The position numbers and the translations under genes are program-made. A DNA stretch of 64,000 nt from Candidatus Cloacimonadales bacterium (lineage in GTDB: Bacteria > Cloacimonadota > Cloacimonadia > Cloacimonadales > JAFGVF01), in the NCBI GenBank assembly GCA_963677495.2, contig CAXXOU010000004.1:1-64000 (forward strand). Reading direction: 5' to 3'. The notes under the pieces were generated by a model, which saw nothing but the letters and a program-made list of their open reading frames with translations, was not told where the DNA came from and ran no database searches. This document shows positions 1 to 64,000 of this stretch, piece by piece. Numbering within the stretch: the first letter of the stretch is position 1; every line of letters starts with the position of its first letter.

Positions 1-132
1 AAGTAAGTAACGAATTTATCCATATCCAACATCTCCATCAGCCCTGTTAAAATCGTCATAAAATAATACATTAGCACTAAGCATAAATGCAAAAATAGAA
101 AGAATTAAAGTGATAATAACCCGTTTCATCAT
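1..132 (-). CDS. 5' part of a secreted protein running off the window edge (MMKRVIITLILSIFAFMLSANVLFYDDFNR...)
   Basis: Manual minus-strand translation from ATG at 132, GGAGGA RBS just upstream, signal-peptide-like N-terminus, open to position 1. Confidence 0.7.
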
Positions 133-417
133 TTCCTCCAATAGTAGAATACTTAATAGGCAAATTATAGAATATTTCTTTTTTTGGCAAGTTAATTAAT
201 ATTGATTTTATTTACAGAGTTAGTTTTTCGAGGATGATTGTAAGTCTACTAGTGTGTAACCATTAGGGTATACCGTGATTCGAAGATTATTGTTGATGAT
301 ATTGACCTTTTCGTAGTTTGCGACTATAAGACCAACTAGTATGTTATCAGAGGTAGAAGGGAGAGTTTTATGCTTTGAATAAATCTTGTTTTGCCAACTC
401 CGATGGTTGTAAGTTTA

Positions 418-900
418 CATACACAGTGCAATTTGCAATAGCTTACCGCATTTCAGGGAGTTTGTCGGCCTGATAAGGCAACGGACTTCCTAAAATGCAC
501 TTCGAAGTCGCAAATCCCTGTTTTCGTTCTCGCCCCACACTTCGCTGCAACGCAAGTCCGAATGTGATATACACAGTGTCATTTTCAATAACTTACATCA
601 TTGGAGTCATAGCGACCGAAGGGAGTTGGACTCATAGTGATGTACTTTCACCATTTTCGCTATTCACCCATCTCCCTTCGGTCGCTATTGCGACAGCTAC
701 TGAAATCTCTACACAGTGCTTTTACCAATAACTTAGCTATATTTATTGCCCTTTTAACTCTCTTTTACTGCTCTATCCGGCAACGCACTGCGTCTGCACT
801 GTGCACGCACTGTGAAGGCACTGCTAACCCACTGTTTCACTGGGTGCACAGTGCGTGCACAGTGGGAAAACAGTGGGATGACTGCGTTTTGTTAAAGAGT
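418..900. repeat. Modular composite intergenic repeat, copy 1 (copy 2 at ~42512-43130)
   Basis: Long near-identical blocks shared with 42512-43130, e.g. CTTACCGCATTTCAGGGAGTTTG, CGCTATTCACCCATCTCCCTTCGGTCGCTATTGCGACAGCT and the CACTG array. Confidence 0.9.
772..899. repeat. 11-bp-phased inverted array, core CACTG
   Basis: CACTG at 786, 797, 808, 819, 830; inverted CAGTG at 849, 860, 871. Confidence 0.9.
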
Positions 901-1055
901 TTATTGAAAGTTTGCGATATCGAAAAAGATTTGTAGAAGCTCGGGTACTTGTGATGGAAGCCCGAGGTTGGGTGATATTATAATTTAATAAGGAAACTCT
1001 TGACCGCATTTGCTTTTTATCTATAAATTTGTACATAAAAGTTATGAGGAGCATT

Positions 1056-1391
1056 ATGATAAAATTGCAACCATTAAGAATCCCTACCGGATGGGAGATG
1101 CAATATAATAACGGTTTCTTTGAGATAGATCCTTCTGAAACTGTACCTAAAGAGGATAGGTGGTACTTCTTTAAAGAGGATATGTTGCAACTTGTAAATG
1201 TGGACAACAACCTGTTGCTTGATATGGGTTTCTATCCGGAAGGTGATATGGATAAAGGGGAATATTATATCAGACTCTATGAAGGAAATTGTGCCGGGGA
1301 ACTGTTGGATGAATTGATAACGAATGAGCGGATGAAAGCTGTAGACTTTATTGAAGATAAACTAGATATACATGGTATTTATAATAGTTAA
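1056..1391 (+). CDS. Small acidic hypothetical protein (LQPLRIPxGW...DMGFYPEGD), possibly immunity-like
   Basis: ORF track; GAGGA RBS before ATG 1056. Confidence 0.6.
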   Translation: MIKLQPLRIPTGWEMQYNNGFFEIDPSETVPKEDRWYFFKEDMLQLVNVDNNLLLDMGFYPEGDMDKGEYYIRLYEGNCAGELLDELITNERMKAVDFIEDKLDIHGIYNS

Positions 1392-1404
1392 TATGGGAGG
1401 AGTT

Positions 1405-1986
1405 ATGTTGAGGGAATATGTTGTTTGGCTAATAATTGTGTTAGTTGCTTTCGGCTGTACTAAAAAAGAGGAACCCAATACCTGGGGGAAGATTATTAGT
1501 ATCTATTCTGCAAATGATAATGGTTCTGTTAGTCCCAGGTTTCAGTATGAACAGGAACGAATAATCTATCGGGATAGTTTGGTTATACGTAACCTTGCCT
1601 GGATGGATATGGATGAGGAGTTTGGGGAAGGAATATACTTCAACCCTGAGTATGATGACAGTGAAACTGAGATAAACAGAGGAGAGTGGGTGATACCTAT
1701 CCCCAAAGAATTTTCAGATAAGTTCTTTGAACTAGCTGAAAAACAGAATCCTAATCGGTTTCGAGAGTACTATAGAGTTTTGATGAAAGAGTTGGAATCA
1801 GAAGAGCCTATGGAGGGAGATTCTGATTCTTCACAAAGAGCTTATACTTTCCTTATTGAATATGAGAATCTTGACCAGCCAATACCATGGAGTTCTAGGT
1901 ATCCCGATTCTGAAAGGTTGGAGAAAGCTTTTGAATACTTTTGGGAGAACTTTACTTTGCCTGATAGTGTTGGGATTGATTATTAA
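1405..1986 (+). CDS. Hypothetical lipoprotein, paralog of 1999-2631
   Basis: GGAGG RBS, lipobox-like AFGC, shares EPNTWGKI..NDNGSVSPR..FNPEYD..EINRG..LPDSVG with the next ORF. Confidence 0.8.
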   Translation: MLREYVVWLIIVLVAFGCTKKEEPNTWGKIISIYSANDNGSVSPRFQYEQERIIYRDSLVIRNLAWMDMDEEFGEGIYFNPEYDDSETEINRGEWVIPIPKEFSDKFFELAEKQNPNRFREYYRVLMKELESEEPMEGDSDSSQRAYTFLIEYENLDQPIPWSSRYPDSERLEKAFEYFWENFTLPDSVGIDY

Positions 1987-1998
1987 AGGATACGACGT

Positions 1999-2631
1999 AT
2001 GAAACGAGTTATATATCTAATGCTTTTGTTAGCCCTAATTGGTTGTAAGAAAGATGTTAAAGATGTGACAAATGAGTTTGAGGTGATTGCACCTGATGAG
2101 CCCAATACTTGGGGGAAGATATTAAGTATTACCACAGAAAATGACAATGGTTCTGTAAGCCCCAGATATCAGTGGAAAACTGAACAGATTATATATAGAG
2201 ACAGCGTAGTAGTAAACAACTTTGGCTGGATGGACCGCTTTGATTGGGATACAGGAAGAAGAGAGTTTAATCCTGAGTATGATAATAGTGCAACCGAGAT
2301 TAACAGAGGAAGCTGGGTTATTCCACTACCTAAAGATGTCTCTGATAAGTTCTTTGCTTTGGCTGAATCTCAGAATCCCTACAAATTCTTTACTCCTTAT
2401 GATCCATCAAAAGATATAAGTGAGATAGAAGTTGCGAAAAATCCACCAATGCCCGGTTCAACAGCAAGGTCTAGACGTTCATATCAATACATATTAAGAT
2501 ATGAAAACATAGATGAGGATGTGAAGTGGGGTTATGGATATGATGATTCAGAGAGATTAGCTGATGCTTTTAGGTATTTAACATTGAATTTCTTTTTGCC
2601 TGATAGTGTGGGAGTTCGGTATGAAAAGTGA
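1999..2631 (+). CDS. Hypothetical lipoprotein, paralog of 1405-1986
   Basis: Lipobox LIGC; motifs shared with the upstream ORF. Confidence 0.8.
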   Translation: MKRVIYLMLLLALIGCKKDVKDVTNEFEVIAPDEPNTWGKILSITTENDNGSVSPRYQWKTEQIIYRDSVVVNNFGWMDRFDWDTGRREFNPEYDNSATEINRGSWVIPLPKDVSDKFFALAESQNPYKFFTPYDPSKDISEIEVAKNPPMPGSTARSRRSYQYILRYENIDEDVKWGYGYDDSERLADAFRYLTLNFFLPDSVGVRYEK

Positions 2632-2885
2632 TATAGCAAACTCTTATAGGAGTTTAGGGGGGCAACAAGAACCAAATAATGAGTTATAATAAAGAAAAAA
2701 CTTTACAAAGCTGGAACTGGTAATAATTATAGATAATAACTGTTTTGAGTTAATACAAGACAATGAGATTAATGATTTGCTATCACTCAGAAGTCGATTA
2801 ATATATGAATTAAAAGTAATAGATAAAAGGTATCGGAACAAATAACAGTTGACAAGAATGTTTGCTGATACTGATTTGATTCCGT

Positions 2886-2972
2886 GCCGAAGTGGTGAAA
2901 CTGGTAGACGCAGTGGACTCAAAATCCTCCGAGCTTTAGCTCGTGCCGGTTCGAGTCCGGCCTTCGGCACCA
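2886..2972 (+). tRNA. tRNA-Leu(CAA)
   Basis: GCCGAAG/CTTCGGC acceptor stem, CT-CAA-AA anticodon loop, long variable arm, GTTCGAGTC T-loop, encoded CCA. Confidence 0.95.
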
Positions 2973-3101
2973 CTTTCCAATAAGGAAATTAAGGAGAAGC
3001 TTATAAACATATTGTTCTGACGAAGTCGTACAAATTGACTCAATTTTTACAGATTTATTCTTATTTTTACAAAAAAGACATAACATAGGGGTTATATTAG
3101 T

Positions 3102-4157
3102 ATGAAAAACAAGAACTTAATTAAGCTGATCTTAGTTTCAGCTATTCTGTTGATTCCAATTATTGCAAACGCCAGCTCTCAAGCAGGTGTACTTTTCTTA
3201 TTAATTGAACCTGATTCTCGTGCTAACGGTATGGCAGAAGCTTTTGTTGCAAAAGCTGATGACGCATACGCAGGCTGGTGGAATCCGGGTGCAATGGCAT
3301 TCAATCGTAAAAATCAAATAGGTGCTATGCATGTTAACTGGTTTGAAGATGCTGGTATCGAAGATATCTATTATGAATATCTTGGCTGGAACAGCTATTT
3401 CGAAGGTATCGGTAACCTTGGTTTCCATATAGTTTTCTTAACTTATGGAAAGATGGAAAGAACTGATGAAGAAAACAACTCTTTAGGAACATTTAGTAGT
3501 TTTGAACTTGCACCAACTATTACTTATGCGTCTGAATTAACAGATAATATCGGTCTTGGTGTTAACTTTAAGTTCATCTACAGTGACCTTGCTCCTGAGG
3601 GAACCGGTAACACAGAGGAACAAACTCACGGAACAGGTATGAGCTTTGCCTTTGATTTCGGTTACAAACATAAGAATATCTTTAACGTTGACCGTTTAGA
3701 CTTTGGTGCAACTCTTCAGAATGTAGGACCGGACATTACGTATATTAATGATGAACAAAGTGATCCGCTTCCAATGAACCTTAGAACAGGTTTGTCATAT
3801 AGACCTATAGAAGATGATTTCAACTTATTAACTGTAAATGCCGATATGAGTAAGATTTTGGCAAATGATGATTTTATCTTATCTCGTCTTGTAACTGCTT
3901 GGACTGATGATCCTTCAGATCAGGAAATAGAAGAGATTATATTCAGTACTGGTGTTGAATACGTGTATATCGATATGATTTCATTACGTGGTGGTTACTA
4001 TTATGATAAAGGTGGCTCAATTACTGGACCATCTTTCGGTGCCGGTTTAAAGTATACTTTCAACGAAAAGTACCTTGTTTCATTTGACTTTGCTATGAAA
4101 CAAGCTGGTGAACTTACAGACTATAATAAAACTTTCTCACTTAGTTTAGACTTCTAA
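3102..4157 (+). CDS. porV: PorV/PorQ-family (FadL-like) outer-membrane barrel
   Basis: Signal peptide, then FLLIEPDSRANGMAEAFVAKADDAYAGWWNPG PorV-type N-terminus; C-terminal Phe. Confidence 0.75.
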   Translation: MKNKNLIKLILVSAILLIPIIANASSQAGVLFLLIEPDSRANGMAEAFVAKADDAYAGWWNPGAMAFNRKNQIGAMHVNWFEDAGIEDIYYEYLGWNSYFEGIGNLGFHIVFLTYGKMERTDEENNSLGTFSSFELAPTITYASELTDNIGLGVNFKFIYSDLAPEGTGNTEEQTHGTGMSFAFDFGYKHKNIFNVDRLDFGATLQNVGPDITYINDEQSDPLPMNLRTGLSYRPIEDDFNLLTVNADMSKILANDDFILSRLVTAWTDDPSDQEIEEIIFSTGVEYVYIDMISLRGGYYYDKGGSITGPSFGAGLKYTFNEKYLVSFDFAMKQAGELTDYNKTFSLSLDF

Positions 4158-4177
4158 GACATAAAAGCAGATAATAC

Positions 4178-7100
4178 ATGAAGAAGTTAATAGTATTACT
4201 TCTGGTAGTACTTGGATTAAATCTGCTTTGGTCTGAGAAGATGTTTTTGCAGAAAGGCGGAGTTCCTAAACAATCTGAACTCCGCTTGAAGCATCCTGCT
4301 GAAGAGATATTCAATTCAAGACAACTACCTGAAGATAACAGAAAGATTGGGGCTGATGAGAACAAACTCATTGTAATTCTTGTGCAGTTCCAGGAAGAGT
4401 TAGAGGATGATCCATCAACAACAGGAAATGGGCATTTCCAAACTGAAGTTGATGATAGCTTTCCTATAACTATTGGTGCTCCACCTCATGATCAGGAATA
4501 CTATAGTTATATGTTGGAGAGCGTACGTTATTATTACCAAGCAGCTAGTTATGGTCATTTTGATTTAGATTACGATATCTGGCCTAAAGATAAATCTGCT
4601 TATACCCTTTCCAAGAAGATGAGCTACTATAGTCCCGGTAATGTTGGGTCCTATGAGTTTGTTGAGAGGTTGGAAGAGTTTTTTAAAGAGTCATGGGAGA
4701 CAGCAGATAGGGAAGATCCTGAGATCGACTTTTCTCAGTATCACCATTTTATGATTGTTCATGCCGGTGCTGATTGGCAGCATGATATTGCAGGTGATAC
4801 TCCTTCTGATATGCCTTCACTGTTTATAAAAATTGGTACAGGTAAAGAAGCTGTAGTTGATAATGGTGATGTCCTTATCAATAAATCCTGTAATGTACCT
4901 GAGACTCTTACTCAGGATATTAGGGAGTATGCATTAGTAGATGAGTTTGGAAATGAAACCGGAGATATCTTGGTTAATGGTTATGGTGCAACCAACGCTG
5001 TTTATGCTCATGAATTTGGTCATTCAATGGGTTTAGTGGATTTGTATAATACAATGAGTTCCTCCCCAATGGTTGGTTTCTTTGATATTATGGATAATGG
5101 TGGCTCAGGTGTTATGCAGGACTATGGTACTGATGGCAAACTATATAACATAGAAGGTGGACTACCAGCTCTTCCCGGTGCTTATTCCAAAGAGATTATG
5201 TTTGAAGATATCTTCCGTAGTGAAGGTATTATGAAAGATATATCTGAGCTTGATTTTGAAGAAACGTTTTCATTCTCAGCAGCAGAAACAAGAGTTAAAC
5301 CAAGTGATAAACTTAGAATCATAAAAGTCCCTTTATCAGATACACAATACATTCTCTTAGAAAATAGAAGTGTTGATCCTGACGGAGACGGCGATACTGC
5401 TGTGAAGAGTGCTTTGGGTAGGAGAATAATACTTTATCCCACTGCACGTGGTGATGACTTAGATACTCCAACTTATGAGTATGATTTCCTATTACCTTCT
5501 TGGCAGAAGTATGATCCATCTGCAGGTTTCTACCGCTCATATGGTGGTGGTGTTCTTGCTTGGAGAATTAATGAAGATGTCTTAAACAAAGTGTTATTCA
5601 TTGATGATGAAGGAAATCCGGTTACCAATTTCGACAATAATAGTGTTAACACTAACACATATAGACAGGGTGTTGAGATTATCGAAGCTGATAATATTGA
5701 AGACATCGGAGAACCGAGCTCATACTATTGGGCTGGTACTGCTTATGAATACTTTTTCCCTCAGAAACCTATCCTGGATACGGATGGTATGTTCGTTTCC
5801 TGGAGTAATGAAGAACATACTCCTAGGTTCTCTGGAGCTACAAAACCTGCACTTGCTGATTGGTATGGTTTTGCATCTCCATATACCCTTGATTTCTTAA
5901 GCAATCCTTCAGGTGTTATGGATATGAAAATATCCTTTTTAAATAGTGAGTATTCAGAAAAGATATACCACAATGATGATTTGGTTGCAATTGGTCCTAC
6001 GTTTAAATCAGAGTTTGGAACTGAGATACCGATTGTAACTACTGAGGGACTACGCTTCAAAACAAAAATTGAAGGTTCTGAAGATTGGCAGGATTTATAT
6101 GATGTAATTGTCCCCGGACTCAATCAATTAGATTATGAACCTGTTGTCTATACTGATTCTGATGGAGAAACAAATTCACTGATTCTTGTCTCAAATAATG
6201 ATGTAACTGCAGTTACACTTCCAAATGATCATGTCTTTGATGAACTGCCACAGATTACTGCTTCTCCAATTGTATTCAATAATATGCAAGGAGAATCTTT
6301 AAGAAGACTTCTGGGCATCCCTACAGTTGAAGGTTTCTATGTTTTCCAGGGAAATAATGGTGTCTTCCATCAAGTTGACTTTGTTGAAGGTAATGTAGCT
6401 GAAGTTGGATACTATTCAAACAATGACATTAATAACACCCAAAAACTCTTAATTACCTTCGTGAATAGAGTACTTGAATATGATATGCAGAATGAAGGAA
6501 TTGATGGCTATTCCCCCGTCAGCTTCTATAATACTAGTTATAATTTTAATGGTTATTCATCTGTTGCTGGTACATTTATTTCTGAAAACGGTGTAGTATT
6601 AGGCTTGGATTCTGAAAGAATGGTTCCAACACAGATACTTGAATACAGTTTTAAAGAAATTATAAATGTAAGCTCTTATGATAACACTCCTCCAACAAAC
6701 TTGGCTTTTGGTAAATTCGGTTATCTTGATAATGTCTACGTTTGGGGAGCAGGTAAATATCTGTTTGCAATGAAAAACGGGGCCTTGCTCGAAGGATTCC
6801 CTGTACAATATGATGATATTAGATTCAAACCTAAAGGATACCCAAGACTTATAGGTGGTGCCGTTCAGATGCCTACCGATAATAACGGATATTACACTAT
6901 TGGTAATAGGGGGGATGTTAGTTATGCTGATAGCTATACAATTTATAGCCAAGTTGAAGGTAATTACCTCTACTATGAATCTGAATACCTAAAGAATCTC
7001 ATTGTTGATAATGATAATACCGTCATTCTAAAGCATATTTTAGAGTTTGATGATAATCCTATTAGTTTTAGTGGACATCGGAGTCTTTTTACAGTTAAAG

Positions 7101-7396
7101 ACGATAATAGCAACACGCAAGTTACTGGATTTGATGTTTACATCTATCCTAATCCTGTCAGAAGCTATGACCCGCGTTTAAGAGTTTATAATCCCAATGG
7201 AGATTTTAAGTTAAAGATTTATGATGTTGCCGGAAATAAGATTATGGATGAAGAAGTATCAATTAATACAACTGATTCAGAAAACCAATATTATGAATAC
7301 CCTATAAATGTAGATAAAATGAGTGCAGGTGCTTATTTCTGTATCTATAAAGATGGGGATAATACAAAGACAATTAAATTTGCTATTGAGAAGTGA
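4178..7396 (+). CDS. M6 (immune inhibitor A)-family metalloprotease with T9SS type-A-like C-terminal sorting domain
   Basis: HEFGHSMGLVDLY zinc motif, IVHAG, DIMD Met-turn, YILLENR; C-terminus YPNPV...IYDVAG...GAYF...KFAIEK. Confidence 0.85.
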   Translation: MKKLIVLLLVVLGLNLLWSEKMFLQKGGVPKQSELRLKHPAEEIFNSRQLPEDNRKIGADENKLIVILVQFQEELEDDPSTTGNGHFQTEVDDSFPITIGAPPHDQEYYSYMLESVRYYYQAASYGHFDLDYDIWPKDKSAYTLSKKMSYYSPGNVGSYEFVERLEEFFKESWETADREDPEIDFSQYHHFMIVHAGADWQHDIAGDTPSDMPSLFIKIGTGKEAVVDNGDVLINKSCNVPETLTQDIREYALVDEFGNETGDILVNGYGATNAVYAHEFGHSMGLVDLYNTMSSSPMVGFFDIMDNGGSGVMQDYGTDGKLYNIEGGLPALPGAYSKEIMFEDIFRSEGIMKDISELDFEETFSFSAAETRVKPSDKLRIIKVPLSDTQYILLENRSVDPDGDGDTAVKSALGRRIILYPTARGDDLDTPTYEYDFLLPSWQKYDPSAGFYRSYGGGVLAWRINEDVLNKVLFIDDEGNPVTNFDNNSVNTNTYRQGVEIIEADNIEDIGEPSSYYWAGTAYEYFFPQKPILDTDGMFVSWSNEEHTPRFSGATKPALADWYGFASPYTLDFLSNPSGVMDMKISFLNSEYSEKIYHNDDLVAIGPTFKSEFGTEIPIVTTEGLRFKTKIEGSEDWQDLYDVIVPGLNQLDYEPVVYTDSDGETNSLILVSNNDVTAVTLPNDHVFDELPQITASPIVFNNMQGESLRRLLGIPTVEGFYVFQGNNGVFHQVDFVEGNVAEVGYYSNNDINNTQKLLITFVNRVLEYDMQNEGIDGYSPVSFYNTSYNFNGYSSVAGTFISENGVVLGLDSERMVPTQILEYSFKEIINVSSYDNTPPTNLAFGKFGYLDNVYVWGAGKYLFAMKNGALLEGFPVQYDDIRFKPKGYPRLIGGAVQMPTDNNGYYTIGNRGDVSYADSYTIYSQVEGNYLYYESEYLKNLIVDNDNTVILKHILEFDDNPISFSGHRSLFTVKDDNSNTQVTGFDVYIYPNPVRSYDPRLRVYNPNGDFKLKIYDVAGNKIMDEEVSINTTDSENQYYEYPINVDKMSAGAYFCIYKDGDNTKTIKFAIEK

Positions 7397-7404
7397 GGTA
7401 ATAA

Positions 7405-8334
7405 ATGAAGAAGTGGGTCTTAATACTAGTGGTAATCAGTCTTGCTTTTGCTCTTGTTGCAGAAGAGTATGATTTCACTCCGGAAAAGAAGAAGGGCGAA
7501 ACAGAAAAAATCGAACCAGTTGACAAAGATGAAAAGGTTGTGAAGAGTGAAGCGGAGCTCCTTTTGCAGGGAGATGTTTTAAATGTACAATCCAACAATA
7601 AGGATGCAAGATTAGCAATGGCATTATCTATGCTTGTACCTGGTGTTGGTAACTATTATGCAGATAAAACCTCTATCACGACATATATTTGGCCTGTCTT
7701 AGAAATTGGTTTATGGGCTGGTTATGTATACTTCAGATCTGAAGGTGATGATAAAACTGACGAATATGAGAAGTATGCGGATGAAAATTATCAAAGATCA
7801 CAACAACATCAGATTGAAGGGTATCTTCGTAATAAGTATGATTCTGACGTATATGATCAGACTTTCTGGAGGCTGGATGATACTAATACTCAACATTTCT
7901 ATGAAGATATTGGTAAGTACGATAAATATGTCTTCGGTTGGAATGATTGGTATGCCGCTTATGCAACCGATAATGATGGAGAGCATGTAGAACCAATCTT
8001 CTATGGTGATGGTGATGGTACTGCTGATTATAAGTGGACAGGTAACCAGGTAATGAATGACGATTACTCTCATTTCCCTGAAGACTATAAATATTCCCAA
8101 CTTCGTGAAAAGTATATCAAGATGAGAAAAGATGCTGAAGATGAATATGATATGGCTACAGCTATGACTTTTGGTATACTGATGAATCATATTCTCAGTG
8201 CTGCTGATGCTATCAGACTTACTGTAAAGCACAATGCAGAGAATTTGGTTCTCAATGATATGAAGCTTGAATACGCGGTTGTCCCTAGAAACAACCAGAT
8301 GACTCCATTCGTTTTTCTAACTAAGAGGTTTTAA
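7405..8334 (+). CDS. DUF5683-like membrane/outer-membrane protein (paralog 1)
   Basis: SMLVPGVGNYY motif, two hydrophobic helices, C-terminal KRF. Confidence 0.6.
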   Translation: MKKWVLILVVISLAFALVAEEYDFTPEKKKGETEKIEPVDKDEKVVKSEAELLLQGDVLNVQSNNKDARLAMALSMLVPGVGNYYADKTSITTYIWPVLEIGLWAGYVYFRSEGDDKTDEYEKYADENYQRSQQHQIEGYLRNKYDSDVYDQTFWRLDDTNTQHFYEDIGKYDKYVFGWNDWYAAYATDNDGEHVEPIFYGDGDGTADYKWTGNQVMNDDYSHFPEDYKYSQLREKYIKMRKDAEDEYDMATAMTFGILMNHILSAADAIRLTVKHNAENLVLNDMKLEYAVVPRNNQMTPFVFLTKRF

Positions 8335-9009
8335 ATGATAAAGAAAATGGTTCTAGTGCTTATGCTCTTTCTGATTGTCGGGATTAGCTTTGCTCAAGAA
8401 TACTCAAGACCTAAAGCCATCATAATGTCTGCTCTTGTTCCTGGCTCAGGCCAGCTTTACTCCGGACAAAAGACTATGGGCTCAGCTCTCCTTGCTGCTG
8501 AGATAGGTCTTATCCTCTCACTATTCAGATTCGATGCTGAAATTAATTGGGGAGAAGACCATTATCAGGAGTATGCATATCAATATACCGGTATAGAAGA
8601 GGGAAGTGATTCTGCTCTCTACCAGGATATGCATACTTATGAGTCTAGTGAAAAGCATAATGAAGCAGTAATTAGGGATGCACGTAACTACTACTTAATC
8701 TATACTTATGACCCGGATGGCTATCAGGCGTATGTGAACGAACATACATATAGTGGAGATTCAACTTGGAATTGGGAGACTAGAGATAGATGGATGAAAT
8801 ATAGATCTATAAGGAAACGCAAACAGGGTTTTGAAGTTTATAAGAATCTTGCGATTAGTGGGATCGTCATTAATCACTTGTTTAGTACAATCCAAACGAT
8901 TATCTCTACTCGTCCGAAGAAAACTGTATTGTCACAACTAAATAATCTAACTGTTCAACCTGATTATAAGAATGATGGAGTTAATCTTGTCTATACTTAC
9001 AGATTCTAA
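8335..9009 (+). CDS. DUF5683-like protein (paralog 2)
   Basis: SALVPGSGQLY motif, C-terminal YTYRF. Confidence 0.6.
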   Translation: MIKKMVLVLMLFLIVGISFAQEYSRPKAIIMSALVPGSGQLYSGQKTMGSALLAAEIGLILSLFRFDAEINWGEDHYQEYAYQYTGIEEGSDSALYQDMHTYESSEKHNEAVIRDARNYYLIYTYDPDGYQAYVNEHTYSGDSTWNWETRDRWMKYRSIRKRKQGFEVYKNLAISGIVINHLFSTIQTIISTRPKKTVLSQLNNLTVQPDYKNDGVNLVYTYRF

Positions 9010-9658
9010 AAAGAATATTTTGGTTATCATTACTATAATTGTCTCTCTTACAGGATTAAATGCTGGAATCACTGATAAGATTCCGCCTGTAGTGAAATCA
9101 ATTATCCTTCCCGGTTGGGGAGAGGTGTCACAAGGTTACAACAGGGGGTATGCTCAGATGCTTGCCGATGTTGCCTTATGGACAGGTATGATTTATTACA
9201 ATGAGGAAGCAGATAACTATACTGACAAAGCATTTAACTATGCTGTTAGATTTGCCGGTATCCCCAACCAGTCACATGATAGTCAATACATGACTGATAT
9301 TGGAAAGTATGATCATAGTGGGTTTGATGTTAGAGGATATAATGCAATGGTTGTTCTCACTGCTAATGCCAAATATGCAACTGACAATGATGCCAGACAG
9401 CAATATATAGAAGACAATATATATAATGATGATATGGCTTGGCAATGGGAAGATGTCGAATATCGTACGCAATATACCAGCTATAGAAAGAAGTCGCTTG
9501 ATTGTGAAGATTACGCAAGTATGATTTCCGGGCTACTGATAGTGAATCGTATTGCAAGCTGTGTTGACTTACTCATTATAAGACAGAAGAGGTTGAAAAC
9601 ATCTGCTTCACTTTATGATTACCAAACACCTATGCTGAATATGAGCATTTCATTTTAA
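8972..9658 (+). CDS. DUF5683-like protein (paralog 3); start uncertain
   Basis: SIILPGWGE motif, WQWE, C-terminal SISF. Confidence 0.6.
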   Translation: MMELILSILTDSKKNILVIITIIVSLTGLNAGITDKIPPVVKSIILPGWGEVSQGYNRGYAQMLADVALWTGMIYYNEEADNYTDKAFNYAVRFAGIPNQSHDSQYMTDIGKYDHSGFDVRGYNAMVVLTANAKYATDNDARQQYIEDNIYNDDMAWQWEDVEYRTQYTSYRKKSLDCEDYASMISGLLIVNRIASCVDLLIIRQKRLKTSASLYDYQTPMLNMSISF

Positions 9659-9663
9659 TTGAT

Positions 9664-9690
9664 AAAGGGCACCGATTAGGTGCCCATTTT
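9664..9690. terminator. Intrinsic terminator between convergent genes
   Basis: GGGCACC-gatta-GGTGCCC hairpin with A/T flanks. Confidence 0.7.
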
Positions 9691-9708
9691 CATGTTTAGA
9701 TAGATATT

Positions 9709-10041
9709 TTAAAACTTTTCTATATCCCCATCATCTGCGAAATAAGTGTTACCCCATGTCCAACGCATGATTCTGCACGCACCCCAGGGACCATAAAGTC
9801 CGAATGTTATGATTGTTAGTATGAGAATTAATAAATAGTTTCCAAAGAAACCAGCTCCACTTCCTTTAAATACGAGACGTTTCCCATCAATTGTTACATT
9901 GGAATAAATCCATTTTAATTGCTGTACATAAGCCCACGGGAAATAGATTCCGAAAGTAATAATTGTTAAAATGTTTGTCCAAATCATGAGCCACCAGTAG
10001 CTTAATCCGTTACCGGTAAATTCAAACTTTCCACTTGCCAT
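9709..10041 (-). CDS. DUF898/YjgN-family small membrane protein
   Basis: FEFTGNG...ILTIITFGIYFPWA internally duplicated motif. Confidence 0.8.
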   Translation of the reverse strand: MASGKFEFTGNGLSYWWLMIWTNILTIITFGIYFPWAYVQQLKWIYSNVTIDGKRLVFKGSGAGFFGNYLLILILTIITFGLYGPWGACRIMRWTWGNTYFADDGDIEKF

Positions 10042-10217
10042 TAGTAATCCTCCTTAGTGTGATGCTCAAATGTTAGGAATCGGTTAAGTTTTGTAAAGAA
10101 ATATTTAATAACTTACGAATTTATGTCACAAGATATATTGCTTTTAACTAAATCTATCTGGATGAGAACCTTAAGTGAGAACCTTAAGGGTTTAGATTGC
10201 TTGGACGCTTCTTCGCA

Positions 10218-10345
10218 CCCTTTCAATTCACGGGAAACACACGGGACTCTCCCGGGAATCTCTCGGGACTCACTCGGGACTATGCCCGAGTGAGTCTCTT
10301 TTAATTCCCGTTTGAAGCCGGAACAAATCCCGAGTATTGAATTGG
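10218..10345. repeat. 11-bp-phased inverted array, core CGGGA
   Basis: CGGGA at 10231, 10242, 10253, 10264, 10275; TCCCG-like inverted cores at 10284, 10295, 10306, 10317, 10328; TTCAA/TTGAA flanks. Confidence 0.9.
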
Positions 10346-10592
10346 AGCAATTAAACGGAGAAGGTATGCTGATATATAGTCCATTCTGTATGGTTCATTC
10401 TGTGAGTCTCTATCTGTCCCTGAAAGTCCCTGTTCAAAAACTGTAAAAAATGGGAAAAGAAGCGAAAAATGGCTTTTGGATTAACATAAACTTAGCAGTG
10501 CTTGAAATTATTTGCGATTTAATATATACTTTAAAAATGGTAATTTATAATACTAAAGTGTCCTTAGTTGAAATAAAAAAGCACTTTTTATG

Positions 10593-10620
10593 TTGACGCA
10601 TTATCAGGTCTCAATAGGTT
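10593..10620 (+). promoter_or_regulatory. Probable sigma70 rrn promoter
   Basis: TTGACG-N16-TAGGTT preceded by A/T tracts; boxA-like GATCTTTAAGAA at ~10672. Confidence 0.55.
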
Positions 10621-10726
10621 GTCCAAACACTTGTTGAACGGAAGCGGGAACGCGGAAGGGATGTGGGTGGCGATCTTTAAGAAGTCAGAAATAGTGAGTG
10701 AATAATAAGCCAACAAGTCAATTATG

Positions 10727-12272
<1,546 letters not shown>

Positions 12273-12377
12273 TAAAGGTGTATAATGCGATGAATCTTTT
12301 AATCAGATTCCATTGCAATAATTAAACGTTTGGTAAGTTGTTCACTCACTTTTATAAATTTTGAAGCAAAATATAGT

Positions 12378-12454
<77 letters not shown>

Positions 12455-12459
12455 GCTTT

Positions 12460-12535
12460 GGGGGTTTAGCTCAGCTGGGAGAGCACCTGCTTTGCAAGCA
12501 GGCGGTCAACGGTTCGATCCCGTTAACCTCCACCA
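12460..12535 (+). tRNA. tRNA-Ala(TGC)
   Basis: G3:U70 acceptor pair, TT-TGC-AA loop, CCA. Confidence 0.97.
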
Positions 12536-12592
12536 TATTTTTTTTGATCTTAAATAGTGAAATACGTGGGATAGAGTGTATAGAGGATATTC

Positions 12593-15469
<2,877 letters not shown>

Positions 15470-15521
15470 GAAACTTTATATACTCTATCCCAGACAATAT
15501 AGTCGCATAGCAGCGGCTGAA

Positions 15522-15638
15522 GATGGTGGCAATTGCGGTGATGATACACCTGTACCCATTCCGAACACAGCAGTTAAGCTCACCAGCGTCGATGGTACTG
15601 CATTGGCAACGATGTGGGAGAGTAGATCGCCGCCATCT
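15522..15638 (+). rRNA. rrf: 5S rRNA
   Basis: CACCTGTACCCATTCCGAACACAG, GATGGTACTG, GGGAGAGTAG; closing stem extended by CAGCGGCTGAA/TTCAGCCGCTG. Confidence 0.97.
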
Positions 15639-15689
15639 TCAGCCGCTGTTGACTTTTATAGACAAAGTTAGCGACAACACTTTTAATAC

Positions 15690-15721
15690 AAAAAGGGAAC
15701 CTTTATCAGGTTCCCTTTTTT
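15690..15721. terminator. Bidirectional terminator after rrn / ovoA
   Basis: AAAAGGGAACCT-ttatc-AGGTTCCCTTTTT. Confidence 0.85.
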
Positions 15722-15735
15722 GATTGTATTACGTA

Positions 15736-17841
15736 TTATATCTTTTGCCATATCGTAACATTAGAGATATGATAATTAAACTTTCTAGCATTCTCTCTTA
15801 TTGCGAATGAAATGTTTACAGGTTCCTTTACAAGCTCAAAGTTAAATGACAGTAGTTCTTTAATGTTCTCAAGATAGTAGACAGGTTCTCCGTCTTTTCT
15901 AAAACCACCCGGCCAATTATGCTTCTCTGCACTCTGTTCGTTCCAATCAGCAGTCGTTGCTAATACGAGAAATCCACCCTTATTAACTCTAGTTGGTATC
16001 TCATTTATGAAAGCGAGTGGGTTGTACATATTCTCAAGTGAGTTCTCTACAATTATCACATCATACTCTTTGAACTTGGTCATTAGATTTGACCCATCTG
16101 CTTGATAAAAATCAATATTATCTCTTATATTATCGAGTCCTAAATCTTTTAGATTTGCTTCAGCAAAAGAATGAATATCTCCCTCTTCACGGACAAGATA
16201 CTTAAAGATTCCATTCTTCTTGAGGTCAACACCAACTCTGAGCATTCTTGCAGTGAAATCAGCTCCTGTGACATACTTAAAGCACTTAGCAAGTTCGAAA
16301 GTAGTTCTACCAGTCTTACAGCCTAGGTTCAAAGCTTTAAGGGAGTTGCAAGCCGGAATTGAGTCAATGATAGCATCTGCAAGTTGCTGTGAGAAGTTAC
16401 CTAATCCAAGATAGTCAGGACCATAACCAAAGTCACACCATGTGATAACTTCAGGGTCCTCTTCATAAACAGAACCATGAATCTTAACTTCCTGATCAGA
16501 TTCTATATATCTAAATCCTGCATGTTGGTAGAAATGTCTTCTAAAGGCATATCGAGAATCTTTTAAAGCTTCATTACCTGTGGCTATCCATGAACCACCT
16601 TTAATCATATTATGTTGGTTATCAAATGTCGGGGTTGTGAAATCATCGTAAGCAGGATGCACTTTGAATCCATCAAAACCATAAATTGGAGTCTCTGTCC
16701 ATTGCCATACGTTACCTATTACATCGAAGAAACCATTGTTTTCAAATTTATTAACCGGACATGGAGAGCAGTAATGCTCTAAGTTTATATTTCCGGGAGC
16801 TTTCTTCCAGAACGGCTGATCATCTAACTTCAGACTATTGTAGAGAACATACCACTCTTCCTCTGTTGGCAATCTAAGCTTTTTACCGGTTGTCGCAGCT
16901 TTCCAATTAACAAATGCTTTAGCTTCTAGATAATTACACTCCACAGGCCAGTCCCACGGCATTGAAACTTCATTAAAGACAAGTCTAAGTTTAAGCTCTC
17001 CTACATCATTCCGTTTCCAGAAACGTGGCATTGAGCACTTTTCATACTGTACCCAACTCCAGCCTTCCTCTGTCCACCATTTCTGTTCATTATAACCATT
17101 AGCATTGATAAACTCTTTGAATTCTGCATTAGAGACAAGATACTTCGATGCTTTAAAGGCTTTCACTTCATGCGTAATTGTTCCATATTCATTATCCCAT
17201 CCGTAGTAAGGTGATTTAAACGGTTTGCCGAGTTGCACTGTCTCTCCATGCACAGGTAGTAATTCGTTCTTAGGTGGTTGATTACTCTCTCTACAAATAT
17301 TCCAGTAATCGTCATCATTAAGTACATCAAGAGGGAGTTGTCTAATAAGAACAGATGATGTTTCAAGATGAATTCTTGAATGCTCAATCCCCATCATAAT
17401 AATCCAAAATGGACTATCCCAATCTATAGGAAGTTGCAATGGCATAGTTTGGATAAGCTCCTCAATAAGAGTCTTCACTTGTGCTCTATATGATATAGTC
17501 TGCTCTAATGTAGGCCAATCAAAATGAGATACATTGAGATCATCCCAAGACATCTCATCAACCCCAATTGCAAACATAGATTCATACTTAGGATTGATGC
17601 GTTTCTCAATTGTTTTAGAAATCACAAGTTTATTAATATAAAAGGCAGCTGTATGTCCAAAATAGAAGATAAGAGGATGTCTCAAAGGGTCTGCTCGTAA
17701 GTAGAATGCTTCCGGTTTCAAACCTGCTAAAAGCTTCTCTTCAATAGCCCATGAAGCTCTAAAATAGTTAAGTATCTCTGTTCTTTTCTCAGCCGGCGTA
17801 CCTTTTTCAAGGTTTATAGTCTTAGTTACTTTATAATCCAT
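15736..17841 (-). CDS. ovoA: 5-histidylcysteine sulfoxide synthase (ovothiol biosynthesis) with C-terminal methyltransferase
   Basis: LRHPLIFYFGHTA, GVDEMSWDDL, HSRIHLETSSVLIRQLP (HxxxHxE), FGE-sulfatase domain, RYAFRRHFYQHAGFRY, C-terminal SAM domain. Confidence 0.9.
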   Translation of the reverse strand: MDYKVTKTINLEKGTPAEKRTEILNYFRASWAIEEKLLAGLKPEAFYLRADPLRHPLIFYFGHTAAFYINKLVISKTIEKRINPKYESMFAIGVDEMSWDDLNVSHFDWPTLEQTISYRAQVKTLIEELIQTMPLQLPIDWDSPFWIIMMGIEHSRIHLETSSVLIRQLPLDVLNDDDYWNICRESNQPPKNELLPVHGETVQLGKPFKSPYYGWDNEYGTITHEVKAFKASKYLVSNAEFKEFINANGYNEQKWWTEEGWSWVQYEKCSMPRFWKRNDVGELKLRLVFNEVSMPWDWPVECNYLEAKAFVNWKAATTGKKLRLPTEEEWYVLYNSLKLDDQPFWKKAPGNINLEHYCSPCPVNKFENNGFFDVIGNVWQWTETPIYGFDGFKVHPAYDDFTTPTFDNQHNMIKGGSWIATGNEALKDSRYAFRRHFYQHAGFRYIESDQEVKIHGSVYEEDPEVITWCDFGYGPDYLGLGNFSQQLADAIIDSIPACNSLKALNLGCKTGRTTFELAKCFKYVTGADFTARMLRVGVDLKKNGIFKYLVREEGDIHSFAEANLKDLGLDNIRDNIDFYQADGSNLMTKFKEYDVIIVENSLENMYNPLAFINEIPTRVNKGGFLVLATTADWNEQSAEKHNWPGGFRKDGEPVYYLENIKELLSFNFELVKEPVNISFAIRENARKFNYHISNVTIWQKI

Positions 17842-17910
17842 ACATGCCTCGCTTATGTTCTTTGTTTCTATAATTTAAGTTTTGCTAAATAAAATGTCAA
17901 AGAAAATAAT

Positions 17911-17940
17911 AAAAAGGCTGTCTAATATAAAGACAGCCTT
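17911..17940 (-). terminator. Intrinsic terminator
   Basis: AAGGCTGTCT-aatataa-AGACAGCCTT preceded by an A run (U tract on minus). Confidence 0.75.
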
Positions 17941-17958
17941 ACAAAGAATAACTAATAA

Positions 17959-19119
17959 TTAGCTAATGAAATAAGCTTTTAATGGTGGAAACCCATTAAA
18001 CTCTATTGCACTGTAACTCGATGTATAGGCTCCTGTGGTTAGCCAATACAGCTTATCACCTGCAGCTAATGTTAGGGGTAAAGAATATAGTGTATTCTCG
18101 TACATGATATCCTGGGAATCACAAGTTGGTCCCGCAAGAATTACATCTTCCATGACTCCACATCGTTCTGTATAAACAGGGAACTTTATGGACTCTTCAA
18201 TAGTCTCAATTAATCCTGAGAACTTTCCCACATCTGTATAAACCCAACGGTTAAGAGCTGTTCTTGATTTTCTTGAAACAAGAACCACTTCACTTACTAA
18301 GATTCCCGAGTCCGCAACAAGCGAACGCCCCGGTTCAAGAATGATCTGTGGCATATCATCACCAAAATCTTCCTCGATATAACGTAGAATCTCTTCAGCG
18401 TATGTACCTAACTCATTGGTTTTTGTAACATAGTTAGCAGGGAACCCACCACCCATATTTATCATTTTCAATTTAATATCTTCATTTTCTTTAAGAAGGT
18501 CAAAGATATACTTTACTTTAGCTAATGCACCGTCCCAAGTACCGATTTCTCTCTGTTGAGAACCAACATGAAAGGAGATCCCATAAGGTTCAAGTCCAAG
18601 TTTTAATGCTAAAACAGCTAAGTCATATACCATATCGGGTTGACAACCAAACTTTCTGGACAAACCCCAATCCGCAGTGGACGTGTTTTCCAGTAGAATT
18701 CTGAAAAAGACTTTAGAACCCGGTGCCTCAACCGCTAAGTTGCGCAAATCAGATTCACTGTCAGTTACGAAAAGTCTGACTCCTTTGTCATAGAAATACT
18801 TAATATGGCTTGCCTTCTTAATTGTATTCCCATAGCTAATTCTGTCAGGAGAAACACCAAGACTAAGAACTTTATCAAGTTCGTAGATGGATGCGATGTC
18901 GAAGTTAGATCCTAAATCTTTAAGCATACTAACAACTTCATTCACAGGATTTGCCTTAACGGCATAATAAATCAATGCACTTGGAAAGTAGTCCATCATC
19001 TGTTGAAACTTGTTTTTAATTATATTCAAGTTTACTAAGAGAAAGGGTGATTCCTTATCTTTTGCATGATCCATAAAGAGCTTCCATTCCTGTTCGGTAT
19101 AATAAGCTTCTTTCATCAT
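17959..19119 (-). CDS. Fold-type III PLP ornithine/lysine decarboxylase
   Basis: YAVKAN (PLP Lys), KFG, HVGSQ, GGGF, EPGR, GPTCDS, GAY motifs. Confidence 0.9.
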   Translation of the reverse strand: MMKEAYYTEQEWKLFMDHAKDKESPFLLVNLNIIKNKFQQMMDYFPSALIYYAVKANPVNEVVSMLKDLGSNFDIASIYELDKVLSLGVSPDRISYGNTIKKASHIKYFYDKGVRLFVTDSESDLRNLAVEAPGSKVFFRILLENTSTADWGLSRKFGCQPDMVYDLAVLALKLGLEPYGISFHVGSQQREIGTWDGALAKVKYIFDLLKENEDIKLKMINMGGGFPANYVTKTNELGTYAEEILRYIEEDFGDDMPQIILEPGRSLVADSGILVSEVVLVSRKSRTALNRWVYTDVGKFSGLIETIEESIKFPVYTERCGVMEDVILAGPTCDSQDIMYENTLYSLPLTLAAGDKLYWLTTGAYTSSYSAIEFNGFPPLKAYFIS

Positions 19120-19285
19120 TCCTCCTTTCTTAAACTAGAAGTTTGAACATGATTCGGTGTATGTTCAATCCAATTCGAAAAAATATGAGCTGAAAAATCT
19201 CAAGGAATAGTTGCTGTCAATCTAATAATTTTAGGAAATGTTAAGATCCTCAAAACACCTATAAATAGAGGGATAGAGATGCAAT

Positions 19286-19315
19286 AAAAAAAGGGCTGTT
19301 TAACAAGACAGCCCT
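19286..19315 (-). terminator. Intrinsic terminator after kamE
   Basis: AGGGCTGT...ACAGCCCT hairpin with upstream A run. Confidence 0.75.
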
Positions 19316-19336
19316 ATTCTTAAAATAATTTTTTTT

Positions 19337-20092
19337 CTATTTTTTGTTTTCTCTTTCTGCAATAGTAACAGATATAAAAGAGGCAACATCAGTTGAGTAG
19401 GATCCGGTTCCGAAACCGGCATCATAACCAAGTTCGATTGCTATTTCATGATTTAGACGAGGTCCCCCGCAAACAAAGAGCATTTTATCTCTTAGTCCTT
19501 CAGCTTCTGCCATCTCAATAAGTTTAGTAAGGTTCGCAATATGGATATTCTTCTGTGTGACAATCTGTGAAACAAGAATAGCATCAGCATTCACTTCACG
19601 GGCTTTCTTAAGAAGCTCTTCACATGGAACCTGTGCACCCATATTGATAGCTTCAATATGCTTATATCTCTCAAGACCGTAGCGATGATTGTAGCCTTTC
19701 ATGTTCATGATAGCATCGATACCAACAGTATGCGCATCACTTTCTATACAAGCACCGACAACTGTTATATCTCTACCGATATTCTGTTCAATGTAATCAT
19801 CGTTTTCATACATATCCATTACAGGAGTCTCAACAACTTTCACTTTAATAGCAGTAAGGTCGACTTCTGCATTAGAAGTAGCATAAGCGTTAAAATGGGT
19901 GAAACCTTCAGTCAGGTCATTCATATGACACACATCGATGTCATCCATTCCCATCTTACGGAGGATCTGTCTTGCAGCTTCTTTACCCTGTTCGTTACAT
20001 GGAACGGGAAGCGTAAAAGAGATCTGCACACGACCGTCATTTAAAGTGTCACCATAAGGTCTAATTCTGGTTGGATCAGTTTTAACAGGCAT
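19337..20092 (-). CDS. kamE: Lysine 5,6-aminomutase beta subunit (B12-binding)
   Basis: PYGDTLNDGRVQISFTLP, DAHTVGIDAIMNMKG, GLERY. Confidence 0.93.
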   Translation of the reverse strand: MPVKTDPTRIRPYGDTLNDGRVQISFTLPVPCNEQGKEAARQILRKMGMDDIDVCHMNDLTEGFTHFNAYATSNAEVDLTAIKVKVVETPVMDMYENDDYIEQNIGRDITVVGACIESDAHTVGIDAIMNMKGYNHRYGLERYKHIEAINMGAQVPCEELLKKAREVNADAILVSQIVTQKNIHIANLTKLIEMAEAEGLRDKMLFVCGGPRLNHEIAIELGYDAGFGTGSYSTDVASFISVTIAERENKK

Positions 20093-20101
20093 GTTTCCTC
20101 C

Positions 20102-21664
20102 TTAGTTATTTAATCCCAGTTCAAGCTTCATCTGCTCGAGGAACGGGTTGAGATAGTTGTCTGAACGCTTAAATACACCTTCAGCACCTTTACCTTTATC
20201 TTCAGGACGCTTGATATCAGCGAAATCACCACGTGACATAGCTTCAAACAATCCTGTATCTGCAACATTTTGTAAGAAATCAATAGCTTCATCAAGAACA
20301 GATTCAGCACGTTTATTGATAAACCCATCTGGGTCAATTGAGAGCTCTTTGCCAAGGTCTTTCACAGCTGTGAATATATAGTTTGCATTCTCAATCGCAA
20401 GGGCTCTATCAGCAATGTGCGGAGTATGGATAGCCTCAGTCATCATACCAAGAAGCTGGACACCCTGTCCTGTCAACTGACCGATGAAGTTGAACATAGC
20501 GTCCATAAGGTGAGTCTTGAAAATGTTACCTGACGCAAATTTGGTTGGTGGCATATATTTAACCGGAGCTGTAGGGAAGAGGGTTTTAGTAAGCATAGCA
20601 TGTGCCAGCTCATAAGAGAAACTGTTTTCCACTTCAGGGTTGATCTCATAAGCGTGACCAAGTCCCATTTTCTCTTCTTTAATTCCTGAGAAAGCAGCAA
20701 ACTGTTCATTGATAAGCTGAGAAGCAGTCACTGTATAAGCTTTCTCAATCGCATCAGATGTAGTGAGATAGTTATCTTCACCGGTCTGAATCTCGATTCC
20801 GGCATAAGCGTTTATCATACGTGAGAAGTACTGATCAAGGATAGTTCTTCTTGGATTGATATCGCGGAAAAGGATACCGTACATCGCATCGTTGAGCATC
20901 ACATCAAGACGCTCAATTGCACCCATCACAGCAATCTCCGGCATACAAAGTCCGGATGCATAGTTAGTAAGTCCGATGTATCTTTCAAGCTCATCACCAA
21001 CTTCATCGAGAGCTTTACGCATAATACGGAAGTTCTCTTGTGTTGCGAAAGTTCCACCGAAACCTTCAGTAGTAGGTCCGTAAGGAACATAGTCGAGTAA
21101 TGACTGAGCAGTAGAACGGATAACGGCAATAATGTCAGCACCTTCACGGGCAGCTGCAACAGCCTGATGAACATCTTCATAGATATTTCCGGTTGCCACG
21201 ATAACATAAAGACCAGGTTTTCTACGTGGTCCGAATGTTTTAAACTTGTTTTCTCTAAACTCTTTCTGACCTCTGATATGCGCAAGCATATCTTCTGTCT
21301 GCTTCTGAATCACAGCGAGAACTCTCTCGTCATCATCAGCTTTAACAGTGGAAAGGTCAATCTCTCCTGAAGCTACCTTTTCAGCAACTTCCTGTGCAGA
21401 AATCTGTAAGCCTGACATAGCATTTGCAATCCAGTATGCAGCTCCGCGTTCTATTATCTTCTTCTCTTGTAAATGTTCAACAATCACATTTGGTAAAGGA
21501 GTCCCATCATCAGTCGCTCCGTCAATACCCATTAATCTAACAACGGTACGCTCAATAGTCTCTGAGCTGTAACCATCGAAAAGCCAATCAAATGAATACA
21601 CAATCTGTCTCGCCAGGTCTTTCGCCTTACGAATCTTTTCCTCTTTGATGGAAAGCTGTAACAC
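20102..21664 (-). CDS. kamD: Lysine 5,6-aminomutase alpha subunit
   Basis: YVIVATGNIYED, AVIRSTAQSLLDYVPYG, NYASGLCMPEIA, KYMPPTK. Confidence 0.93.
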   Translation of the reverse strand: MLQLSIKEEKIRKAKDLARQIVYSFDWLFDGYSSETIERTVVRLMGIDGATDDGTPLPNVIVEHLQEKKIIERGAAYWIANAMSGLQISAQEVAEKVASGEIDLSTVKADDDERVLAVIQKQTEDMLAHIRGQKEFRENKFKTFGPRRKPGLYVIVATGNIYEDVHQAVAAAREGADIIAVIRSTAQSLLDYVPYGPTTEGFGGTFATQENFRIMRKALDEVGDELERYIGLTNYASGLCMPEIAVMGAIERLDVMLNDAMYGILFRDINPRRTILDQYFSRMINAYAGIEIQTGEDNYLTTSDAIEKAYTVTASQLINEQFAAFSGIKEEKMGLGHAYEINPEVENSFSYELAHAMLTKTLFPTAPVKYMPPTKFASGNIFKTHLMDAMFNFIGQLTGQGVQLLGMMTEAIHTPHIADRALAIENANYIFTAVKDLGKELSIDPDGFINKRAESVLDEAIDFLQNVADTGLFEAMSRGDFADIKRPEDKGKGAEGVFKRSDNYLNPFLEQMKLELGLNN

Positions 21665-21734
21665 ATCTCCTCCCTTTCGTAGGTATTTCTTTGCCTGACA
21701 AAACTTTTAAGCCGTTTTTTCGTCAAGGGAAATT

Positions 21735-21791
21735 GGGGGAGGGGAGGGAGTTCGAATAACCACCAGATGAATCTGGTGGTTCTGGGAAGCA
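21735..21791. repeat. Truncated REPIN-like unit (right half)
   Basis: GGGGAGGGGAGGGAG followed by ACCACCAGATGAATCTGGTGGTTCTGGGAAGCA. Confidence 0.8.
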
Positions 21792-21936
21792 TTTTCTCCG
21801 TGCGTATGGTTTCTTAAGAATTTAGTACTATCGTAATAGGAGGTATCAAAAGATAGTGATTGATACTACCTTATGGAACTCTTAATAGGTGTAAAGTGGT
21901 TGAAGAGCTTTCAGTGATGTATTACTGTGTATGTAG

Positions 21937-22084
21937 TGTTCCCCAGAACCCCTACTTTAAAGTAGGGGCATGAAATCTTACAAAAGAAACAGTCCCCTCC
22001 CCCCGATTCTCTCGAATCGGGGGGAGGGGAGAAAGTAGGAGGTGGCACCTAGCCACTAGATGAATCTGGTGGTTCCGGGGAGCA
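21937..22084. repeat. REPIN-like three-hairpin unit 3' of tnpA
   Basis: TGTTCCCCAGAACC...GGTTCCGGGGAGCA termini; hairpins CCCCTACTT/AAGTAGGGG, CCCCTCCCCCCGATTC/GAATCGGGGGGAGGGG, CCACTAGAT/ATCTGGTGG. Confidence 0.9.
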
Positions 22085-22108
22085 ATTGCTATTGACAATA
22101 ATATAGTT

Positions 22109-22543
22109 CTATTTCGTATTCAGTAGATGTTGAAATCTATCCATCTCTTCTTGATAGCTTTTTTTTGCATGGTGTTGCTTCTGATTCTTTATATAGTTTG
22201 CTACTTTAGATAAATTACTCTCAGAGACAGAAAAGAGTGCATAACCTCTACTCCATAGGAACTTAGCATCGAAGATACTACTCTTATTTATTGTATGTGA
22301 TGAAGTCCCTTTCAATTTGTGCATCAAGCCCTCTACTGAAAGGTTTGCGGGAAGAGACACTAACATATGAACATGGTCTGAATTAACGTATATTGACTCA
22401 ACATAAATCTTGTTTTCACGACAAATATCTTCTAAGATTTGTTTGCATTGTAATGCTTTCTCTTCATTCTCAAAATATGGGTACCTTTCTTTAGTTCCCC
22501 ATATAATATGAAACCAGCAACTGTATAATGAGTGTTTAGTCAT
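22109..22543 (-). mobile_element. tnpA: IS200/IS605-family HUH (Y1) transposase, RAYT/TnpA-REP-like
   Basis: HIIWGTKER, DHVH (HUH), KGTSS, WSRGY, YIKNQKQHH (catalytic Tyr). Confidence 0.9.
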
Positions 22544-22703
22544 AGAAACCTCTAAAGCCATAATGATGAAGAGATTGTTAATGTCCAGAGAATTGATTTA
22601 CTAAGTATTTGGAATGTCAATGGAAGTAATCGAAACTATTTTTTGTGATTAACAACAGGTATTGTCGTGGTCCAAGAGTATTAGGTTTGTATTATTGAGG
22701 TAA

Positions 22704-22852
22704 TGTTCCCCAGAACCCCTACTTTTAAGTAGGGGCTGTGATACTACCGAACTCCTTCCCCCTCCCGATTCTCTGAATCGGGAGGGGGAAGGAGTAAAAA
22801 AGCTTTATGTGGTCTTCAGCCACCAGATAAATCTGGTGGTTCTGGGGAATGC
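22704..22852. repeat. REPIN-like three-hairpin unit 5' of tnpA (a)
   Basis: Same termini and hairpins as 21937-22084. Confidence 0.9.
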
Positions 22853-22992
22853 ATTCTAACTTCTAATAATCTCCAAAGAAATTGAGAAATATTGGATAGA
22901 AGGTATTTATTTAGAGTAATTGAAATACCTTACTTGGTTGCATACCAGAAAAGAAGTGGTCCAAGTGCATTAGGTTTGTATGATTGAGGTAA

Positions 22993-23144
22993 TGTTCCCC
23001 GGAACCCCTACTTTCAAGTAGGGGCTGTGATACTCCCGAAATCCCTCCCCCTCCCGATTCTTTTAATGAATCGGGAGGGGGAGGGAGTAAAAAAGCTCTA
23101 TGTGGTCTTCAGCCACCAGATAAATCTGGTGGTTCTAGGGAGCA
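22993..23144. repeat. REPIN-like three-hairpin unit 5' of tnpA (b), tandem copy 289 bp after (a)
   Basis: Unit plus ~37-bp left flank (GTGGTCCAAG at 22667 and 22956) duplicated. Confidence 0.9.
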
Positions 23145-23266
23145 TATTCTTCACACGTAAGATCATTATAGATATTTAAAGAATTTGGACACCGAAAAAC
23201 ATCTATATCTTATCTTTGATAAGATACTAATACAACGATTTACAACATCATCATCCTCTCTACGCT

Positions 23267-23394
23267 CCCATTCAACACACGGGACTTGCTCGGGAATCTC
23301 CCGGGACTCACTCGGGAATCACTCGGGGCTTTGTCCGAGAAATTCGCGAGAAAATCCCATCCAAATCGCGTAAAGGTCCCGAGGGTTGAATGGG
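23267..23394. repeat. 11-bp-phased inverted array, core CGGGA
   Basis: CGGGA/G at 23280, 23291, 23302, 23313, 23324; inverted cores at 23333, 23344, 23355, 23366, 23377; terminal inverted repeat CCCATTCAAC/GTTGAATGGG. Confidence 0.9.
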
Positions 23395-23770
23395 GACACA
23401 AGGGGTGCAGAATAATTGGGATGTTTTCGATAAAAATGCAGAATTTTGCAAGAAAATAGTATTTGAAGTACAGAAATTGGATTTGGATGACAATTGAATA
23501 GTAGAGAGGGATAAAAAAAGCTATAAGCTACAGGCTACAGTTAATAGTTAAAGTCTTTAAAAAAACTGCAGGGAGCGTAACTAAAAGGGCTAATTAGTAA
23601 GGAATAGGATAATAGATGATAGCTAAAAGACTATAGCCTAAAGCTACAATATCAGCAAAAATATACCAGAAATCTCAAAACCGTAAGCTACGTATAATAG
23701 AGGGGCAGATAAAATGCTAGATTATTAATGCTAAATGCTAAATACAAAATACCCCAATAAGGAGATCACA

Positions 23771-24223
23771 ATGAAGATTAAGTACATGAAAGGCTTTAAG
23801 GCCTTTAGCGGAAAGATGGACGAGTTAGTCTATTGCGTTGAGAAATCGTCAGGAGCTGTTTGGGCACGAGAGTATGTCTTACCCAGACTCACAGAGAACA
23901 ATCGAAACATGGGTCTAAGATCCTCGAACCTTTCACGCTTCTACCTGTCAGTAAGCCCCGGATATAAACAGGATTTGGAGGACTACAGTGATAGATTGAA
24001 TCTACTAACGGTCGGGACGGGGCATAGATGCAATGCATCAGCACTTGTGAATAAAATCATGTATGCGTTGAAACGAAAACTACCGGAGTTGGATTTAACG
24101 ACAATCACACCCACGCAAGTTATGCAGATAGGATTACCTGTACGAACAGTAAGAGAAGCTGTTGAAGCTGGCTTGATACCGATTGTTCCTCGATATGATG
24201 AGTTGGAGAATTTGATAATTTAA
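23771..24223 (+). CDS. Uncharacterised 150-aa protein, paralog of 58745-59197
   Basis: AAGGAG RBS before ATG 23771; gap-free alignment with 58745-59197 (65/150 identical by hand count). Confidence 0.85.
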   Translation: MKIKYMKGFKAFSGKMDELVYCVEKSSGAVWAREYVLPRLTENNRNMGLRSSNLSRFYLSVSPGYKQDLEDYSDRLNLLTVGTGHRCNASALVNKIMYALKRKLPELDLTTITPTQVMQIGLPVRTVREAVEAGLIPIVPRYDELENLII

Positions 24224-24230
24224 AAAGAGC

Positions 24231-24259
24231 TTGACACTGATAATTTTAGATTCTACATT
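24231..24259 (+). promoter_or_regulatory. sigma70-type promoter for the TonB-like gene
   Basis: TTGACA-N17-TACATT. Confidence 0.6.
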
Positions 24260-24287
24260 AGAATTGGATTATTTATAATCGAAGGGA

Positions 24288-24983
24288 GTGCTTATGAAAG
24301 TTTTAATAATTATATTATTAACCACATTGCTTTGCGTGTTTAACTTAAATAGTTATGTTAGGGGCTTTCATTACCCAGATGATCCTCCGGAATGTATAGA
24401 ATCTGGAGAACCTGAATATACTAAAGCAGGCGCGCTAGCTTTGATTGAAGGAAGTGTTCTTGTTGAGGTTCAAGTCTTGGCTAGTGGGGAAATAGGGGAA
24501 ATTAATGTAATTGAACCTTTAGATAATAATGTGTATGGTTTAGATCAAGCAGCAGTTAAGGCTGCTAGAAAATTCAAGTTCAAACCTGCTAAATCATCAG
24601 GACGAGTTGTTGATTGTAGGGTGCAATTCCCAATATCTTTTTACTTAAGAGAATCAAGAGCAGTGCCAATTAGTACTGTTGAACCAAAATATAGTAAAAA
24701 AGCTTTGAAAAGCGGTTTGAAAGGAGATGTTGAAGTCAAGTTTGAAGTATTTAAAACAGGGGAGATTGGGGAAGTTATAATCACACAATCACTTGATGAA
24801 AATAAGTATGGTATTCATAAAAGTATTATTGATGCTATAAAACAATATAAGTACAAACCGAAAACTATAGAGGGATATCCAGTAGATAGTTGGGTAGAAA
24901 AATCATTTAGATTCTTTTCTGTGAAACCAGTGAAATCAAAACAACGTAGAAAGTACAATGTTCCAACTATCCGTAAATTATAG
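24288..24983 (+). CDS. TonB-family protein with two tandem TonB C-terminal domains
   Basis: Repeats PEYTKA..EGSV.V.V...G..LDQAA..A..F.FKPA and PKYSKKA..GDV.V.F...G..A..Y.YKP. Confidence 0.8.
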   Translation: MLMKVLIIILLTTLLCVFNLNSYVRGFHYPDDPPECIESGEPEYTKAGALALIEGSVLVEVQVLASGEIGEINVIEPLDNNVYGLDQAAVKAARKFKFKPAKSSGRVVDCRVQFPISFYLRESRAVPISTVEPKYSKKALKSGLKGDVEVKFEVFKTGEIGEVIITQSLDENKYGIHKSIIDAIKQYKYKPKTIEGYPVDSWVEKSFRFFSVKPVKSKQRRKYNVPTIRKL

Positions 24984-25065
24984 TTCATTTTATTCCATTT
25001 AAAGCATTGTTCTAATGCCATCACCTAAAGATTTAATTCATAATTCTGACAAACTTCTTGATAAT

Positions 25066-25092
25066 AAAAAAGCCCTGTGTTTACAGGGCTTT
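25066..25092. terminator. Intrinsic terminator
   Basis: AAAGCCCTGT-gttt-ACAGGGCTTT. Confidence 0.75.
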
Positions 25093-25109
25093 ATATGTGA
25101 TATTGATAT

Positions 25110-26447
25110 TTACGCTTTATGGATTGGTTCACCCAGCCAGTCAAAGCCGGCTTCCATGAGAGATTCTGAGATGGTAGGATGAGCATGTACTGTTTGGGCC
25201 AGTTCGTAAACTGTGCCTTCCATCTTCATAAGTGCTGTTGCTTCACTGATCATATCAGTTGCGTCAGCGGCTACAATTTGTACACCTAACACTTCACCAT
25301 ACTTGGTCTCTGAAAGGATTCTTACAAACCCTTCAGCATCTCCGGAAGCAAGGGCTTTTCCATTGGCGTTGAGAGTAAACTCGCTTGCTTTATAATCTAT
25401 ATTCTGCTCTTTAATCTCTGATTCCGTAAGACCTACCTGAGCTATTTCAGGAACTGAGTAGATGTTCACAGGAATAAGATTATCGTTATCTGAAGTTACT
25501 CCTTTAATCGAGTTAACAACCTTTAATCCCTGCGCTGAAGCTGCATGAGCAAGATAGCTCTTACCATTCACATCTCCAACTGCAAAGATATTTTCTGTGG
25601 AGGTATGAAGGTCGTTGTTAACTTTCAAGTAGGCTCCATCCATATCCAAATCGATGTTAGATTCCGGCAAGATAGCGTTGCGCCAGCTTGCATTAATAAT
25701 TTTATCAAACTCTATTGTTTTTGTGCCTGTGAGAAGGTTATTGCCCTCAATCTTGAACTCTTTATCAAGTACAAGAGTGACCTTTGCCTTCTTCAGCTTT
25801 CTTGTTACATACTTTTGAACATATTCATCGATACCGGGAAGTAGTTCATCTCCGGGAACAAGTAGTGTTGGCTTTACACCTATCAATCGATAGAACTCAG
25901 CAGTTTCAAGTGCTACGGGTCCTACACCGATTATAAGTGGTTTCTTTGGCAACTCAGGTTGCTGGAGCATTGTTTCAAGCTCAATCACAAGTTCAGGGTC
26001 TACATTCTCAAGCTTTGCAGGTTTAGAACCCGTTGCAATTATGATACTCTCAGCTTGAATAATGCGATTCTCAACCTCAATCTCATGAGCATTCAGAATC
26101 CGTCCTGCTCCTTTGATGAACTCAACATTGTTCTTTTTCCAGAGATACTCGATTCCTTTTGTCAACTTACCTACAACTGAACCGGCACGAGTACTTGCCT
26201 TATTCCAATCAAAACTGATTGCTTTAGGGTCAATACCTGCTATCCCAAACTTATCTGCTTGAGAGATCTTATTGAAAAGCTTAGCACTTTCTAGTAGAGC
26301 TTTGGTAGGAATGCAACCCCAGTTAAGGCACATTCCACCAACGTACTTCTTATCAATGATAACGGTCTTAAGACCTAATTGTCCTGCACGGATAGCGGAG
26401 ACATATCCTCCGGGACCGGCACCAATTATAGCTACATCATATTGCAT
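25110..26447 (-). CDS. lpdA: Dihydrolipoyl dehydrogenase (E3) with atypical NAD-binding domain
   Basis: GAGPGG FAD motif, GGMCLNWGCIPTK redox disulfide, HAHPTISE. Confidence 0.9.
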   Translation of the reverse strand: MQYDVAIIGAGPGGYVSAIRAGQLGLKTVIIDKKYVGGMCLNWGCIPTKALLESAKLFNKISQADKFGIAGIDPKAISFDWNKASTRAGSVVGKLTKGIEYLWKKNNVEFIKGAGRILNAHEIEVENRIIQAESIIIATGSKPAKLENVDPELVIELETMLQQPELPKKPLIIGVGPVALETAEFYRLIGVKPTLLVPGDELLPGIDEYVQKYVTRKLKKAKVTLVLDKEFKIEGNNLLTGTKTIEFDKIINASWRNAILPESNIDLDMDGAYLKVNNDLHTSTENIFAVGDVNGKSYLAHAASAQGLKVVNSIKGVTSDNDNLIPVNIYSVPEIAQVGLTESEIKEQNIDYKASEFTLNANGKALASGDAEGFVRILSETKYGEVLGVQIVAADATDMISEATALMKMEGTVYELAQTVHAHPTISESLMEAGFDWLGEPIHKA

Positions 26448-26455
26448 TTTACCTC

Positions 26456-27721
26456 CTAATCCATCATCATTGAGATTGGGTCATCAAGATATGCGATGAA
26501 ATCACGGATAAAGCGTGTTGTACCACCACCATCAAGGATTCTATGATCCACTGATAGTGAGAGTGGCAACATCTGCCCGATTACTATCTCATCATTTTGC
26601 ACGATTGGACGTTTTGTGATTCTACCAACACCCATGATTCCTACTTCCGGATGGTTGATTACAGGAACACCGAACCAGCCACCAAGGGAACCATAGTTTG
26701 TGATTGTGAAAGTACCACCCTGCATCTCAGCAAGACTCAATTTACGTTCTAGAGCTCTCTTTGAGAGGTCTGCTAAATCAATAGCCAACTGCTTGATACT
26801 CTTCTTATCAGCATCTTTGAGAACCGGAACAACCAGACCATCTTCTGTATCCATAGCAATACCGATATTGTAGTATTTCTTGGTGATAATCTGACCATTA
26901 TCCATATCAAGTTCGGAGTTCATTGTAGGATGCTTCTTAAGAGCAAGAACAAGTGCTTTAATGATGAAAGGTATATAAGTAAGCTTAATACCCTCTTCTG
27001 CAAAGCGAACTTTGTATCTGTTTCTCACATCAACAAGGGTTCCAATCTCTACTTCATCAAATACGGTCATATGAGCAGCAGTCTGCTTGGACTTAGCCAT
27101 ATTGCGAGCAATTGCTTTACGTATTTGACTTATTGGGCTTATCTCAACTAAAGCTGAGCTGTCAGTTTCTTGAGTAGCAACAGTTGTAGCAGGTTTTGAA
27201 GCAGCACGTTTGATATCTGCTTTTGTTACTCTACCAGCAGGACCTGAACCTTTAATCTGGTTAATATCTAGGCCATAGTCCTTAGCCATTGCTCTTGCAA
27301 CAGGAGTCGCAAGAACTTTGTGCTTCTTAACAACTGTCTCTTCCTTTTTAGTATCGATACCTTCATTAGAAGCAGGTAGGAATGAACCCTCTTTTGCCAC
27401 CTCGATTGTACCGACAACACCAGCGAATCCCTCTTCATCTACAGACTCAGATTTTGGAGCTTCAGGTTCTGCAGTTGCGGAACCTTCAATTTCAATCTCA
27501 GCTAAGGGATTACCAACATTCACAACTTCACCTTCTGAACCATAGAGAGTGACAATTGTACCCTCTTTAGGGGAAGGGATATCTGTAACCACTTTATCTG
27601 TTTCCATCTTAACGAGTGAGTCACCCATCTTAACAGCTTGACCTTTCTTGACATACCATTCAACGATACGTCCCTCTTCCAGTCCTTCACCTATATCAGG
27701 AAAATTGAATACATAACGCAT
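26456..27721 (-). CDS. pdhC: Dihydrolipoamide acyltransferase (E2)
   Basis: Lipoyl domain ETDKV, E3-binding ATPVARAMA..GSGPAGRV, catalytic DHRILDG. Confidence 0.9.
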   Translation of the reverse strand: MRYVFNFPDIGEGLEEGRIVEWYVKKGQAVKMGDSLVKMETDKVVTDIPSPKEGTIVTLYGSEGEVVNVGNPLAEIEIEGSATAEPEAPKSESVDEEGFAGVVGTIEVAKEGSFLPASNEGIDTKKEETVVKKHKVLATPVARAMAKDYGLDINQIKGSGPAGRVTKADIKRAASKPATTVATQETDSSALVEISPISQIRKAIARNMAKSKQTAAHMTVFDEVEIGTLVDVRNRYKVRFAEEGIKLTYIPFIIKALVLALKKHPTMNSELDMDNGQIITKKYYNIGIAMDTEDGLVVPVLKDADKKSIKQLAIDLADLSKRALERKLSLAEMQGGTFTITNYGSLGGWFGVPVINHPEVGIMGVGRITKRPIVQNDEIVIGQMLPLSLSVDHRILDGGGTTRFIRDFIAYLDDPISMMMD

Positions 27722-27729
27722 CGTACCTC

Positions 27730-28707
27730 CTAATACTTCACAAGCTTCTGAATGTTATAGAAGATCTGATCAGGTTCAATTCTGAAATAATCTTCATTCA
27801 GAGGTAATGGGATAATAGTGTCAAATCCACCCATTCTTGTTGGTGGTGCTTCAAGGTTTAGGAAGTTCTCTTCTACAGTGATAGCCATCAATTCTGAAGC
27901 TACACTATAACTTCTTTGGGCTTCGATTACGGTCAGTAGTCGGCCTGTTTTTGCTACAGATTCTTTGATAGTTGCTCTATCGATTGGAGAGATGGTTCTC
28001 AGGTCGATTAACTCAACTGAGATACCCTCTTTTTTTGCCATGACCATTGCTCTTTGAACTTCTCTGACCATAGCACCGTAGGTAACGACTGTTATGTCTG
28101 TACCTGCAGATACAACTTTAGCTTTACCAAGCGGGATTGAGTATTTCTCTTCAGGAACTTCCTGCTTGATAGCTCTATATATTTTTTTAGGCTCCATAAA
28201 GATAACCGGATCATTAGATTCGATTGCACTTACGAGGAGTCCCTTTGCATCATAAGGAGTTGATGGAATTACTACTTTTAATCCGGGAGTATGTGAGTAG
28301 TATGCTTCCGGACTTTCAGAGTGATGTTCAAGGGCATTGATTCCACCACCGTATGGGAATCTGATTACCATAGGGACAGCGAATTTACCACGTGTTCTAT
28401 TTCTAAATCTTGATACGTGTGATACTATTTGGTTAAAGGCAGGATATGTGAAACCATCAAACTGGAGCTCAACAACCGGTCTCATACCTGTTATTGCCAT
28501 ACCAAGTGCAGTTCCCACTATACCTGATTCTGCAAGTGGTGAATCGAAAACTCTCTCAACTCCATGCTTTTCCTGGAGGCCTTCTGTTAGTCTGAAAACA
28601 CCACCTTCAACACCGGCATCTTCTCCATACATCACCACTTCCGGATGCTCTTCCAGCATCAGATCCATTGCATTATTTATTGCTTGTACCATGTTCATGA
28701 CTTTCAT
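27730..28707 (-). CDS. pdhB: 2-oxoacid (pyruvate/branched-chain) dehydrogenase E1 beta
   Basis: GED, GGVFR, DSPLAESGIVG, HHSESPE; TAATG overlap with E1 alpha. Confidence 0.88.
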   Translation of the reverse strand: MKVMNMVQAINNAMDLMLEEHPEVVMYGEDAGVEGGVFRLTEGLQEKHGVERVFDSPLAESGIVGTALGMAITGMRPVVELQFDGFTYPAFNQIVSHVSRFRNRTRGKFAVPMVIRFPYGGGINALEHHSESPEAYYSHTPGLKVVIPSTPYDAKGLLVSAIESNDPVIFMEPKKIYRAIKQEVPEEKYSIPLGKAKVVSAGTDITVVTYGAMVREVQRAMVMAKKEGISVELIDLRTISPIDRATIKESVAKTGRLLTVIEAQRSYSVASELMAITVEENFLNLEAPPTRMGGFDTIIPLPLNEDYFRIEPDQIFYNIQKLVKY

Positions 28708-29792
28708 TATTTTCCCTCCTTCCACTGAAGGTAGTTTTCATACTCTACTTTCTGTCTCTTCAAGTGTTCAGGTAGTTCCTCGAACATATGATCGAAGACA
28801 TCATTCAGATTTTTCTTATATAGCTCTTCCGCTTTCACGAACTCTTTCTCAACTTTTTGCTTATACTCATCGATGAGTGCACTTTCCTTCTTTTCGTTCC
28901 ATAGACCTTTGCTTTCGAGATACTTTCTCAATCTACTTACAGGGTCTTTCTTAGCCCATTCCTCTTCCATCTCAGAAGTTCTATAACGGGTTGGATCATC
29001 TGAAGTTGTATGTGCACCCATTCTGAAGGTTTCAGCTTCTATAAGAACAGGACCGTTGCCCTCTTCTGCATATTTTCTGGCATACTCCACTGCCTGATAC
29101 ATGGCGAAGATATCATTACCATCGACATGCAGGGCTGGGATTCCATATCCAACACCCTTGTTTGCGAGATATTCAGCTGCACTTTGCTTTTGGCGTGGAA
29201 CTGAGATTGCAAACTGGTTGTTTTGTACGATGAAGATAACAGGTGCTTTCCATACACCGGCAAAGTTGAGAGCTTCATGGAAATCACCTTCAGAAGTTCC
29301 ACCGTCACCAACAAATGTATATACTACACCGGGTTTCTTGTTATGCTTAATTGAGTAACCAATACCAGCAGCATGTAGTAGCTGTGATGCAATTGGTACT
29401 GAAGATGGGAGCATATGAGGAGCGTTCTTCATAATCGATCCTCTTTCATCCCCTTTGAAATATAGGAAAATCTCATGAAGTTCAACGCCTTTTGCTAACC
29501 ATGCAGCTAACTCTCTAAAAGCCGGAACAACCCAGTCTTCATCTTTATTCACAAGACCGACAGCTGTTGCAATAGCTTCCTGTCCAAGATTAGGTGGATA
29601 TGTGAACATGCGTCCCTGTCTTTGAAAACTTACAGCCATTAGGTCTGCTTGTCTCGCAAAGAGCATCTTCTCCATTGCTTTCACCCAAAATGCATCGTCA
29701 TCATTTGGAATCTCCTTACCTCGCAGGAGTTTACCATTATCATCTATAATTTTTACAATCTTCCCTTTAAGGGGGTCATATTGTTTAAACAT
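28707..29792 (-). CDS. pdhA: 2-oxoacid (pyruvate/branched-chain) dehydrogenase E1 alpha
   Basis: GQEA, TPP motif GDGGTSEGDFHEALN...NNQFAIS, HTTSDDP; GGAGG RBS. Confidence 0.88.
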   Translation of the reverse strand: MFKQYDPLKGKIVKIIDDNGKLLRGKEIPNDDDAFWVKAMEKMLFARQADLMAVSFQRQGRMFTYPPNLGQEAIATAVGLVNKDEDWVVPAFRELAAWLAKGVELHEIFLYFKGDERGSIMKNAPHMLPSSVPIASQLLHAAGIGYSIKHNKKPGVVYTFVGDGGTSEGDFHEALNFAGVWKAPVIFIVQNNQFAISVPRQKQSAAEYLANKGVGYGIPALHVDGNDIFAMYQAVEYARKYAEEGNGPVLIEAETFRMGAHTTSDDPTRYRTSEMEEEWAKKDPVSRLRKYLESKGLWNEKKESALIDEYKQKVEKEFVKAEELYKKNLNDVFDHMFEELPEHLKRQKVEYENYLQWKEGK

Positions 29793-30142
29793 CTTACATA
29801 CCTCCAAAGATATTTTGATTTGTTTATAGTTTAGACGAGTCTAACAAATTCCCCAATAAAAAATTTTTGCTTAGAAATATTCGCATCACTATTAATGGTT
29901 TAGAGGATAGGTGGTATGGCTGTTTACATAGCAATAATAAAGCCTTCATCTGGCTGTTTTTTTACTTAAATGTTTCAATAATATTTCCTTCTGCACTCCT
30001 GTTACCAATCATTTCCCACAAAAGGTTTCAGCAATTTATTCTCTTTCTATTCTCCACATCCAGCATTCAACATTTAGCATTTTGCATTTTGCATTTATTT
30101 AGCATTTTTCTACTACAAGTCTGGTATGTCCGGCATCAAAAA

Positions 30143-30227
30143 CCTAGAATCTCGCTAGTTCCACCCTTTAGCCTCCCTAGACCCTCCCTATGAAGTGCTA
30201 AAGTTATCCACATCGTGTGCATAACTT
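30143..30227. repeat. 11-bp-phased array (core CCTA) abutting an inverted DnaA-box pair
   Basis: CCTA-like at 30143, 30154, 30165, 30176, 30187; AAG-TTATCCACA-tcg-TGTGCATAA-CTT at 30201-30227. Confidence 0.7.
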
Positions 30228-30360
30228 ATTTAACGGTGCAAGAAGGTTCTTGATGCGATTAGATAAAGAGAAGGTATTGAATAAGTAAGATATTATACCT
30301 TTTCAATGGTCCTTAGACCTTGAAAATGGTACTCTTGTAATGTGGCATTAACATCTTCGA

Positions 30361-30408
30361 GTTACGCACTTCCCCAAACTCCCGTTGGTCGTACAGGTGA
30401 CCGCTTCA
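30361..30408 (+). repeat. REP-like element, family 2
   Basis: TTCCCCAAACTCCCGTTGGTCGTACAGGTGACCGCTTC, similar to 42747-42794 and the reverse of 59205-59241. Confidence 0.75.
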
Positions 30409-30527
30409 CAAACATCGACCACTCCGAGTTGAACCATTCTGAAGGTCTGCAACCATTCAGAAAGTACAGTGTACTTGCTTCGTTCTTACATCATACTATC
30501 ACCACAATGCAAGTCCGAAGGATTAAT

Positions 30528-31169
30528 TTATAAACTATATACCCTCTTTCTAATAGCTAAAAGCCTTTCTACTTCATCTTCAGGTAGAAGAGGGATCTCT
30601 CCAAGTTGTTTTAGGTTTAGATAGACTTGAGCACATTGTTCGAGAGTCTCAAGATTACGGTATGCTTGCTCTGCATCAGGCCCAAATGTAACAGCACCAT
30701 GCTTTTCGAGAAGTAGGGCAGAGGAGGAACCAATCTTTTCTGCTATGTCATCACAAAGAGCTTGGGTACCTGGTGTTCCATAGCTAACAATAGGAACAAA
30801 CCCAAGAGTGATGATAAGTTCTGCTAAGAAAGGTTTATCCAAGGCAATACCGGCACAAGCGAGAGTTGTAGATGCTACGGGATGAGCATGACAGATGAAG
30901 TTTACATCGGGTCGATTCCTGTATATTTCAAGGTGTAGCTTAATCTCTGAAGAAGGAGTGCTATTACTATCAATAGCATTGCCAAGTGAATCTACTAGAA
31001 TTACATCATCTTCAGTTAAGCGTCCTTTACATGCACCGGAAACAGTTATAAGGTATTCATTATCATTAAGTCTTGTACTAATGTTGCCGTCTGCAGCAAT
31101 AGAATACCTGTAGTTATACATCAAACGACCGATTCTTATTAATTCTTGTGTTGCTTTTGCTAAATCCAT
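30528..31169 (-). CDS. Class II aldolase/adducin-family protein
   Basis: GNIS.R, PSSE..LH, HAHP, HG metal-binding residues. Confidence 0.88.
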   Translation of the reverse strand: MDLAKATQELIRIGRLMYNYRYSIAADGNISTRLNDNEYLITVSGACKGRLTEDDVILVDSLGNAIDSNSTPSSEIKLHLEIYRNRPDVNFICHAHPVASTTLACAGIALDKPFLAELIITLGFVPIVSYGTPGTQALCDDIAEKIGSSSALLLEKHGAVTFGPDAEQAYRNLETLEQCAQVYLNLKQLGEIPLLPEDEVERLLAIRKRVYSL

Positions 31170-31242
31170 ATCACACTTCCGAAATATTATTTGACATAAT
31201 AATTCTATCATGGTTCTATTTTGTCAATGATTACCATGAGAG

Positions 31243-32802
31243 GTGCACTTGATTAGAAGACATCTGATTACTGACATTCTGAAGGGAATATTGGTTGCAA
31301 TTGTTGCTGTTGCAGTATTGTTTGTAATAGTTTACAGTATTGTTGTACCTGAGACTAGTCCATTCTATAAAACAACAACCATTATACGAAACATAGTATA
31401 TGCACTGACTATAGGCTTTATCATTACTGTTGTTGTTCTTGAAAACCGGAATCCGGTGCGAGCTTTAGCATGGATACTAGCACTTTTAGCCATGCCCGGT
31501 GTGGGAATGTTTCTGTATATCTTCTTTGGAAGGAACTATCGTAAGCGCAAGATGTACAATACAAAAGCATTGAGAGATAACAAACTAGTACAAAAACTGA
31601 TAGCTGATGGAATACAGAAGAATGATGAAGCCCAATCGCATTTGGATAACCCTTTTCAGATAAAGATATCTAACTTGTTATACAATAACAGTAAAGCATT
31701 CTTAACTGTAGATAATCATGAGGATATATTTAAGGACGGGATAGAAGCCTTCGACGAAATCTTTGAGCAGATACGAGAAGCAAAAGAACATATTCATCTT
31801 GAGTATTTCTCAATCTCTAATGACTCAGTAGGCCGAGAGTTAAGAGCATTGCTTATTGATAAAGCTAGAGAGGGAGTTAAGATAAGGTTCATTATTGACT
31901 ATGTAGGATCACTGTTTCTTGGAAAACGATTTGTAAATAAGATGAGAGTGGAAGGAATTGAAGTAGCTTTCTTCTCTCCAACACAGTTTCCATTTATAAA
32001 CAGCAGATTGAACTATCGTAATCACAGGAAGATAATCGTGATTGATGGTGAAGTGGGTTTTGTAGGAGGATTGAATATTGGTGATAGTTATATGAGTAAA
32101 AGCAGATACTTTGGTTATTGGCGTGACACTCATATGAAACTTGTTGGGGAAGCAGTACGCTCTTTGCAGGCAATCTTTGCACTTGACTGGGAATATACAA
32201 CAAAAGAGAACCTCTTCAATGTAAGTAATTTCTATCCAACCAGAATCACTAATTATAACCCTATCCAGATAGTTTCTAGTGGACCTGACTCTGATTGGGC
32301 TAGTATTATGCAGGTCTATTTTACGATGATAGCAGGGGCATCTAAATCGATTAAGATTACAAGCCCATACTTAGTATTGGATGATAGCTTATTGATGAGT
32401 ATCAAAACAGCAGCTTTAAGTGGAATAGATGTTAAGATTATTATACCGGGAATCTCTGACCATCAGATAGTTTATTGGGGTACACAATCCTATATTCAGG
32501 AGCTTCTGGAAGCCGGAGTGAAAATATATCGTTACAAAAAAGGCTTCATTCATGCAAAGGTTTTGATAGCCGATCATCTCTGTGCTTCAGTTGGAACTGC
32601 TAATATGGATATAAGAAGTTTTAAGCATAACTTTGAAGTCAATGCATTGCTATTCGGAAAGGATGCAATTGGTAAACTTATAGACCAATTCGGACAAGAT
32701 TTAATGGATTGCGAAGAGATAGATTTGGAAGAATTCAATAAAAGAGGAAAGATTAGAAGGTTGAGAGAGTCGATTTGCAGACTCTTTTCGCCTTTGTTAT
32801 AA
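31243..32802 (+). CDS. cls: Cardiolipin synthase
   Basis: N-terminal TM helices; two HKD motifs (RNHRKIIVID, HAKVLIAD). Confidence 0.92.
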   Translation: MHLIRRHLITDILKGILVAIVAVAVLFVIVYSIVVPETSPFYKTTTIIRNIVYALTIGFIITVVVLENRNPVRALAWILALLAMPGVGMFLYIFFGRNYRKRKMYNTKALRDNKLVQKLIADGIQKNDEAQSHLDNPFQIKISNLLYNNSKAFLTVDNHEDIFKDGIEAFDEIFEQIREAKEHIHLEYFSISNDSVGRELRALLIDKAREGVKIRFIIDYVGSLFLGKRFVNKMRVEGIEVAFFSPTQFPFINSRLNYRNHRKIIVIDGEVGFVGGLNIGDSYMSKSRYFGYWRDTHMKLVGEAVRSLQAIFALDWEYTTKENLFNVSNFYPTRITNYNPIQIVSSGPDSDWASIMQVYFTMIAGASKSIKITSPYLVLDDSLLMSIKTAALSGIDVKIIIPGISDHQIVYWGTQSYIQELLEAGVKIYRYKKGFIHAKVLIADHLCASVGTANMDIRSFKHNFEVNALLFGKDAIGKLIDQFGQDLMDCEEIDLEEFNKRGKIRRLRESICRLFSPLL

Positions 32803-32804
32803 AT

Positions 32805-33962
32805 ATGAAAGAATTGATTAGGTTTCTTAGCTCAGAAAGTAATAGTGAGTTGATAAAGTCAATAGAGTCCGAGTATCCACTCTCAATGAATAGGTTGGAG
32901 TACTATACAAAGACTTTCTCTGATTTGCCGATTAAAGAGTTTCTCACTCTCCTTAGATTACGTAAGAAGGTGGAGAAGCGTATTCCTGATGCTCATAAGC
33001 TGGTGTTTACAGAAAAGGGTGCTATGCAGTCAAGTTCAACGGTGCTTGCACAATACCATGCGGAACTTCTTGAAGAATACAATACGATAGCTGATTTGTG
33101 CTGTGGTTGCGGAATAGATTTAATAGCAATTGCAAAAGGTAAGAGTCTGTGTTATGCTGTTGACTTAGATGAAAATACTCTTGCATGTGCAGTATATAAC
33201 TGCTCAATACATGCTCTTGATAAAGTCAGTTTTTTGCAAACAAAATCAGAAGAGTTTAACAGGTCTGTTGATGCCATCTTTGCTGATCCGGATAGAAGAC
33301 CGGGTAACAGCAGAAAACATTCAGCTGATTCTATATCTCCAAGCTTAAATGAGTTGCTTAAACTAAGAGCTCTGACACCTAATATGGCGATTAAGCTATC
33401 TCCGATTATGGATTATAAGAGCTTAGAACTACCGAAAGATTCAACGCTCATGTTTGTCTCAGAATCAGGAACAATGAAGGAGATACTCTTAACAACAGGG
33501 GAGTTATCACGAGAAGGAGTTGATAGAGTTGCTATTCAGTTACCTGAGAAAAGAGAATATATCAGGAATGAAAAGCTAGTATCTGTTACAGATATTAGTA
33601 AGTATTTATATGAACCTGACCCTGCAATTATCAGAGGAGGCATGGTTCAGGACTTAGCTTTTCAGGAGGAGATGACTCTCATAGACTCCCATTTAGCTAT
33701 CACAACTTCAGAGGAATCAAAGACAAGTAGTTGGTATAAAACATTTAAAGTGCTGAAGATAATGTCATACAATCGCAAGCAACTGCAAAAGTATCTTACA
33801 GCAAATCATATTGGTGATTTAACAATAAAGCCACGTGGATTCCCGGAAGAAACTGAGAAGTTCAAGAAGAAATTGAAACTTAAAGGAAATAACAAAGCTA
33901 CTTGTTTTATCCTACGAATCGGGACTGGTCATACACTTGTTTTCGTAGAGAGAGTTAACTAG
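32805..33962 (+). CDS. Class I SAM-dependent methyltransferase with THUMP-like C-terminus
   Basis: DLCCGCGID, DPDRR, IKLSP, YLYEPDPAIIR. Confidence 0.8.
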   Translation: MKELIRFLSSESNSELIKSIESEYPLSMNRLEYYTKTFSDLPIKEFLTLLRLRKKVEKRIPDAHKLVFTEKGAMQSSSTVLAQYHAELLEEYNTIADLCCGCGIDLIAIAKGKSLCYAVDLDENTLACAVYNCSIHALDKVSFLQTKSEEFNRSVDAIFADPDRRPGNSRKHSADSISPSLNELLKLRALTPNMAIKLSPIMDYKSLELPKDSTLMFVSESGTMKEILLTTGELSREGVDRVAIQLPEKREYIRNEKLVSVTDISKYLYEPDPAIIRGGMVQDLAFQEEMTLIDSHLAITTSEESKTSSWYKTFKVLKIMSYNRKQLQKYLTANHIGDLTIKPRGFPEETEKFKKKLKLKGNNKATCFILRIGTGHTLVFVERVN

Positions 33963-34019
33963 TTACTGATTATTTCTATTGACGCATAACCCGACATATA
34001 ATTTTATATTAGACCTTAT

Positions 34020-34613
34020 ATGAAAAAGTCAAAATTGTTTAGTAAGATTGCATTGATTATATTATTAGTATCAGGATTATCAGGTTGTGATATTTTCGAA
34101 CCAAGAGATGCTGAAGATCCTACTCAACCGCAGAAGTGGAATGAGTTCTTCACTGCTTGGGAGCTTACGCTTGAAAATCTTGAGTTTGCCTATGAAGACA
34201 AACGTAATAAAGATAATTATGTGCAGATATTGACTGATGATTTTGAGTTTCACATGGATGATAATGATGCCTTGGATTTAGGATTAAACAAGCAATACTC
34301 TTGGAACAGGCAATCAGAACTCAATCTTTTAGAGAATATGCATGCTTATCTCTCTGATAATGAGGGAGAGATAGAGATAATGTTTTCAGTAGAGAACTCA
34401 TCCAGTAGTGGAATTAATGAAGTTGAAGTAGATATCATTTATGATATTACTAGGATAATTGCTTCTGATTCTACTGCCACTTTCCGTGGTGATGCTACTA
34501 TCTTCTTTGAGGAGGATGGTGGATATTGGTATTTAAAGAAGTTTTATGATTATAGAGATGAAGAACTCGCAGAACCAACATGGGGAATGATGAAGTATGA
34601 ATATGTTCAATAA
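34020..34613 (+). CDS. Hypothetical lipoprotein
   Basis: Lipobox LSGC; LENLEFAYE..L.DDF.F similar to the next ORF. Confidence 0.75.
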   Translation: MKKSKLFSKIALIILLVSGLSGCDIFEPRDAEDPTQPQKWNEFFTAWELTLENLEFAYEDKRNKDNYVQILTDDFEFHMDDNDALDLGLNKQYSWNRQSELNLLENMHAYLSDNEGEIEIMFSVENSSSSGINEVEVDIIYDITRIIASDSTATFRGDATIFFEEDGGYWYLKKFYDYRDEELAEPTWGMMKYEYVQ

Positions 34614-35193
34614 GATGTTTAGAATACTAGTTATTGGAGTTAGTCTATTCGCTTTTGCATGTAGTGAGAATCCCTTTAATCCTGCGATGATAGACAATAT
34701 ATCAACTTCAACTGACTACGACTTTTCTACTCCAACTAAAGTAATCGAAAATTTGGTTAGAGCATATGAACAGAAGAATATAGAACTTTTCAAGCAATGT
34801 CTTGCCGAGGAGTTCAGATTTGAGCTTATAGCATCTGATGCAGATGATATAGGAATAGATATGGATGGTGATGGAATTAAGGATAGTTGGTGGGGATATC
34901 AGCAGGAGATACTTACTCATGAGAACCTTTTTGAGAATGGCTCAAACAGTTATCCTCCGCCTGATCAAATCTCTTTGGATATTCCAACCGGAATAATTAC
35001 CTGGTATGAGGATAATGAGTATGCTGATCTTGGTTATCTACATACTGATGTTCGTTTCAATCTGCTATTACAATTCAATACAGGGCAGACCTTCAGTGCC
35101 TCCGGCTATTCCAGATACTACATTGTCAATGTTGGCACAGATGTTGAACCGCACTGGAGTATCATCATCTGGCGCGACAACTCCTGGTTATAA
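34597..35193 (+). CDS. Hypothetical lipoprotein, distant paralog of 34020-34613
   Basis: Lipobox AFAC; IENLVRAYE..L.EEF.F. Confidence 0.75.
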   Translation: MNMFNKMFRILVIGVSLFAFACSENPFNPAMIDNISTSTDYDFSTPTKVIENLVRAYEQKNIELFKQCLAEEFRFELIASDADDIGIDMDGDGIKDSWWGYQQEILTHENLFENGSNSYPPPDQISLDIPTGIITWYEDNEYADLGYLHTDVRFNLLLQFNTGQTFSASGYSRYYIVNVGTDVEPHWSIIIWRDNSWL

Positions 35194-35198
35194 GCTGA

Positions 35199-35615
35199 AT
35201 GTATAGTCGAATCATGGCCATAGATTATGGTGAGAAGAGAATTGGATTAGCCCTAACTGACCTAATGCAGATGTTTGCAAAACCCTTCGAAACTATCCCA
35301 AATGAAGGAAAGAAAAAGGTCTTTGCTAAGCTTAATGATCTAATCAAAGAGAAAGAGGTAAGTCTCGTTGTTCTTGGTTTACCATTAGGTTTAGAGGGTC
35401 AGCATACAGATAAAACCAGAGAGATTCTAAGATTCCATGAAGCTCTTGAGAAAGCTATAGAAACACCCATAGTGCTTTGGGATGAAAGGTTGACAACTTA
35501 TGAAGCTAAGCAGGAACTTATTAAGATGGGATACAATCCTATCAAGGGAAGGAAAGTCATTGATGCAGTAGCAGCATATATGATCCTGAGAAATTACTTA
35601 AAGGCAAATCAATAG
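35199..35615 (+). CDS. ruvX: RuvX/YqgF resolvase-like nuclease
   Basis: AIDYGEKRIGLA, VLGLP, DERLTT, IDAVAA. Confidence 0.93.
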   Translation: MYSRIMAIDYGEKRIGLALTDLMQMFAKPFETIPNEGKKKVFAKLNDLIKEKEVSLVVLGLPLGLEGQHTDKTREILRFHEALEKAIETPIVLWDERLTTYEAKQELIKMGYNPIKGRKVIDAVAAYMILRNYLKANQ

Positions 35616-36611
35616 ATGGATAATAAAAATAAACTTATCATTGCAACAGCCATTATTCTGGCTGTTTTTCTTATACTCGTAGCAGCATTAACAATTCCAA
35701 TGAAGATTGACCGTACAACCCTTGTAATTAACAGAGGTGATTCTGCAATACGTATCGCTGATAAGCTGAAAGATAAAGGCTTAATCAGGTATCCATTCCT
35801 ATTCAAGCTTGCGTCTGCTATAACCGGGAACGATAAGAATCTTAAACCGGGACGTTATATCTTCGAAGTAGAATCCAATGCTTTTATCGCTCTTGATAAG
35901 ATATGCACCGGTGATTATGAGCTCATCCATGTGACTATTCCGGAAGGACTTTCACTTACTAAAACACTTTCAATTGTAGCTTCTTCATTAGATTTATCAT
36001 TTGAGGAGATGAAGAATCTTGCTACTAATCCACTATTCTGTAAATCCCTTACCGGGCTAGAAATCGATACTTTAGAAGGTTTCCTTTATCCAGAGACTTA
36101 CCACTTTGAAGAGAGTACATCAGTTTCTCAAGCTTTAAGAGTAATGGTAAACTTAGCTAAGAAGAAGTTCAATGAAGTTGGCATTGGTAGTATTGAACAA
36201 CTTAATTACTACGAAACAGTCAATCTTGCTTCGATTGTAGAATTAGAAGCTAAAGATTCTTCTGAAATGCCTGTCATTGCTGATGTTTATCTAAAAAGAC
36301 TAAGGAAGGGAATCAAGCTTGGAGCAAGTCCAACAGTCCAATATCTACTCGAGAAGAAAGGTAAAAGGCGTAAGTTTCTATACTATAAAGACACTGAAAT
36401 TGAATCCCCCTACAATACATATCTAAACTATGGATTACCACCAACCCCAATTTGTAGCCCTTCCGCAAGAGCAGTTGAAGCTGTAATCAGTCCTGCTGAC
36501 ACGGATTTCTTGTACTTCTTCGCCGATGGCAGCGGTAAGCATATATTCACTAAGTCCTATAAAGAACATCTCAATATGCGTAAGAAGCATAAGATGAATG
36601 GGAGTAAATAG
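35616..36611 (+). CDS. mltG: Endolytic transglycosylase MltG
   Basis: TIPEG, LEGFLYPETY, LASIVELE, SPYNTY, GLPPTPI. Confidence 0.92.
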   Translation: MDNKNKLIIATAIILAVFLILVAALTIPMKIDRTTLVINRGDSAIRIADKLKDKGLIRYPFLFKLASAITGNDKNLKPGRYIFEVESNAFIALDKICTGDYELIHVTIPEGLSLTKTLSIVASSLDLSFEEMKNLATNPLFCKSLTGLEIDTLEGFLYPETYHFEESTSVSQALRVMVNLAKKKFNEVGIGSIEQLNYYETVNLASIVELEAKDSSEMPVIADVYLKRLRKGIKLGASPTVQYLLEKKGKRRKFLYYKDTEIESPYNTYLNYGLPPTPICSPSARAVEAVISPADTDFLYFFADGSGKHIFTKSYKEHLNMRKKHKMNGSK

Positions 36612-36820
36612 CAAAGGTCATCATCGGGCTTAGTAGAGTTATAAATTCTAATTATATAGGCATCTATAAAACATATATTGACTAATTGTGCCCTCATAAA
36701 TCTAATGCCGTACCTCTCCACAAACCAAAGTACGTAAATTGTGGCAGAGAGTTTTCGTGAAGCAAGCGACCCTAATAACTCCTTTAGTAGTTTGCTTTGA
36801 CGACATTACTTGGAGGAATT

Positions 36821-38032
36821 ATGCCTACATTTGACACAGGCTCCACTGGATTTATGCTTTTAGCAACCAGTCTCGTGATGCTTATGACACCCGGATTAGC
36901 CTTTTTCTACGGTGGTCTTGCATCAAAAAGAAACATTCTCGGAATCATGATTCAGAGTTTTGTATCTCTTGGAATCACAACAATGATGTGGTATTCAATT
37001 GGTTATACACTCTGTTTCAGCGGAACAGGTCCGATAATCGGTAACTTTGAACACATCTTCTTAAGAGGAATTGACTCATTAACACCTTTCGGTGATGGCT
37101 CTATCCCTCTGCTATTATTTGTAGCGTACCAGATGATGTTTGCAATTATCACTCCGGCACTGATAACAGGTGCATTTACCGGACGTGTATCCTTTAAAGC
37201 TTATCTAATCTTCCTCGTCTTATGGCAACTACTGGTTTATTACCCGTTTGTTCACATGATTTGGGGTGGTGGTATCTTAGCTCAATGGGGAGTTATGGAC
37301 TTTGCAGGAGGAATAGTTGTGCATGTTACAGCCGGTTTTGCTGCTTTAGCGTCCGTCTTCTTTGTCGGCTCAAGATTGGATAAGAATGCAAAACCAAACA
37401 GTATCCCACTGGTAGCTATTGGTACCGGGTTATTATGGTTTGGTTGGTACGGATTTAATGCAGGTAGTGAGTTACAAGTAGATAATATCACTGCTCTTGC
37501 TTTCTTAAATACAGACGTTGCAGCTTCTTTTGCAACAGTTACATGGCTAATAGTTGAATGGGCACGCGAAGGTAAGCCTAAGTTCGTAGGACTTATGACA
37601 GGTGCTGTTGCCGGTTTGGCAACTATCACACCTGCAGCTGGTTTTGTACCTGTTTGGGCTGCAGCTATTATTGGTATTGTGGCCAGTCTTGTCTGCTATG
37701 TCGCAGTTCACATTAAAAACAAGCGCGGTTGGGATGATGCTCTCGATGTATGGGGAGTTCATGGTGTTGGTGGTTTTATCGGTACAATAATGCTTGGTAT
37801 TTTTGCTTCAAATAAAATCAATGGCAGTATTACTGATGGACTTCTTAACGGCAATCCACGTTTCTTCTTGATTCAAGTTGCAGCAACTGTTGGGGCAGCC
37901 ATATATGCCTATTTCTTTACCTACTTTATGCTTTGGTTGATTAACAAAGTGACCCCTGTAAGAGTTTCAGAAGCAGAAGAGAAGCTCGGACTAGACCACT
38001 CTCAGCATCAAGAAAAAGCATATACTAATTAG
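36821..38032 (+). CDS. amtB: Ammonium transporter
   Basis: MTPGLAFFYGG, YQMMFAIIT, DFAGG.VVH, LWFGWYGFN, DDALDV.GVHG; GGAGG RBS. Confidence 0.95.
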   Translation: MPTFDTGSTGFMLLATSLVMLMTPGLAFFYGGLASKRNILGIMIQSFVSLGITTMMWYSIGYTLCFSGTGPIIGNFEHIFLRGIDSLTPFGDGSIPLLLFVAYQMMFAIITPALITGAFTGRVSFKAYLIFLVLWQLLVYYPFVHMIWGGGILAQWGVMDFAGGIVVHVTAGFAALASVFFVGSRLDKNAKPNSIPLVAIGTGLLWFGWYGFNAGSELQVDNITALAFLNTDVAASFATVTWLIVEWAREGKPKFVGLMTGAVAGLATITPAAGFVPVWAAAIIGIVASLVCYVAVHIKNKRGWDDALDVWGVHGVGGFIGTIMLGIFASNKINGSITDGLLNGNPRFFLIQVAATVGAAIYAYFFTYFMLWLINKVTPVRVSEAEEKLGLDHSQHQEKAYTN

Positions 38033-38079
38033 TTAATTCTGAGTAGGTAAGGGAGTTAACCCACTCAAAACAATTTACT

Positions 38080-38105
38080 GCACAGCAGGTTCAATCCTGC
38101 TGTGC
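38080..38105. terminator. Stem-loop after amtB (no clear U tract)
   Basis: GCACAGCAGG-ttcaat-CCTGCTGTGC. Confidence 0.5.
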
Positions 38106-38127
38106 CTATCTAATATAGGCTCATTAT

Positions 38128-39966
38128 ATGAACTTACAACACATGAAGATGCAGATATTCGAGTTGGGATTACTTATCCTAATGGCTTATGTCTGCGGTT
38201 TACTTGCTAAAAAAATCAAGGTGGGAGCTGTCATAGGTCAGATATTCGGTGGAATATTAGTAGGTCCACACTTTCTGGAACTACTACATAAACTCCTTAT
38301 GAATCATCCCCAATGGTCTCACCTTACACTAATAAAACCAATGTACCATTTCTATAGTAATGGTTTTTCGGAATATAGTGAAATACTGGAAAGCTATCAT
38401 TTCTTTGTATTCCTGTTTCTGGGGTTAATAGCTTTTTCTATAGGGGAAGAGCTACACAGAGATAGACTTAAACAGGTTGGATTCAAAGCCTTTATCATCT
38501 GTATGATCCAAGGACTATTAACTTTTTTCCTGATTGCTTTTGGGTTCAGGTTTATCTTTGGAATGACATGGATTGTATCGCTTATCATAGGTTCTATCGG
38601 TATCGCTACAGCTCCGGCTTTGACCTTTATTCTTATGGCAAAGTTAAAGATTACAGGTCGCTTAAAGCAGTTGCTAGCTAATATTGTTGTGCTTGACGAT
38701 ATACTTGAGGTTATCATGTTCTCGATATTCTTGAGTATCGCTATGGCACAACAATCTGCACATGACATCTCCGGTTTCCATATCTTCAAAGAAGTAGCAC
38801 TGGAATTAGTTTTAGCTGTTGGTATTGGAGTTGTCATCTTTATGATTCTAAAGGTAACGATAAGAGAGCGTAGTAAGGATAATGAGGAGGAAGAGGAGGA
38901 AGGTTCATTCCTTTCGACTGTTCTATCTCAGCATCCGACACCGTCAGTGGAGATTTTGTTGATTGTTTTAGCTATCGTTGCTATTGGTATTTCGATTGCC
39001 ATACACTTCAATTTACCGTTTCTTATTACTGCTGTAACAGCCGGTTTCTTAATCTCAAACCTGCATAACAATGCAATCTTTGATTCATTGAAAATAGAGA
39101 ATGTAATGCCAATAATGAACTTACTGTTCTTCGCCATTATTGGTGCAAGCGTCCGATTGGAAAGTTTCTCTGGAGAGACAATCCTTTATGTAATCGGATA
39201 TATAGCCTTCCGTTCAGCCGGTAAGCTAATCGGTAATTATGGTGGAGCTAAGATGACAGGTCAAGACCCCAAGATTACAGCTGCATTGCCAAAGCTCATG
39301 CTACCTCAAGCAGGTATGGCAGCAGTAGAAACTATTCTTGTTGCCTCTGTTCTGAAGGCTAATGGAGAGATTATCTTCAATACGATTATCCCTGCTTTGG
39401 TTGTGTTTGAACTTGGTGGAGCTTATCTTTCAGAAAAGACTCTTATCAAATGGAAGAATGTTTCATTAGGAGAAAAGGAAGCATTAAAGCAAACAGTTTC
39501 CGGTAATACTCCGGACAGTTTGTCATCTCTTATAGGTGATAGAGTTGTTCGCATGATGGCAAATACTAAGCATGAAGCTTTGTTCGAGCTCTCTCAAGTT
39601 TTTGTTCGCAAAGGAATTATTAATGAAACTGCAGATGTTACACCCGCTTTACAACAGCGAGAAAAGCTCTCCAGTACTGCAATTGGCAAAGGTGTTGCAA
39701 TTCCGCATTGTAGAGTTCCACATATCGAGAAAACCATGATTGTTTGTGGTATCTCTAGTCATGGGATTGATTGGAAGAGCCCTGATGGACAGGATGTCAA
39801 CGTGATGTTCTTAATTCTAACCCCTGAAAGTAGACCACAAGAGCATTTAAAAGCTCTCTCACTGATAGCTTCTGTAGCTAAGCGAAAAGACTTCGTAAAA
39901 GAACTATCTGATGCTGTGCTATCGAAAAATGAAGCGAAATGGTCTGAGATAATGACTATTTCATAA
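38128..39966 (+). CDS. Cation:proton antiporter (CPA2-like) fused to a PTS EIIA (Ntr/Fru-type) domain
   Basis: Multi-TM region with ATAPA, LDD, LPQAG; C-terminal REKLSSTAIGKGVAIPH. Confidence 0.85.
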   Translation: MNLQHMKMQIFELGLLILMAYVCGLLAKKIKVGAVIGQIFGGILVGPHFLELLHKLLMNHPQWSHLTLIKPMYHFYSNGFSEYSEILESYHFFVFLFLGLIAFSIGEELHRDRLKQVGFKAFIICMIQGLLTFFLIAFGFRFIFGMTWIVSLIIGSIGIATAPALTFILMAKLKITGRLKQLLANIVVLDDILEVIMFSIFLSIAMAQQSAHDISGFHIFKEVALELVLAVGIGVVIFMILKVTIRERSKDNEEEEEEGSFLSTVLSQHPTPSVEILLIVLAIVAIGISIAIHFNLPFLITAVTAGFLISNLHNNAIFDSLKIENVMPIMNLLFFAIIGASVRLESFSGETILYVIGYIAFRSAGKLIGNYGGAKMTGQDPKITAALPKLMLPQAGMAAVETILVASVLKANGEIIFNTIIPALVVFELGGAYLSEKTLIKWKNVSLGEKEALKQTVSGNTPDSLSSLIGDRVVRMMANTKHEALFELSQVFVRKGIINETADVTPALQQREKLSSTAIGKGVAIPHCRVPHIEKTMIVCGISSHGIDWKSPDGQDVNVMFLILTPESRPQEHLKALSLIASVAKRKDFVKELSDAVLSKNEAKWSEIMTIS

Positions 39967-39971
39967 TAGAT

Positions 39972-40002
39972 TAGGGAGTTTCTTGTTAAAAGGAACTCCC
40001 TA
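39972..40002 (+). terminator. Intrinsic terminator
   Basis: TAGGGAGTT...AACTCCCTA hairpin. Confidence 0.65.
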
Positions 40003-40197
40003 TTATCATTAACCAATCCGACTTACCTGACCATGGGTAAATGCGTGGATAAACGGTACAGTCGCATTAAAGAACTATCCGTTTCGTAGTACTCACAATA
40101 GACAGGAAACGTATAAGTTATGACTTATATTAACTTTTCTCTTGCCACAACAAACGAGTTATTGTTAAATTGATTCCATAATCAAAAGGAGTTCAAA

Positions 40198-42498
40198 ATG
40201 AAACGACGACACCTATGGTGGTTGTTGTTAATAGCACCTCTCGTGCTATCAGCTACAACCATTCAGGTTCATCTTGAAGATGAACTGCAATTTTCTACTA
40301 TCCAAAATGCTATTAACTATGCTGCAGAAGGGGATACAATTTTTGTTGGTCCCGGTGTTTATCACGAAAACTTAGATTTTAATGGACGATCTAATCTAAC
40401 ATTAATGTCAGTTGCCGGTGAAGATATTACAGTTATTGATGGCTCTTATGATGCATCACCTTGTATTCGAATGACAAGCGGAGAATCGAATATAACAATA
40501 TCAGGATTTTCTATTCGTGGAGCAAGAGATGGTAACGAAGCCTATTTTCGTGGCTCAGGTATGCATCTTGATGAAACAAGTAATATCACCTTAGAAAACC
40601 TTATGATATATGACAATGTGGGTGGAGGATTACTCATATATGATTCACAAGATGTCTTCCTATCAAATCTTACTATTAAGAATAATATTGGAAGTTATGG
40701 TGGTGGTATTACTCTTGGGGATAATACAGATTTAGTTTTTGATCCAATCAATAGATGTAGCATTTATGATAACTACTCCCAATTTGGTATGGACATTTTC
40801 AGTAGAGATGACTTTGATATCTATTTAGATAAATACACTTTCCCATACTCGGATAGATCTACATATTACTATTACGAAAATGGAGGGTGGCAGTCATCGT
40901 ATACAACTCCTTCTGGAGTATTTGATGTACTACAACCTGTACATCAGTTTATAAATAGTGATGCCTATGTTAGTCCTACAGGTTCAGATGATAATGACGG
41001 ATTAACTCCAGGAACTCCTTTGAAAACACCATGGATTGCCTGTTTGAGAGCTAAACCATCTGATAATGATACACTGACAATTCACCTATCTGAAGGAACT
41101 CATTTCAATCAGGCCTTCGGGAAAGATGTAGGAATTTTAGTACGTGATCACACAATATTGCAGGGAGTAGATAAGCAAGAGACAAGAATTGAACTATCAT
41201 GTTTACCGAAGGATATAAATGCTATACATTTAGAGGAACATGCTGAATATACCTCTATCAGAGATTTCACACTAAGCAACTTTACTAACTGTTCTTTACA
41301 TGGCTATTGGCTTTCTAATATTGATGTTACTAATGTTAGCTTCGAAAATAGTGCTTATTCAGGAAGAGATGATCTGATTGAAATCTTGGGCGAAGATACT
41401 GTTGTTAGCTTTGAAAGAGTTGACTTTATCAACAATTTCAATAATAGAGATATAACTAAGTTAGTTGATATAAAGGCCGAAAATGTAACCTTAACTAATT
41501 GCTGTTTTCAGAATAATAGTTTTGAACATACAAGTCAGAGATATAATTCAATCGGTTTATTGAATGTTAAAGCAAGTGAGTTTGCAAGTGTAGTTAACTG
41601 CTCTTTTATCGGTAACAGGACTGATCATCCTTATTATTTACATTTTGATGGCATCAACACAGATGACAATTTACATATTTTAATCGATAATTGCATATTT
41701 ATTGATAACAATACATCACGAATAGTTCGAACAGAAGCAAATCATACATATATATATAACTGTACTTTTTATAATAGTGGAAATATGAAACCACATCTTA
41801 TTACTAGTTGGTTTAACTATCCTATTACCTTAAAGAATTGTCTATTCGATGAAGTCTTTCCAATGACGATTATAGGTGTGATAGACAGTTTAACTTTTGT
41901 AGATTATTGTGCTCATCCAAGAGATGAATGGAGATTGGGTGTTGAACCAAGCCAGATGGGATCACATGTTTGGCACAATGCAGACATCAGAACAACAGAT
42001 GGTGAAATGGACAGCATTGAATCATGCTTCTATGATGAGACCAACTCAATTCATTTGTCTGACCCAATTGATAACGGCACAATGGATCCCAATGATTTCT
42101 ATCCGGGTTATTCTCTCCCTGAATTTGATATTCTAGGGAACCCAAGAGTATATAATAACTCGATAGATATAGGAGCTATAGAGTATTATCCTCCCACAAG
42201 TACTCATGAAATTGTTAATTCTTCTACTATCTCTCTAACCAACTACCCTAATCCCTTTAACCCAACCACAACGATAGCATTCAACTTGCCTGAAAACGAT
42301 AAAGTTGAGTTATCTATCTACAATATCAAAGGGCAGAAGATAAACACACTGGTGAATGATATTATGCAATCAGGCAATCATACAATAGTATGGAATGGGG
42401 AAGACAGCAATGGTAAGTTGGTTGGTTCAGGTTTTTACTTCTATCAGATTAAGACAGGGAATGTAACTGAGTGTAAAAGAATGCTACTTATGAAATAG
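40198..42498 (+). CDS. Secreted parallel beta-helix protein with FlgD-Ig / T9SS type-A-like C-terminal domain
   Basis: TIQNAI..A.EGDTI.V.PG.Y.E, YVSPTGSDDNDG, IDIGAIEY, NYPNPFNPTTTI...IYNIKGQ...WNG...SGFYFY...KRMLLMK. Confidence 0.85.
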   Translation: MKRRHLWWLLLIAPLVLSATTIQVHLEDELQFSTIQNAINYAAEGDTIFVGPGVYHENLDFNGRSNLTLMSVAGEDITVIDGSYDASPCIRMTSGESNITISGFSIRGARDGNEAYFRGSGMHLDETSNITLENLMIYDNVGGGLLIYDSQDVFLSNLTIKNNIGSYGGGITLGDNTDLVFDPINRCSIYDNYSQFGMDIFSRDDFDIYLDKYTFPYSDRSTYYYYENGGWQSSYTTPSGVFDVLQPVHQFINSDAYVSPTGSDDNDGLTPGTPLKTPWIACLRAKPSDNDTLTIHLSEGTHFNQAFGKDVGILVRDHTILQGVDKQETRIELSCLPKDINAIHLEEHAEYTSIRDFTLSNFTNCSLHGYWLSNIDVTNVSFENSAYSGRDDLIEILGEDTVVSFERVDFINNFNNRDITKLVDIKAENVTLTNCCFQNNSFEHTSQRYNSIGLLNVKASEFASVVNCSFIGNRTDHPYYLHFDGINTDDNLHILIDNCIFIDNNTSRIVRTEANHTYIYNCTFYNSGNMKPHLITSWFNYPITLKNCLFDEVFPMTIIGVIDSLTFVDYCAHPRDEWRLGVEPSQMGSHVWHNADIRTTDGEMDSIESCFYDETNSIHLSDPIDNGTMDPNDFYPGYSLPEFDILGNPRVYNNSIDIGAIEYYPPTSTHEIVNSSTISLTNYPNPFNPTTTIAFNLPENDKVELSIYNIKGQKINTLVNDIMQSGNHTIVWNGEDSNGKLVGSGFYFYQIKTGNVTECKRMLLMK

Positions 42499-42511
42499 AC
42501 TGATTGGCTAT

Positions 42512-43130
42512 GACTTACCGCATTTCAGGGAGTTTGCCGGACTGATAAGGAGAGCGGACTTCCTAAAATGCACTTCGAAGGAATCAGGCTTAGGTTTTCG
42601 TCATCGCCCCACACTTCGCTGCGGCCTGTCGGGGCGTAGCTTATAAGCGAAGATTGGTGCAAGTTAGAAAAGTATATACAGTCTCAGAAGCAGTCACCAG
42701 TGCGAGTTTACGAGCTTGGGGATATGTGGAAAAGATATGTTATCCGGTTACGCATTTCCCCGAACTCCCGCTAGTCGTAATGGTGACTGCTTCAGAATAC
42801 ATACACAGTGCAATTAGCAATGACTTACAACATTGGAGTCATAGTGAGTTTACGAGTTGGACTCATAGTGCTGTACCTTTGCCATTTTTCGCTATTCACC
42901 CATCTCCCTTCGGTCGCTATTGCGACAGCTTCAGAAAGATATACTCAGTGGCTTTTGCAATAACTTAGCTACACTTAATGCCCTTTTTACTCTCTTTTAC
43001 TGCTCTATCCATCAACGCACTGTGTCTGCACTGTGCACGCACTGTGAAGGCACTGCCAACCCACTGTTTCACTGGGTATACAGTGCGTGCACAGTGGGAA
43101 CACAGTGGGATGACTGCGTTTTGATAGAGA
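42512..43130. repeat. Modular composite intergenic repeat, copy 2, with inserted REP doublet and CACTG 11-bp array
   Basis: Matches 441-899; CACTG at 43018, 43029, 43040, 43051, 43062 and CAGTG at 43081, 43092, 43103. Confidence 0.9.
42687..42794. repeat. Inverted doublet of family-2 REP-like elements
   Basis: GAAGCAGTCACCA...GGGGA and TTCCCC...TGGTGACTGCTTC; absent from copy 1 of the composite repeat. Confidence 0.8.
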
Positions 43131-43297
43131 CTTATAAGAAAGTGAGAAACAAATTACTTTATAGAGAAAGAAAAGTTTGGTTTAGTAAAGCTAGAGCTAA
43201 AAAATAACATGATGCTATAGAACCGAATAATCTGAAAGGATTAGGTTTAGAGCTTGAAGTCGGATATAGATAATTTAACTAACCTAAAAGAGTCTGA

Positions 43298-43810
43298 TTA
43301 TTTCTTTAACTCAGGACTCGGATAAAGATAGCCTAAAGATTTAGAACCTGTAGTTTTCAGATATGTTTCAGGACGCATCCATTCTGTAGTTCTTCCTAGA
43401 GCCGGGACTCCAATATAACCTCTTACATCAAGGTTCCCTTTCTTATTAAAGGTCATTTTACATTTATATGTTTTACCATTTTTAGGGTCATAGATAGTAC
43501 CGTTTTTCCATGTACCTTTTTTATGCTTGAAGCCTTGCATAATATTAAGACCTAATACGGGATTGTTTCTAAACTTCTCGTTAGGGTTGAATTTATCAAC
43601 TTTGGGTGCTCCGACTTTTCCTGCGGAAGCATCAGTATAAACCGGTTCTTTCAGGGCGACGATAGATGCTTCATATACTCCATCAACTTCTTTGATTTCA
43701 ACAACAGATGCAGCTTCATCAGTAACCCAATATCCGAGAATATCTTTTGCTGCAGAGAACAGAGCGAATGAAACGAGTAGTATTACAATTATGAACGTAG
43801 TTTTAAGCAT
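43298..43810 (-). CDS. DUF2147-family secreted protein
   Basis: ILGYW, D..NP...R..P.LG, W..G.IYDPKNGKTY.C, VRGYIG...GRT..W; GGAGG RBS before ATG 43810. Confidence 0.88.
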   Translation of the reverse strand: MLKTTFIIVILLVSFALFSAAKDILGYWVTDEAASVVEIKEVDGVYEASIVALKEPVYTDASAGKVGAPKVDKFNPNEKFRNNPVLGLNIMQGFKHKKGTWKNGTIYDPKNGKTYKCKMTFNKKGNLDVRGYIGVPALGRTTEWMRPETYLKTTGSKSLGYLYPSPELKK

Positions 43811-44022
43811 AAATACCTCCAAGTGATTAGAGTTCATTTTCTTCGAACCTAAACTCGTTTGTAAAGTAATAAATAATCTGTAACCTTTACGAAGTTTAGT
43901 GATTATTACATCAAAGATGTAAAAAGCAGGCTTGCGGATGGTTGTGAAGAATATTTTTATTGACACTTAAAATTTGACGAAGTTTGTGAAATAAGTAAAA
44001 TAATGACATTTATGGAGTGTAT

Positions 44023-45294
44023 ATGAAAAGGATTGCTTTCATTATCGCAATGGGGCTTTTGTTAATCAGTTTGAGAGCTGAAGGCTACAAATTAGAAGAG
44101 CTGATAGAATCAGGGATGAGTAAAGCATCATCCATTATAAGAAGTGAGATTAATCGCGATAATGCAGAATCTAGTCATGTATCCAGTTATCTTTCTTTCT
44201 TACCAGAAATTGGTGCTACATATAATCGATCAGGAAATGAAACTAATAATATTTATACAAACTCAGAAGGCTCATCTTATTATGTGAGTAAATCTGTTTC
44301 CTTGAATGAAGGTGATTATTTCCAATTCAGAAACACACTGATTGATACAGAAGTTGCTGATATTAACTATGAGATTGCCAAGAAGGAGTTAGCATATAAT
44401 ATCATTGAATCCTATCTAAATATTCTGCAAACCCAGAAGGAGCTTGAGATTCAACAAGAGAATTTAGCATTGCAAGAACGAGTTCTGGCTGAGATAGTGA
44501 TACAAGCAAAACAGGGTAGAAAGACATCCTTAGACTTGAATCAAGCAGAGATCGATAAGATTGATAGTGAAATTCAAATTGAGAATCTTACTAATTCATT
44601 GGTGAACATGAGAGCAAATCTCTTTAATCTGATACGTGTTGAGGATAGTGGAGCAAGCTTTTCAGATGTAACATTAAATATTATTGAAACTTCAAACTTA
44701 CCTGAATTCGAAGAGATAGAAGCTGATGGTAAAGGTAATCCATTGAGTTTTCAAGCAGACTATTTAAACTTAAAAAGTATGAAGATTAATGAATGGCAGT
44801 ATAAATTAAACTTCTTCCCTTCAATTAACTTAACTGCAAGTTATAATCAAACTTCAGTTGCAGATGAACCTTTTGAATATGATGAGACCGGAGAGTCCTA
44901 CTCAATTACCTTATCAGCATCATATTCCTTATGGAATCTATTGAATCAGAATGAGAATTACAGACGTTATAAGAATAGCATGAAACTTACAGAACTCAAT
45001 ATTGAAGATAATATTAACAGTCATAAAACGCAGTATGACCAGTTGATTAGAAATCTTGAGTACTTACATAAAGCAAAAGGTTTATATGAGCGAAAAGTAG
45101 CTCAAAGCTCAGAAAACCTTACAATAGCTAATGAAAAATATACATTAGGATTGATTGACTTGGTTGAGTTAGATAGATCTCGTATCTCTAACTTACAGTC
45201 ACGCATTTCACAAAATGATAATTACTACAGTATCCTGAAGACTCAGGAACAACTAAATAAGCTACTTTCACTCCCTATCATGGGACGTTGGTAA
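44023..45294 (+). CDS. TolC-family outer-membrane efflux protein
   Basis: Duplicated FLPEI/FFPSI strands with coiled-coil helices; QGRKT..DL and YTLGLI..VEL motifs. Confidence 0.85.
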   Translation: MKRIAFIIAMGLLLISLRAEGYKLEELIESGMSKASSIIRSEINRDNAESSHVSSYLSFLPEIGATYNRSGNETNNIYTNSEGSSYYVSKSVSLNEGDYFQFRNTLIDTEVADINYEIAKKELAYNIIESYLNILQTQKELEIQQENLALQERVLAEIVIQAKQGRKTSLDLNQAEIDKIDSEIQIENLTNSLVNMRANLFNLIRVEDSGASFSDVTLNIIETSNLPEFEEIEADGKGNPLSFQADYLNLKSMKINEWQYKLNFFPSINLTASYNQTSVADEPFEYDETGESYSITLSASYSLWNLLNQNENYRRYKNSMKLTELNIEDNINSHKTQYDQLIRNLEYLHKAKGLYERKVAQSSENLTIANEKYTLGLIDLVELDRSRISNLQSRISQNDNYYSILKTQEQLNKLLSLPIMGRW

Positions 45295-45316
45295 TAGATT
45301 AAGAGGAGAGGTTTAG

Positions 45317-46420
45317 ATGAAAAGATTTATAACGGTATTGCTTAGCTTCCTAGTTCTTACAGCATGTAAGGTAGGAATGAAAAAGGGTGACTCACCTTTA
45401 GATACTAAGATACCAACTCATACTGTTAAACGGGGAGAGATTAAAACGAAATTAGATGTCACCGGTGAGATTCAACCAAAGAGCACAATTAAGGTTAAAT
45501 CCCGTGTGGCAGGGAAAATATTGAAGTTCTATGTAGATGAGAATGATTATGTAAATGAAGGTGATGTTATTGCTGATATTGAGCCTGATTACAATCAAGC
45601 TGAATCAATTTCCAGAACCAGAAGCAGTTTGAGACTTGCTGAGATCAGATTAACAAAAGCTGAGAAAGACTTTAATGATTACACTGAGTTATACAATAAA
45701 AACTATATTTCATTGAACGAGCTTACTAATGCATCAGATGAGTTTGAATCTGCCAGAATCAATCATGAGCAGGCATTAGAGCAGTATGAACTTGTAAAAG
45801 ATTTGGATTCAAAAGACTCAGTTACAAAGTTATATGCCACATCATCAGGAACAGTGATTTCACGTCTTGTTCAGGAAGGTGAAATGGTAACATCCAGTAA
45901 CGTAAGTTTTGGCGAGGGTACAGTTATTATGCATTTGGCAGACCTCACAAGAATGGTAGTTGAGTCAGAAGTTAATGAAGTAGATATTACTAAGTATCAT
46001 CGTAATCAGGTTGCATCAATCTTAGTAGATGCTTTCCCTTATGAAAAGTTTACGGGAAAGGTTAGTAAGATAGCTGCATCAGCGACAGATAAAAATGGAA
46101 CAAAGGTTTTCCCAATCCAAATCCATCTTGAAGGTAATATTGCGATGCTTAAACCCGGTATGACAGCGAATGTAAGTATTGAAGGAGAATCAAGAGCTGA
46201 TATTCTAATAATTCCAATCAGAGCAATATTCACAGACGAGAAGGGGCAGGATGTTGTATATCTCATGAAGGATGGCAAACCCGAGAAAGCAGTACCAATC
46301 AAAACAGGTATTAATGATTTCCAACAGGTTGAAATAATTGAAGGTGTTAACGAAAATGATATAATCACTCTTACAGAACCGGCGTCATTGGCACCGAAAT
46401 CTGAAGAGTTCGAATTCTAA
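45317..46420 (+). CDS. Efflux periplasmic adaptor (MFP/HlyD) lipoprotein
   Basis: Lipobox LTAC, VAGKI..V.E.D.V..G, SGTV, LKPGMTA. Confidence 0.88.
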   Translation: MKRFITVLLSFLVLTACKVGMKKGDSPLDTKIPTHTVKRGEIKTKLDVTGEIQPKSTIKVKSRVAGKILKFYVDENDYVNEGDVIADIEPDYNQAESISRTRSSLRLAEIRLTKAEKDFNDYTELYNKNYISLNELTNASDEFESARINHEQALEQYELVKDLDSKDSVTKLYATSSGTVISRLVQEGEMVTSSNVSFGEGTVIMHLADLTRMVVESEVNEVDITKYHRNQVASILVDAFPYEKFTGKVSKIAASATDKNGTKVFPIQIHLEGNIAMLKPGMTANVSIEGESRADILIIPIRAIFTDEKGQDVVYLMKDGKPEKAVPIKTGINDFQQVEIIEGVNENDIITLTEPASLAPKSEEFEF

Positions 46421-46435
46421 AAAAGGAGACAACTG

Positions 46436-47446
46436 ATGATTGAAGTCAGTAATGTAGTAAAAGACTATGGCACTCTCAGGGCAGTAGACAGCATTAGTTT
46501 CTCTGTCAATGAGGGAGAGATTGTCGGTTTTCTAGGACCAAATGGTGCAGGAAAATCAACTACTCTGAAAATGCTCACTGATTACCTGAAACCAACAGCA
46601 GGTAAGATTGAGATTAATGGTTTAGATATGGCTAAAGACTCTCTCAAAATCAGAGAATGGATTGGCTACTTGCCTGAACACAATCCGCTTTATGAAGATT
46701 TAACTGCTTATGATTACTTGAAGTTTGTTGCAAACATCAGAAACATAAGTGACAAAGATTTCAATTCCAGAATCGAAAGAGTTATCGAAGAATGTGGTAT
46801 TAAAAATGTAATAACACAGAAGATTGGTACTCTCTCAAAAGGTTACAGACAGCGTGTAGGGCTTGCACAAGCTATTCTGCATGATCCAAAAGTGATTATT
46901 ATGGATGAACCTACAACCGGTCTTGACCCTAACCAGATTCTAGAGATTAGAGAAGTTATCAGACGACTAGGTGAAAAGAAAACAGTTATTCTATCAAGTC
47001 ATATTATGCAGGAAGTTCAAGCAGTTTGTGACAGAATCATCATTATCAATAAAGGCAAGATTATTGCAGATGATAGGAAAGAAGTTCTTCAGTCTCAGCT
47101 AGCCGGTAAAACAGTACTTAGTCTTGAAATAATGGCAGATAATGCTAACTTCTATGATTTCAGAATGATTGATCCAACAATCAATATTTTCAATGAAAGT
47201 AAGATTAAAGGTAACATCTGGGAAGTAGTGCTTGAATACAGTAACAAGATTGATTTAAGAGAGAAGATATCTCGCTTTATCAATGAAAAAGGTTGGTTGA
47301 TTCTAAGTATGCAAAAACAGGAACGTTCTCTTGAGAAGATATTCCACGAACTTACTATGGATGGTGCACCAACAAGACAAGTTACAGATAATACTCAGTA
47401 CATTCCACAGTCTAACCCGGTTAATGCGGAGGAAGAAAATGAATAA
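46436..47446 (+). CDS. ABC ATPase, GldA-like
   Basis: GPNGAGKST, LSKGYRQRVGLAQA, MDEPTTGLDPNQ. Confidence 0.9.
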   Translation: MIEVSNVVKDYGTLRAVDSISFSVNEGEIVGFLGPNGAGKSTTLKMLTDYLKPTAGKIEINGLDMAKDSLKIREWIGYLPEHNPLYEDLTAYDYLKFVANIRNISDKDFNSRIERVIEECGIKNVITQKIGTLSKGYRQRVGLAQAILHDPKVIIMDEPTTGLDPNQILEIREVIRRLGEKKTVILSSHIMQEVQAVCDRIIIINKGKIIADDRKEVLQSQLAGKTVLSLEIMADNANFYDFRMIDPTINIFNESKIKGNIWEVVLEYSNKIDLREKISRFINEKGWLILSMQKQERSLEKIFHELTMDGAPTRQVTDNTQYIPQSNPVNAEEENE

Positions 47447-48152
47447 TATCAAGTCAATTATCAAGAAAGAGCTTAATAGTTATTTAGTCTCTCCCGCCAC
47501 CTATATTGTGTTTGTTATCTTTCTTCTAATAACCGGTTGGTTCTTTAACAGCACTGTTTTCGTTATTGGAAGAGCAGAAATGAGATCCTTGTTCGGTACT
47601 TTACCAATGATATTCTTATTCTTCATACCAGCGATTACTATGGGTATGATTGCAAAAGAGAAAAACTCAGGTACGATTGAAATATTAGCAACATTGCCTT
47701 TGCAGGATAGCCAAATCGTTTTGGGCAAATTCTTTGCTGCTATTATTCTGATTGGTTCAACATTGCTTTTTACTCTTGTACACTTGTTCACAATAATGCA
47801 CTTTGGGCAGAACATCGATTATGGTGCAATTATATGGGGTTATGTCGGCTTATTCTTGGTTGCTTCAACATATTGTGCAATAGGAATCTTTGGTTCTTCG
47901 TTACATAGTAATCAGATTGTAGCTTTCATAATTAGTTTCGTGCTTGTGTTCTTTTTCTTTATTATAGATATGATATTGATTATATTCCCTGGTCCGGTTG
48001 CTGAATTCTTCCAATACTTAAGTATTAACTATCATTTCAGCAATTTGCAGAGAGGTGTTATAGATACACGTGATATTATATACTTTGCATCAATGATTAT
48101 CCTTTTCCTGAGAGGAGCTACTCTCTCTCTGGAATCAAGGAAATGGGATTAG
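47439..48152 (+). CDS. ABC-2 permease, GldF-like
   Basis: KKEL.SY, PAITM..IA.E..SGTIE.L.T.P, VLGKF, RGVIDTRD. Confidence 0.85.
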   Translation: MNNIKSIIKKELNSYLVSPATYIVFVIFLLITGWFFNSTVFVIGRAEMRSLFGTLPMIFLFFIPAITMGMIAKEKNSGTIEILATLPLQDSQIVLGKFFAAIILIGSTLLFTLVHLFTIMHFGQNIDYGAIIWGYVGLFLVASTYCAIGIFGSSLHSNQIVAFIISFVLVFFFFIIDMILIIFPGPVAEFFQYLSINYHFSNLQRGVIDTRDIIYFASMIILFLRGATLSLESRKWD

Positions 48153-48164
48153 GAGGTAAGTATA

Positions 48165-49772
48165 ATGAATAGAAAGAATGCTATAATAAACTTTGTTGTT
48201 ATCCTTGCTATCCTGATTGTTCTCAATCTGGTGTCATTGAATATATTCCATAGATTTGACTTCTCCAAAGACAAAGTGTTTACTCTCTCTAAATCCAGTA
48301 AAGAGATTGTAGGTGGACTTGAAGATAACCTTATTGTTAAAGCTTATTTTACAAAGAACCTTCCAAATCAGTATGCTGATTTAGGTCGCTATGTTCGTGA
48401 TATCTTATCTGACTACCAAACCTACTCACATGGACGTATGAAGTTTGATTTCATAAGCCCTAATGATGAAGATATGCTTAAGAATGAAGCCCGTATGAAC
48501 CAAATCCAACCTGCTCAGATTCAGATGCTGGAAAATGATAAAATGGAAGTTCGAGAAGTTTATATGGGACTCTATTTTGAGTATCAAGGTAACAGTGAAA
48601 GTATTCCACTTATCCAGGTTAAAGATGGTCTGGAGAATGATATTACCGGTATTATAAAGAGACTTTCAAGAGCTCAGATGGATAAAGTTACCCTTTACAC
48701 TGACCCTGAAGCAGAGAAAACAGATCATCAGTCAATCAGATACCTTTTGGGTAAGAACTATGAGATTAGTAGTAGTGACTTAATGACTCCAATTGAACCG
48801 GGTGTTAAAACACTTGTTATGGCTGGTGTCTCTGATTCACTTGATGTTGAGCAGCTTTATAACATCGACCAGTTCGTTATGAATGGTGGTAACCTTCTAG
48901 TTTTCCAGGATAGAGTGTCTATGGATGTACAAAAAGGTGAAGCTGAAGAGATTCATAGTAACTTCTTTGATCTTTTGGAGCATTGGAAGATAAATATTGC
49001 TCCAACACTTGTAGTTGATGAAAACTGTGGTCAAATCTCTGTTAGTCAGAGACAAGGACCATTTATAACTCAAGTTCCGGTTAAGTATCCATTGATTCCG
49101 GTTATCAACACTATGAGTAAAGAGAACCCAATAGTTAAGAAGCTTGAGAACTTAATACTTTTAGGTGCGTCTGAGATAGATGTTGAGATGGATTCTACTT
49201 CAACTGTAAACTTTACTCCATTATTTACTTCATCTAATCGTTCAGGTGCTATGTCCGGTCCAAACTATGGAATATCATTCCAACGTTTCCAGGGACAGAA
49301 GATTAACTCTCTGCTTAAAGATCCTTTTAGAGTTCTTTCAGGTCTCTTTGAAGGAGAGTTTACAAGTTACTTTACCTATAATCAAGAATTACAGAAAGCC
49401 GGTTTTGTACCTGCAAACAGTAATGGAAAGATAATTGTAGTAACTGACCAAGACTTCGTTAATGACAAAAGTGCCGGAAAGCAACCTAATAATTTAAACT
49501 TTGTTCTTAATTCTACAGACTTCCTTAATGGTGATTTATCATCTCTAGAGATTCGTTCAAGAACACTATCTTTAAGTGAACTGGATGTTAGGAAATATCT
49601 CCTAAGCAATGGAGTTAATCCAATGGATATTGACTCTGTAGAGAAGCGTACAAAACTTACTACTAAAACACTTAATATAGTACTTCCAAGCCTGTTATTG
49701 ATAGTGTTTGGACTAGCATACATTATCTATAAGCGTAAGCAAAGTGACAAAATCAGGAGGATATATGAATAA
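48165..49772 (+). CDS. GldG-family ABC auxiliary protein
   Basis: RFD.S.DK.FTLS..SK, IDQFVMNGG.L, N.NF.LN..D.L...L.IRSR, C-terminal TM. Confidence 0.85.
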   Translation: MNRKNAIINFVVILAILIVLNLVSLNIFHRFDFSKDKVFTLSKSSKEIVGGLEDNLIVKAYFTKNLPNQYADLGRYVRDILSDYQTYSHGRMKFDFISPNDEDMLKNEARMNQIQPAQIQMLENDKMEVREVYMGLYFEYQGNSESIPLIQVKDGLENDITGIIKRLSRAQMDKVTLYTDPEAEKTDHQSIRYLLGKNYEISSSDLMTPIEPGVKTLVMAGVSDSLDVEQLYNIDQFVMNGGNLLVFQDRVSMDVQKGEAEEIHSNFFDLLEHWKINIAPTLVVDENCGQISVSQRQGPFITQVPVKYPLIPVINTMSKENPIVKKLENLILLGASEIDVEMDSTSTVNFTPLFTSSNRSGAMSGPNYGISFQRFQGQKINSLLKDPFRVLSGLFEGEFTSYFTYNQELQKAGFVPANSNGKIIVVTDQDFVNDKSAGKQPNNLNFVLNSTDFLNGDLSSLEIRSRTLSLSELDVRKYLLSNGVNPMDIDSVEKRTKLTTKTLNIVLPSLLLIVFGLAYIIYKRKQSDKIRRIYE

Positions 49773-50712
49773 GAAGAATTTAATTCTCTTAGCAGGACTA
49801 ATTGTCTTACTTGTAATCTTCTGGTTTGCCAGAAAGAGAGACCATATTGAGACTGAGTTCAACTTCTTTAAGTTTGATTCTTTAACGGTAGATGTTATAA
49901 ATCTTACAACTGCTACAGATACACTAGAACTATCTAAGTTAGATGGTGAGTGGTGGATTACTCAACCTTTAAAGGCTGAAATTGAGCAACGTATGATTTC
50001 GAAGTTCTTTGCTGATGTCATTAAAGTCAAAGTTCCCAATCATCCAATGTCTGAGAATCCTGATTCATTCAACAACTACAATGTAGCAGACAATCAAGGC
50101 TATAATGTAAGTTTAAAGAATAAAGCTGGTCGAGCTGTTGCTGACTTCAAAGTAGGAGAAGGTTCAAATTACTCATATAGCTATATCAGAAGAACTAATG
50201 GAAACAAAGTCTATCAAGTAAAAAAGAACATCTTCCAGACTTGTAAACCTACATTGCGCTCATGGCGTTCAGGTTTAATCCTTGATATCAAACAAGATGA
50301 AGTTGATAAAATCATAATAGACAGACAGGATACTTCTTTTGAAATGATTCGTAAAGAAGGTGAAACTGAAGCGAATTGGACTTATAAAGATGCAACTGAG
50401 GAGTTTGTCATTGACCGTAAGAATACAGCAATGCGTAAATTCTCTAACTTTGTGTCAGGTCTAAGAAGTGGAGTCTACTATGATGGACAATGGGATGAGT
50501 TAAAACAATACTTTGAACTTCCTTTAGCTACAGTAACTATCATCAAGAAAGATGGTTCTCAAGAAAAGCTATATATATCTAAGAACGAAGCTGATGATAA
50601 GTTTATTATAAAGAAGAATAACTACACTGATACTATTTATCAAACCACACCTGATTTGTTTGGGAGAATTTCCTTCTCTAAGGAGCAATTCAAGGAGAAG
50701 AAAAGTAGTTAA
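49765..50712 (+). CDS. DUF4340-like protein
   Basis: N-terminal anchor, WWITQP, two-repeat architecture, usual position after gldG. Confidence 0.7.
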   Translation: MNKKNLILLAGLIVLLVIFWFARKRDHIETEFNFFKFDSLTVDVINLTTATDTLELSKLDGEWWITQPLKAEIEQRMISKFFADVIKVKVPNHPMSENPDSFNNYNVADNQGYNVSLKNKAGRAVADFKVGEGSNYSYSYIRRTNGNKVYQVKKNIFQTCKPTLRSWRSGLILDIKQDEVDKIIIDRQDTSFEMIRKEGETEANWTYKDATEEFVIDRKNTAMRKFSNFVSGLRSGVYYDGQWDELKQYFELPLATVTIIKKDGSQEKLYISKNEADDKFIIKKNNYTDTIYQTTPDLFGRISFSKEQFKEKKSS

Positions 50713-50719
50713 CTATAAC

Positions 50720-50754
50720 AAAAGAGTCTGCTAGTTTTAGCAGACTCTTTCTTT
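50720..50754. terminator. Bidirectional terminator
   Basis: AAAGAGTCTGCTA-gttt-TAGCAGACTCTTT. Confidence 0.85.
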
Positions 50755-50762
50755 AAATTTCT

Positions 50763-52121
50763 CTATCTATTCTTGATACTATGCACAAATGTTGCGAGCT
50801 GTGGCAGAGCTTGCCATTTCCAAAACTGAATCCCATCTATAATGTGCTCGAAATCATGATATGTCAGGTTCGTGGAATTATTCATAACAGAATAGGGCAA
50901 ATCAATTAGCATTCTAGGAGGAGTAAGCCCGGTAGCCTGGAATAAATTCGTTTCATCAACTCCGAGAGGAGTGCAGTTAATAACTAAGTCATACTTTCTA
51001 TTCAAATCCCCAGCTTCAATTGAATGTTTGCTACATATTTCATTCTGTTTTTTTCTATCTCTGCATCTTAAAAAGACTGAGCCAAAAACAGATGCTTCCT
51101 GAATTGATAGTTCAGCCATTGCCCCACTACCATAAATCAAGATAGAACTCATATCCTGCTTCTCGAGAATGAAGAGTGCTTTTTTTAGGGCAAAATGATC
51201 TGTATTATTTGTGATAATCGCATCTCTTTCGAAGTGTAAAAGGTTTACAGGCTTGGTTGAAGATGTAACTTCACGTACAGCACGTTTAAAGGGCATTGTA
51301 ACTGATAAACCATAGAACTTGTTTCGCTTCTTGAAGGTGTTTAACCAGCTCCAGAAATCTTCGAAATCATCGCAACTAAAAGGCAGATACATTGCATCGA
51401 AACCTTCTTGCTCGAAGTAGTCATTATAATACTGAAGTCCTATTGAACCCCAAACTTGCTGTCCTCCAAGCAATCCACCAATGACAGTATTCTTTGTGAT
51501 CTTCCTTAGTCTAAATTGTTCGATCTCTTCATATGTAAGTTGCTCAGGTACGACCTTTTCATGCCCATTACCAATATAGGTAGCTCTGGCATTTATGTGT
51601 TTATATAGGATTCTTGAAAGCTTTCCTAGTTTACCTAATCCAGCGAAGAGAACTTGTTTTGGACAAGCTTTAAACATAGTCTCTAACCAGGATAACTGCA
51701 TATATCTTTCAATTGGGATTGCCAGTTTTAGATAAGTGCAATCAAGTAATGCCCCTTCTTTGAGAAAGGCAGAAACTTCTTCTTCATTCAGATTATCAAA
51801 ATCATGATATGATAGAATATACCTTAATCCGGATAAGTCAGGTTTTTCTTGAATGTATTGCTTGTACTCAATATCTATCAAACAATTATTTCTTAGAGCA
51901 TACTCCCTCAATATACTAATTCTGTCTTTTAAAGAGAGCTTAGAGAGCCCACCCTCACTTGCATGCCTAAGGGTAAGAATTGTATTGGGAGTTAACTCAC
52001 ACTCTCCAAGATGTTTTTCAATTTTTGATTGCTCAATGAAGTCCAGTCTAATCTCATGGTATGTATAAAGCTCAGCGTTATCCGTGCACGGCTTACCACC
52101 CTTGAATGATGCTATTAACAT
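50763..52121 (-). CDS. aroDE: Bifunctional type I 3-dehydroquinate dehydratase / shikimate dehydrogenase (divergent)
   Basis: EIRLD, TLR..SEGG, DIE, SYHDF, KLA; SVTMPFK, VN, NTD, INCTPLG. Confidence 0.75.
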   Translation of the reverse strand: MLIASFKGGKPCTDNAELYTYHEIRLDFIEQSKIEKHLGECELTPNTILTLRHASEGGLSKLSLKDRISILREYALRNNCLIDIEYKQYIQEKPDLSGLRYILSYHDFDNLNEEEVSAFLKEGALLDCTYLKLAIPIERYMQLSWLETMFKACPKQVLFAGLGKLGKLSRILYKHINARATYIGNGHEKVVPEQLTYEEIEQFRLRKITKNTVIGGLLGGQQVWGSIGLQYYNDYFEQEGFDAMYLPFSCDDFEDFWSWLNTFKKRNKFYGLSVTMPFKRAVREVTSSTKPVNLLHFERDAIITNNTDHFALKKALFILEKQDMSSILIYGSGAMAELSIQEASVFGSVFLRCRDRKKQNEICSKHSIEAGDLNRKYDLVINCTPLGVDETNLFQATGLTPPRMLIDLPYSVMNNSTNLTYHDFEHIIDGIQFWKWQALPQLATFVHSIKNR

Positions 52122-53422
52122 TGTGTTTTACCTTTTGTAATAATTAGGTCCCAAACTGGTGTAATAATATCCTTGGGGATTCCAAGGAGTTCTGCCTTCA
52201 CTTTAAGATTGTCTATCAGTTCCTGCTCTCGTTCAGGAATGCTAATATCAATCCCATTTTTGTTCTTAAAAGATATTACATCTTTTACAATGTTTAACCT
52301 TTTCTTAATCAGAATTAGTAAATCTTCGTCAATCTTGTCAAGACTTTCCCTAAAACTGTTAAGATTTAGATCAGTATCAGATAAAAGGGTTTGATAAGAA
52401 GCTGAATCAGCTAAGGCAAGCTTTGTCATTGCTATTATAACAGGAACTATCCTTGGTACTAGACAAACATCATGACGTCCTTTGACGTTAATCATCCTTT
52501 CTTCTGCTTCTAAATCAATTGTTTTTTGTGTCTTAGCTATAGAAGGAACAGGCTTAATCGCAACACGGAAAACAATATTCTCACCATTTGAAATACCTGC
52601 TTGTATACCACCTGCATTGTTTGAAGTGAATCCATCAGCGTCCATTCCATCATTTGCATCGATTCCTTTCAAAGCTGATAAAGAGAATCCACCTCCAAAC
52701 TCAATACCTTTCACTCCACCAATAGACATAACAGCTTTTGAGATGTTAGCATCCAGTTTCTCAAAGACCGGATCACCCCAGCCTGATGGTACGTCTTTGA
52801 TAGTTATTTGGACAACTCCACCAACGCTATCTCCTTCAGATTTAACGGAATCAAGATAACTCTCAAGCTCTTTTAGTGAGGAGGGATCAGGCCAAAAATA
52901 GGGATTATCCTTTGCAAAGAAGATGTCTTGATATTTAGGGACTTTCTGTCCAATAACCAAAGTCTGCACATCGAAGTGAATATCTCCTAGCACTGAGTTC
53001 AAAGTCTCACCGGCAATGACTCTTGCTATGGTCTCTCTTCCGGATACTCTACCTCCACCTCGCCAATCAAATATCTTGAACTTACTGAAAATGGCAAAGT
53101 CACCATGACCGGGTCTAAATATTTCTTTTAAGTGTTCATACGCAGAGCTGTCTGCATCCCTATTATGCACCAATAAACAGATAGGCATTCCGGTAGTTAT
53201 ACCATCCAGTACACCGGAAATTACCTCTACTTTATCAGGTTCTCGTCTTGAAGTTGAGCTACTAAGTGTTGATGGTCTTCGCTTCTCAAGTGCTATTTCT
53301 ATATCTTTTAACGGGAACTCTATTCCTGCTTTAACGTCTTCTATTACTACGCCCATTGCTTTTCCATGACTCTCACCAAAACAGGTAAAGCCATAGAGGG
53401 CTGAAATGTGATTTCCTCTCAC
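52115..53422 (-). CDS. aroC: Chorismate synthase fused to a C-terminal AroQ-type chorismate mutase domain
   Basis: GESHG, RPGHGD, GGGRVSGRET, SNNAGGIQAGISNG, GRHD; tail RESLDKID..L..L.KR...K...REQE. Confidence 0.88.
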   Translation of the reverse strand: MRGNHISALYGFTCFGESHGKAMGVVIEDVKAGIEFPLKDIEIALEKRRPSTLSSSTSRREPDKVEVISGVLDGITTGMPICLLVHNRDADSSAYEHLKEIFRPGHGDFAIFSKFKIFDWRGGGRVSGRETIARVIAGETLNSVLGDIHFDVQTLVIGQKVPKYQDIFFAKDNPYFWPDPSSLKELESYLDSVKSEGDSVGGVVQITIKDVPSGWGDPVFEKLDANISKAVMSIGGVKGIEFGGGFSLSALKGIDANDGMDADGFTSNNAGGIQAGISNGENIVFRVAIKPVPSIAKTQKTIDLEAEERMINVKGRHDVCLVPRIVPVIIAMTKLALADSASYQTLLSDTDLNLNSFRESLDKIDEDLLILIKKRLNIVKDVISFKNKNGIDISIPEREQELIDNLKVKAELLGIPKDIITPVWDLIITKGKTQC

Positions 53423-53431
53423 ATCAACTCC

Positions 53432-54349
53432 TTAAGAATTGTTTATCTGATTGAATAAGTTTTCTATTAGTTCCGAATCTATATCTTTAGGATTCAGTAT
53501 AAGGTTGAAATCCTGTCTTCTATACCAGGTCTGTTGCCGTTTCGCATATCTGCGAGTATTCTGTTTTGCTTTCTCAATACATTCATCAAGCTCTGCTTTT
53601 TCATAGAAGTGGGGCATAAACTCTCTGTATCCTACCGCAGTTAATCCATAATCATCTTTTGAATAACCCATCTGTAGCAAAGCTTCTATCTCGATAAGTA
53701 ATCCTTCCGCAATCATTTCATCAAACCGTTTATTAATACGGCTATAGATTAGCTCACGTTCGTCAGATAGGAGTATCTTATAAGGTTTATATTTCTCTAC
53801 AATCTGCTGTTCTTGCCAGTGCACAGAAATCGGTTTACCTGTATGCTCAAATATCTCAAGAGCTCTAAGGATTCGATGCTTGTCTTGTTTATATATATTC
53901 CGGCCGGCATCCGGGTCAATTTGCATAAGTTTTTCATGCATCGCATCTAAGCCTAGAACCTCAGCATCATGCTCAAGCCTTGCCCTTAGTTCAAGCGGAA
54001 TATCAGGTGATTTAAAGATTCCTTCCAATAATGTTTTTATATAGAAACCCGTTCCACCTACGATTATTGGGACTCGTTTATTTTCATGTATTTTATTAAT
54101 TGCTTCTCCGGCATCTATAGCAAAATCACCTGCATTATATCTCACATCAGGATTGATAATGTCTATTATATGATGCTTTACAAGGCGAATATCCTCTTTT
54201 GTCGGCTTTGCAGTCCCAATATCCATGAACTTATATATTTGTCTTGAATCAGCTGATATAATCTCAGTTTCCATTCGCTGAGCAAGTAGCATTGCTAGCC
54301 TACTCTTTCCTGAAGCAGTAGAGCCCTCAATAGTTACTATGGGAATCAT
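53432..54349 (-). CDS. miaA: tRNA dimethylallyltransferase
   Basis: GSTASGKS, SADSRQIY..MDIGTAKP, VGGTGFY, YAKRQ.TW. Confidence 0.96.
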   Translation of the reverse strand: MIPIVTIEGSTASGKSRLAMLLAQRMETEIISADSRQIYKFMDIGTAKPTKEDIRLVKHHIIDIINPDVRYNAGDFAIDAGEAINKIHENKRVPIIVGGTGFYIKTLLEGIFKSPDIPLELRARLEHDAEVLGLDAMHEKLMQIDPDAGRNIYKQDKHRILRALEIFEHTGKPISVHWQEQQIVEKYKPYKILLSDERELIYSRINKRFDEMIAEGLLIEIEALLQMGYSKDDYGLTAVGYREFMPHFYEKAELDECIEKAKQNTRRYAKRQQTWYRRQDFNLILNPKDIDSELIENLFNQINNS

Positions 54350-56181
54350 TCAATCCTCTTAAAACGCTTCTCCAGCTCAGTGAGAGTCATTTTGATTATA
54401 AGTGGTCTTCCATGTGGACAGAAGTATGGTACACTACAAGCGAAGAGATCATTGATCAAGGCAAGCATCTCTTTTCTTGTGAGTTTTCTATTCGCTTTTA
54501 TTGCAGCTTTGCATGCCATTGTCTTAGCTAAACTGTCTCTGATGTCCTCTGTTTCCTCAAACTCATCCTGCAAGTTCTTCATGATATCAAGGAAGAACTC
54601 CTCACTATGCATATCATTAAGCTCAGGAGGTACTTCATCAATTACAACTGAGTTCCCGCTAAACGTCTTAATTGAGAAGCCAACCTGATGGAATATCTCA
54701 ATATTCTTTTCCAGCAGATCAGTAAGCACTGAGTTCAGGTAAGGAGGTATGTTCACAACCAGTGGGAACACAAGCTTTTGTCTAACAGGTGGTGCACCAT
54801 GGATTCTTTGCACCATCTTCTCATAAATGATGCGTTCATGAGCTGCATGCTGATCAATTGCCATCAAGCCATCTTCCGACTGAATGAAAATATATGTATC
54901 ATGCAGTTGCCAAGGATTTACTAATTCTTCCTCTTTGGGCAGTAGTTGTGAAGGGAAAGTCTGCTGTGGTGCTTGATCTTCCTCAATTGCCGGTGGTTTA
55001 ACCTCTTTCTTAAACACATCCGGTTGGAACACTTCTTCCAAGTCAGTTTTATACTCTGAATATCGTGGTTTAACAGGTTTTACGTAAACCTTCTGCTCAT
55101 AGTTAGTAAGTGGTTTACTCTTAGTTAAATCGGCAGTTTTCATCTCTGCTGTATGGAACTTTTCCTTCTCATATTCCATCAAGGCATTGGTAATACTATT
55201 CTTCACAAAACTATGAACAAAATGTGAATCTCTGAATCTTACTTCATGCTTCGCCGGATGCACATTCACATCTATCATCTCCGGATCGATATTAATGAAG
55301 ATGATGTAGGGGGGAAGCTGTCCTTTCTGATGAAGTCCACTCTTCTTTATGAATGGCTCATAAGCTGCTCGAATGGCATGTAAGATGATTTTATCTTTCA
55401 TGTATCTGCCATTCACAAAAATGTATCTATGGTCATAGATGTTGTGCTCAGTGTTCTCTAGACCCGATATGAATCCTTCCAGTTTCACTATCTTGTTTTC
55501 CATTTGCAATGAGATAAGATCATTATCAAAGAATTTGTTACCAAACACAGCACGCATTCTCTGCTCATTATCACCAATTGCAGGATAGTTCAGTCTCTCT
55601 CTTCCATTGGATATGAATTTGAAACTAACTTCAGGATAGACTATAGACTGATAATGAAGATAGTTTAAGATATGCTTAAATTCGACTTGATCAGACTTAA
55701 GGAATTTCCTTCTGGCTGGAACGTTACTAAATAGTCTTTTTACCGATATGTCAGTGCCCTTATTACCGGCAATACGGGATACATCTTTCAATGTACCACC
55801 ATAAAACTCAATACGGTTTGCAACTTCTGATTTTTCATCTTTCGTCACCATTATTAGATGACTGATAGAACTAATACTTGGGAGAGCTTCACCTCGAAAA
55901 CCGAGTGTCCCAATTTTAATTATGTCTTCAACATTGCGTATCTTCGAGGTTGCATGGCGTTCAAAACACAAGAGGGCATCGTTCTCATTCATTCCATGAC
56001 CATTATCAATCACCTGAATAAGGTCTTTGCCACCCTTCTCAATATTTACAGTTATAGATGTTGCACCTGCGTCAATTGCATTCTCAACCAACTCTTTGAC
56101 TACTGATGCCGGTCTGTCTATAACCTCACCGGCAGCAATCCTATTGGCAACTTCTTCTGATAAAACTTTTATTCTATTCAT
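54346..56181 (-). CDS. mutL: DNA mismatch repair endonuclease MutL
   Basis: IAAGEVI.RPASVVKELVEN, GFRGEAL, DQHAAHER, ACK, CPHGRP. Confidence 0.97.
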   Translation of the reverse strand: MNRIKVLSEEVANRIAAGEVIDRPASVVKELVENAIDAGATSITVNIEKGGKDLIQVIDNGHGMNENDALLCFERHATSKIRNVEDIIKIGTLGFRGEALPSISSISHLIMVTKDEKSEVANRIEFYGGTLKDVSRIAGNKGTDISVKRLFSNVPARRKFLKSDQVEFKHILNYLHYQSIVYPEVSFKFISNGRERLNYPAIGDNEQRMRAVFGNKFFDNDLISLQMENKIVKLEGFISGLENTEHNIYDHRYIFVNGRYMKDKIILHAIRAAYEPFIKKSGLHQKGQLPPYIIFINIDPEMIDVNVHPAKHEVRFRDSHFVHSFVKNSITNALMEYEKEKFHTAEMKTADLTKSKPLTNYEQKVYVKPVKPRYSEYKTDLEEVFQPDVFKKEVKPPAIEEDQAPQQTFPSQLLPKEEELVNPWQLHDTYIFIQSEDGLMAIDQHAAHERIIYEKMVQRIHGAPPVRQKLVFPLVVNIPPYLNSVLTDLLEKNIEIFHQVGFSIKTFSGNSVVIDEVPPELNDMHSEEFFLDIMKNLQDEFEETEDIRDSLAKTMACKAAIKANRKLTRKEMLALINDLFACSVPYFCPHGRPLIIKMTLTELEKRFKRIE

Positions 56182-56295
56182 CTATAATGAGTTCCTTGAT
56201 AATATTCTTCTACCTTTAGTGATGAAATTGCCGTTCTTGTGTCAAGAAATCATTACTGCTATATTTCTATACTCCAATCAAAGCTGATTGTCTTA

Positions 56296-56997
56296 TCAAT
56301 AAGCAACTGTCTGGATACGGTATGAATAAGTAACACTGAATGTACCTACGACAACTTCCATGTTGCCATCAATGTACTCTTTATCTGTAGTATTTCCGAA
56401 ATAGTTCAGGCTTAGCACGTGATTTTTTTTGATTCTAAATCCACCCCCAAAATTATAACCAAACCCAAACAATTTATCACCTTCTTCTGCATCACTTCCA
56501 TACCATTCTGCCATTCCAAAACCCCCTTCGATAAACAATCCATTATTCACTGATTTTGGTGTTACATTAAATCTAGCTCCCATACCTAAATAAGCATTCG
56601 TAATTGTTATATTCTCCTCATATATGTTTTCCATACTATAGAAATTTGCTTTTATATGAGCAAATAAATCATACTCAGGTCTCGCAACTCCACCTTTTAT
56701 ATCAATCATAAAGCCTGATTCACTATCTGGCTCAGCTGTTAGAATGTATTCATTTGTTTCAATAGTTTGCTCATATTTTGTACTACTATATCCTGCACCA
56801 AATTCATTAAAGTAACACAATGCTGTTCTTTTTCGTTCCTTTCTCTTTACCCTTTCAGTACTAACCTCTGACTCTTCTTTAACTTTCCTGACTTTTCTTA
56901 CTCTCTTCTTAGTCTCCACTTTTGGCTCTGCTGTTTTATCAGCAAATAACCCTTGTGTTATCAGAATAGCCAATACAATAAACAATATCTTTTTCAT
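56296..56997 (-). CDS. Putative outer-membrane beta-barrel protein
   Basis: Signal peptide, basic linker, alternating amphipathic Gly/aromatic strands. Confidence 0.6.
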   Translation of the reverse strand: MKKILFIVLAILITQGLFADKTAEPKVETKKRVRKVRKVKEESEVSTERVKRKERKRTALCYFNEFGAGYSSTKYEQTIETNEYILTAEPDSESGFMIDIKGGVARPEYDLFAHIKANFYSMENIYEENITITNAYLGMGARFNVTPKSVNNGLFIEGGFGMAEWYGSDAEEGDKLFGFGYNFGGGFRIKKNHVLSLNYFGNTTDKEYIDGNMEVVVGTFSVTYSYRIQTVAY

Positions 56998-57015
56998 TTA
57001 ATCCCCCTGTAAATC

Positions 57016-57594
57016 CTAGAATTTGTACATCAAACCGAGTTGTAAACTAATTGGTATTACCCCAATCATATCATCACTTAAAGCTGCAAACAAAGTGAAA
57101 GGAACATCTGCAATAAAATGTAATTTCCCTGCAATTTTATGCTCCATGCCGACACCTCCACCAAATGCAAGTATAGCCATCCTATCTTCATCACTTAAAG
57201 AAAATGGATCTCCTTTGTAATGATCATAATTATTGGAGATATTTGAACTTGCCATAAAACAACTTCCACCCACAAACCAGTAGTATCGACCTGTTTTATG
57301 CTTCTTAAATTCAGTCATTATCTGAAGACCAAAAGAGTAAAGCTCACGTTCTCGAATATAATCGCGTTCATATTTCACAATATCCTCTTCTAGTCCAAAA
57401 GCACCGAATGTAACCTGTACACCCCTTCTACTTTTGAACCATCGTGCAGAAAGCCCCATTCCACTTACAGCACCGGCATTTATTCCTAGACTAAACTCTT
57501 TTTTATCTGTTTGCTCTTCAATTGATTCATCTGCATTTAAGCAGGCAATAGATAGTATGATAGTGATAATAGTAATTAGAAATCTTTTTCCCAT
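57016..57594 (-). CDS. Putative outer-membrane beta-barrel protein
   Basis: Signal peptide, G..SG.GLS.R motif, C-terminal LGLMYKF. Confidence 0.65.
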   Translation of the reverse strand: MGKRFLITIITIILSIACLNADESIEEQTDKKEFSLGINAGAVSGMGLSARWFKSRRGVQVTFGAFGLEEDIVKYERDYIRERELYSFGLQIMTEFKKHKTGRYYWFVGGSCFMASSNISNNYDHYKGDPFSLSDEDRMAILAFGGGVGMEHKIAGKLHFIADVPFTLFAALSDDMIGVIPISLQLGLMYKF

Positions 57595-57750
57595 ATTCCC
57601 CTTCTTTTTCAAACAGTATTGTAACTATTCTTTATGCTCCTTTTGATTAAGTTAACTATTGATAAAGTACAGAGTACATATGGTCAAGTATTTGTTTGAA
57701 TTTTCTTCCTAAGTTTTGAGCTATTGTAATTCGAAATGATTTTAATTAGT

Positions 57751-58107
57751 CTATAACTCCCTGAAAAATACTAACTTATTTCCAAAAGGATCTTGCACGC
57801 TCATCTCAGCAGTACCCCATGATGTTTTCATAATTCCGGGTCTATAGTATTTATAATTCTTACCGGTTATCTTCTTATGATAATCCTCTAAGTCCTCTAT
57901 CTCTAACCTAATTGCACTTCCTGGTGTCCCATCTCCATGATGTTCTGATAGATGGATAACAAAGTCACCCTTTGAAACTTGCATATATAATGGGGCAGAG
58001 GGATCAAATCTGTGTTCCCAATCAACTGTGAATCCCAGAAAATCTATGTAAAACTCTTTAGCTTTATTCTCATCAAACATTCTAAAGATCGGTGTTATAC
58101 AACTCAT
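57751..58107 (-). CDS. VOC/glyoxalase (bleomycin-resistance-like) protein
   Basis: AKEFY.DFLGF.VDWEHRF, LSEHHGD.TPG, DPFGN. Confidence 0.88.
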   Translation of the reverse strand: MSCITPIFRMFDENKAKEFYIDFLGFTVDWEHRFDPSAPLYMQVSKGDFVIHLSEHHGDGTPGSAIRLEIEDLEDYHKKITGKNYKYYRPGIMKTSWGTAEMSVQDPFGNKLVFFREL

Positions 58108-58264
58108 AACTACCTCCTTTTATAATAACATATCTGAAGATTGATCTTTTGCGACTATGAATATGGATTTCACTTCTTCCTGCTATCCACTTTGCTTCAA
58201 TTTTACAAGTATAACCTTCACTGCCTTATTACTCCCTTTCAATAGACACACTATACAATTAAAT

Positions 58265-58350
58265 AAGTTATCCACAACTTGTGACTAACTTGCTGCTTAG
58301 AGTAAGAGAGAAGTAAGTGTCAAGTAAGTGTGGAGTAAGAGTGTAGTAGG
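58265..58350. repeat. Inverted DnaA-box-like pair abutting an 11-bp-phased array (core AGTAAG)
   Basis: AAG-TTATCCACA-act-TGTGACTAA-CTT at 58265-58291; AGTAAG at 58301, 58312, 58323, 58334 and AGTAGG at 58345. Confidence 0.8.
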
Positions 58351-58431
58351 AATTGATTGGGTGTGATTCATCAGACCAGTGAGTTTTAGCAATTGTAACT
58401 CTTCATTCCCCCGATTTTCACTGGAGTAACA

Positions 58432-58516
58432 ATTACATAATCCCTATAAGTATCCTATATGACCCTTATATGAAACCTATATGAACATATAGGAATCTTA
58501 TCTGTTGGATATGGGA
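58432..58516. repeat. 11-bp-phased inverted array, core CCTATA
   Basis: TA(C/T)A at 58434, 58445, 58456, 58467, 58478; inverted TATAGG/TATCTG/TATGGG at 58488, 58499, 58510. Confidence 0.75.
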
Positions 58517-58744
58517 TATTTTTACCCTTTATATGCTTATTGCTCCAGGGCGTGGCGGGAGAAAAAGGAAAGAAAATAAAAAAAGATCCGGAAAACGTGC
58601 ACGAAAAATGGCATTTCGTGCACTTATATAAATAGGGGAGAAGTAAAATAGTTGTGAAAAACCAGAGTGAAAATGGCGAAAACCAGAGTTATATATTATA
58701 GGGACAGTCTATCGAGAAAACGAAAATTATAGAAAGGAGGAATT

Positions 58745-59197
58745 ATGAGACTGAGCTTATTACCCTTAATCACAGGCTTATCAGGCAGACTAGGCAAGCT
58801 TGTATTTTGTATCGAAAAGAAGTCCGGTGCCTGCTGGACAAGATTGTATGTAAAACCTGAGATAACTGAACACAACCATGAAATCGGTAGTGCTGCGAAG
58901 AACCTTAGTACTATCTATCATCAAGTAAATGAAGGTTACATGGATGATTTGAAAGATTATGTCGACCGCTTCAACTTGGAGTATCTTGAACACAAAGGTT
59001 ATATGAAGACTTTCCCCTGCTTCATGAAGATGATGTATGCGATGAAACGAAAGCACCCATCCGTGAACCTTAAGACTCTTACGATAGATCAAATCATGTC
59101 GGAAGACCTACCGGTTCGTTCAATCAGAGAAGCAGTAGAGCATGAACTACTCCCGGTTGTGAAACGGTATCAGGAGTTGAATGTCTCGATTGTGTGA
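58745..59197 (+). CDS. Uncharacterised 150-aa protein, paralog of 23771-24223
   Basis: AGGAGG RBS; shared SG...LV.C.EK.SGA.W.R.YV.P, GY..DL.DY, MYA.KRK.P, LPVR..REAVE motifs. Confidence 0.85.
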   Translation: MRLSLLPLITGLSGRLGKLVFCIEKKSGACWTRLYVKPEITEHNHEIGSAAKNLSTIYHQVNEGYMDDLKDYVDRFNLEYLEHKGYMKTFPCFMKMMYAMKRKHPSVNLKTLTIDQIMSEDLPVRSIREAVEHELLPVVKRYQELNVSIV

Positions 59198-59204
59198 TTG
59201 ACCT

Positions 59205-59241
59205 AAGCGGTCACCATTACGACCAAAGGGAGTTCGGGGAA
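59205..59241 (-). repeat. REP-like element, family 2
   Basis: Reverse complement TTCCCCGAACTCCCTTTGGTCGTAATGGTGACCGCTT. Confidence 0.75.
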
Positions 59242-59334
59242 CCGACTGTTAGGAGCTCGTAAACGGATGTTTACAATTGCGTTTGCACGGAACTCGTTAA
59301 TGCTTGGCTGATGCGCTCAACAGGAAATAATCAA

Positions 59335-59484
59335 TCCCCAGAACCCCTACTTTCAAGTAGGGGCTTGGAGAACTCAATATTGCATTTCTCCCCTTCCCAC
59401 ATTTCGTTTTGAAAGGTGGAGATGGGGATTTTATATTAGCGAAATGAATCATGCCACCGGATAAATCCGGTGGTTCTGGGGAGC
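59335..59484. repeat. Dispersed REPIN-like three-hairpin unit (tnpA-associated family)
   Basis: CCCCAGAACCCCTACTTTCAAGTAGGGG ... GCCACCGGATAAATCCGGTGGTTCTGGGGAGCA. Confidence 0.9.
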
Positions 59485-59805
59485 ATATTATGTGATAATC
59501 CCAATAATATGTCATAGGAGTAGTTGCCCCAATGAGAAAGCAGTGTTTATGGACTTTGTGGACAGAAGTAGACATAGTGTTTAAATACTCACTTCGTCCA
59601 CTAACGTCTACAAAGTCCACTTTATACCTGATACAGAATAACGGGAAAGAATGTTCCTTCTCACATTCGCTCAGGTAAACTTCCTTAATTGCTGAGAAAA
59701 CACTCAAATTAACTCAAAAATAATGCAGGAATGCAAATAATTAGTTGTCAGAGAAATTGAAAGTGGAATATTAACAAAAATAAACAATAGAAGATGAGGA
59801 AAGAG

Positions 59806-61113
59806 ATGAAGAAACTAAGGGTATTGATAATAATCCTGGTTATTGCAGCAGTAGCATTTGGTGGCTACAAGATGTTATCAAAGAAAGGTGCTAGCAGTGA
59901 AGAGGGTGGATTTGAGTTCACAGCAGTAAAGCGTGGAAACATAGAGAACATTGTATCATGTACAGGAACAATTGAACCTTTAGGTTCTGTTGATGTTGGT
60001 ACTGAGCTATCCGGAACGATAGAAGATGTACTTGTTGACTTCAATGATGTAGTTAAGAAGAATCAGGTGCTTGCAATCCTTGATACTACTCAGTTAGCTA
60101 TAAACCTTAGAACATCAAAGGCAGATTTAATGCGTTCAAGAGCACAGTTTGAACTTAGTAAAATGACTTACGAAAGCGATCTTGAGCTTCATAAGAAGGG
60201 TTTTATCTCTGATATAGAGTTGCAAAACTCCAAGACAAGTTATCACTCATCAGAGGCATCACTTATCTCATCTGAAGCAAGCTATGAGAAAAGTTATAAC
60301 AATTTACATAAATATGCTATTATCCGTTCCCCGATAAATGGTACGGTAATCCATAGAAATGTGGACCCTGGGCAGACTGTAGCTGCAAGCTACTCCACCC
60401 CTACTCTATTCACAGTTGCTGAGAATCTTGCAAACATTCAGATAGAAGCACTTGTGGATGAAGGTGACATCGGTCAAATCAAAGAGGGAATGGACGTAGT
60501 ATTCTCAGTTGAAAGCTATCCTGACCTTGAGTTTGAAGCTAAGGCAAAACAGGTGAGACTGCAGCCACAAACAGTGTCTAATGTTGTTAATTACACTGTG
60601 ATTGTAGAAGCTGAGAACGATAAAGGCATCTTACTTCCGGGTATGACAGCTACAGTTGAGTTCATCATTGAACAGAAGCTTGATGTGCTTATGGTGCAAA
60701 CATCTGCTCTTAAATTCCAGCCAAGTCGTGAAATGATGATGGATGCTATGAAGAAACAGCATGAGAGTATGGACCCAAAGCAGAAAGCTGATATGGAAAA
60801 GCGTCGTAAAGAGTTCCAGAATATGAGCCAGTCTGAGCGGCAGGCAATGATGCAGAAGATGCGTCAGTCCGGTAGTGCCGGAATGGGACCTGGAATGGGT
60901 TCAAATGGTGGACAGCGTGGTGGCAAAGATATGACACGTGTTTGGTATGTTGATGAAAACGGTAGTCCACAGATGCTGAGAGTGAAGAAGGGTGTTACAG
61001 ATGGTGCAAACACTGAGATTTCAGGAAACGATGTGACTGAAGGCTTACAGCTAATCTACAAGCAGAAGAAGACTTCATCAGTACCAAGACATATGAAACG
61101 AGGACTCTTTTAG
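59806..61113 (+). CDS. MacA-like periplasmic adaptor
   Basis: VDVGTELSG.I..V.VDFND.V, IRSPINGTV, GQTVAAS..TPTLF, LLPGMTA. Confidence 0.9.
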   Translation: MKKLRVLIIILVIAAVAFGGYKMLSKKGASSEEGGFEFTAVKRGNIENIVSCTGTIEPLGSVDVGTELSGTIEDVLVDFNDVVKKNQVLAILDTTQLAINLRTSKADLMRSRAQFELSKMTYESDLELHKKGFISDIELQNSKTSYHSSEASLISSEASYEKSYNNLHKYAIIRSPINGTVIHRNVDPGQTVAASYSTPTLFTVAENLANIQIEALVDEGDIGQIKEGMDVVFSVESYPDLEFEAKAKQVRLQPQTVSNVVNYTVIVEAENDKGILLPGMTATVEFIIEQKLDVLMVQTSALKFQPSREMMMDAMKKQHESMDPKQKADMEKRRKEFQNMSQSERQAMMQKMRQSGSAGMGPGMGSNGGQRGGKDMTRVWYVDENGSPQMLRVKKGVTDGANTEISGNDVTEGLQLIYKQKKTSSVPRHMKRGLF

Positions 61114-61121
61114 GAAACACT

Positions 61122-61856
61122 ATGCCAAATAAAATTATCGAGATGTTTAATCTCAAGAAGAACTACTATGTTGGTACTCAGGTAGTGAAAGCTTTGCAAG
61201 GGATTGACCTGAATATTGAAGAGGGTGAGTTTGTTGCCATTATGGGCTCCTCCGGTTCCGGTAAATCAACTCTTATGAATATTATTGGTTGTTTAGATAA
61301 GATTACTGAAGGTACTTACAAGCTTGATTCAGTAGATGTTAAAGACCTTAGTAAAAACCAATATGCTGATATAAGAAACCAAAAGATTGGTTTTGTGTTT
61401 CAGGGGTTTAATCTACTCCCTCGTACAACAGCTTTAGAGAATGTTGAGCTTCCTCTTCTTTATGACAGACAGAATAGAATCAAGAAACCACTTGAGAAGG
61501 CTAAAGAAGCCTTAACGAAGGTTGGTCTTGCCGAGAGAATGGATCATGAACCTAACCAGTTATCAGGTGGTCAGCAACAGCGTGTGGCTATAGCCAGAGC
61601 ACTTGTAACAGAACCGGCATTACTGCTTGCTGATGAACCAACGGGTAACTTGGATACAAAGACTTCCAATGAAGTAATGGCCTTGTTTCAGGAACTTAAT
61701 GAACAAGGTATCACAATCGTGTTGGTTACACATGAGCCGGACATAGCACAGTATGCAAAACGTAATATTGTGCTTAGAGATGGAAAGATCATTGAGGACC
61801 ATATGGTCGAAAATAGATTAAAAGCAGATGAGGGAGTGCATTATGAAATGGTCTAA
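61122..61856 (+). CDS. MacB/LolD-type ABC ATPase
   Basis: GSSGSGKST, LSGGQQQRVAIARAL, ADEPTGNLD. Confidence 0.93.
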   Translation: MPNKIIEMFNLKKNYYVGTQVVKALQGIDLNIEEGEFVAIMGSSGSGKSTLMNIIGCLDKITEGTYKLDSVDVKDLSKNQYADIRNQKIGFVFQGFNLLPRTTALENVELPLLYDRQNRIKKPLEKAKEALTKVGLAERMDHEPNQLSGGQQQRVAIARALVTEPALLLADEPTGNLDTKTSNEVMALFQELNEQGITIVLVTHEPDIAQYAKRNIVLRDGKIIEDHMVENRLKADEGVHYEMV

Positions 61857-63063
61857 TCTGCAGAAAGTGGCTATCAAGAGCTTGATGAAGAATAAGATGA
61901 GAAGCCTTCTTACTTCTCTTGGTGTTATCATTGGTGTGAGTTCCGTGATTGTTATGGTTGCAATCGGAGAAGGCTCTCAGAAGAAGATAAAAGAGTCGTT
62001 CGCTTCGATGGGTACAAACATGCTGATGATTTCGCCTAACTGGCATAAATCCAGAGGTGTTAGCTCAGGATCAAGTGGTACTTCCTACCGCTTATCATAT
62101 GATGATATTGATTATATAAAAGCTACATGTCCAAGTGTCTCAGCAGTTTCAGCTGTTATCAGAGCTAGTGGGCAGATAATTGGTGGTACAGGTAATTGGA
62201 ATTGCTCAATTGAAGGTGTTGACCCGGGATACTTTGAGATTAGAGATTGGGATTTATCAAATGGCACTATCTTCTCAATGCGAGATGTGAACTCAAAAAA
62301 GAAGGTGTGCATTATCGGGCAAACTGTAGCTGATGAGCTCTTTCCTAATGACGACCCTGTCGGTCAGAGATTAAGGATTAGAAACATACCTTTCAAGATT
62401 ATTGGAGTATTATCGGAAAAGGGTGAAAACTCTTGGGGACAGGATCAGGATGATGTTGTCTTTGCTCCTTCAAAAACAGTTTTGTACAGACTAAAAGGTC
62501 GAAGAGATGTAGACAGGATTTATGCTTGTGCAGCATCGGAAGACTTGATGTCTGAAGCTGAAGAGGAGATTGATACAGCTCTCAGAACAACTCATAAGCT
62601 TTCTCCCGGTGAAGAAGCAGACTTCCGACTCAGAAATCAAACAGAGATGCTAGAGATGGCATCGGATACAAGTAAAACCCTTACAATGTTATTGGGTTCA
62701 ATAGCGGGAGTATCACTTCTAGTTGGAGGTATTGGCATAATGAATATCATGCTTGTGTCAGTGACTGAAAGAACGCGTGAGATTGGTATAAGACTCTCAC
62801 TCGGAGCACGTGGACGTGATGTGCTATTACAGTTCTTAACAGAGGCTATTGTACTAAGTCTAACGGGAGGATTGCTTGGAATTGCCCTTGCATTCGGGAT
62901 AGCAGAGATTGTACGCAATGCATCTGAGATGACACCATATATAAATCCGGCAATCGTGTTCATGGCATTCGGCTTCTCCGGTGCTGTCGGTATCTTCTTT
63001 GGATATTATCCGGCAAGGAAAGCAGCAAATCTTAATCCAATTGATGCTTTAAGATACGAATAA
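61843..63063 (+). CDS. MacB-type ABC permease
   Basis: RSLLT.LG.IIG, GGIGIMNIMLVSVTERTREIGIR, YPARKAA.LNPIDALRYE. Confidence 0.93.
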   Translation: MKWSNLQKVAIKSLMKNKMRSLLTSLGVIIGVSSVIVMVAIGEGSQKKIKESFASMGTNMLMISPNWHKSRGVSSGSSGTSYRLSYDDIDYIKATCPSVSAVSAVIRASGQIIGGTGNWNCSIEGVDPGYFEIRDWDLSNGTIFSMRDVNSKKKVCIIGQTVADELFPNDDPVGQRLRIRNIPFKIIGVLSEKGENSWGQDQDDVVFAPSKTVLYRLKGRRDVDRIYACAASEDLMSEAEEEIDTALRTTHKLSPGEEADFRLRNQTEMLEMASDTSKTLTMLLGSIAGVSLLVGGIGIMNIMLVSVTERTREIGIRLSLGARGRDVLLQFLTEAIVLSLTGGLLGIALAFGIAEIVRNASEMTPYINPAIVFMAFGFSGAVGIFFGYYPARKAANLNPIDALRYE

Positions 63064-63106
63064 ATATGGAGTGCATTGACTTTGTCAATGTGATGATAAA
63101 TAGTTT

Positions 63107-63138
63107 AAGGAGTTCTTTAGAAAGAGCTCCTTTCTTTT
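63107..63138 (+). terminator. Intrinsic terminator
   Basis: AAGGAGTTCTT-taga-AAGAGCTCCTT followed by a T-rich tract. Confidence 0.7.
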
Positions 63139-63207
63139 ATATGGGATAAGCTCGTAAGCCGATAGGAAACAACTTCCTGAGCGCTTGGTTGGCTATAGTG
63201 GATATCA

Positions 63208-63249
63208 GTAGCAGTCCCCAAGCTCGTAAACTCGCACAGGTGACTGCTA
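63208..63249 (+). repeat. REP-like element, family 2 (starts with GTAG)
   Basis: GTAGCAGTCCCCAAGCTCGTAAACTCGCACAGGTGACTGCTA; near-identical to the reverse of 42687-42722. Confidence 0.8.
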
Positions 63250-63362
63250 ATATATTTGTAGATTGACTTATATTTTGTGTTATAGGCAGTGATAAGCTCT
63301 TTCCAAGCTGGGAGTCTAAAGCTATTGGAGATTTTCTAAGACTTCGATAGTATCCTCACTCT

Positions 63363-64000
63363 TTAAAAGCTTATCCCAATACCTGCATAAGGAACAAAAT
63401 CACGTAGTCCCGGATGTTCAGGTTCTTCATCAATTGGTACTGCATCAGAGTTGTTCTGGAACCAGCCATAATCATCTTCATAGTACCAATAACGTTTTTC
63501 ATCGTAATTATCTTTGTTGATATAAGCACCAAACTCAATTGTTGTGGAGACATACTTGTTTAGTTTCTTCTCAATTTCTATATGCATATCGAATGGTATT
63601 GTTGAACTATGCCAAATCCTTTTATCTTTTCCATCTTCAATAATCACAAGTTCCAGTCTCTCTCCGTTATGCTCGAAGTTGTAATTGAATGATGTCGCAA
63701 GCTTAAAGTCGGCTTCAATCATTACTCGTGCCATTCTGTCTTTGGAGTAAAAAGCATGTCCTAAGCTAACAGATGCAAAGGTAAACTGAGTAAACTCCGG
63801 TGAGATTGTGAAGTCATTAAGTCCACCAAACCCAATTGTCCAATAGTTGCGTTCTTTTTCATTTGTAGGTATAAACAATGTCCTTTTCAAAACAAAGGGT
63901 ATTCTAACCATAACATTGCTTTGATAACCTCCTATCAGAAAGGGAGATTTTGACCTTTCATTCTTTGAAAATAATCCCTGGAGTGTCTCTGTTTCCCAAA
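63363..64000 (-). CDS. 3' part of a probable outer-membrane protein (starts beyond the window)
   Basis: Frame stays open from 64000 through the ORF-track start at 63911; C-terminal PYAGIGISF barrel signature. Confidence 0.7.
   Translation of the reverse strand, partial: WETETLQGLFSKNERSKSPFLIGGYQSNVMVRIPFVLKRTLFIPTNEKERNYWTIGFGGLNDFTISPEFTQFTFASVSLGHAFYSKDRMARVMIEADFKLATSFNYNFEHNGERLELVIIEDGKDKRIWHSSTIPFDMHIEIEKKLNKYVSTTIEFGAYINKDNYDEKRYWYYEDDYGWFQNNSDAVPIDEEPEHPGLRDFVPYAGIGISF

Follow-up and report, generated by a model that had tools for sequence, protein, structure and literature searches.

Upstream of p1, a 150-aa gene in a Candidatus Cloacimonadales genome (G000), lies an array of five short CGGGA cores repeated every 11 bp, about one DNA helical turn. 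The genome belongs to Cloacimonadota, a phylum for which metagenomes are nearly the sole source of knowledge. The question raised by this locus is whether such arrays and the 150-aa protein family belong together and, if so, in what kind of system. We analysed the 64,000-nt stretch of DNA that contains p1 (the window), the genome that it comes from and a set of related genomes.

Phased arrays in the window

An initial annotation described seven intergenic arrays that share one geometry, a core repeated five times at 11 bp. This geometry holds for the arrays at 786, 10231, 23280, 43018 and 58301 but not for the CCTATA array, which has four cores, and the CCTA array is weak. The window holds six lag-11 clusters scoring at least 26/44, compared with none at lag 10, one at lag 12 and none at lag 13. 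The features are collected in Table 1.

Table 1. Phased elements and 150-aa paralogs in the window
Feature	Position	Strand	Remarks
CACTG-family element	772..901	+	1 of 67 copies; no paralog nearby
CGGGA-family element	10212..10340	+	~400 bp upstream of 16S rRNA gene
CGGGA-family element (focal)	23255..23414 (end also put at ~23395)	+	terminal inverted repeat; 1 of 19 genome copies
p1, 150-aa A-type paralog, undescribed family	23771..24223	+	
GGGAGG/CCTA-family degenerate copy, then TTATCCACA box	30143..30232	+	judged by eye against other copies
CACTG-family element, second window copy	43000..43145	+	no paralog nearby
AGTAAG-family array	58276..58371	+	five AGTA[AG]G cores at 58301-58345
CCTATA/CATATAG-family array	58427..58497	+	cluster 8, 5 copies
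p2, 150-aa A-type paralog	58745..59197	+	43.3% identical to p1

The two CACTG elements have the same layout: in the first, CACTG cores at 786, 797, 808, 819 and 830 (plus 838) are followed by CAGTG at 849, 860 and 871, and in the second the corresponding stretches are 43018–43062 (plus 43070) and 43081–43103. The first CGGGA element carries five cores at 11-bp spacing (10231–10275) and has a near-identical copy at C2:80984. Each of two rRNA operons is preceded by one phased element. In the degenerate CCTA copy, the core occurs only at 30143, 30176 and 30187, and the lag-11 score is below 26/44. Near 58 kb, a TTATCCACA half-palindrome at ~58270 stands just ahead of the AGTAAG array, which falls in genome-wide cluster 7 (12 copies, including the ATCAAG sister family). 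The neighbouring CCTATA array has direct C[CT]TATA cores at 58443–58476 and one inverted TATAGG at 58488, its cores thus beginning ~9 bp away from the start first assigned to it (58434). The paralog p2 has the identity to p1 that had been noticed from the outset, and it starts ~250 bp past this array rather than the ~230 bp first given.

At the focal locus, the terminal inverted repeat (TIR) that had been described, CCCATTCAAC/GTTGAATGGG, is present in the sequence as read, and a script places five CGGG cores at 23280–23324 with 11-bp spacing. These direct CGGG(A) cores are followed by an apical CGGGGCTTTGTCCGAG turn and then by a degenerate inverted arm. From the element end at ~23395 to the p1 ATG the gap is ~376 bp, in agreement with the ~380 bp first reported; an alternative in-frame ATG upstream, at 23735, would give a protein of 162 aa. 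A sigma-70 promoter scan of 22560–24300 returned 5 sites against 5.4 expected, none of them between the array and the p1 ATG. The focal stretch is present as contigs in four sequencing runs from one sample and study, with no RNA run listed.

The arrays are inner parts of dispersed elements

The genome-wide scan for 11-bp arrays proposed in the initial annotation gave a clear result: 239 lag-11 clusters score at least 28/44, versus 2 at lag 10, 1 at lag 13, 20 at lag 12 and 43 at lag 7. Counting exact 5-mers repeated four times, we found 143 clusters at period 11, 19 at period 7, 9 at period 14, 1 at period 9 and none at periods 8, 10, 12, 13, 15 and 16. Of the 239 array centres, 229 are clear of crude ORF calls, though 83–86% of the DNA is coding. 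At a threshold of at least 27/44, 266 arrays group into 35 clusters, ten of which have at least five members (67, 39, 26, 24, 22, 19, 18, 12, 5 and 5).

Rather than a handful of operators, the arrays are the inner parts of ~240 TIR-bounded, MITE-like elements. These elements are non-coding and ~130–200 bp long overall. Their conserved inner part is an array of four to six direct repeats set 11 bp apart, and a weaker row in inverted orientation often comes after it. In the CGGGA family (19 copies aligned) the elements measure ~150–165 bp with TIRs of ~16–28 bp, and in the GGTGAC family (24 copies) ~190 bp with TIRs of ~35 bp, the paralog gene lying outside the TIRs. They resemble MITEs in being short, non-coding, TIR-bounded and dispersed in many copies that form families. 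They differ from them in that conservation is highest in the inner phased array and that we saw no transposase-bearing parent element framed by the same TIRs; target-site duplications could not be called in the CGGGA and GGTGAC alignments, where the element edges are too fuzzy.

With its hairpin potential, this palindromic layout raises the possibility that the elements act as RNA, either as small RNAs or as terminator-like hairpins, the 11-bp period being a matter of stem-loop design. When the CGGGA consensus is folded, the TIRs and the apical turn are paired; 93% of cells pair, and 26, most of them in the TIRs, show changes on both sides. A short T run ends some CACTG copies. The three middle repeats, however, are unpaired in this fold, and column identity, mostly 0.7–0.9 along the direct-repeat arm, is 0.3–0.6 in the middle of the opposite arm. 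Because the direct arm is conserved, the opposite arm is not and the middle is unpaired, a reading as duplex DNA fits better than a full hairpin, which would in any case not require direct repeats to recur at exactly 11 bp with linkers particular to each position. Further, none of the arrays has an Rfam match, the interval 22560–24300 contains no terminator-like site, and the elements face either way with respect to the genes around them, with no strand bias in co-directional intergenic DNA (20/11 for CACTG, 7/8 for CCAAG and 3/6 for GGTGAC). We consider a role as RNA highly improbable. A sponge RNA of the CsrA/Rsm type, presenting GGA motifs, was dropped as a candidate because the cores differ between families.

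The elements are also imperfect palindromes with TIRs, as would be expected of REP/REPIN elements moved by the genome's own IS200-like Y1 (RAYT) transposases, with the 150-aa protein as a bystander. There are 14 Y1_Tnp matches in the genome, and one Y1_Tnp gene (window positions 22109–22561) lies ~700 bp from the p1 array. Yet only 4 of the 14 Y1 genes have an array within 1.5 kb, no more than the random expectation (0.23), and on this count we rejected the link; the five arrays near those four genes come from four families. A conserved direct-repeat arm whose pairing partner is not conserved is likewise unlike a hairpin recognised as single-stranded DNA, and a coordinate comparison in the genome G027 places only 1 of 6 Y1 genes beside a homolog of the 150-aa protein. 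Mobilisation by Y1 transposases is, on this evidence, very unlikely.

A protein family with no recognised fold

The genome encodes 22 intact paralogs of the 150-aa family, 15 A-type and 7 B-type, and the family is distributed mostly in Cloacimonadota. Searches with p1 and the family against Pfam, NCBIfam, PHROG and PADLOC assigned no family. The sole PADLOC match is weak (2TM effector, paralog L016, E = 0.003), and two others are sub-threshold: a Cox-like PHROG match (E = 0.26) and AbiEi_4 on a C-terminal fragment (E = 0.0081, 2 of 20 members). PF01797 (Y1/HUH) matches none of 61 family members, and neither p1 nor p2 has any Pfam match.

The structure searches suggested with the initial annotation returned no match in Foldseek or other fold libraries. 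For the full AF2 model of p1 (pLDDT 86), the best results were E = 0.74 in a Foldseek search of the PDB, Z = 4.0 in VIA wide and E = 0.16 in a viral library. A PDB profile search reached E = 0.18 at best, a model of the C-terminal 47 residues (pLDDT 72) gave no Z of at least 2 and Foldseek E values above 8, and a word-based homolog search returned only the query itself. No DNA-binding fold or domain was recognised in the family. The homodimer prediction scores 0.17 (mark 0.42), which speaks neither for nor against self-association.

Two known systems read DNA at this spacing. First, parC of plasmid R1, in the available text of its description, comprises two sets of five 11-bp iterons, to which ParR binds cooperatively with about one dimer per iteron, and is at the same time the operator of ParR's own operon (PMC2241845). 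The five cores at exactly 11 bp at 10231, 23280 and 58301 match this geometry, and a small gene with an array upstream might then be a chromosomal ParR/parC-like centromere module for segregation or nucleoid organisation. But parC occurs as one plasmid locus, accompanied by a ParM motor gene, and its direct sets flank the promoter, whereas here there are hundreds of chromosomal copies (~240) in many families, the second arm being inverted and degenerate. No motor gene of the ParM or ParA type adjoins the paralogs: the gene 3′ of p1 has TonB_C domains, and a duplicated cassette described below ends 6 bp past the stop codon. Nor was a ParR-type family or fold detected, ribbon-helix-helix chains matching the p1 model only at Z 3.1–3.7 over residues ~45–107. 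Of the explanations weighed here, a centromere module is the one to which we give least credence.

Second, among recombination directionality factors, Apl and others recognise direct repeats spaced by one helix turn (PMC7498355), and small proteins of the Cox (P2) and Apl (186) type oligomerise on phased repeats, serving as repressor and architectural factor (PMC7498355, PMC3936717, PMC11963761), as far as the accessible parts of these papers describe. The likeness is limited to the DNA side, where direct repeats also stand one helical turn apart. Those proteins are winged-helix proteins of ~90 aa whose partner at an attachment site is an integrase; the proteins of this family have ~150 aa, hints of a winged helix are sub-threshold only, the C-terminal model has no fold match and no integrase was found among the 14 slot proteins scanned.

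Arrays upstream of A-type paralogs

In G000, an array scoring at least 27/44 lies within 1 kb upstream of 12 of the 15 A-type paralogs, or 13 of 15 if the 25/44 array of L007 is counted; the two paralogs lacking one are L001 and L003. Only 1 of the 7 B-type paralogs has an upstream array (Fisher 13/15 versus 1/7, P = 0.0023). The 14 gene-adjacent arrays represent 11 families, where random draws average 7.9 (P = 0.028). At two loci, L004 and L005, the flanks are unrelated but enclose an 823-bp unit that is 97% identical between them and runs from the GGTGAC element to just past the stop codon. A recent duplication thus carried array and gene together as one cassette.

Alternatively, the arrays may be ordinary selfish repeats, similar to MITEs or REPs, that accumulate in long intergenic DNA; the 150-aa genes would then simply have long upstream regions in which repeats are tolerated, with no functional link between the two. 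Several observations in G000 favour this explanation. In a length-controlled test, 12 of the 22 paralogs have an array versus ~8.9 expected, which is not significant, and among ordinary genes with 450–1100 bp of upstream DNA, 36–48% have arrays upstream. Two large families, GGGAGG (22 copies, cluster 4) and CGTTAG (18 copies), have no gene-adjacent copy, and within-family identity does not separate families with such a copy from those without. The lack of strand bias relative to flanking genes points in the same direction.

The focal pair offers a further point of this kind. CGGGA elements are present in all three congeners G001–G003, with no fewer than 20 sites in G001 and ~25 in G003, and no p1 ortholog above 50% identity was found in any of the three. 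Because CGGGA elements persist there without a p1 ortholog, the p1/CGGGA pair is the weakest case for a functional link, which is unproven for this pair. Comparison with empty sites in the congeners was uninformative because the flanks are too diverged, the array element alone matching at the DNA level. The original proposal, which paired the arrays with the 150-aa family and gave every paralog a core of its own, is supported in part: it fits the A-type paralogs generally and is doubtful for the focal locus that suggested it.

By contrast, several lines of evidence from other genomes argue against selfish repeats. First, we compared 39 paralog loci with 41 paralog ORFs (~174 kb) from G001, G013, G014, G025 and G026. 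These loci contain 18 arrays. Of these, 17 lie 52–389 bp ahead of the ATG of the paralog and the remaining one is at +9, with none elsewhere in the loci and none at lags 10 and 13. Upstream arrays occur in 17 of 41 paralog regions versus 34 of 227 random intergenic regions of at least 250 bp, a background of 15% (P = 3.1 × 10−4), although the genomes compared are relatives and such statistics overstate independence. Considering G013 alone, the counts are 7 of 10 and 12 of 82 (P = 4.6 × 10−4). The enrichment upstream of homologs, for which the initial annotation proposed a test, is seen in the five other genomes and not in the length-controlled test of G000.

Second, G013 has one family per paralog. 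A random 400-kb sample of its sequence contains 16 arrays, every one of which belongs, by reading, to one of the six core families found upstream of G013 paralogs, and the chance of seven random draws covering all six families is 0.015.

Third, we sampled array density in 400 kb from each of seven genomes. The counts, with family matches in the genome in parentheses, are 26 (24) in G000, 16 (12) in G013, 15 (13) in G001, 9 (9) in G014, 8 (2) in G009 and 0 (0) in both G024 and G022, so that the two genomes without the protein are also without arrays. These counts support the conclusion that array number tracks paralog number across the sampled genomes.

Fourth, cores and proteins co-vary, as had been anticipated. 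In three of three ortholog pairs of G000 and G001 with high identity (80%, 94% and 91%) the array family is unchanged, and in pairs at 47–69% identity the cores are altered. Among about 30 natural pairs of protein and array, array-unit similarity rises from 0.57 at protein identities below 35% to 0.77 at 80% or above; the Spearman correlation between array and protein similarity, r = 0.16, was reached in 29 of 2000 permutations. The position of the array is less constant than its family: it lies at −898 in L016 and, in opposite orientation, at −292 in the ortholog L041, and in G013 one locus has its array upstream of a conserved promoter-like box, whereas in two other loci the box comes first. 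Such variation in orientation and distance among orthologs means that the operator geometry is not fixed, which is again in keeping with selfish repeats.

Weighing these observations together with the joint duplication of array and gene in G000, we regard selfish repeats with no link to the gene as unlikely. The pairing could not be extended to a distant clade of ~181-aa proteins in G027, where just 3 of 20 loci have arrays, and one of these arrays is a T-rich stretch of low complexity.

A candidate partnership of repeats and proteins

The comparative evidence indicates that most array families probably go with their own paralog copy. On balance, we favour a lineage-specific system of dispersed phased elements and cognate A-type proteins that would bind them. 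Each A-type paralog would have a copy of its own repeat family a few hundred base pairs upstream and would read the core word of that family, binding cooperatively along one face of the DNA with one protein unit per helical turn, as ParR does on the parC iterons and Cox/Apl-type factors do on their phased repeats. The array copy ahead of the gene would then act as an autoregulatory operator, and the dispersed copies would provide further binding sites whose spread or retention may depend on the protein, much as in REPIN–RAYT systems. The protein may also take part in propagating the elements.

To our knowledge, hundreds of repeats are rarely tolerated in bacterial genomes, and REPIN–RAYT is the only well-understood repeat population tied to a cognate gene. 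Such systems consist of dispersed palindromic element families, each tied to its gene, in the available text of the sources (PMC3116915, PMC3337134, bioRxiv 10.1101/2022.05.22.493013). As described there for Pseudomonas and Enterobacteria, the likeness extends to intergenic non-coding families, a gene-adjacent copy, persistence in the lineage and the coexistence of several families. A gene beside its own repeat family is common to both, with the two gene-less families and the CGGGA elements of p1-less congeners as exceptions here. The differences are equally marked. The candidate cognate protein has neither a Y1/HUH domain nor a known fold, and the 14 Y1 genes that the genome does have are not tied to the arrays. 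The units are four to six phased direct repeats with a degenerate opposite arm, not a pair of REP hairpins; the gene has its array on the upstream side only, and at least ten families coexist.

We put forward more tentatively, as a possibility that we still doubt, that this is a new kind of intragenomic partnership: a protein of new fold with a readable DNA code, present as at least a dozen paralogs per genome, each with its own 4–8-bp word repeated five times and a private population of mini-elements, up to ~240 per 3.4-Mb genome. A search of the literature on repetitive, palindromic or miniature inverted-repeat elements in Cloacimonadota, Cloacimonetes or Cloacimonas found no description of such a system. 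Should the protein also promote copying of the elements, the system would be a second and mechanistically unrelated counterpart of REPIN–RAYT. If pairing means binding, dozens of natural pairs of protein and word would be ready for decoding how the family reads DNA, which could reveal a new programmable DNA-binding scaffold, and the arrays could serve as handles on regulation and genome architecture in Cloacimonadota. For annotation, it matters that ~1% of this genome, including many ‘promoter regions’, is made up of phased elements.

Phased arrays in the source genome

The 11-bp periodicity of the arrays is far beyond chance. At a lag-11 autocorrelation score of at least 26/44 the window (C4:1–64000) holds 6 clusters; lag 12 gives 1, and lags 10 and 13 give none. 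A scan of the whole source genome (G000; 3.41 Mb, 4 contigs) bears out the periodic arrays of the initial annotation: at a score of ≥28/44 lag 11 yields 239 clusters, lag 10 yields 2 and lag 13 a single one. Exact 5-mers recurring four times give 143 clusters at period 11 and 0 at periods 8, 10, 12, 13, 15 and 16. The focal CGGGA array and open reading frame described at 23267–24223 are confirmed in each part, from the terminal inverted repeat (TIR) through five cores, apical turn and inverted arm to the gene. The remaining window arrays are present as described except that the CCTATA array has four direct cores, not five, and the CCTA array is weak. Period 7 forms a second periodic class in this genome (19 clusters by exact 5-mers, 43 by lag score); short runs of a TGCTAAA-type 7-bp repeat lie near arrays in the window.

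Coordinates of arrays, genes and associated features (C1–C4, contigs; p1 and p2, the focal 150-aa gene product and its paralog in the window; L numbers, loci of the 150-aa family)
Feature	Position	Remark
TIR of focal CGGGA element, CCCATTCAAC ... GTTGAATGGG	window, start of region 23267–24223	
CGGG(A) cores of focal element, n = 5	window 23280, 23291, 23302, 23313, 23324	
Apical turn CGGGGCTTTGTCCGAG of focal element		3′ of cores; degenerate inverted arm next
150-aa ORF (p1)	window 23771–24223	~376 bp past focal CGGGA element
Y1 transposase gene, IS200-like	window 22109–22561 (−)	PF01797, E = 6e-30; divergent from p1
GC-rich hairpins	window ~22990–23090	between Y1 transposase gene and p1
TGCTAAA-type 7-bp repeats	window ~23716–23745, ~30075–30110	short runs near arrays
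CCTA array	window 30143	weak
CCTATA array	window 58443 (start)	four direct cores
TTATCCACA sites	window ~30203–30232, ~58268–58292	
CGGGA element	window 10212–10340	~400 bp upstream of 16S gene
Near-identical CGGGA copy	G000 C2:80984	same flanks; presumably another rRNA operon
L001	G000 C1:523005 (+)	A-type, no array
L003	G000 C1:781894 (−)	A-type, no array
A/B pair	G000 C1:774912/781894	
A/B pair	G000 C3:291430/297242	
A/B pair	G000 C4:777582/782563	
A/B pair	G000 C4:1465701/1474267	
A/B pair	G000 C4:1498361/1503618	
L205, 181-aa distant homolog	G027 C2:1434988–1438392	followed by 76-bp tandem repeats (seven or eight copies) and by a Y1 transposase gene

The array centres fall outside crude ORF calls in 229 of 239 cases, coding by the same calls being 83–86% of the DNA. 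At a score of at least 27/44, 266 arrays resolve into 35 similarity clusters, ten of which have at least five members: CACTG (67 copies), CCAAG (39), CCACG (26), GGTGAC (24), GGGAGG/CCTA (22), CGGGA (19), CGTTAG (18), ATCAAG with AGTAAG (12), CATATAG (5) and CCACCAAGG (5). Alignments of the CGGGA and GGTGAC families delimit discrete elements, the first of ~150–165 bp with TIRs of 16–28 bp, the second of ~190 bp with TIRs of ~35 bp and an inner palindrome, TTATCCACA-N3-TGTGGATAA. Across the CGGGA family, conservation is good in the direct-repeat arm and poor in the middle of the opposite arm. Given their intergenic placement, their division into families, the TIR boundaries and the conserved direct-repeat arm, the arrays are therefore dispersed MITE-like elements in which the selected part is the phased row of direct repeats. 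The possibility that the elements act as RNA is weakened by the poor conservation of that opposite arm and by the CGGGA consensus fold, in which pairing is limited to the TIRs, the outermost cores and the apical turn; the elements also occur in both orientations relative to flanking genes, favouring divergent intergenic regions, and Rfam has no family matching the arrays.

Cores are separated by linkers that are position-specific and kept across copies in the CCAAG family, where unit 1 resembles unit 5 and unit 2 resembles unit 4, and in the CGGGA family, where alternating GGGAC and GGGAA give a 22-bp super-period; this pattern is more in keeping with a defined complex than with a uniform filament. 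The sequence TTATCCACA, which we take to be the DnaA-box consensus, occurs 154 times in the genome against ~41 expected. Its palindrome-like form, TTATCCACA-N3-TGTGGATAA, is a fixed module of the GGTGAC, GGGAGG, ATCAAG/AGTAAG and CCACCAAGG families, with 41 of 52 such sites within 200 bp of an array.

The 150-aa protein family

The source genome encodes 22 intact paralogs and two fragments. Their alignment divides the 22 into 15 A-type (p1, p2, L001, L003, L004, L005, L007, L008, L009, L010, L012, L015, L016, L017 and L019) and 7 B-type members (L002, L006, L011, L013, L014, L018 and L020). Column identity is even along the A-type proteins (0.5–0.6), whereas the C-terminal 50 residues of the B-type reach 0.85–0.97 behind variable N termini. 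With a C terminus so nearly invariant, the B-type copies would have one common target, or none.

Searches of Pfam, NCBIfam, PHROG and PADLOC gave no family matching the paralogs, and a PDB sequence search gave no relative. A confident AF2 model (pLDDT 86) begins with three short strands, continues with five helices and matches no fold in PDB or BFVD. By eye the C-terminal 47 residues resemble a helix-turn-helix, for which the sole support is two sub-threshold matches, to AbiEi_4 (E = 0.008, 2 of 20 members) and a Cox-like PHROG (E = 0.26); modelled separately, these residues gave no fold match. Against 1.84 billion representatives, a profile search returned 366 clusters at E ≤ 0.001 and 237 at ≤1e-10, with lengths of ~140–170 aa for most of the 150 clusters listed; the closest Atlas clusters are unnamed and mostly from Candidatus Cloacimonadota. 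Within the order, 22 of 31 genomes (G000 counted) have matches, many with several copies (13 in G001, 12 in G013, 9 in G014, 19 in G021 and 24 in G027).

Probable pairing of arrays with paralogs

Enrichment of arrays upstream of this gene family, a test suggested in the initial annotation, is not significant inside the source genome once intergenic length is controlled. Arrays stand upstream of 36–48% of any genes with 450–1,100 bp of upstream intergenic DNA, so that the plain adjacency test fails, with 12 of 22 paralogs having an upstream array against ~8.9 expected. Arrays (≥27/44) do lie within 1 kb upstream of 12 of 15 A-type paralogs, or 13 counting the 25/44 array of L007, versus 1 of 7 B-type (Fisher's test on 13/15 and 1/7, P = 0.0023). 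The 14 gene-adjacent arrays represent 11 families, where random draws give 7.9 (P = 0.028). Other results limit the pairing: no copy of GGGAGG or CGTTAG is gene-adjacent, within-family identity does not differ between families with and without such a copy, and the two A-type paralogs lacking arrays, L001 and L003, have ~100-bp tandem repeats upstream instead.

At the focal locus, the three congeners (G001–G003) have no p1 ortholog above 50% identity, and at the DNA level the CGGGA element is the sole part of window 21700–25100 common to them, occurring at ≥20 places in G001 and ~25 in G003. The focal pair could therefore be chance neighbours, a coincidence with a probability of about one half given the length of the upstream region. 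Incidental MITEs, without functional link to the 150-aa genes, would account for the source genome alone; they fail to account for the other genomes, where the evidence for pairing is stronger.

First, across 39 loci from G001, G013, G014, G025 and G026 (41 paralog ORFs, ~174 kb, 2 kb on each side), the 18 arrays (≥28/44) are all close to a paralog ATG, 17 of them at −52 to −389 and the last at +9; lags 10 and 13 give 0 arrays. As background we took intergenic regions of ≥250 bp in random 400-kb samples, of which 12 of 82 in G013, 9 of 83 in G014 and 13 of 62 in G001 have an array. Enrichment upstream of the homologs is thus recovered outside the source genome (17/41 versus 34/227, P = 3.1e-4; G013 alone, 7/10 versus 12/82, P = 4.6e-4), although all pairing and co-variation statistics here are inflated by the relatedness of the genomes.

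Second, all 16 arrays in the random G013 sample fall, by reading, in six core families found upstream of G013 paralogs: GAAACAGG (L058), TACGGTA (L061), CTAGATGA (L060), CTAAAG... (L053), GCGGT (L059) and TTAGG (L057). Seven random draws would include every one of the six with a probability of 0.015.

Third, array density follows paralog number across the genomes sampled: arrays per 400 kb and family matches are 26 and 24 in G000, 16 and 12 in G013, 15 and 13 in G001, 9 and 9 in G014, 8 and 2 in G009, and 0 and 0 in both G024 and G022. Six of the eight G009 arrays belong, by reading, to a CTATTAG family, a degenerate copy of which lies at ~−188 to −150 of one of its two paralogs. The pairing is limited in that array orientation and distance vary between orthologs, and in G013 a conserved promoter-like box has arrays upstream in some cases and downstream in others. 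Such boxes, variable in position relative to arrays, precede G013 paralogs L055, L059 and L061 (CTCCCTC ... CTCCCTCCTATATATATATGAAGG) and G009 paralogs L197 and L199 (TTGACC ... CTATATAT).

Co-variation and joint duplication

Cores also co-vary with the proteins, as had been predicted. Three ortholog pairs between G000 and G001 keep their array family (L009/L036, 80% identical; L016/L041, 91%; L019/L037, 94%), and at 47–69% identity cores differ (p2/L040, 69%, AGTAAG versus TTGCATAA; L008/L039, 60%, CCACGG versus CCAACG; L017/L042, 47%). Over 32 paralog–array pairs, the 11-bp units become more alike as protein identity increases, their similarity going from 0.57 (<35%) to 0.77 (≥80%); Spearman r is 0.16, a value reached by 29 of 2,000 permutations.

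L004 and L005 arose by a recent duplication and share 823 bp at 97% identity between unrelated flanks. This unit begins with a complete GGTGAC element, continues through ~250 bp to the gene, which lies outside the TIRs of the element, and ends 6 bp past the stop codon, so array and gene can, on this evidence, move or be copied together.

Proposed binding and known systems

From the comparative pattern and known systems of the same geometry, we infer that each A-type paralog would recognise its own array family, binding cooperatively and sequence-specifically along the phased cores. The array next to the gene would then act as operator, and the dispersed ones would be additional sites that depend on the protein for their persistence or spread. 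In R1, parC has two sets of five 11-bp repeats, with about one dimer per repeat, which are also operators (PMC2241845); these ParR/parC iterons share the geometry of the arrays, as do the sites of Apl/Cox-type factors. A partition module proper cannot explain 240 copies, and no motor gene adjoins the paralogs.

The nearest system-level analogue is REPIN-RAYT. Two of its defining features, a Y1 transposase and a REP hairpin, were tested here and neither applies; RAYT transposases fail as the source of the arrays, 4 of 14 Y1 genes having an array within 1.5 kb, in line with the fraction of 0.23 expected by chance. Two of these 14 genes have a 150-aa paralog (p1 or L003) within ~1.2 kb, but the genes are not tied to 11-bp arrays. 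In the literature searched we found no account of repeats of this kind from Cloacimonadota, and literature beyond it may hold some.

Divergent pairs and a distant clade

In G000, A-type and B-type paralogs form five divergent pairs, one of each type per pair, around slots of 4.5–8 kb. These contain DNA methylases, AAA/SMC-like ATPases, an Mrr_cat+CTD6 (ABC-3C) protein, a PIN protein, a histidine kinase, a response regulator and a protein with a T9SS tail. In G027, a distant clade of ~20 copies has very uniform lengths of 181–183 aa; arrays occur at only 3 of 20 of its loci, a further limit on the pairing.
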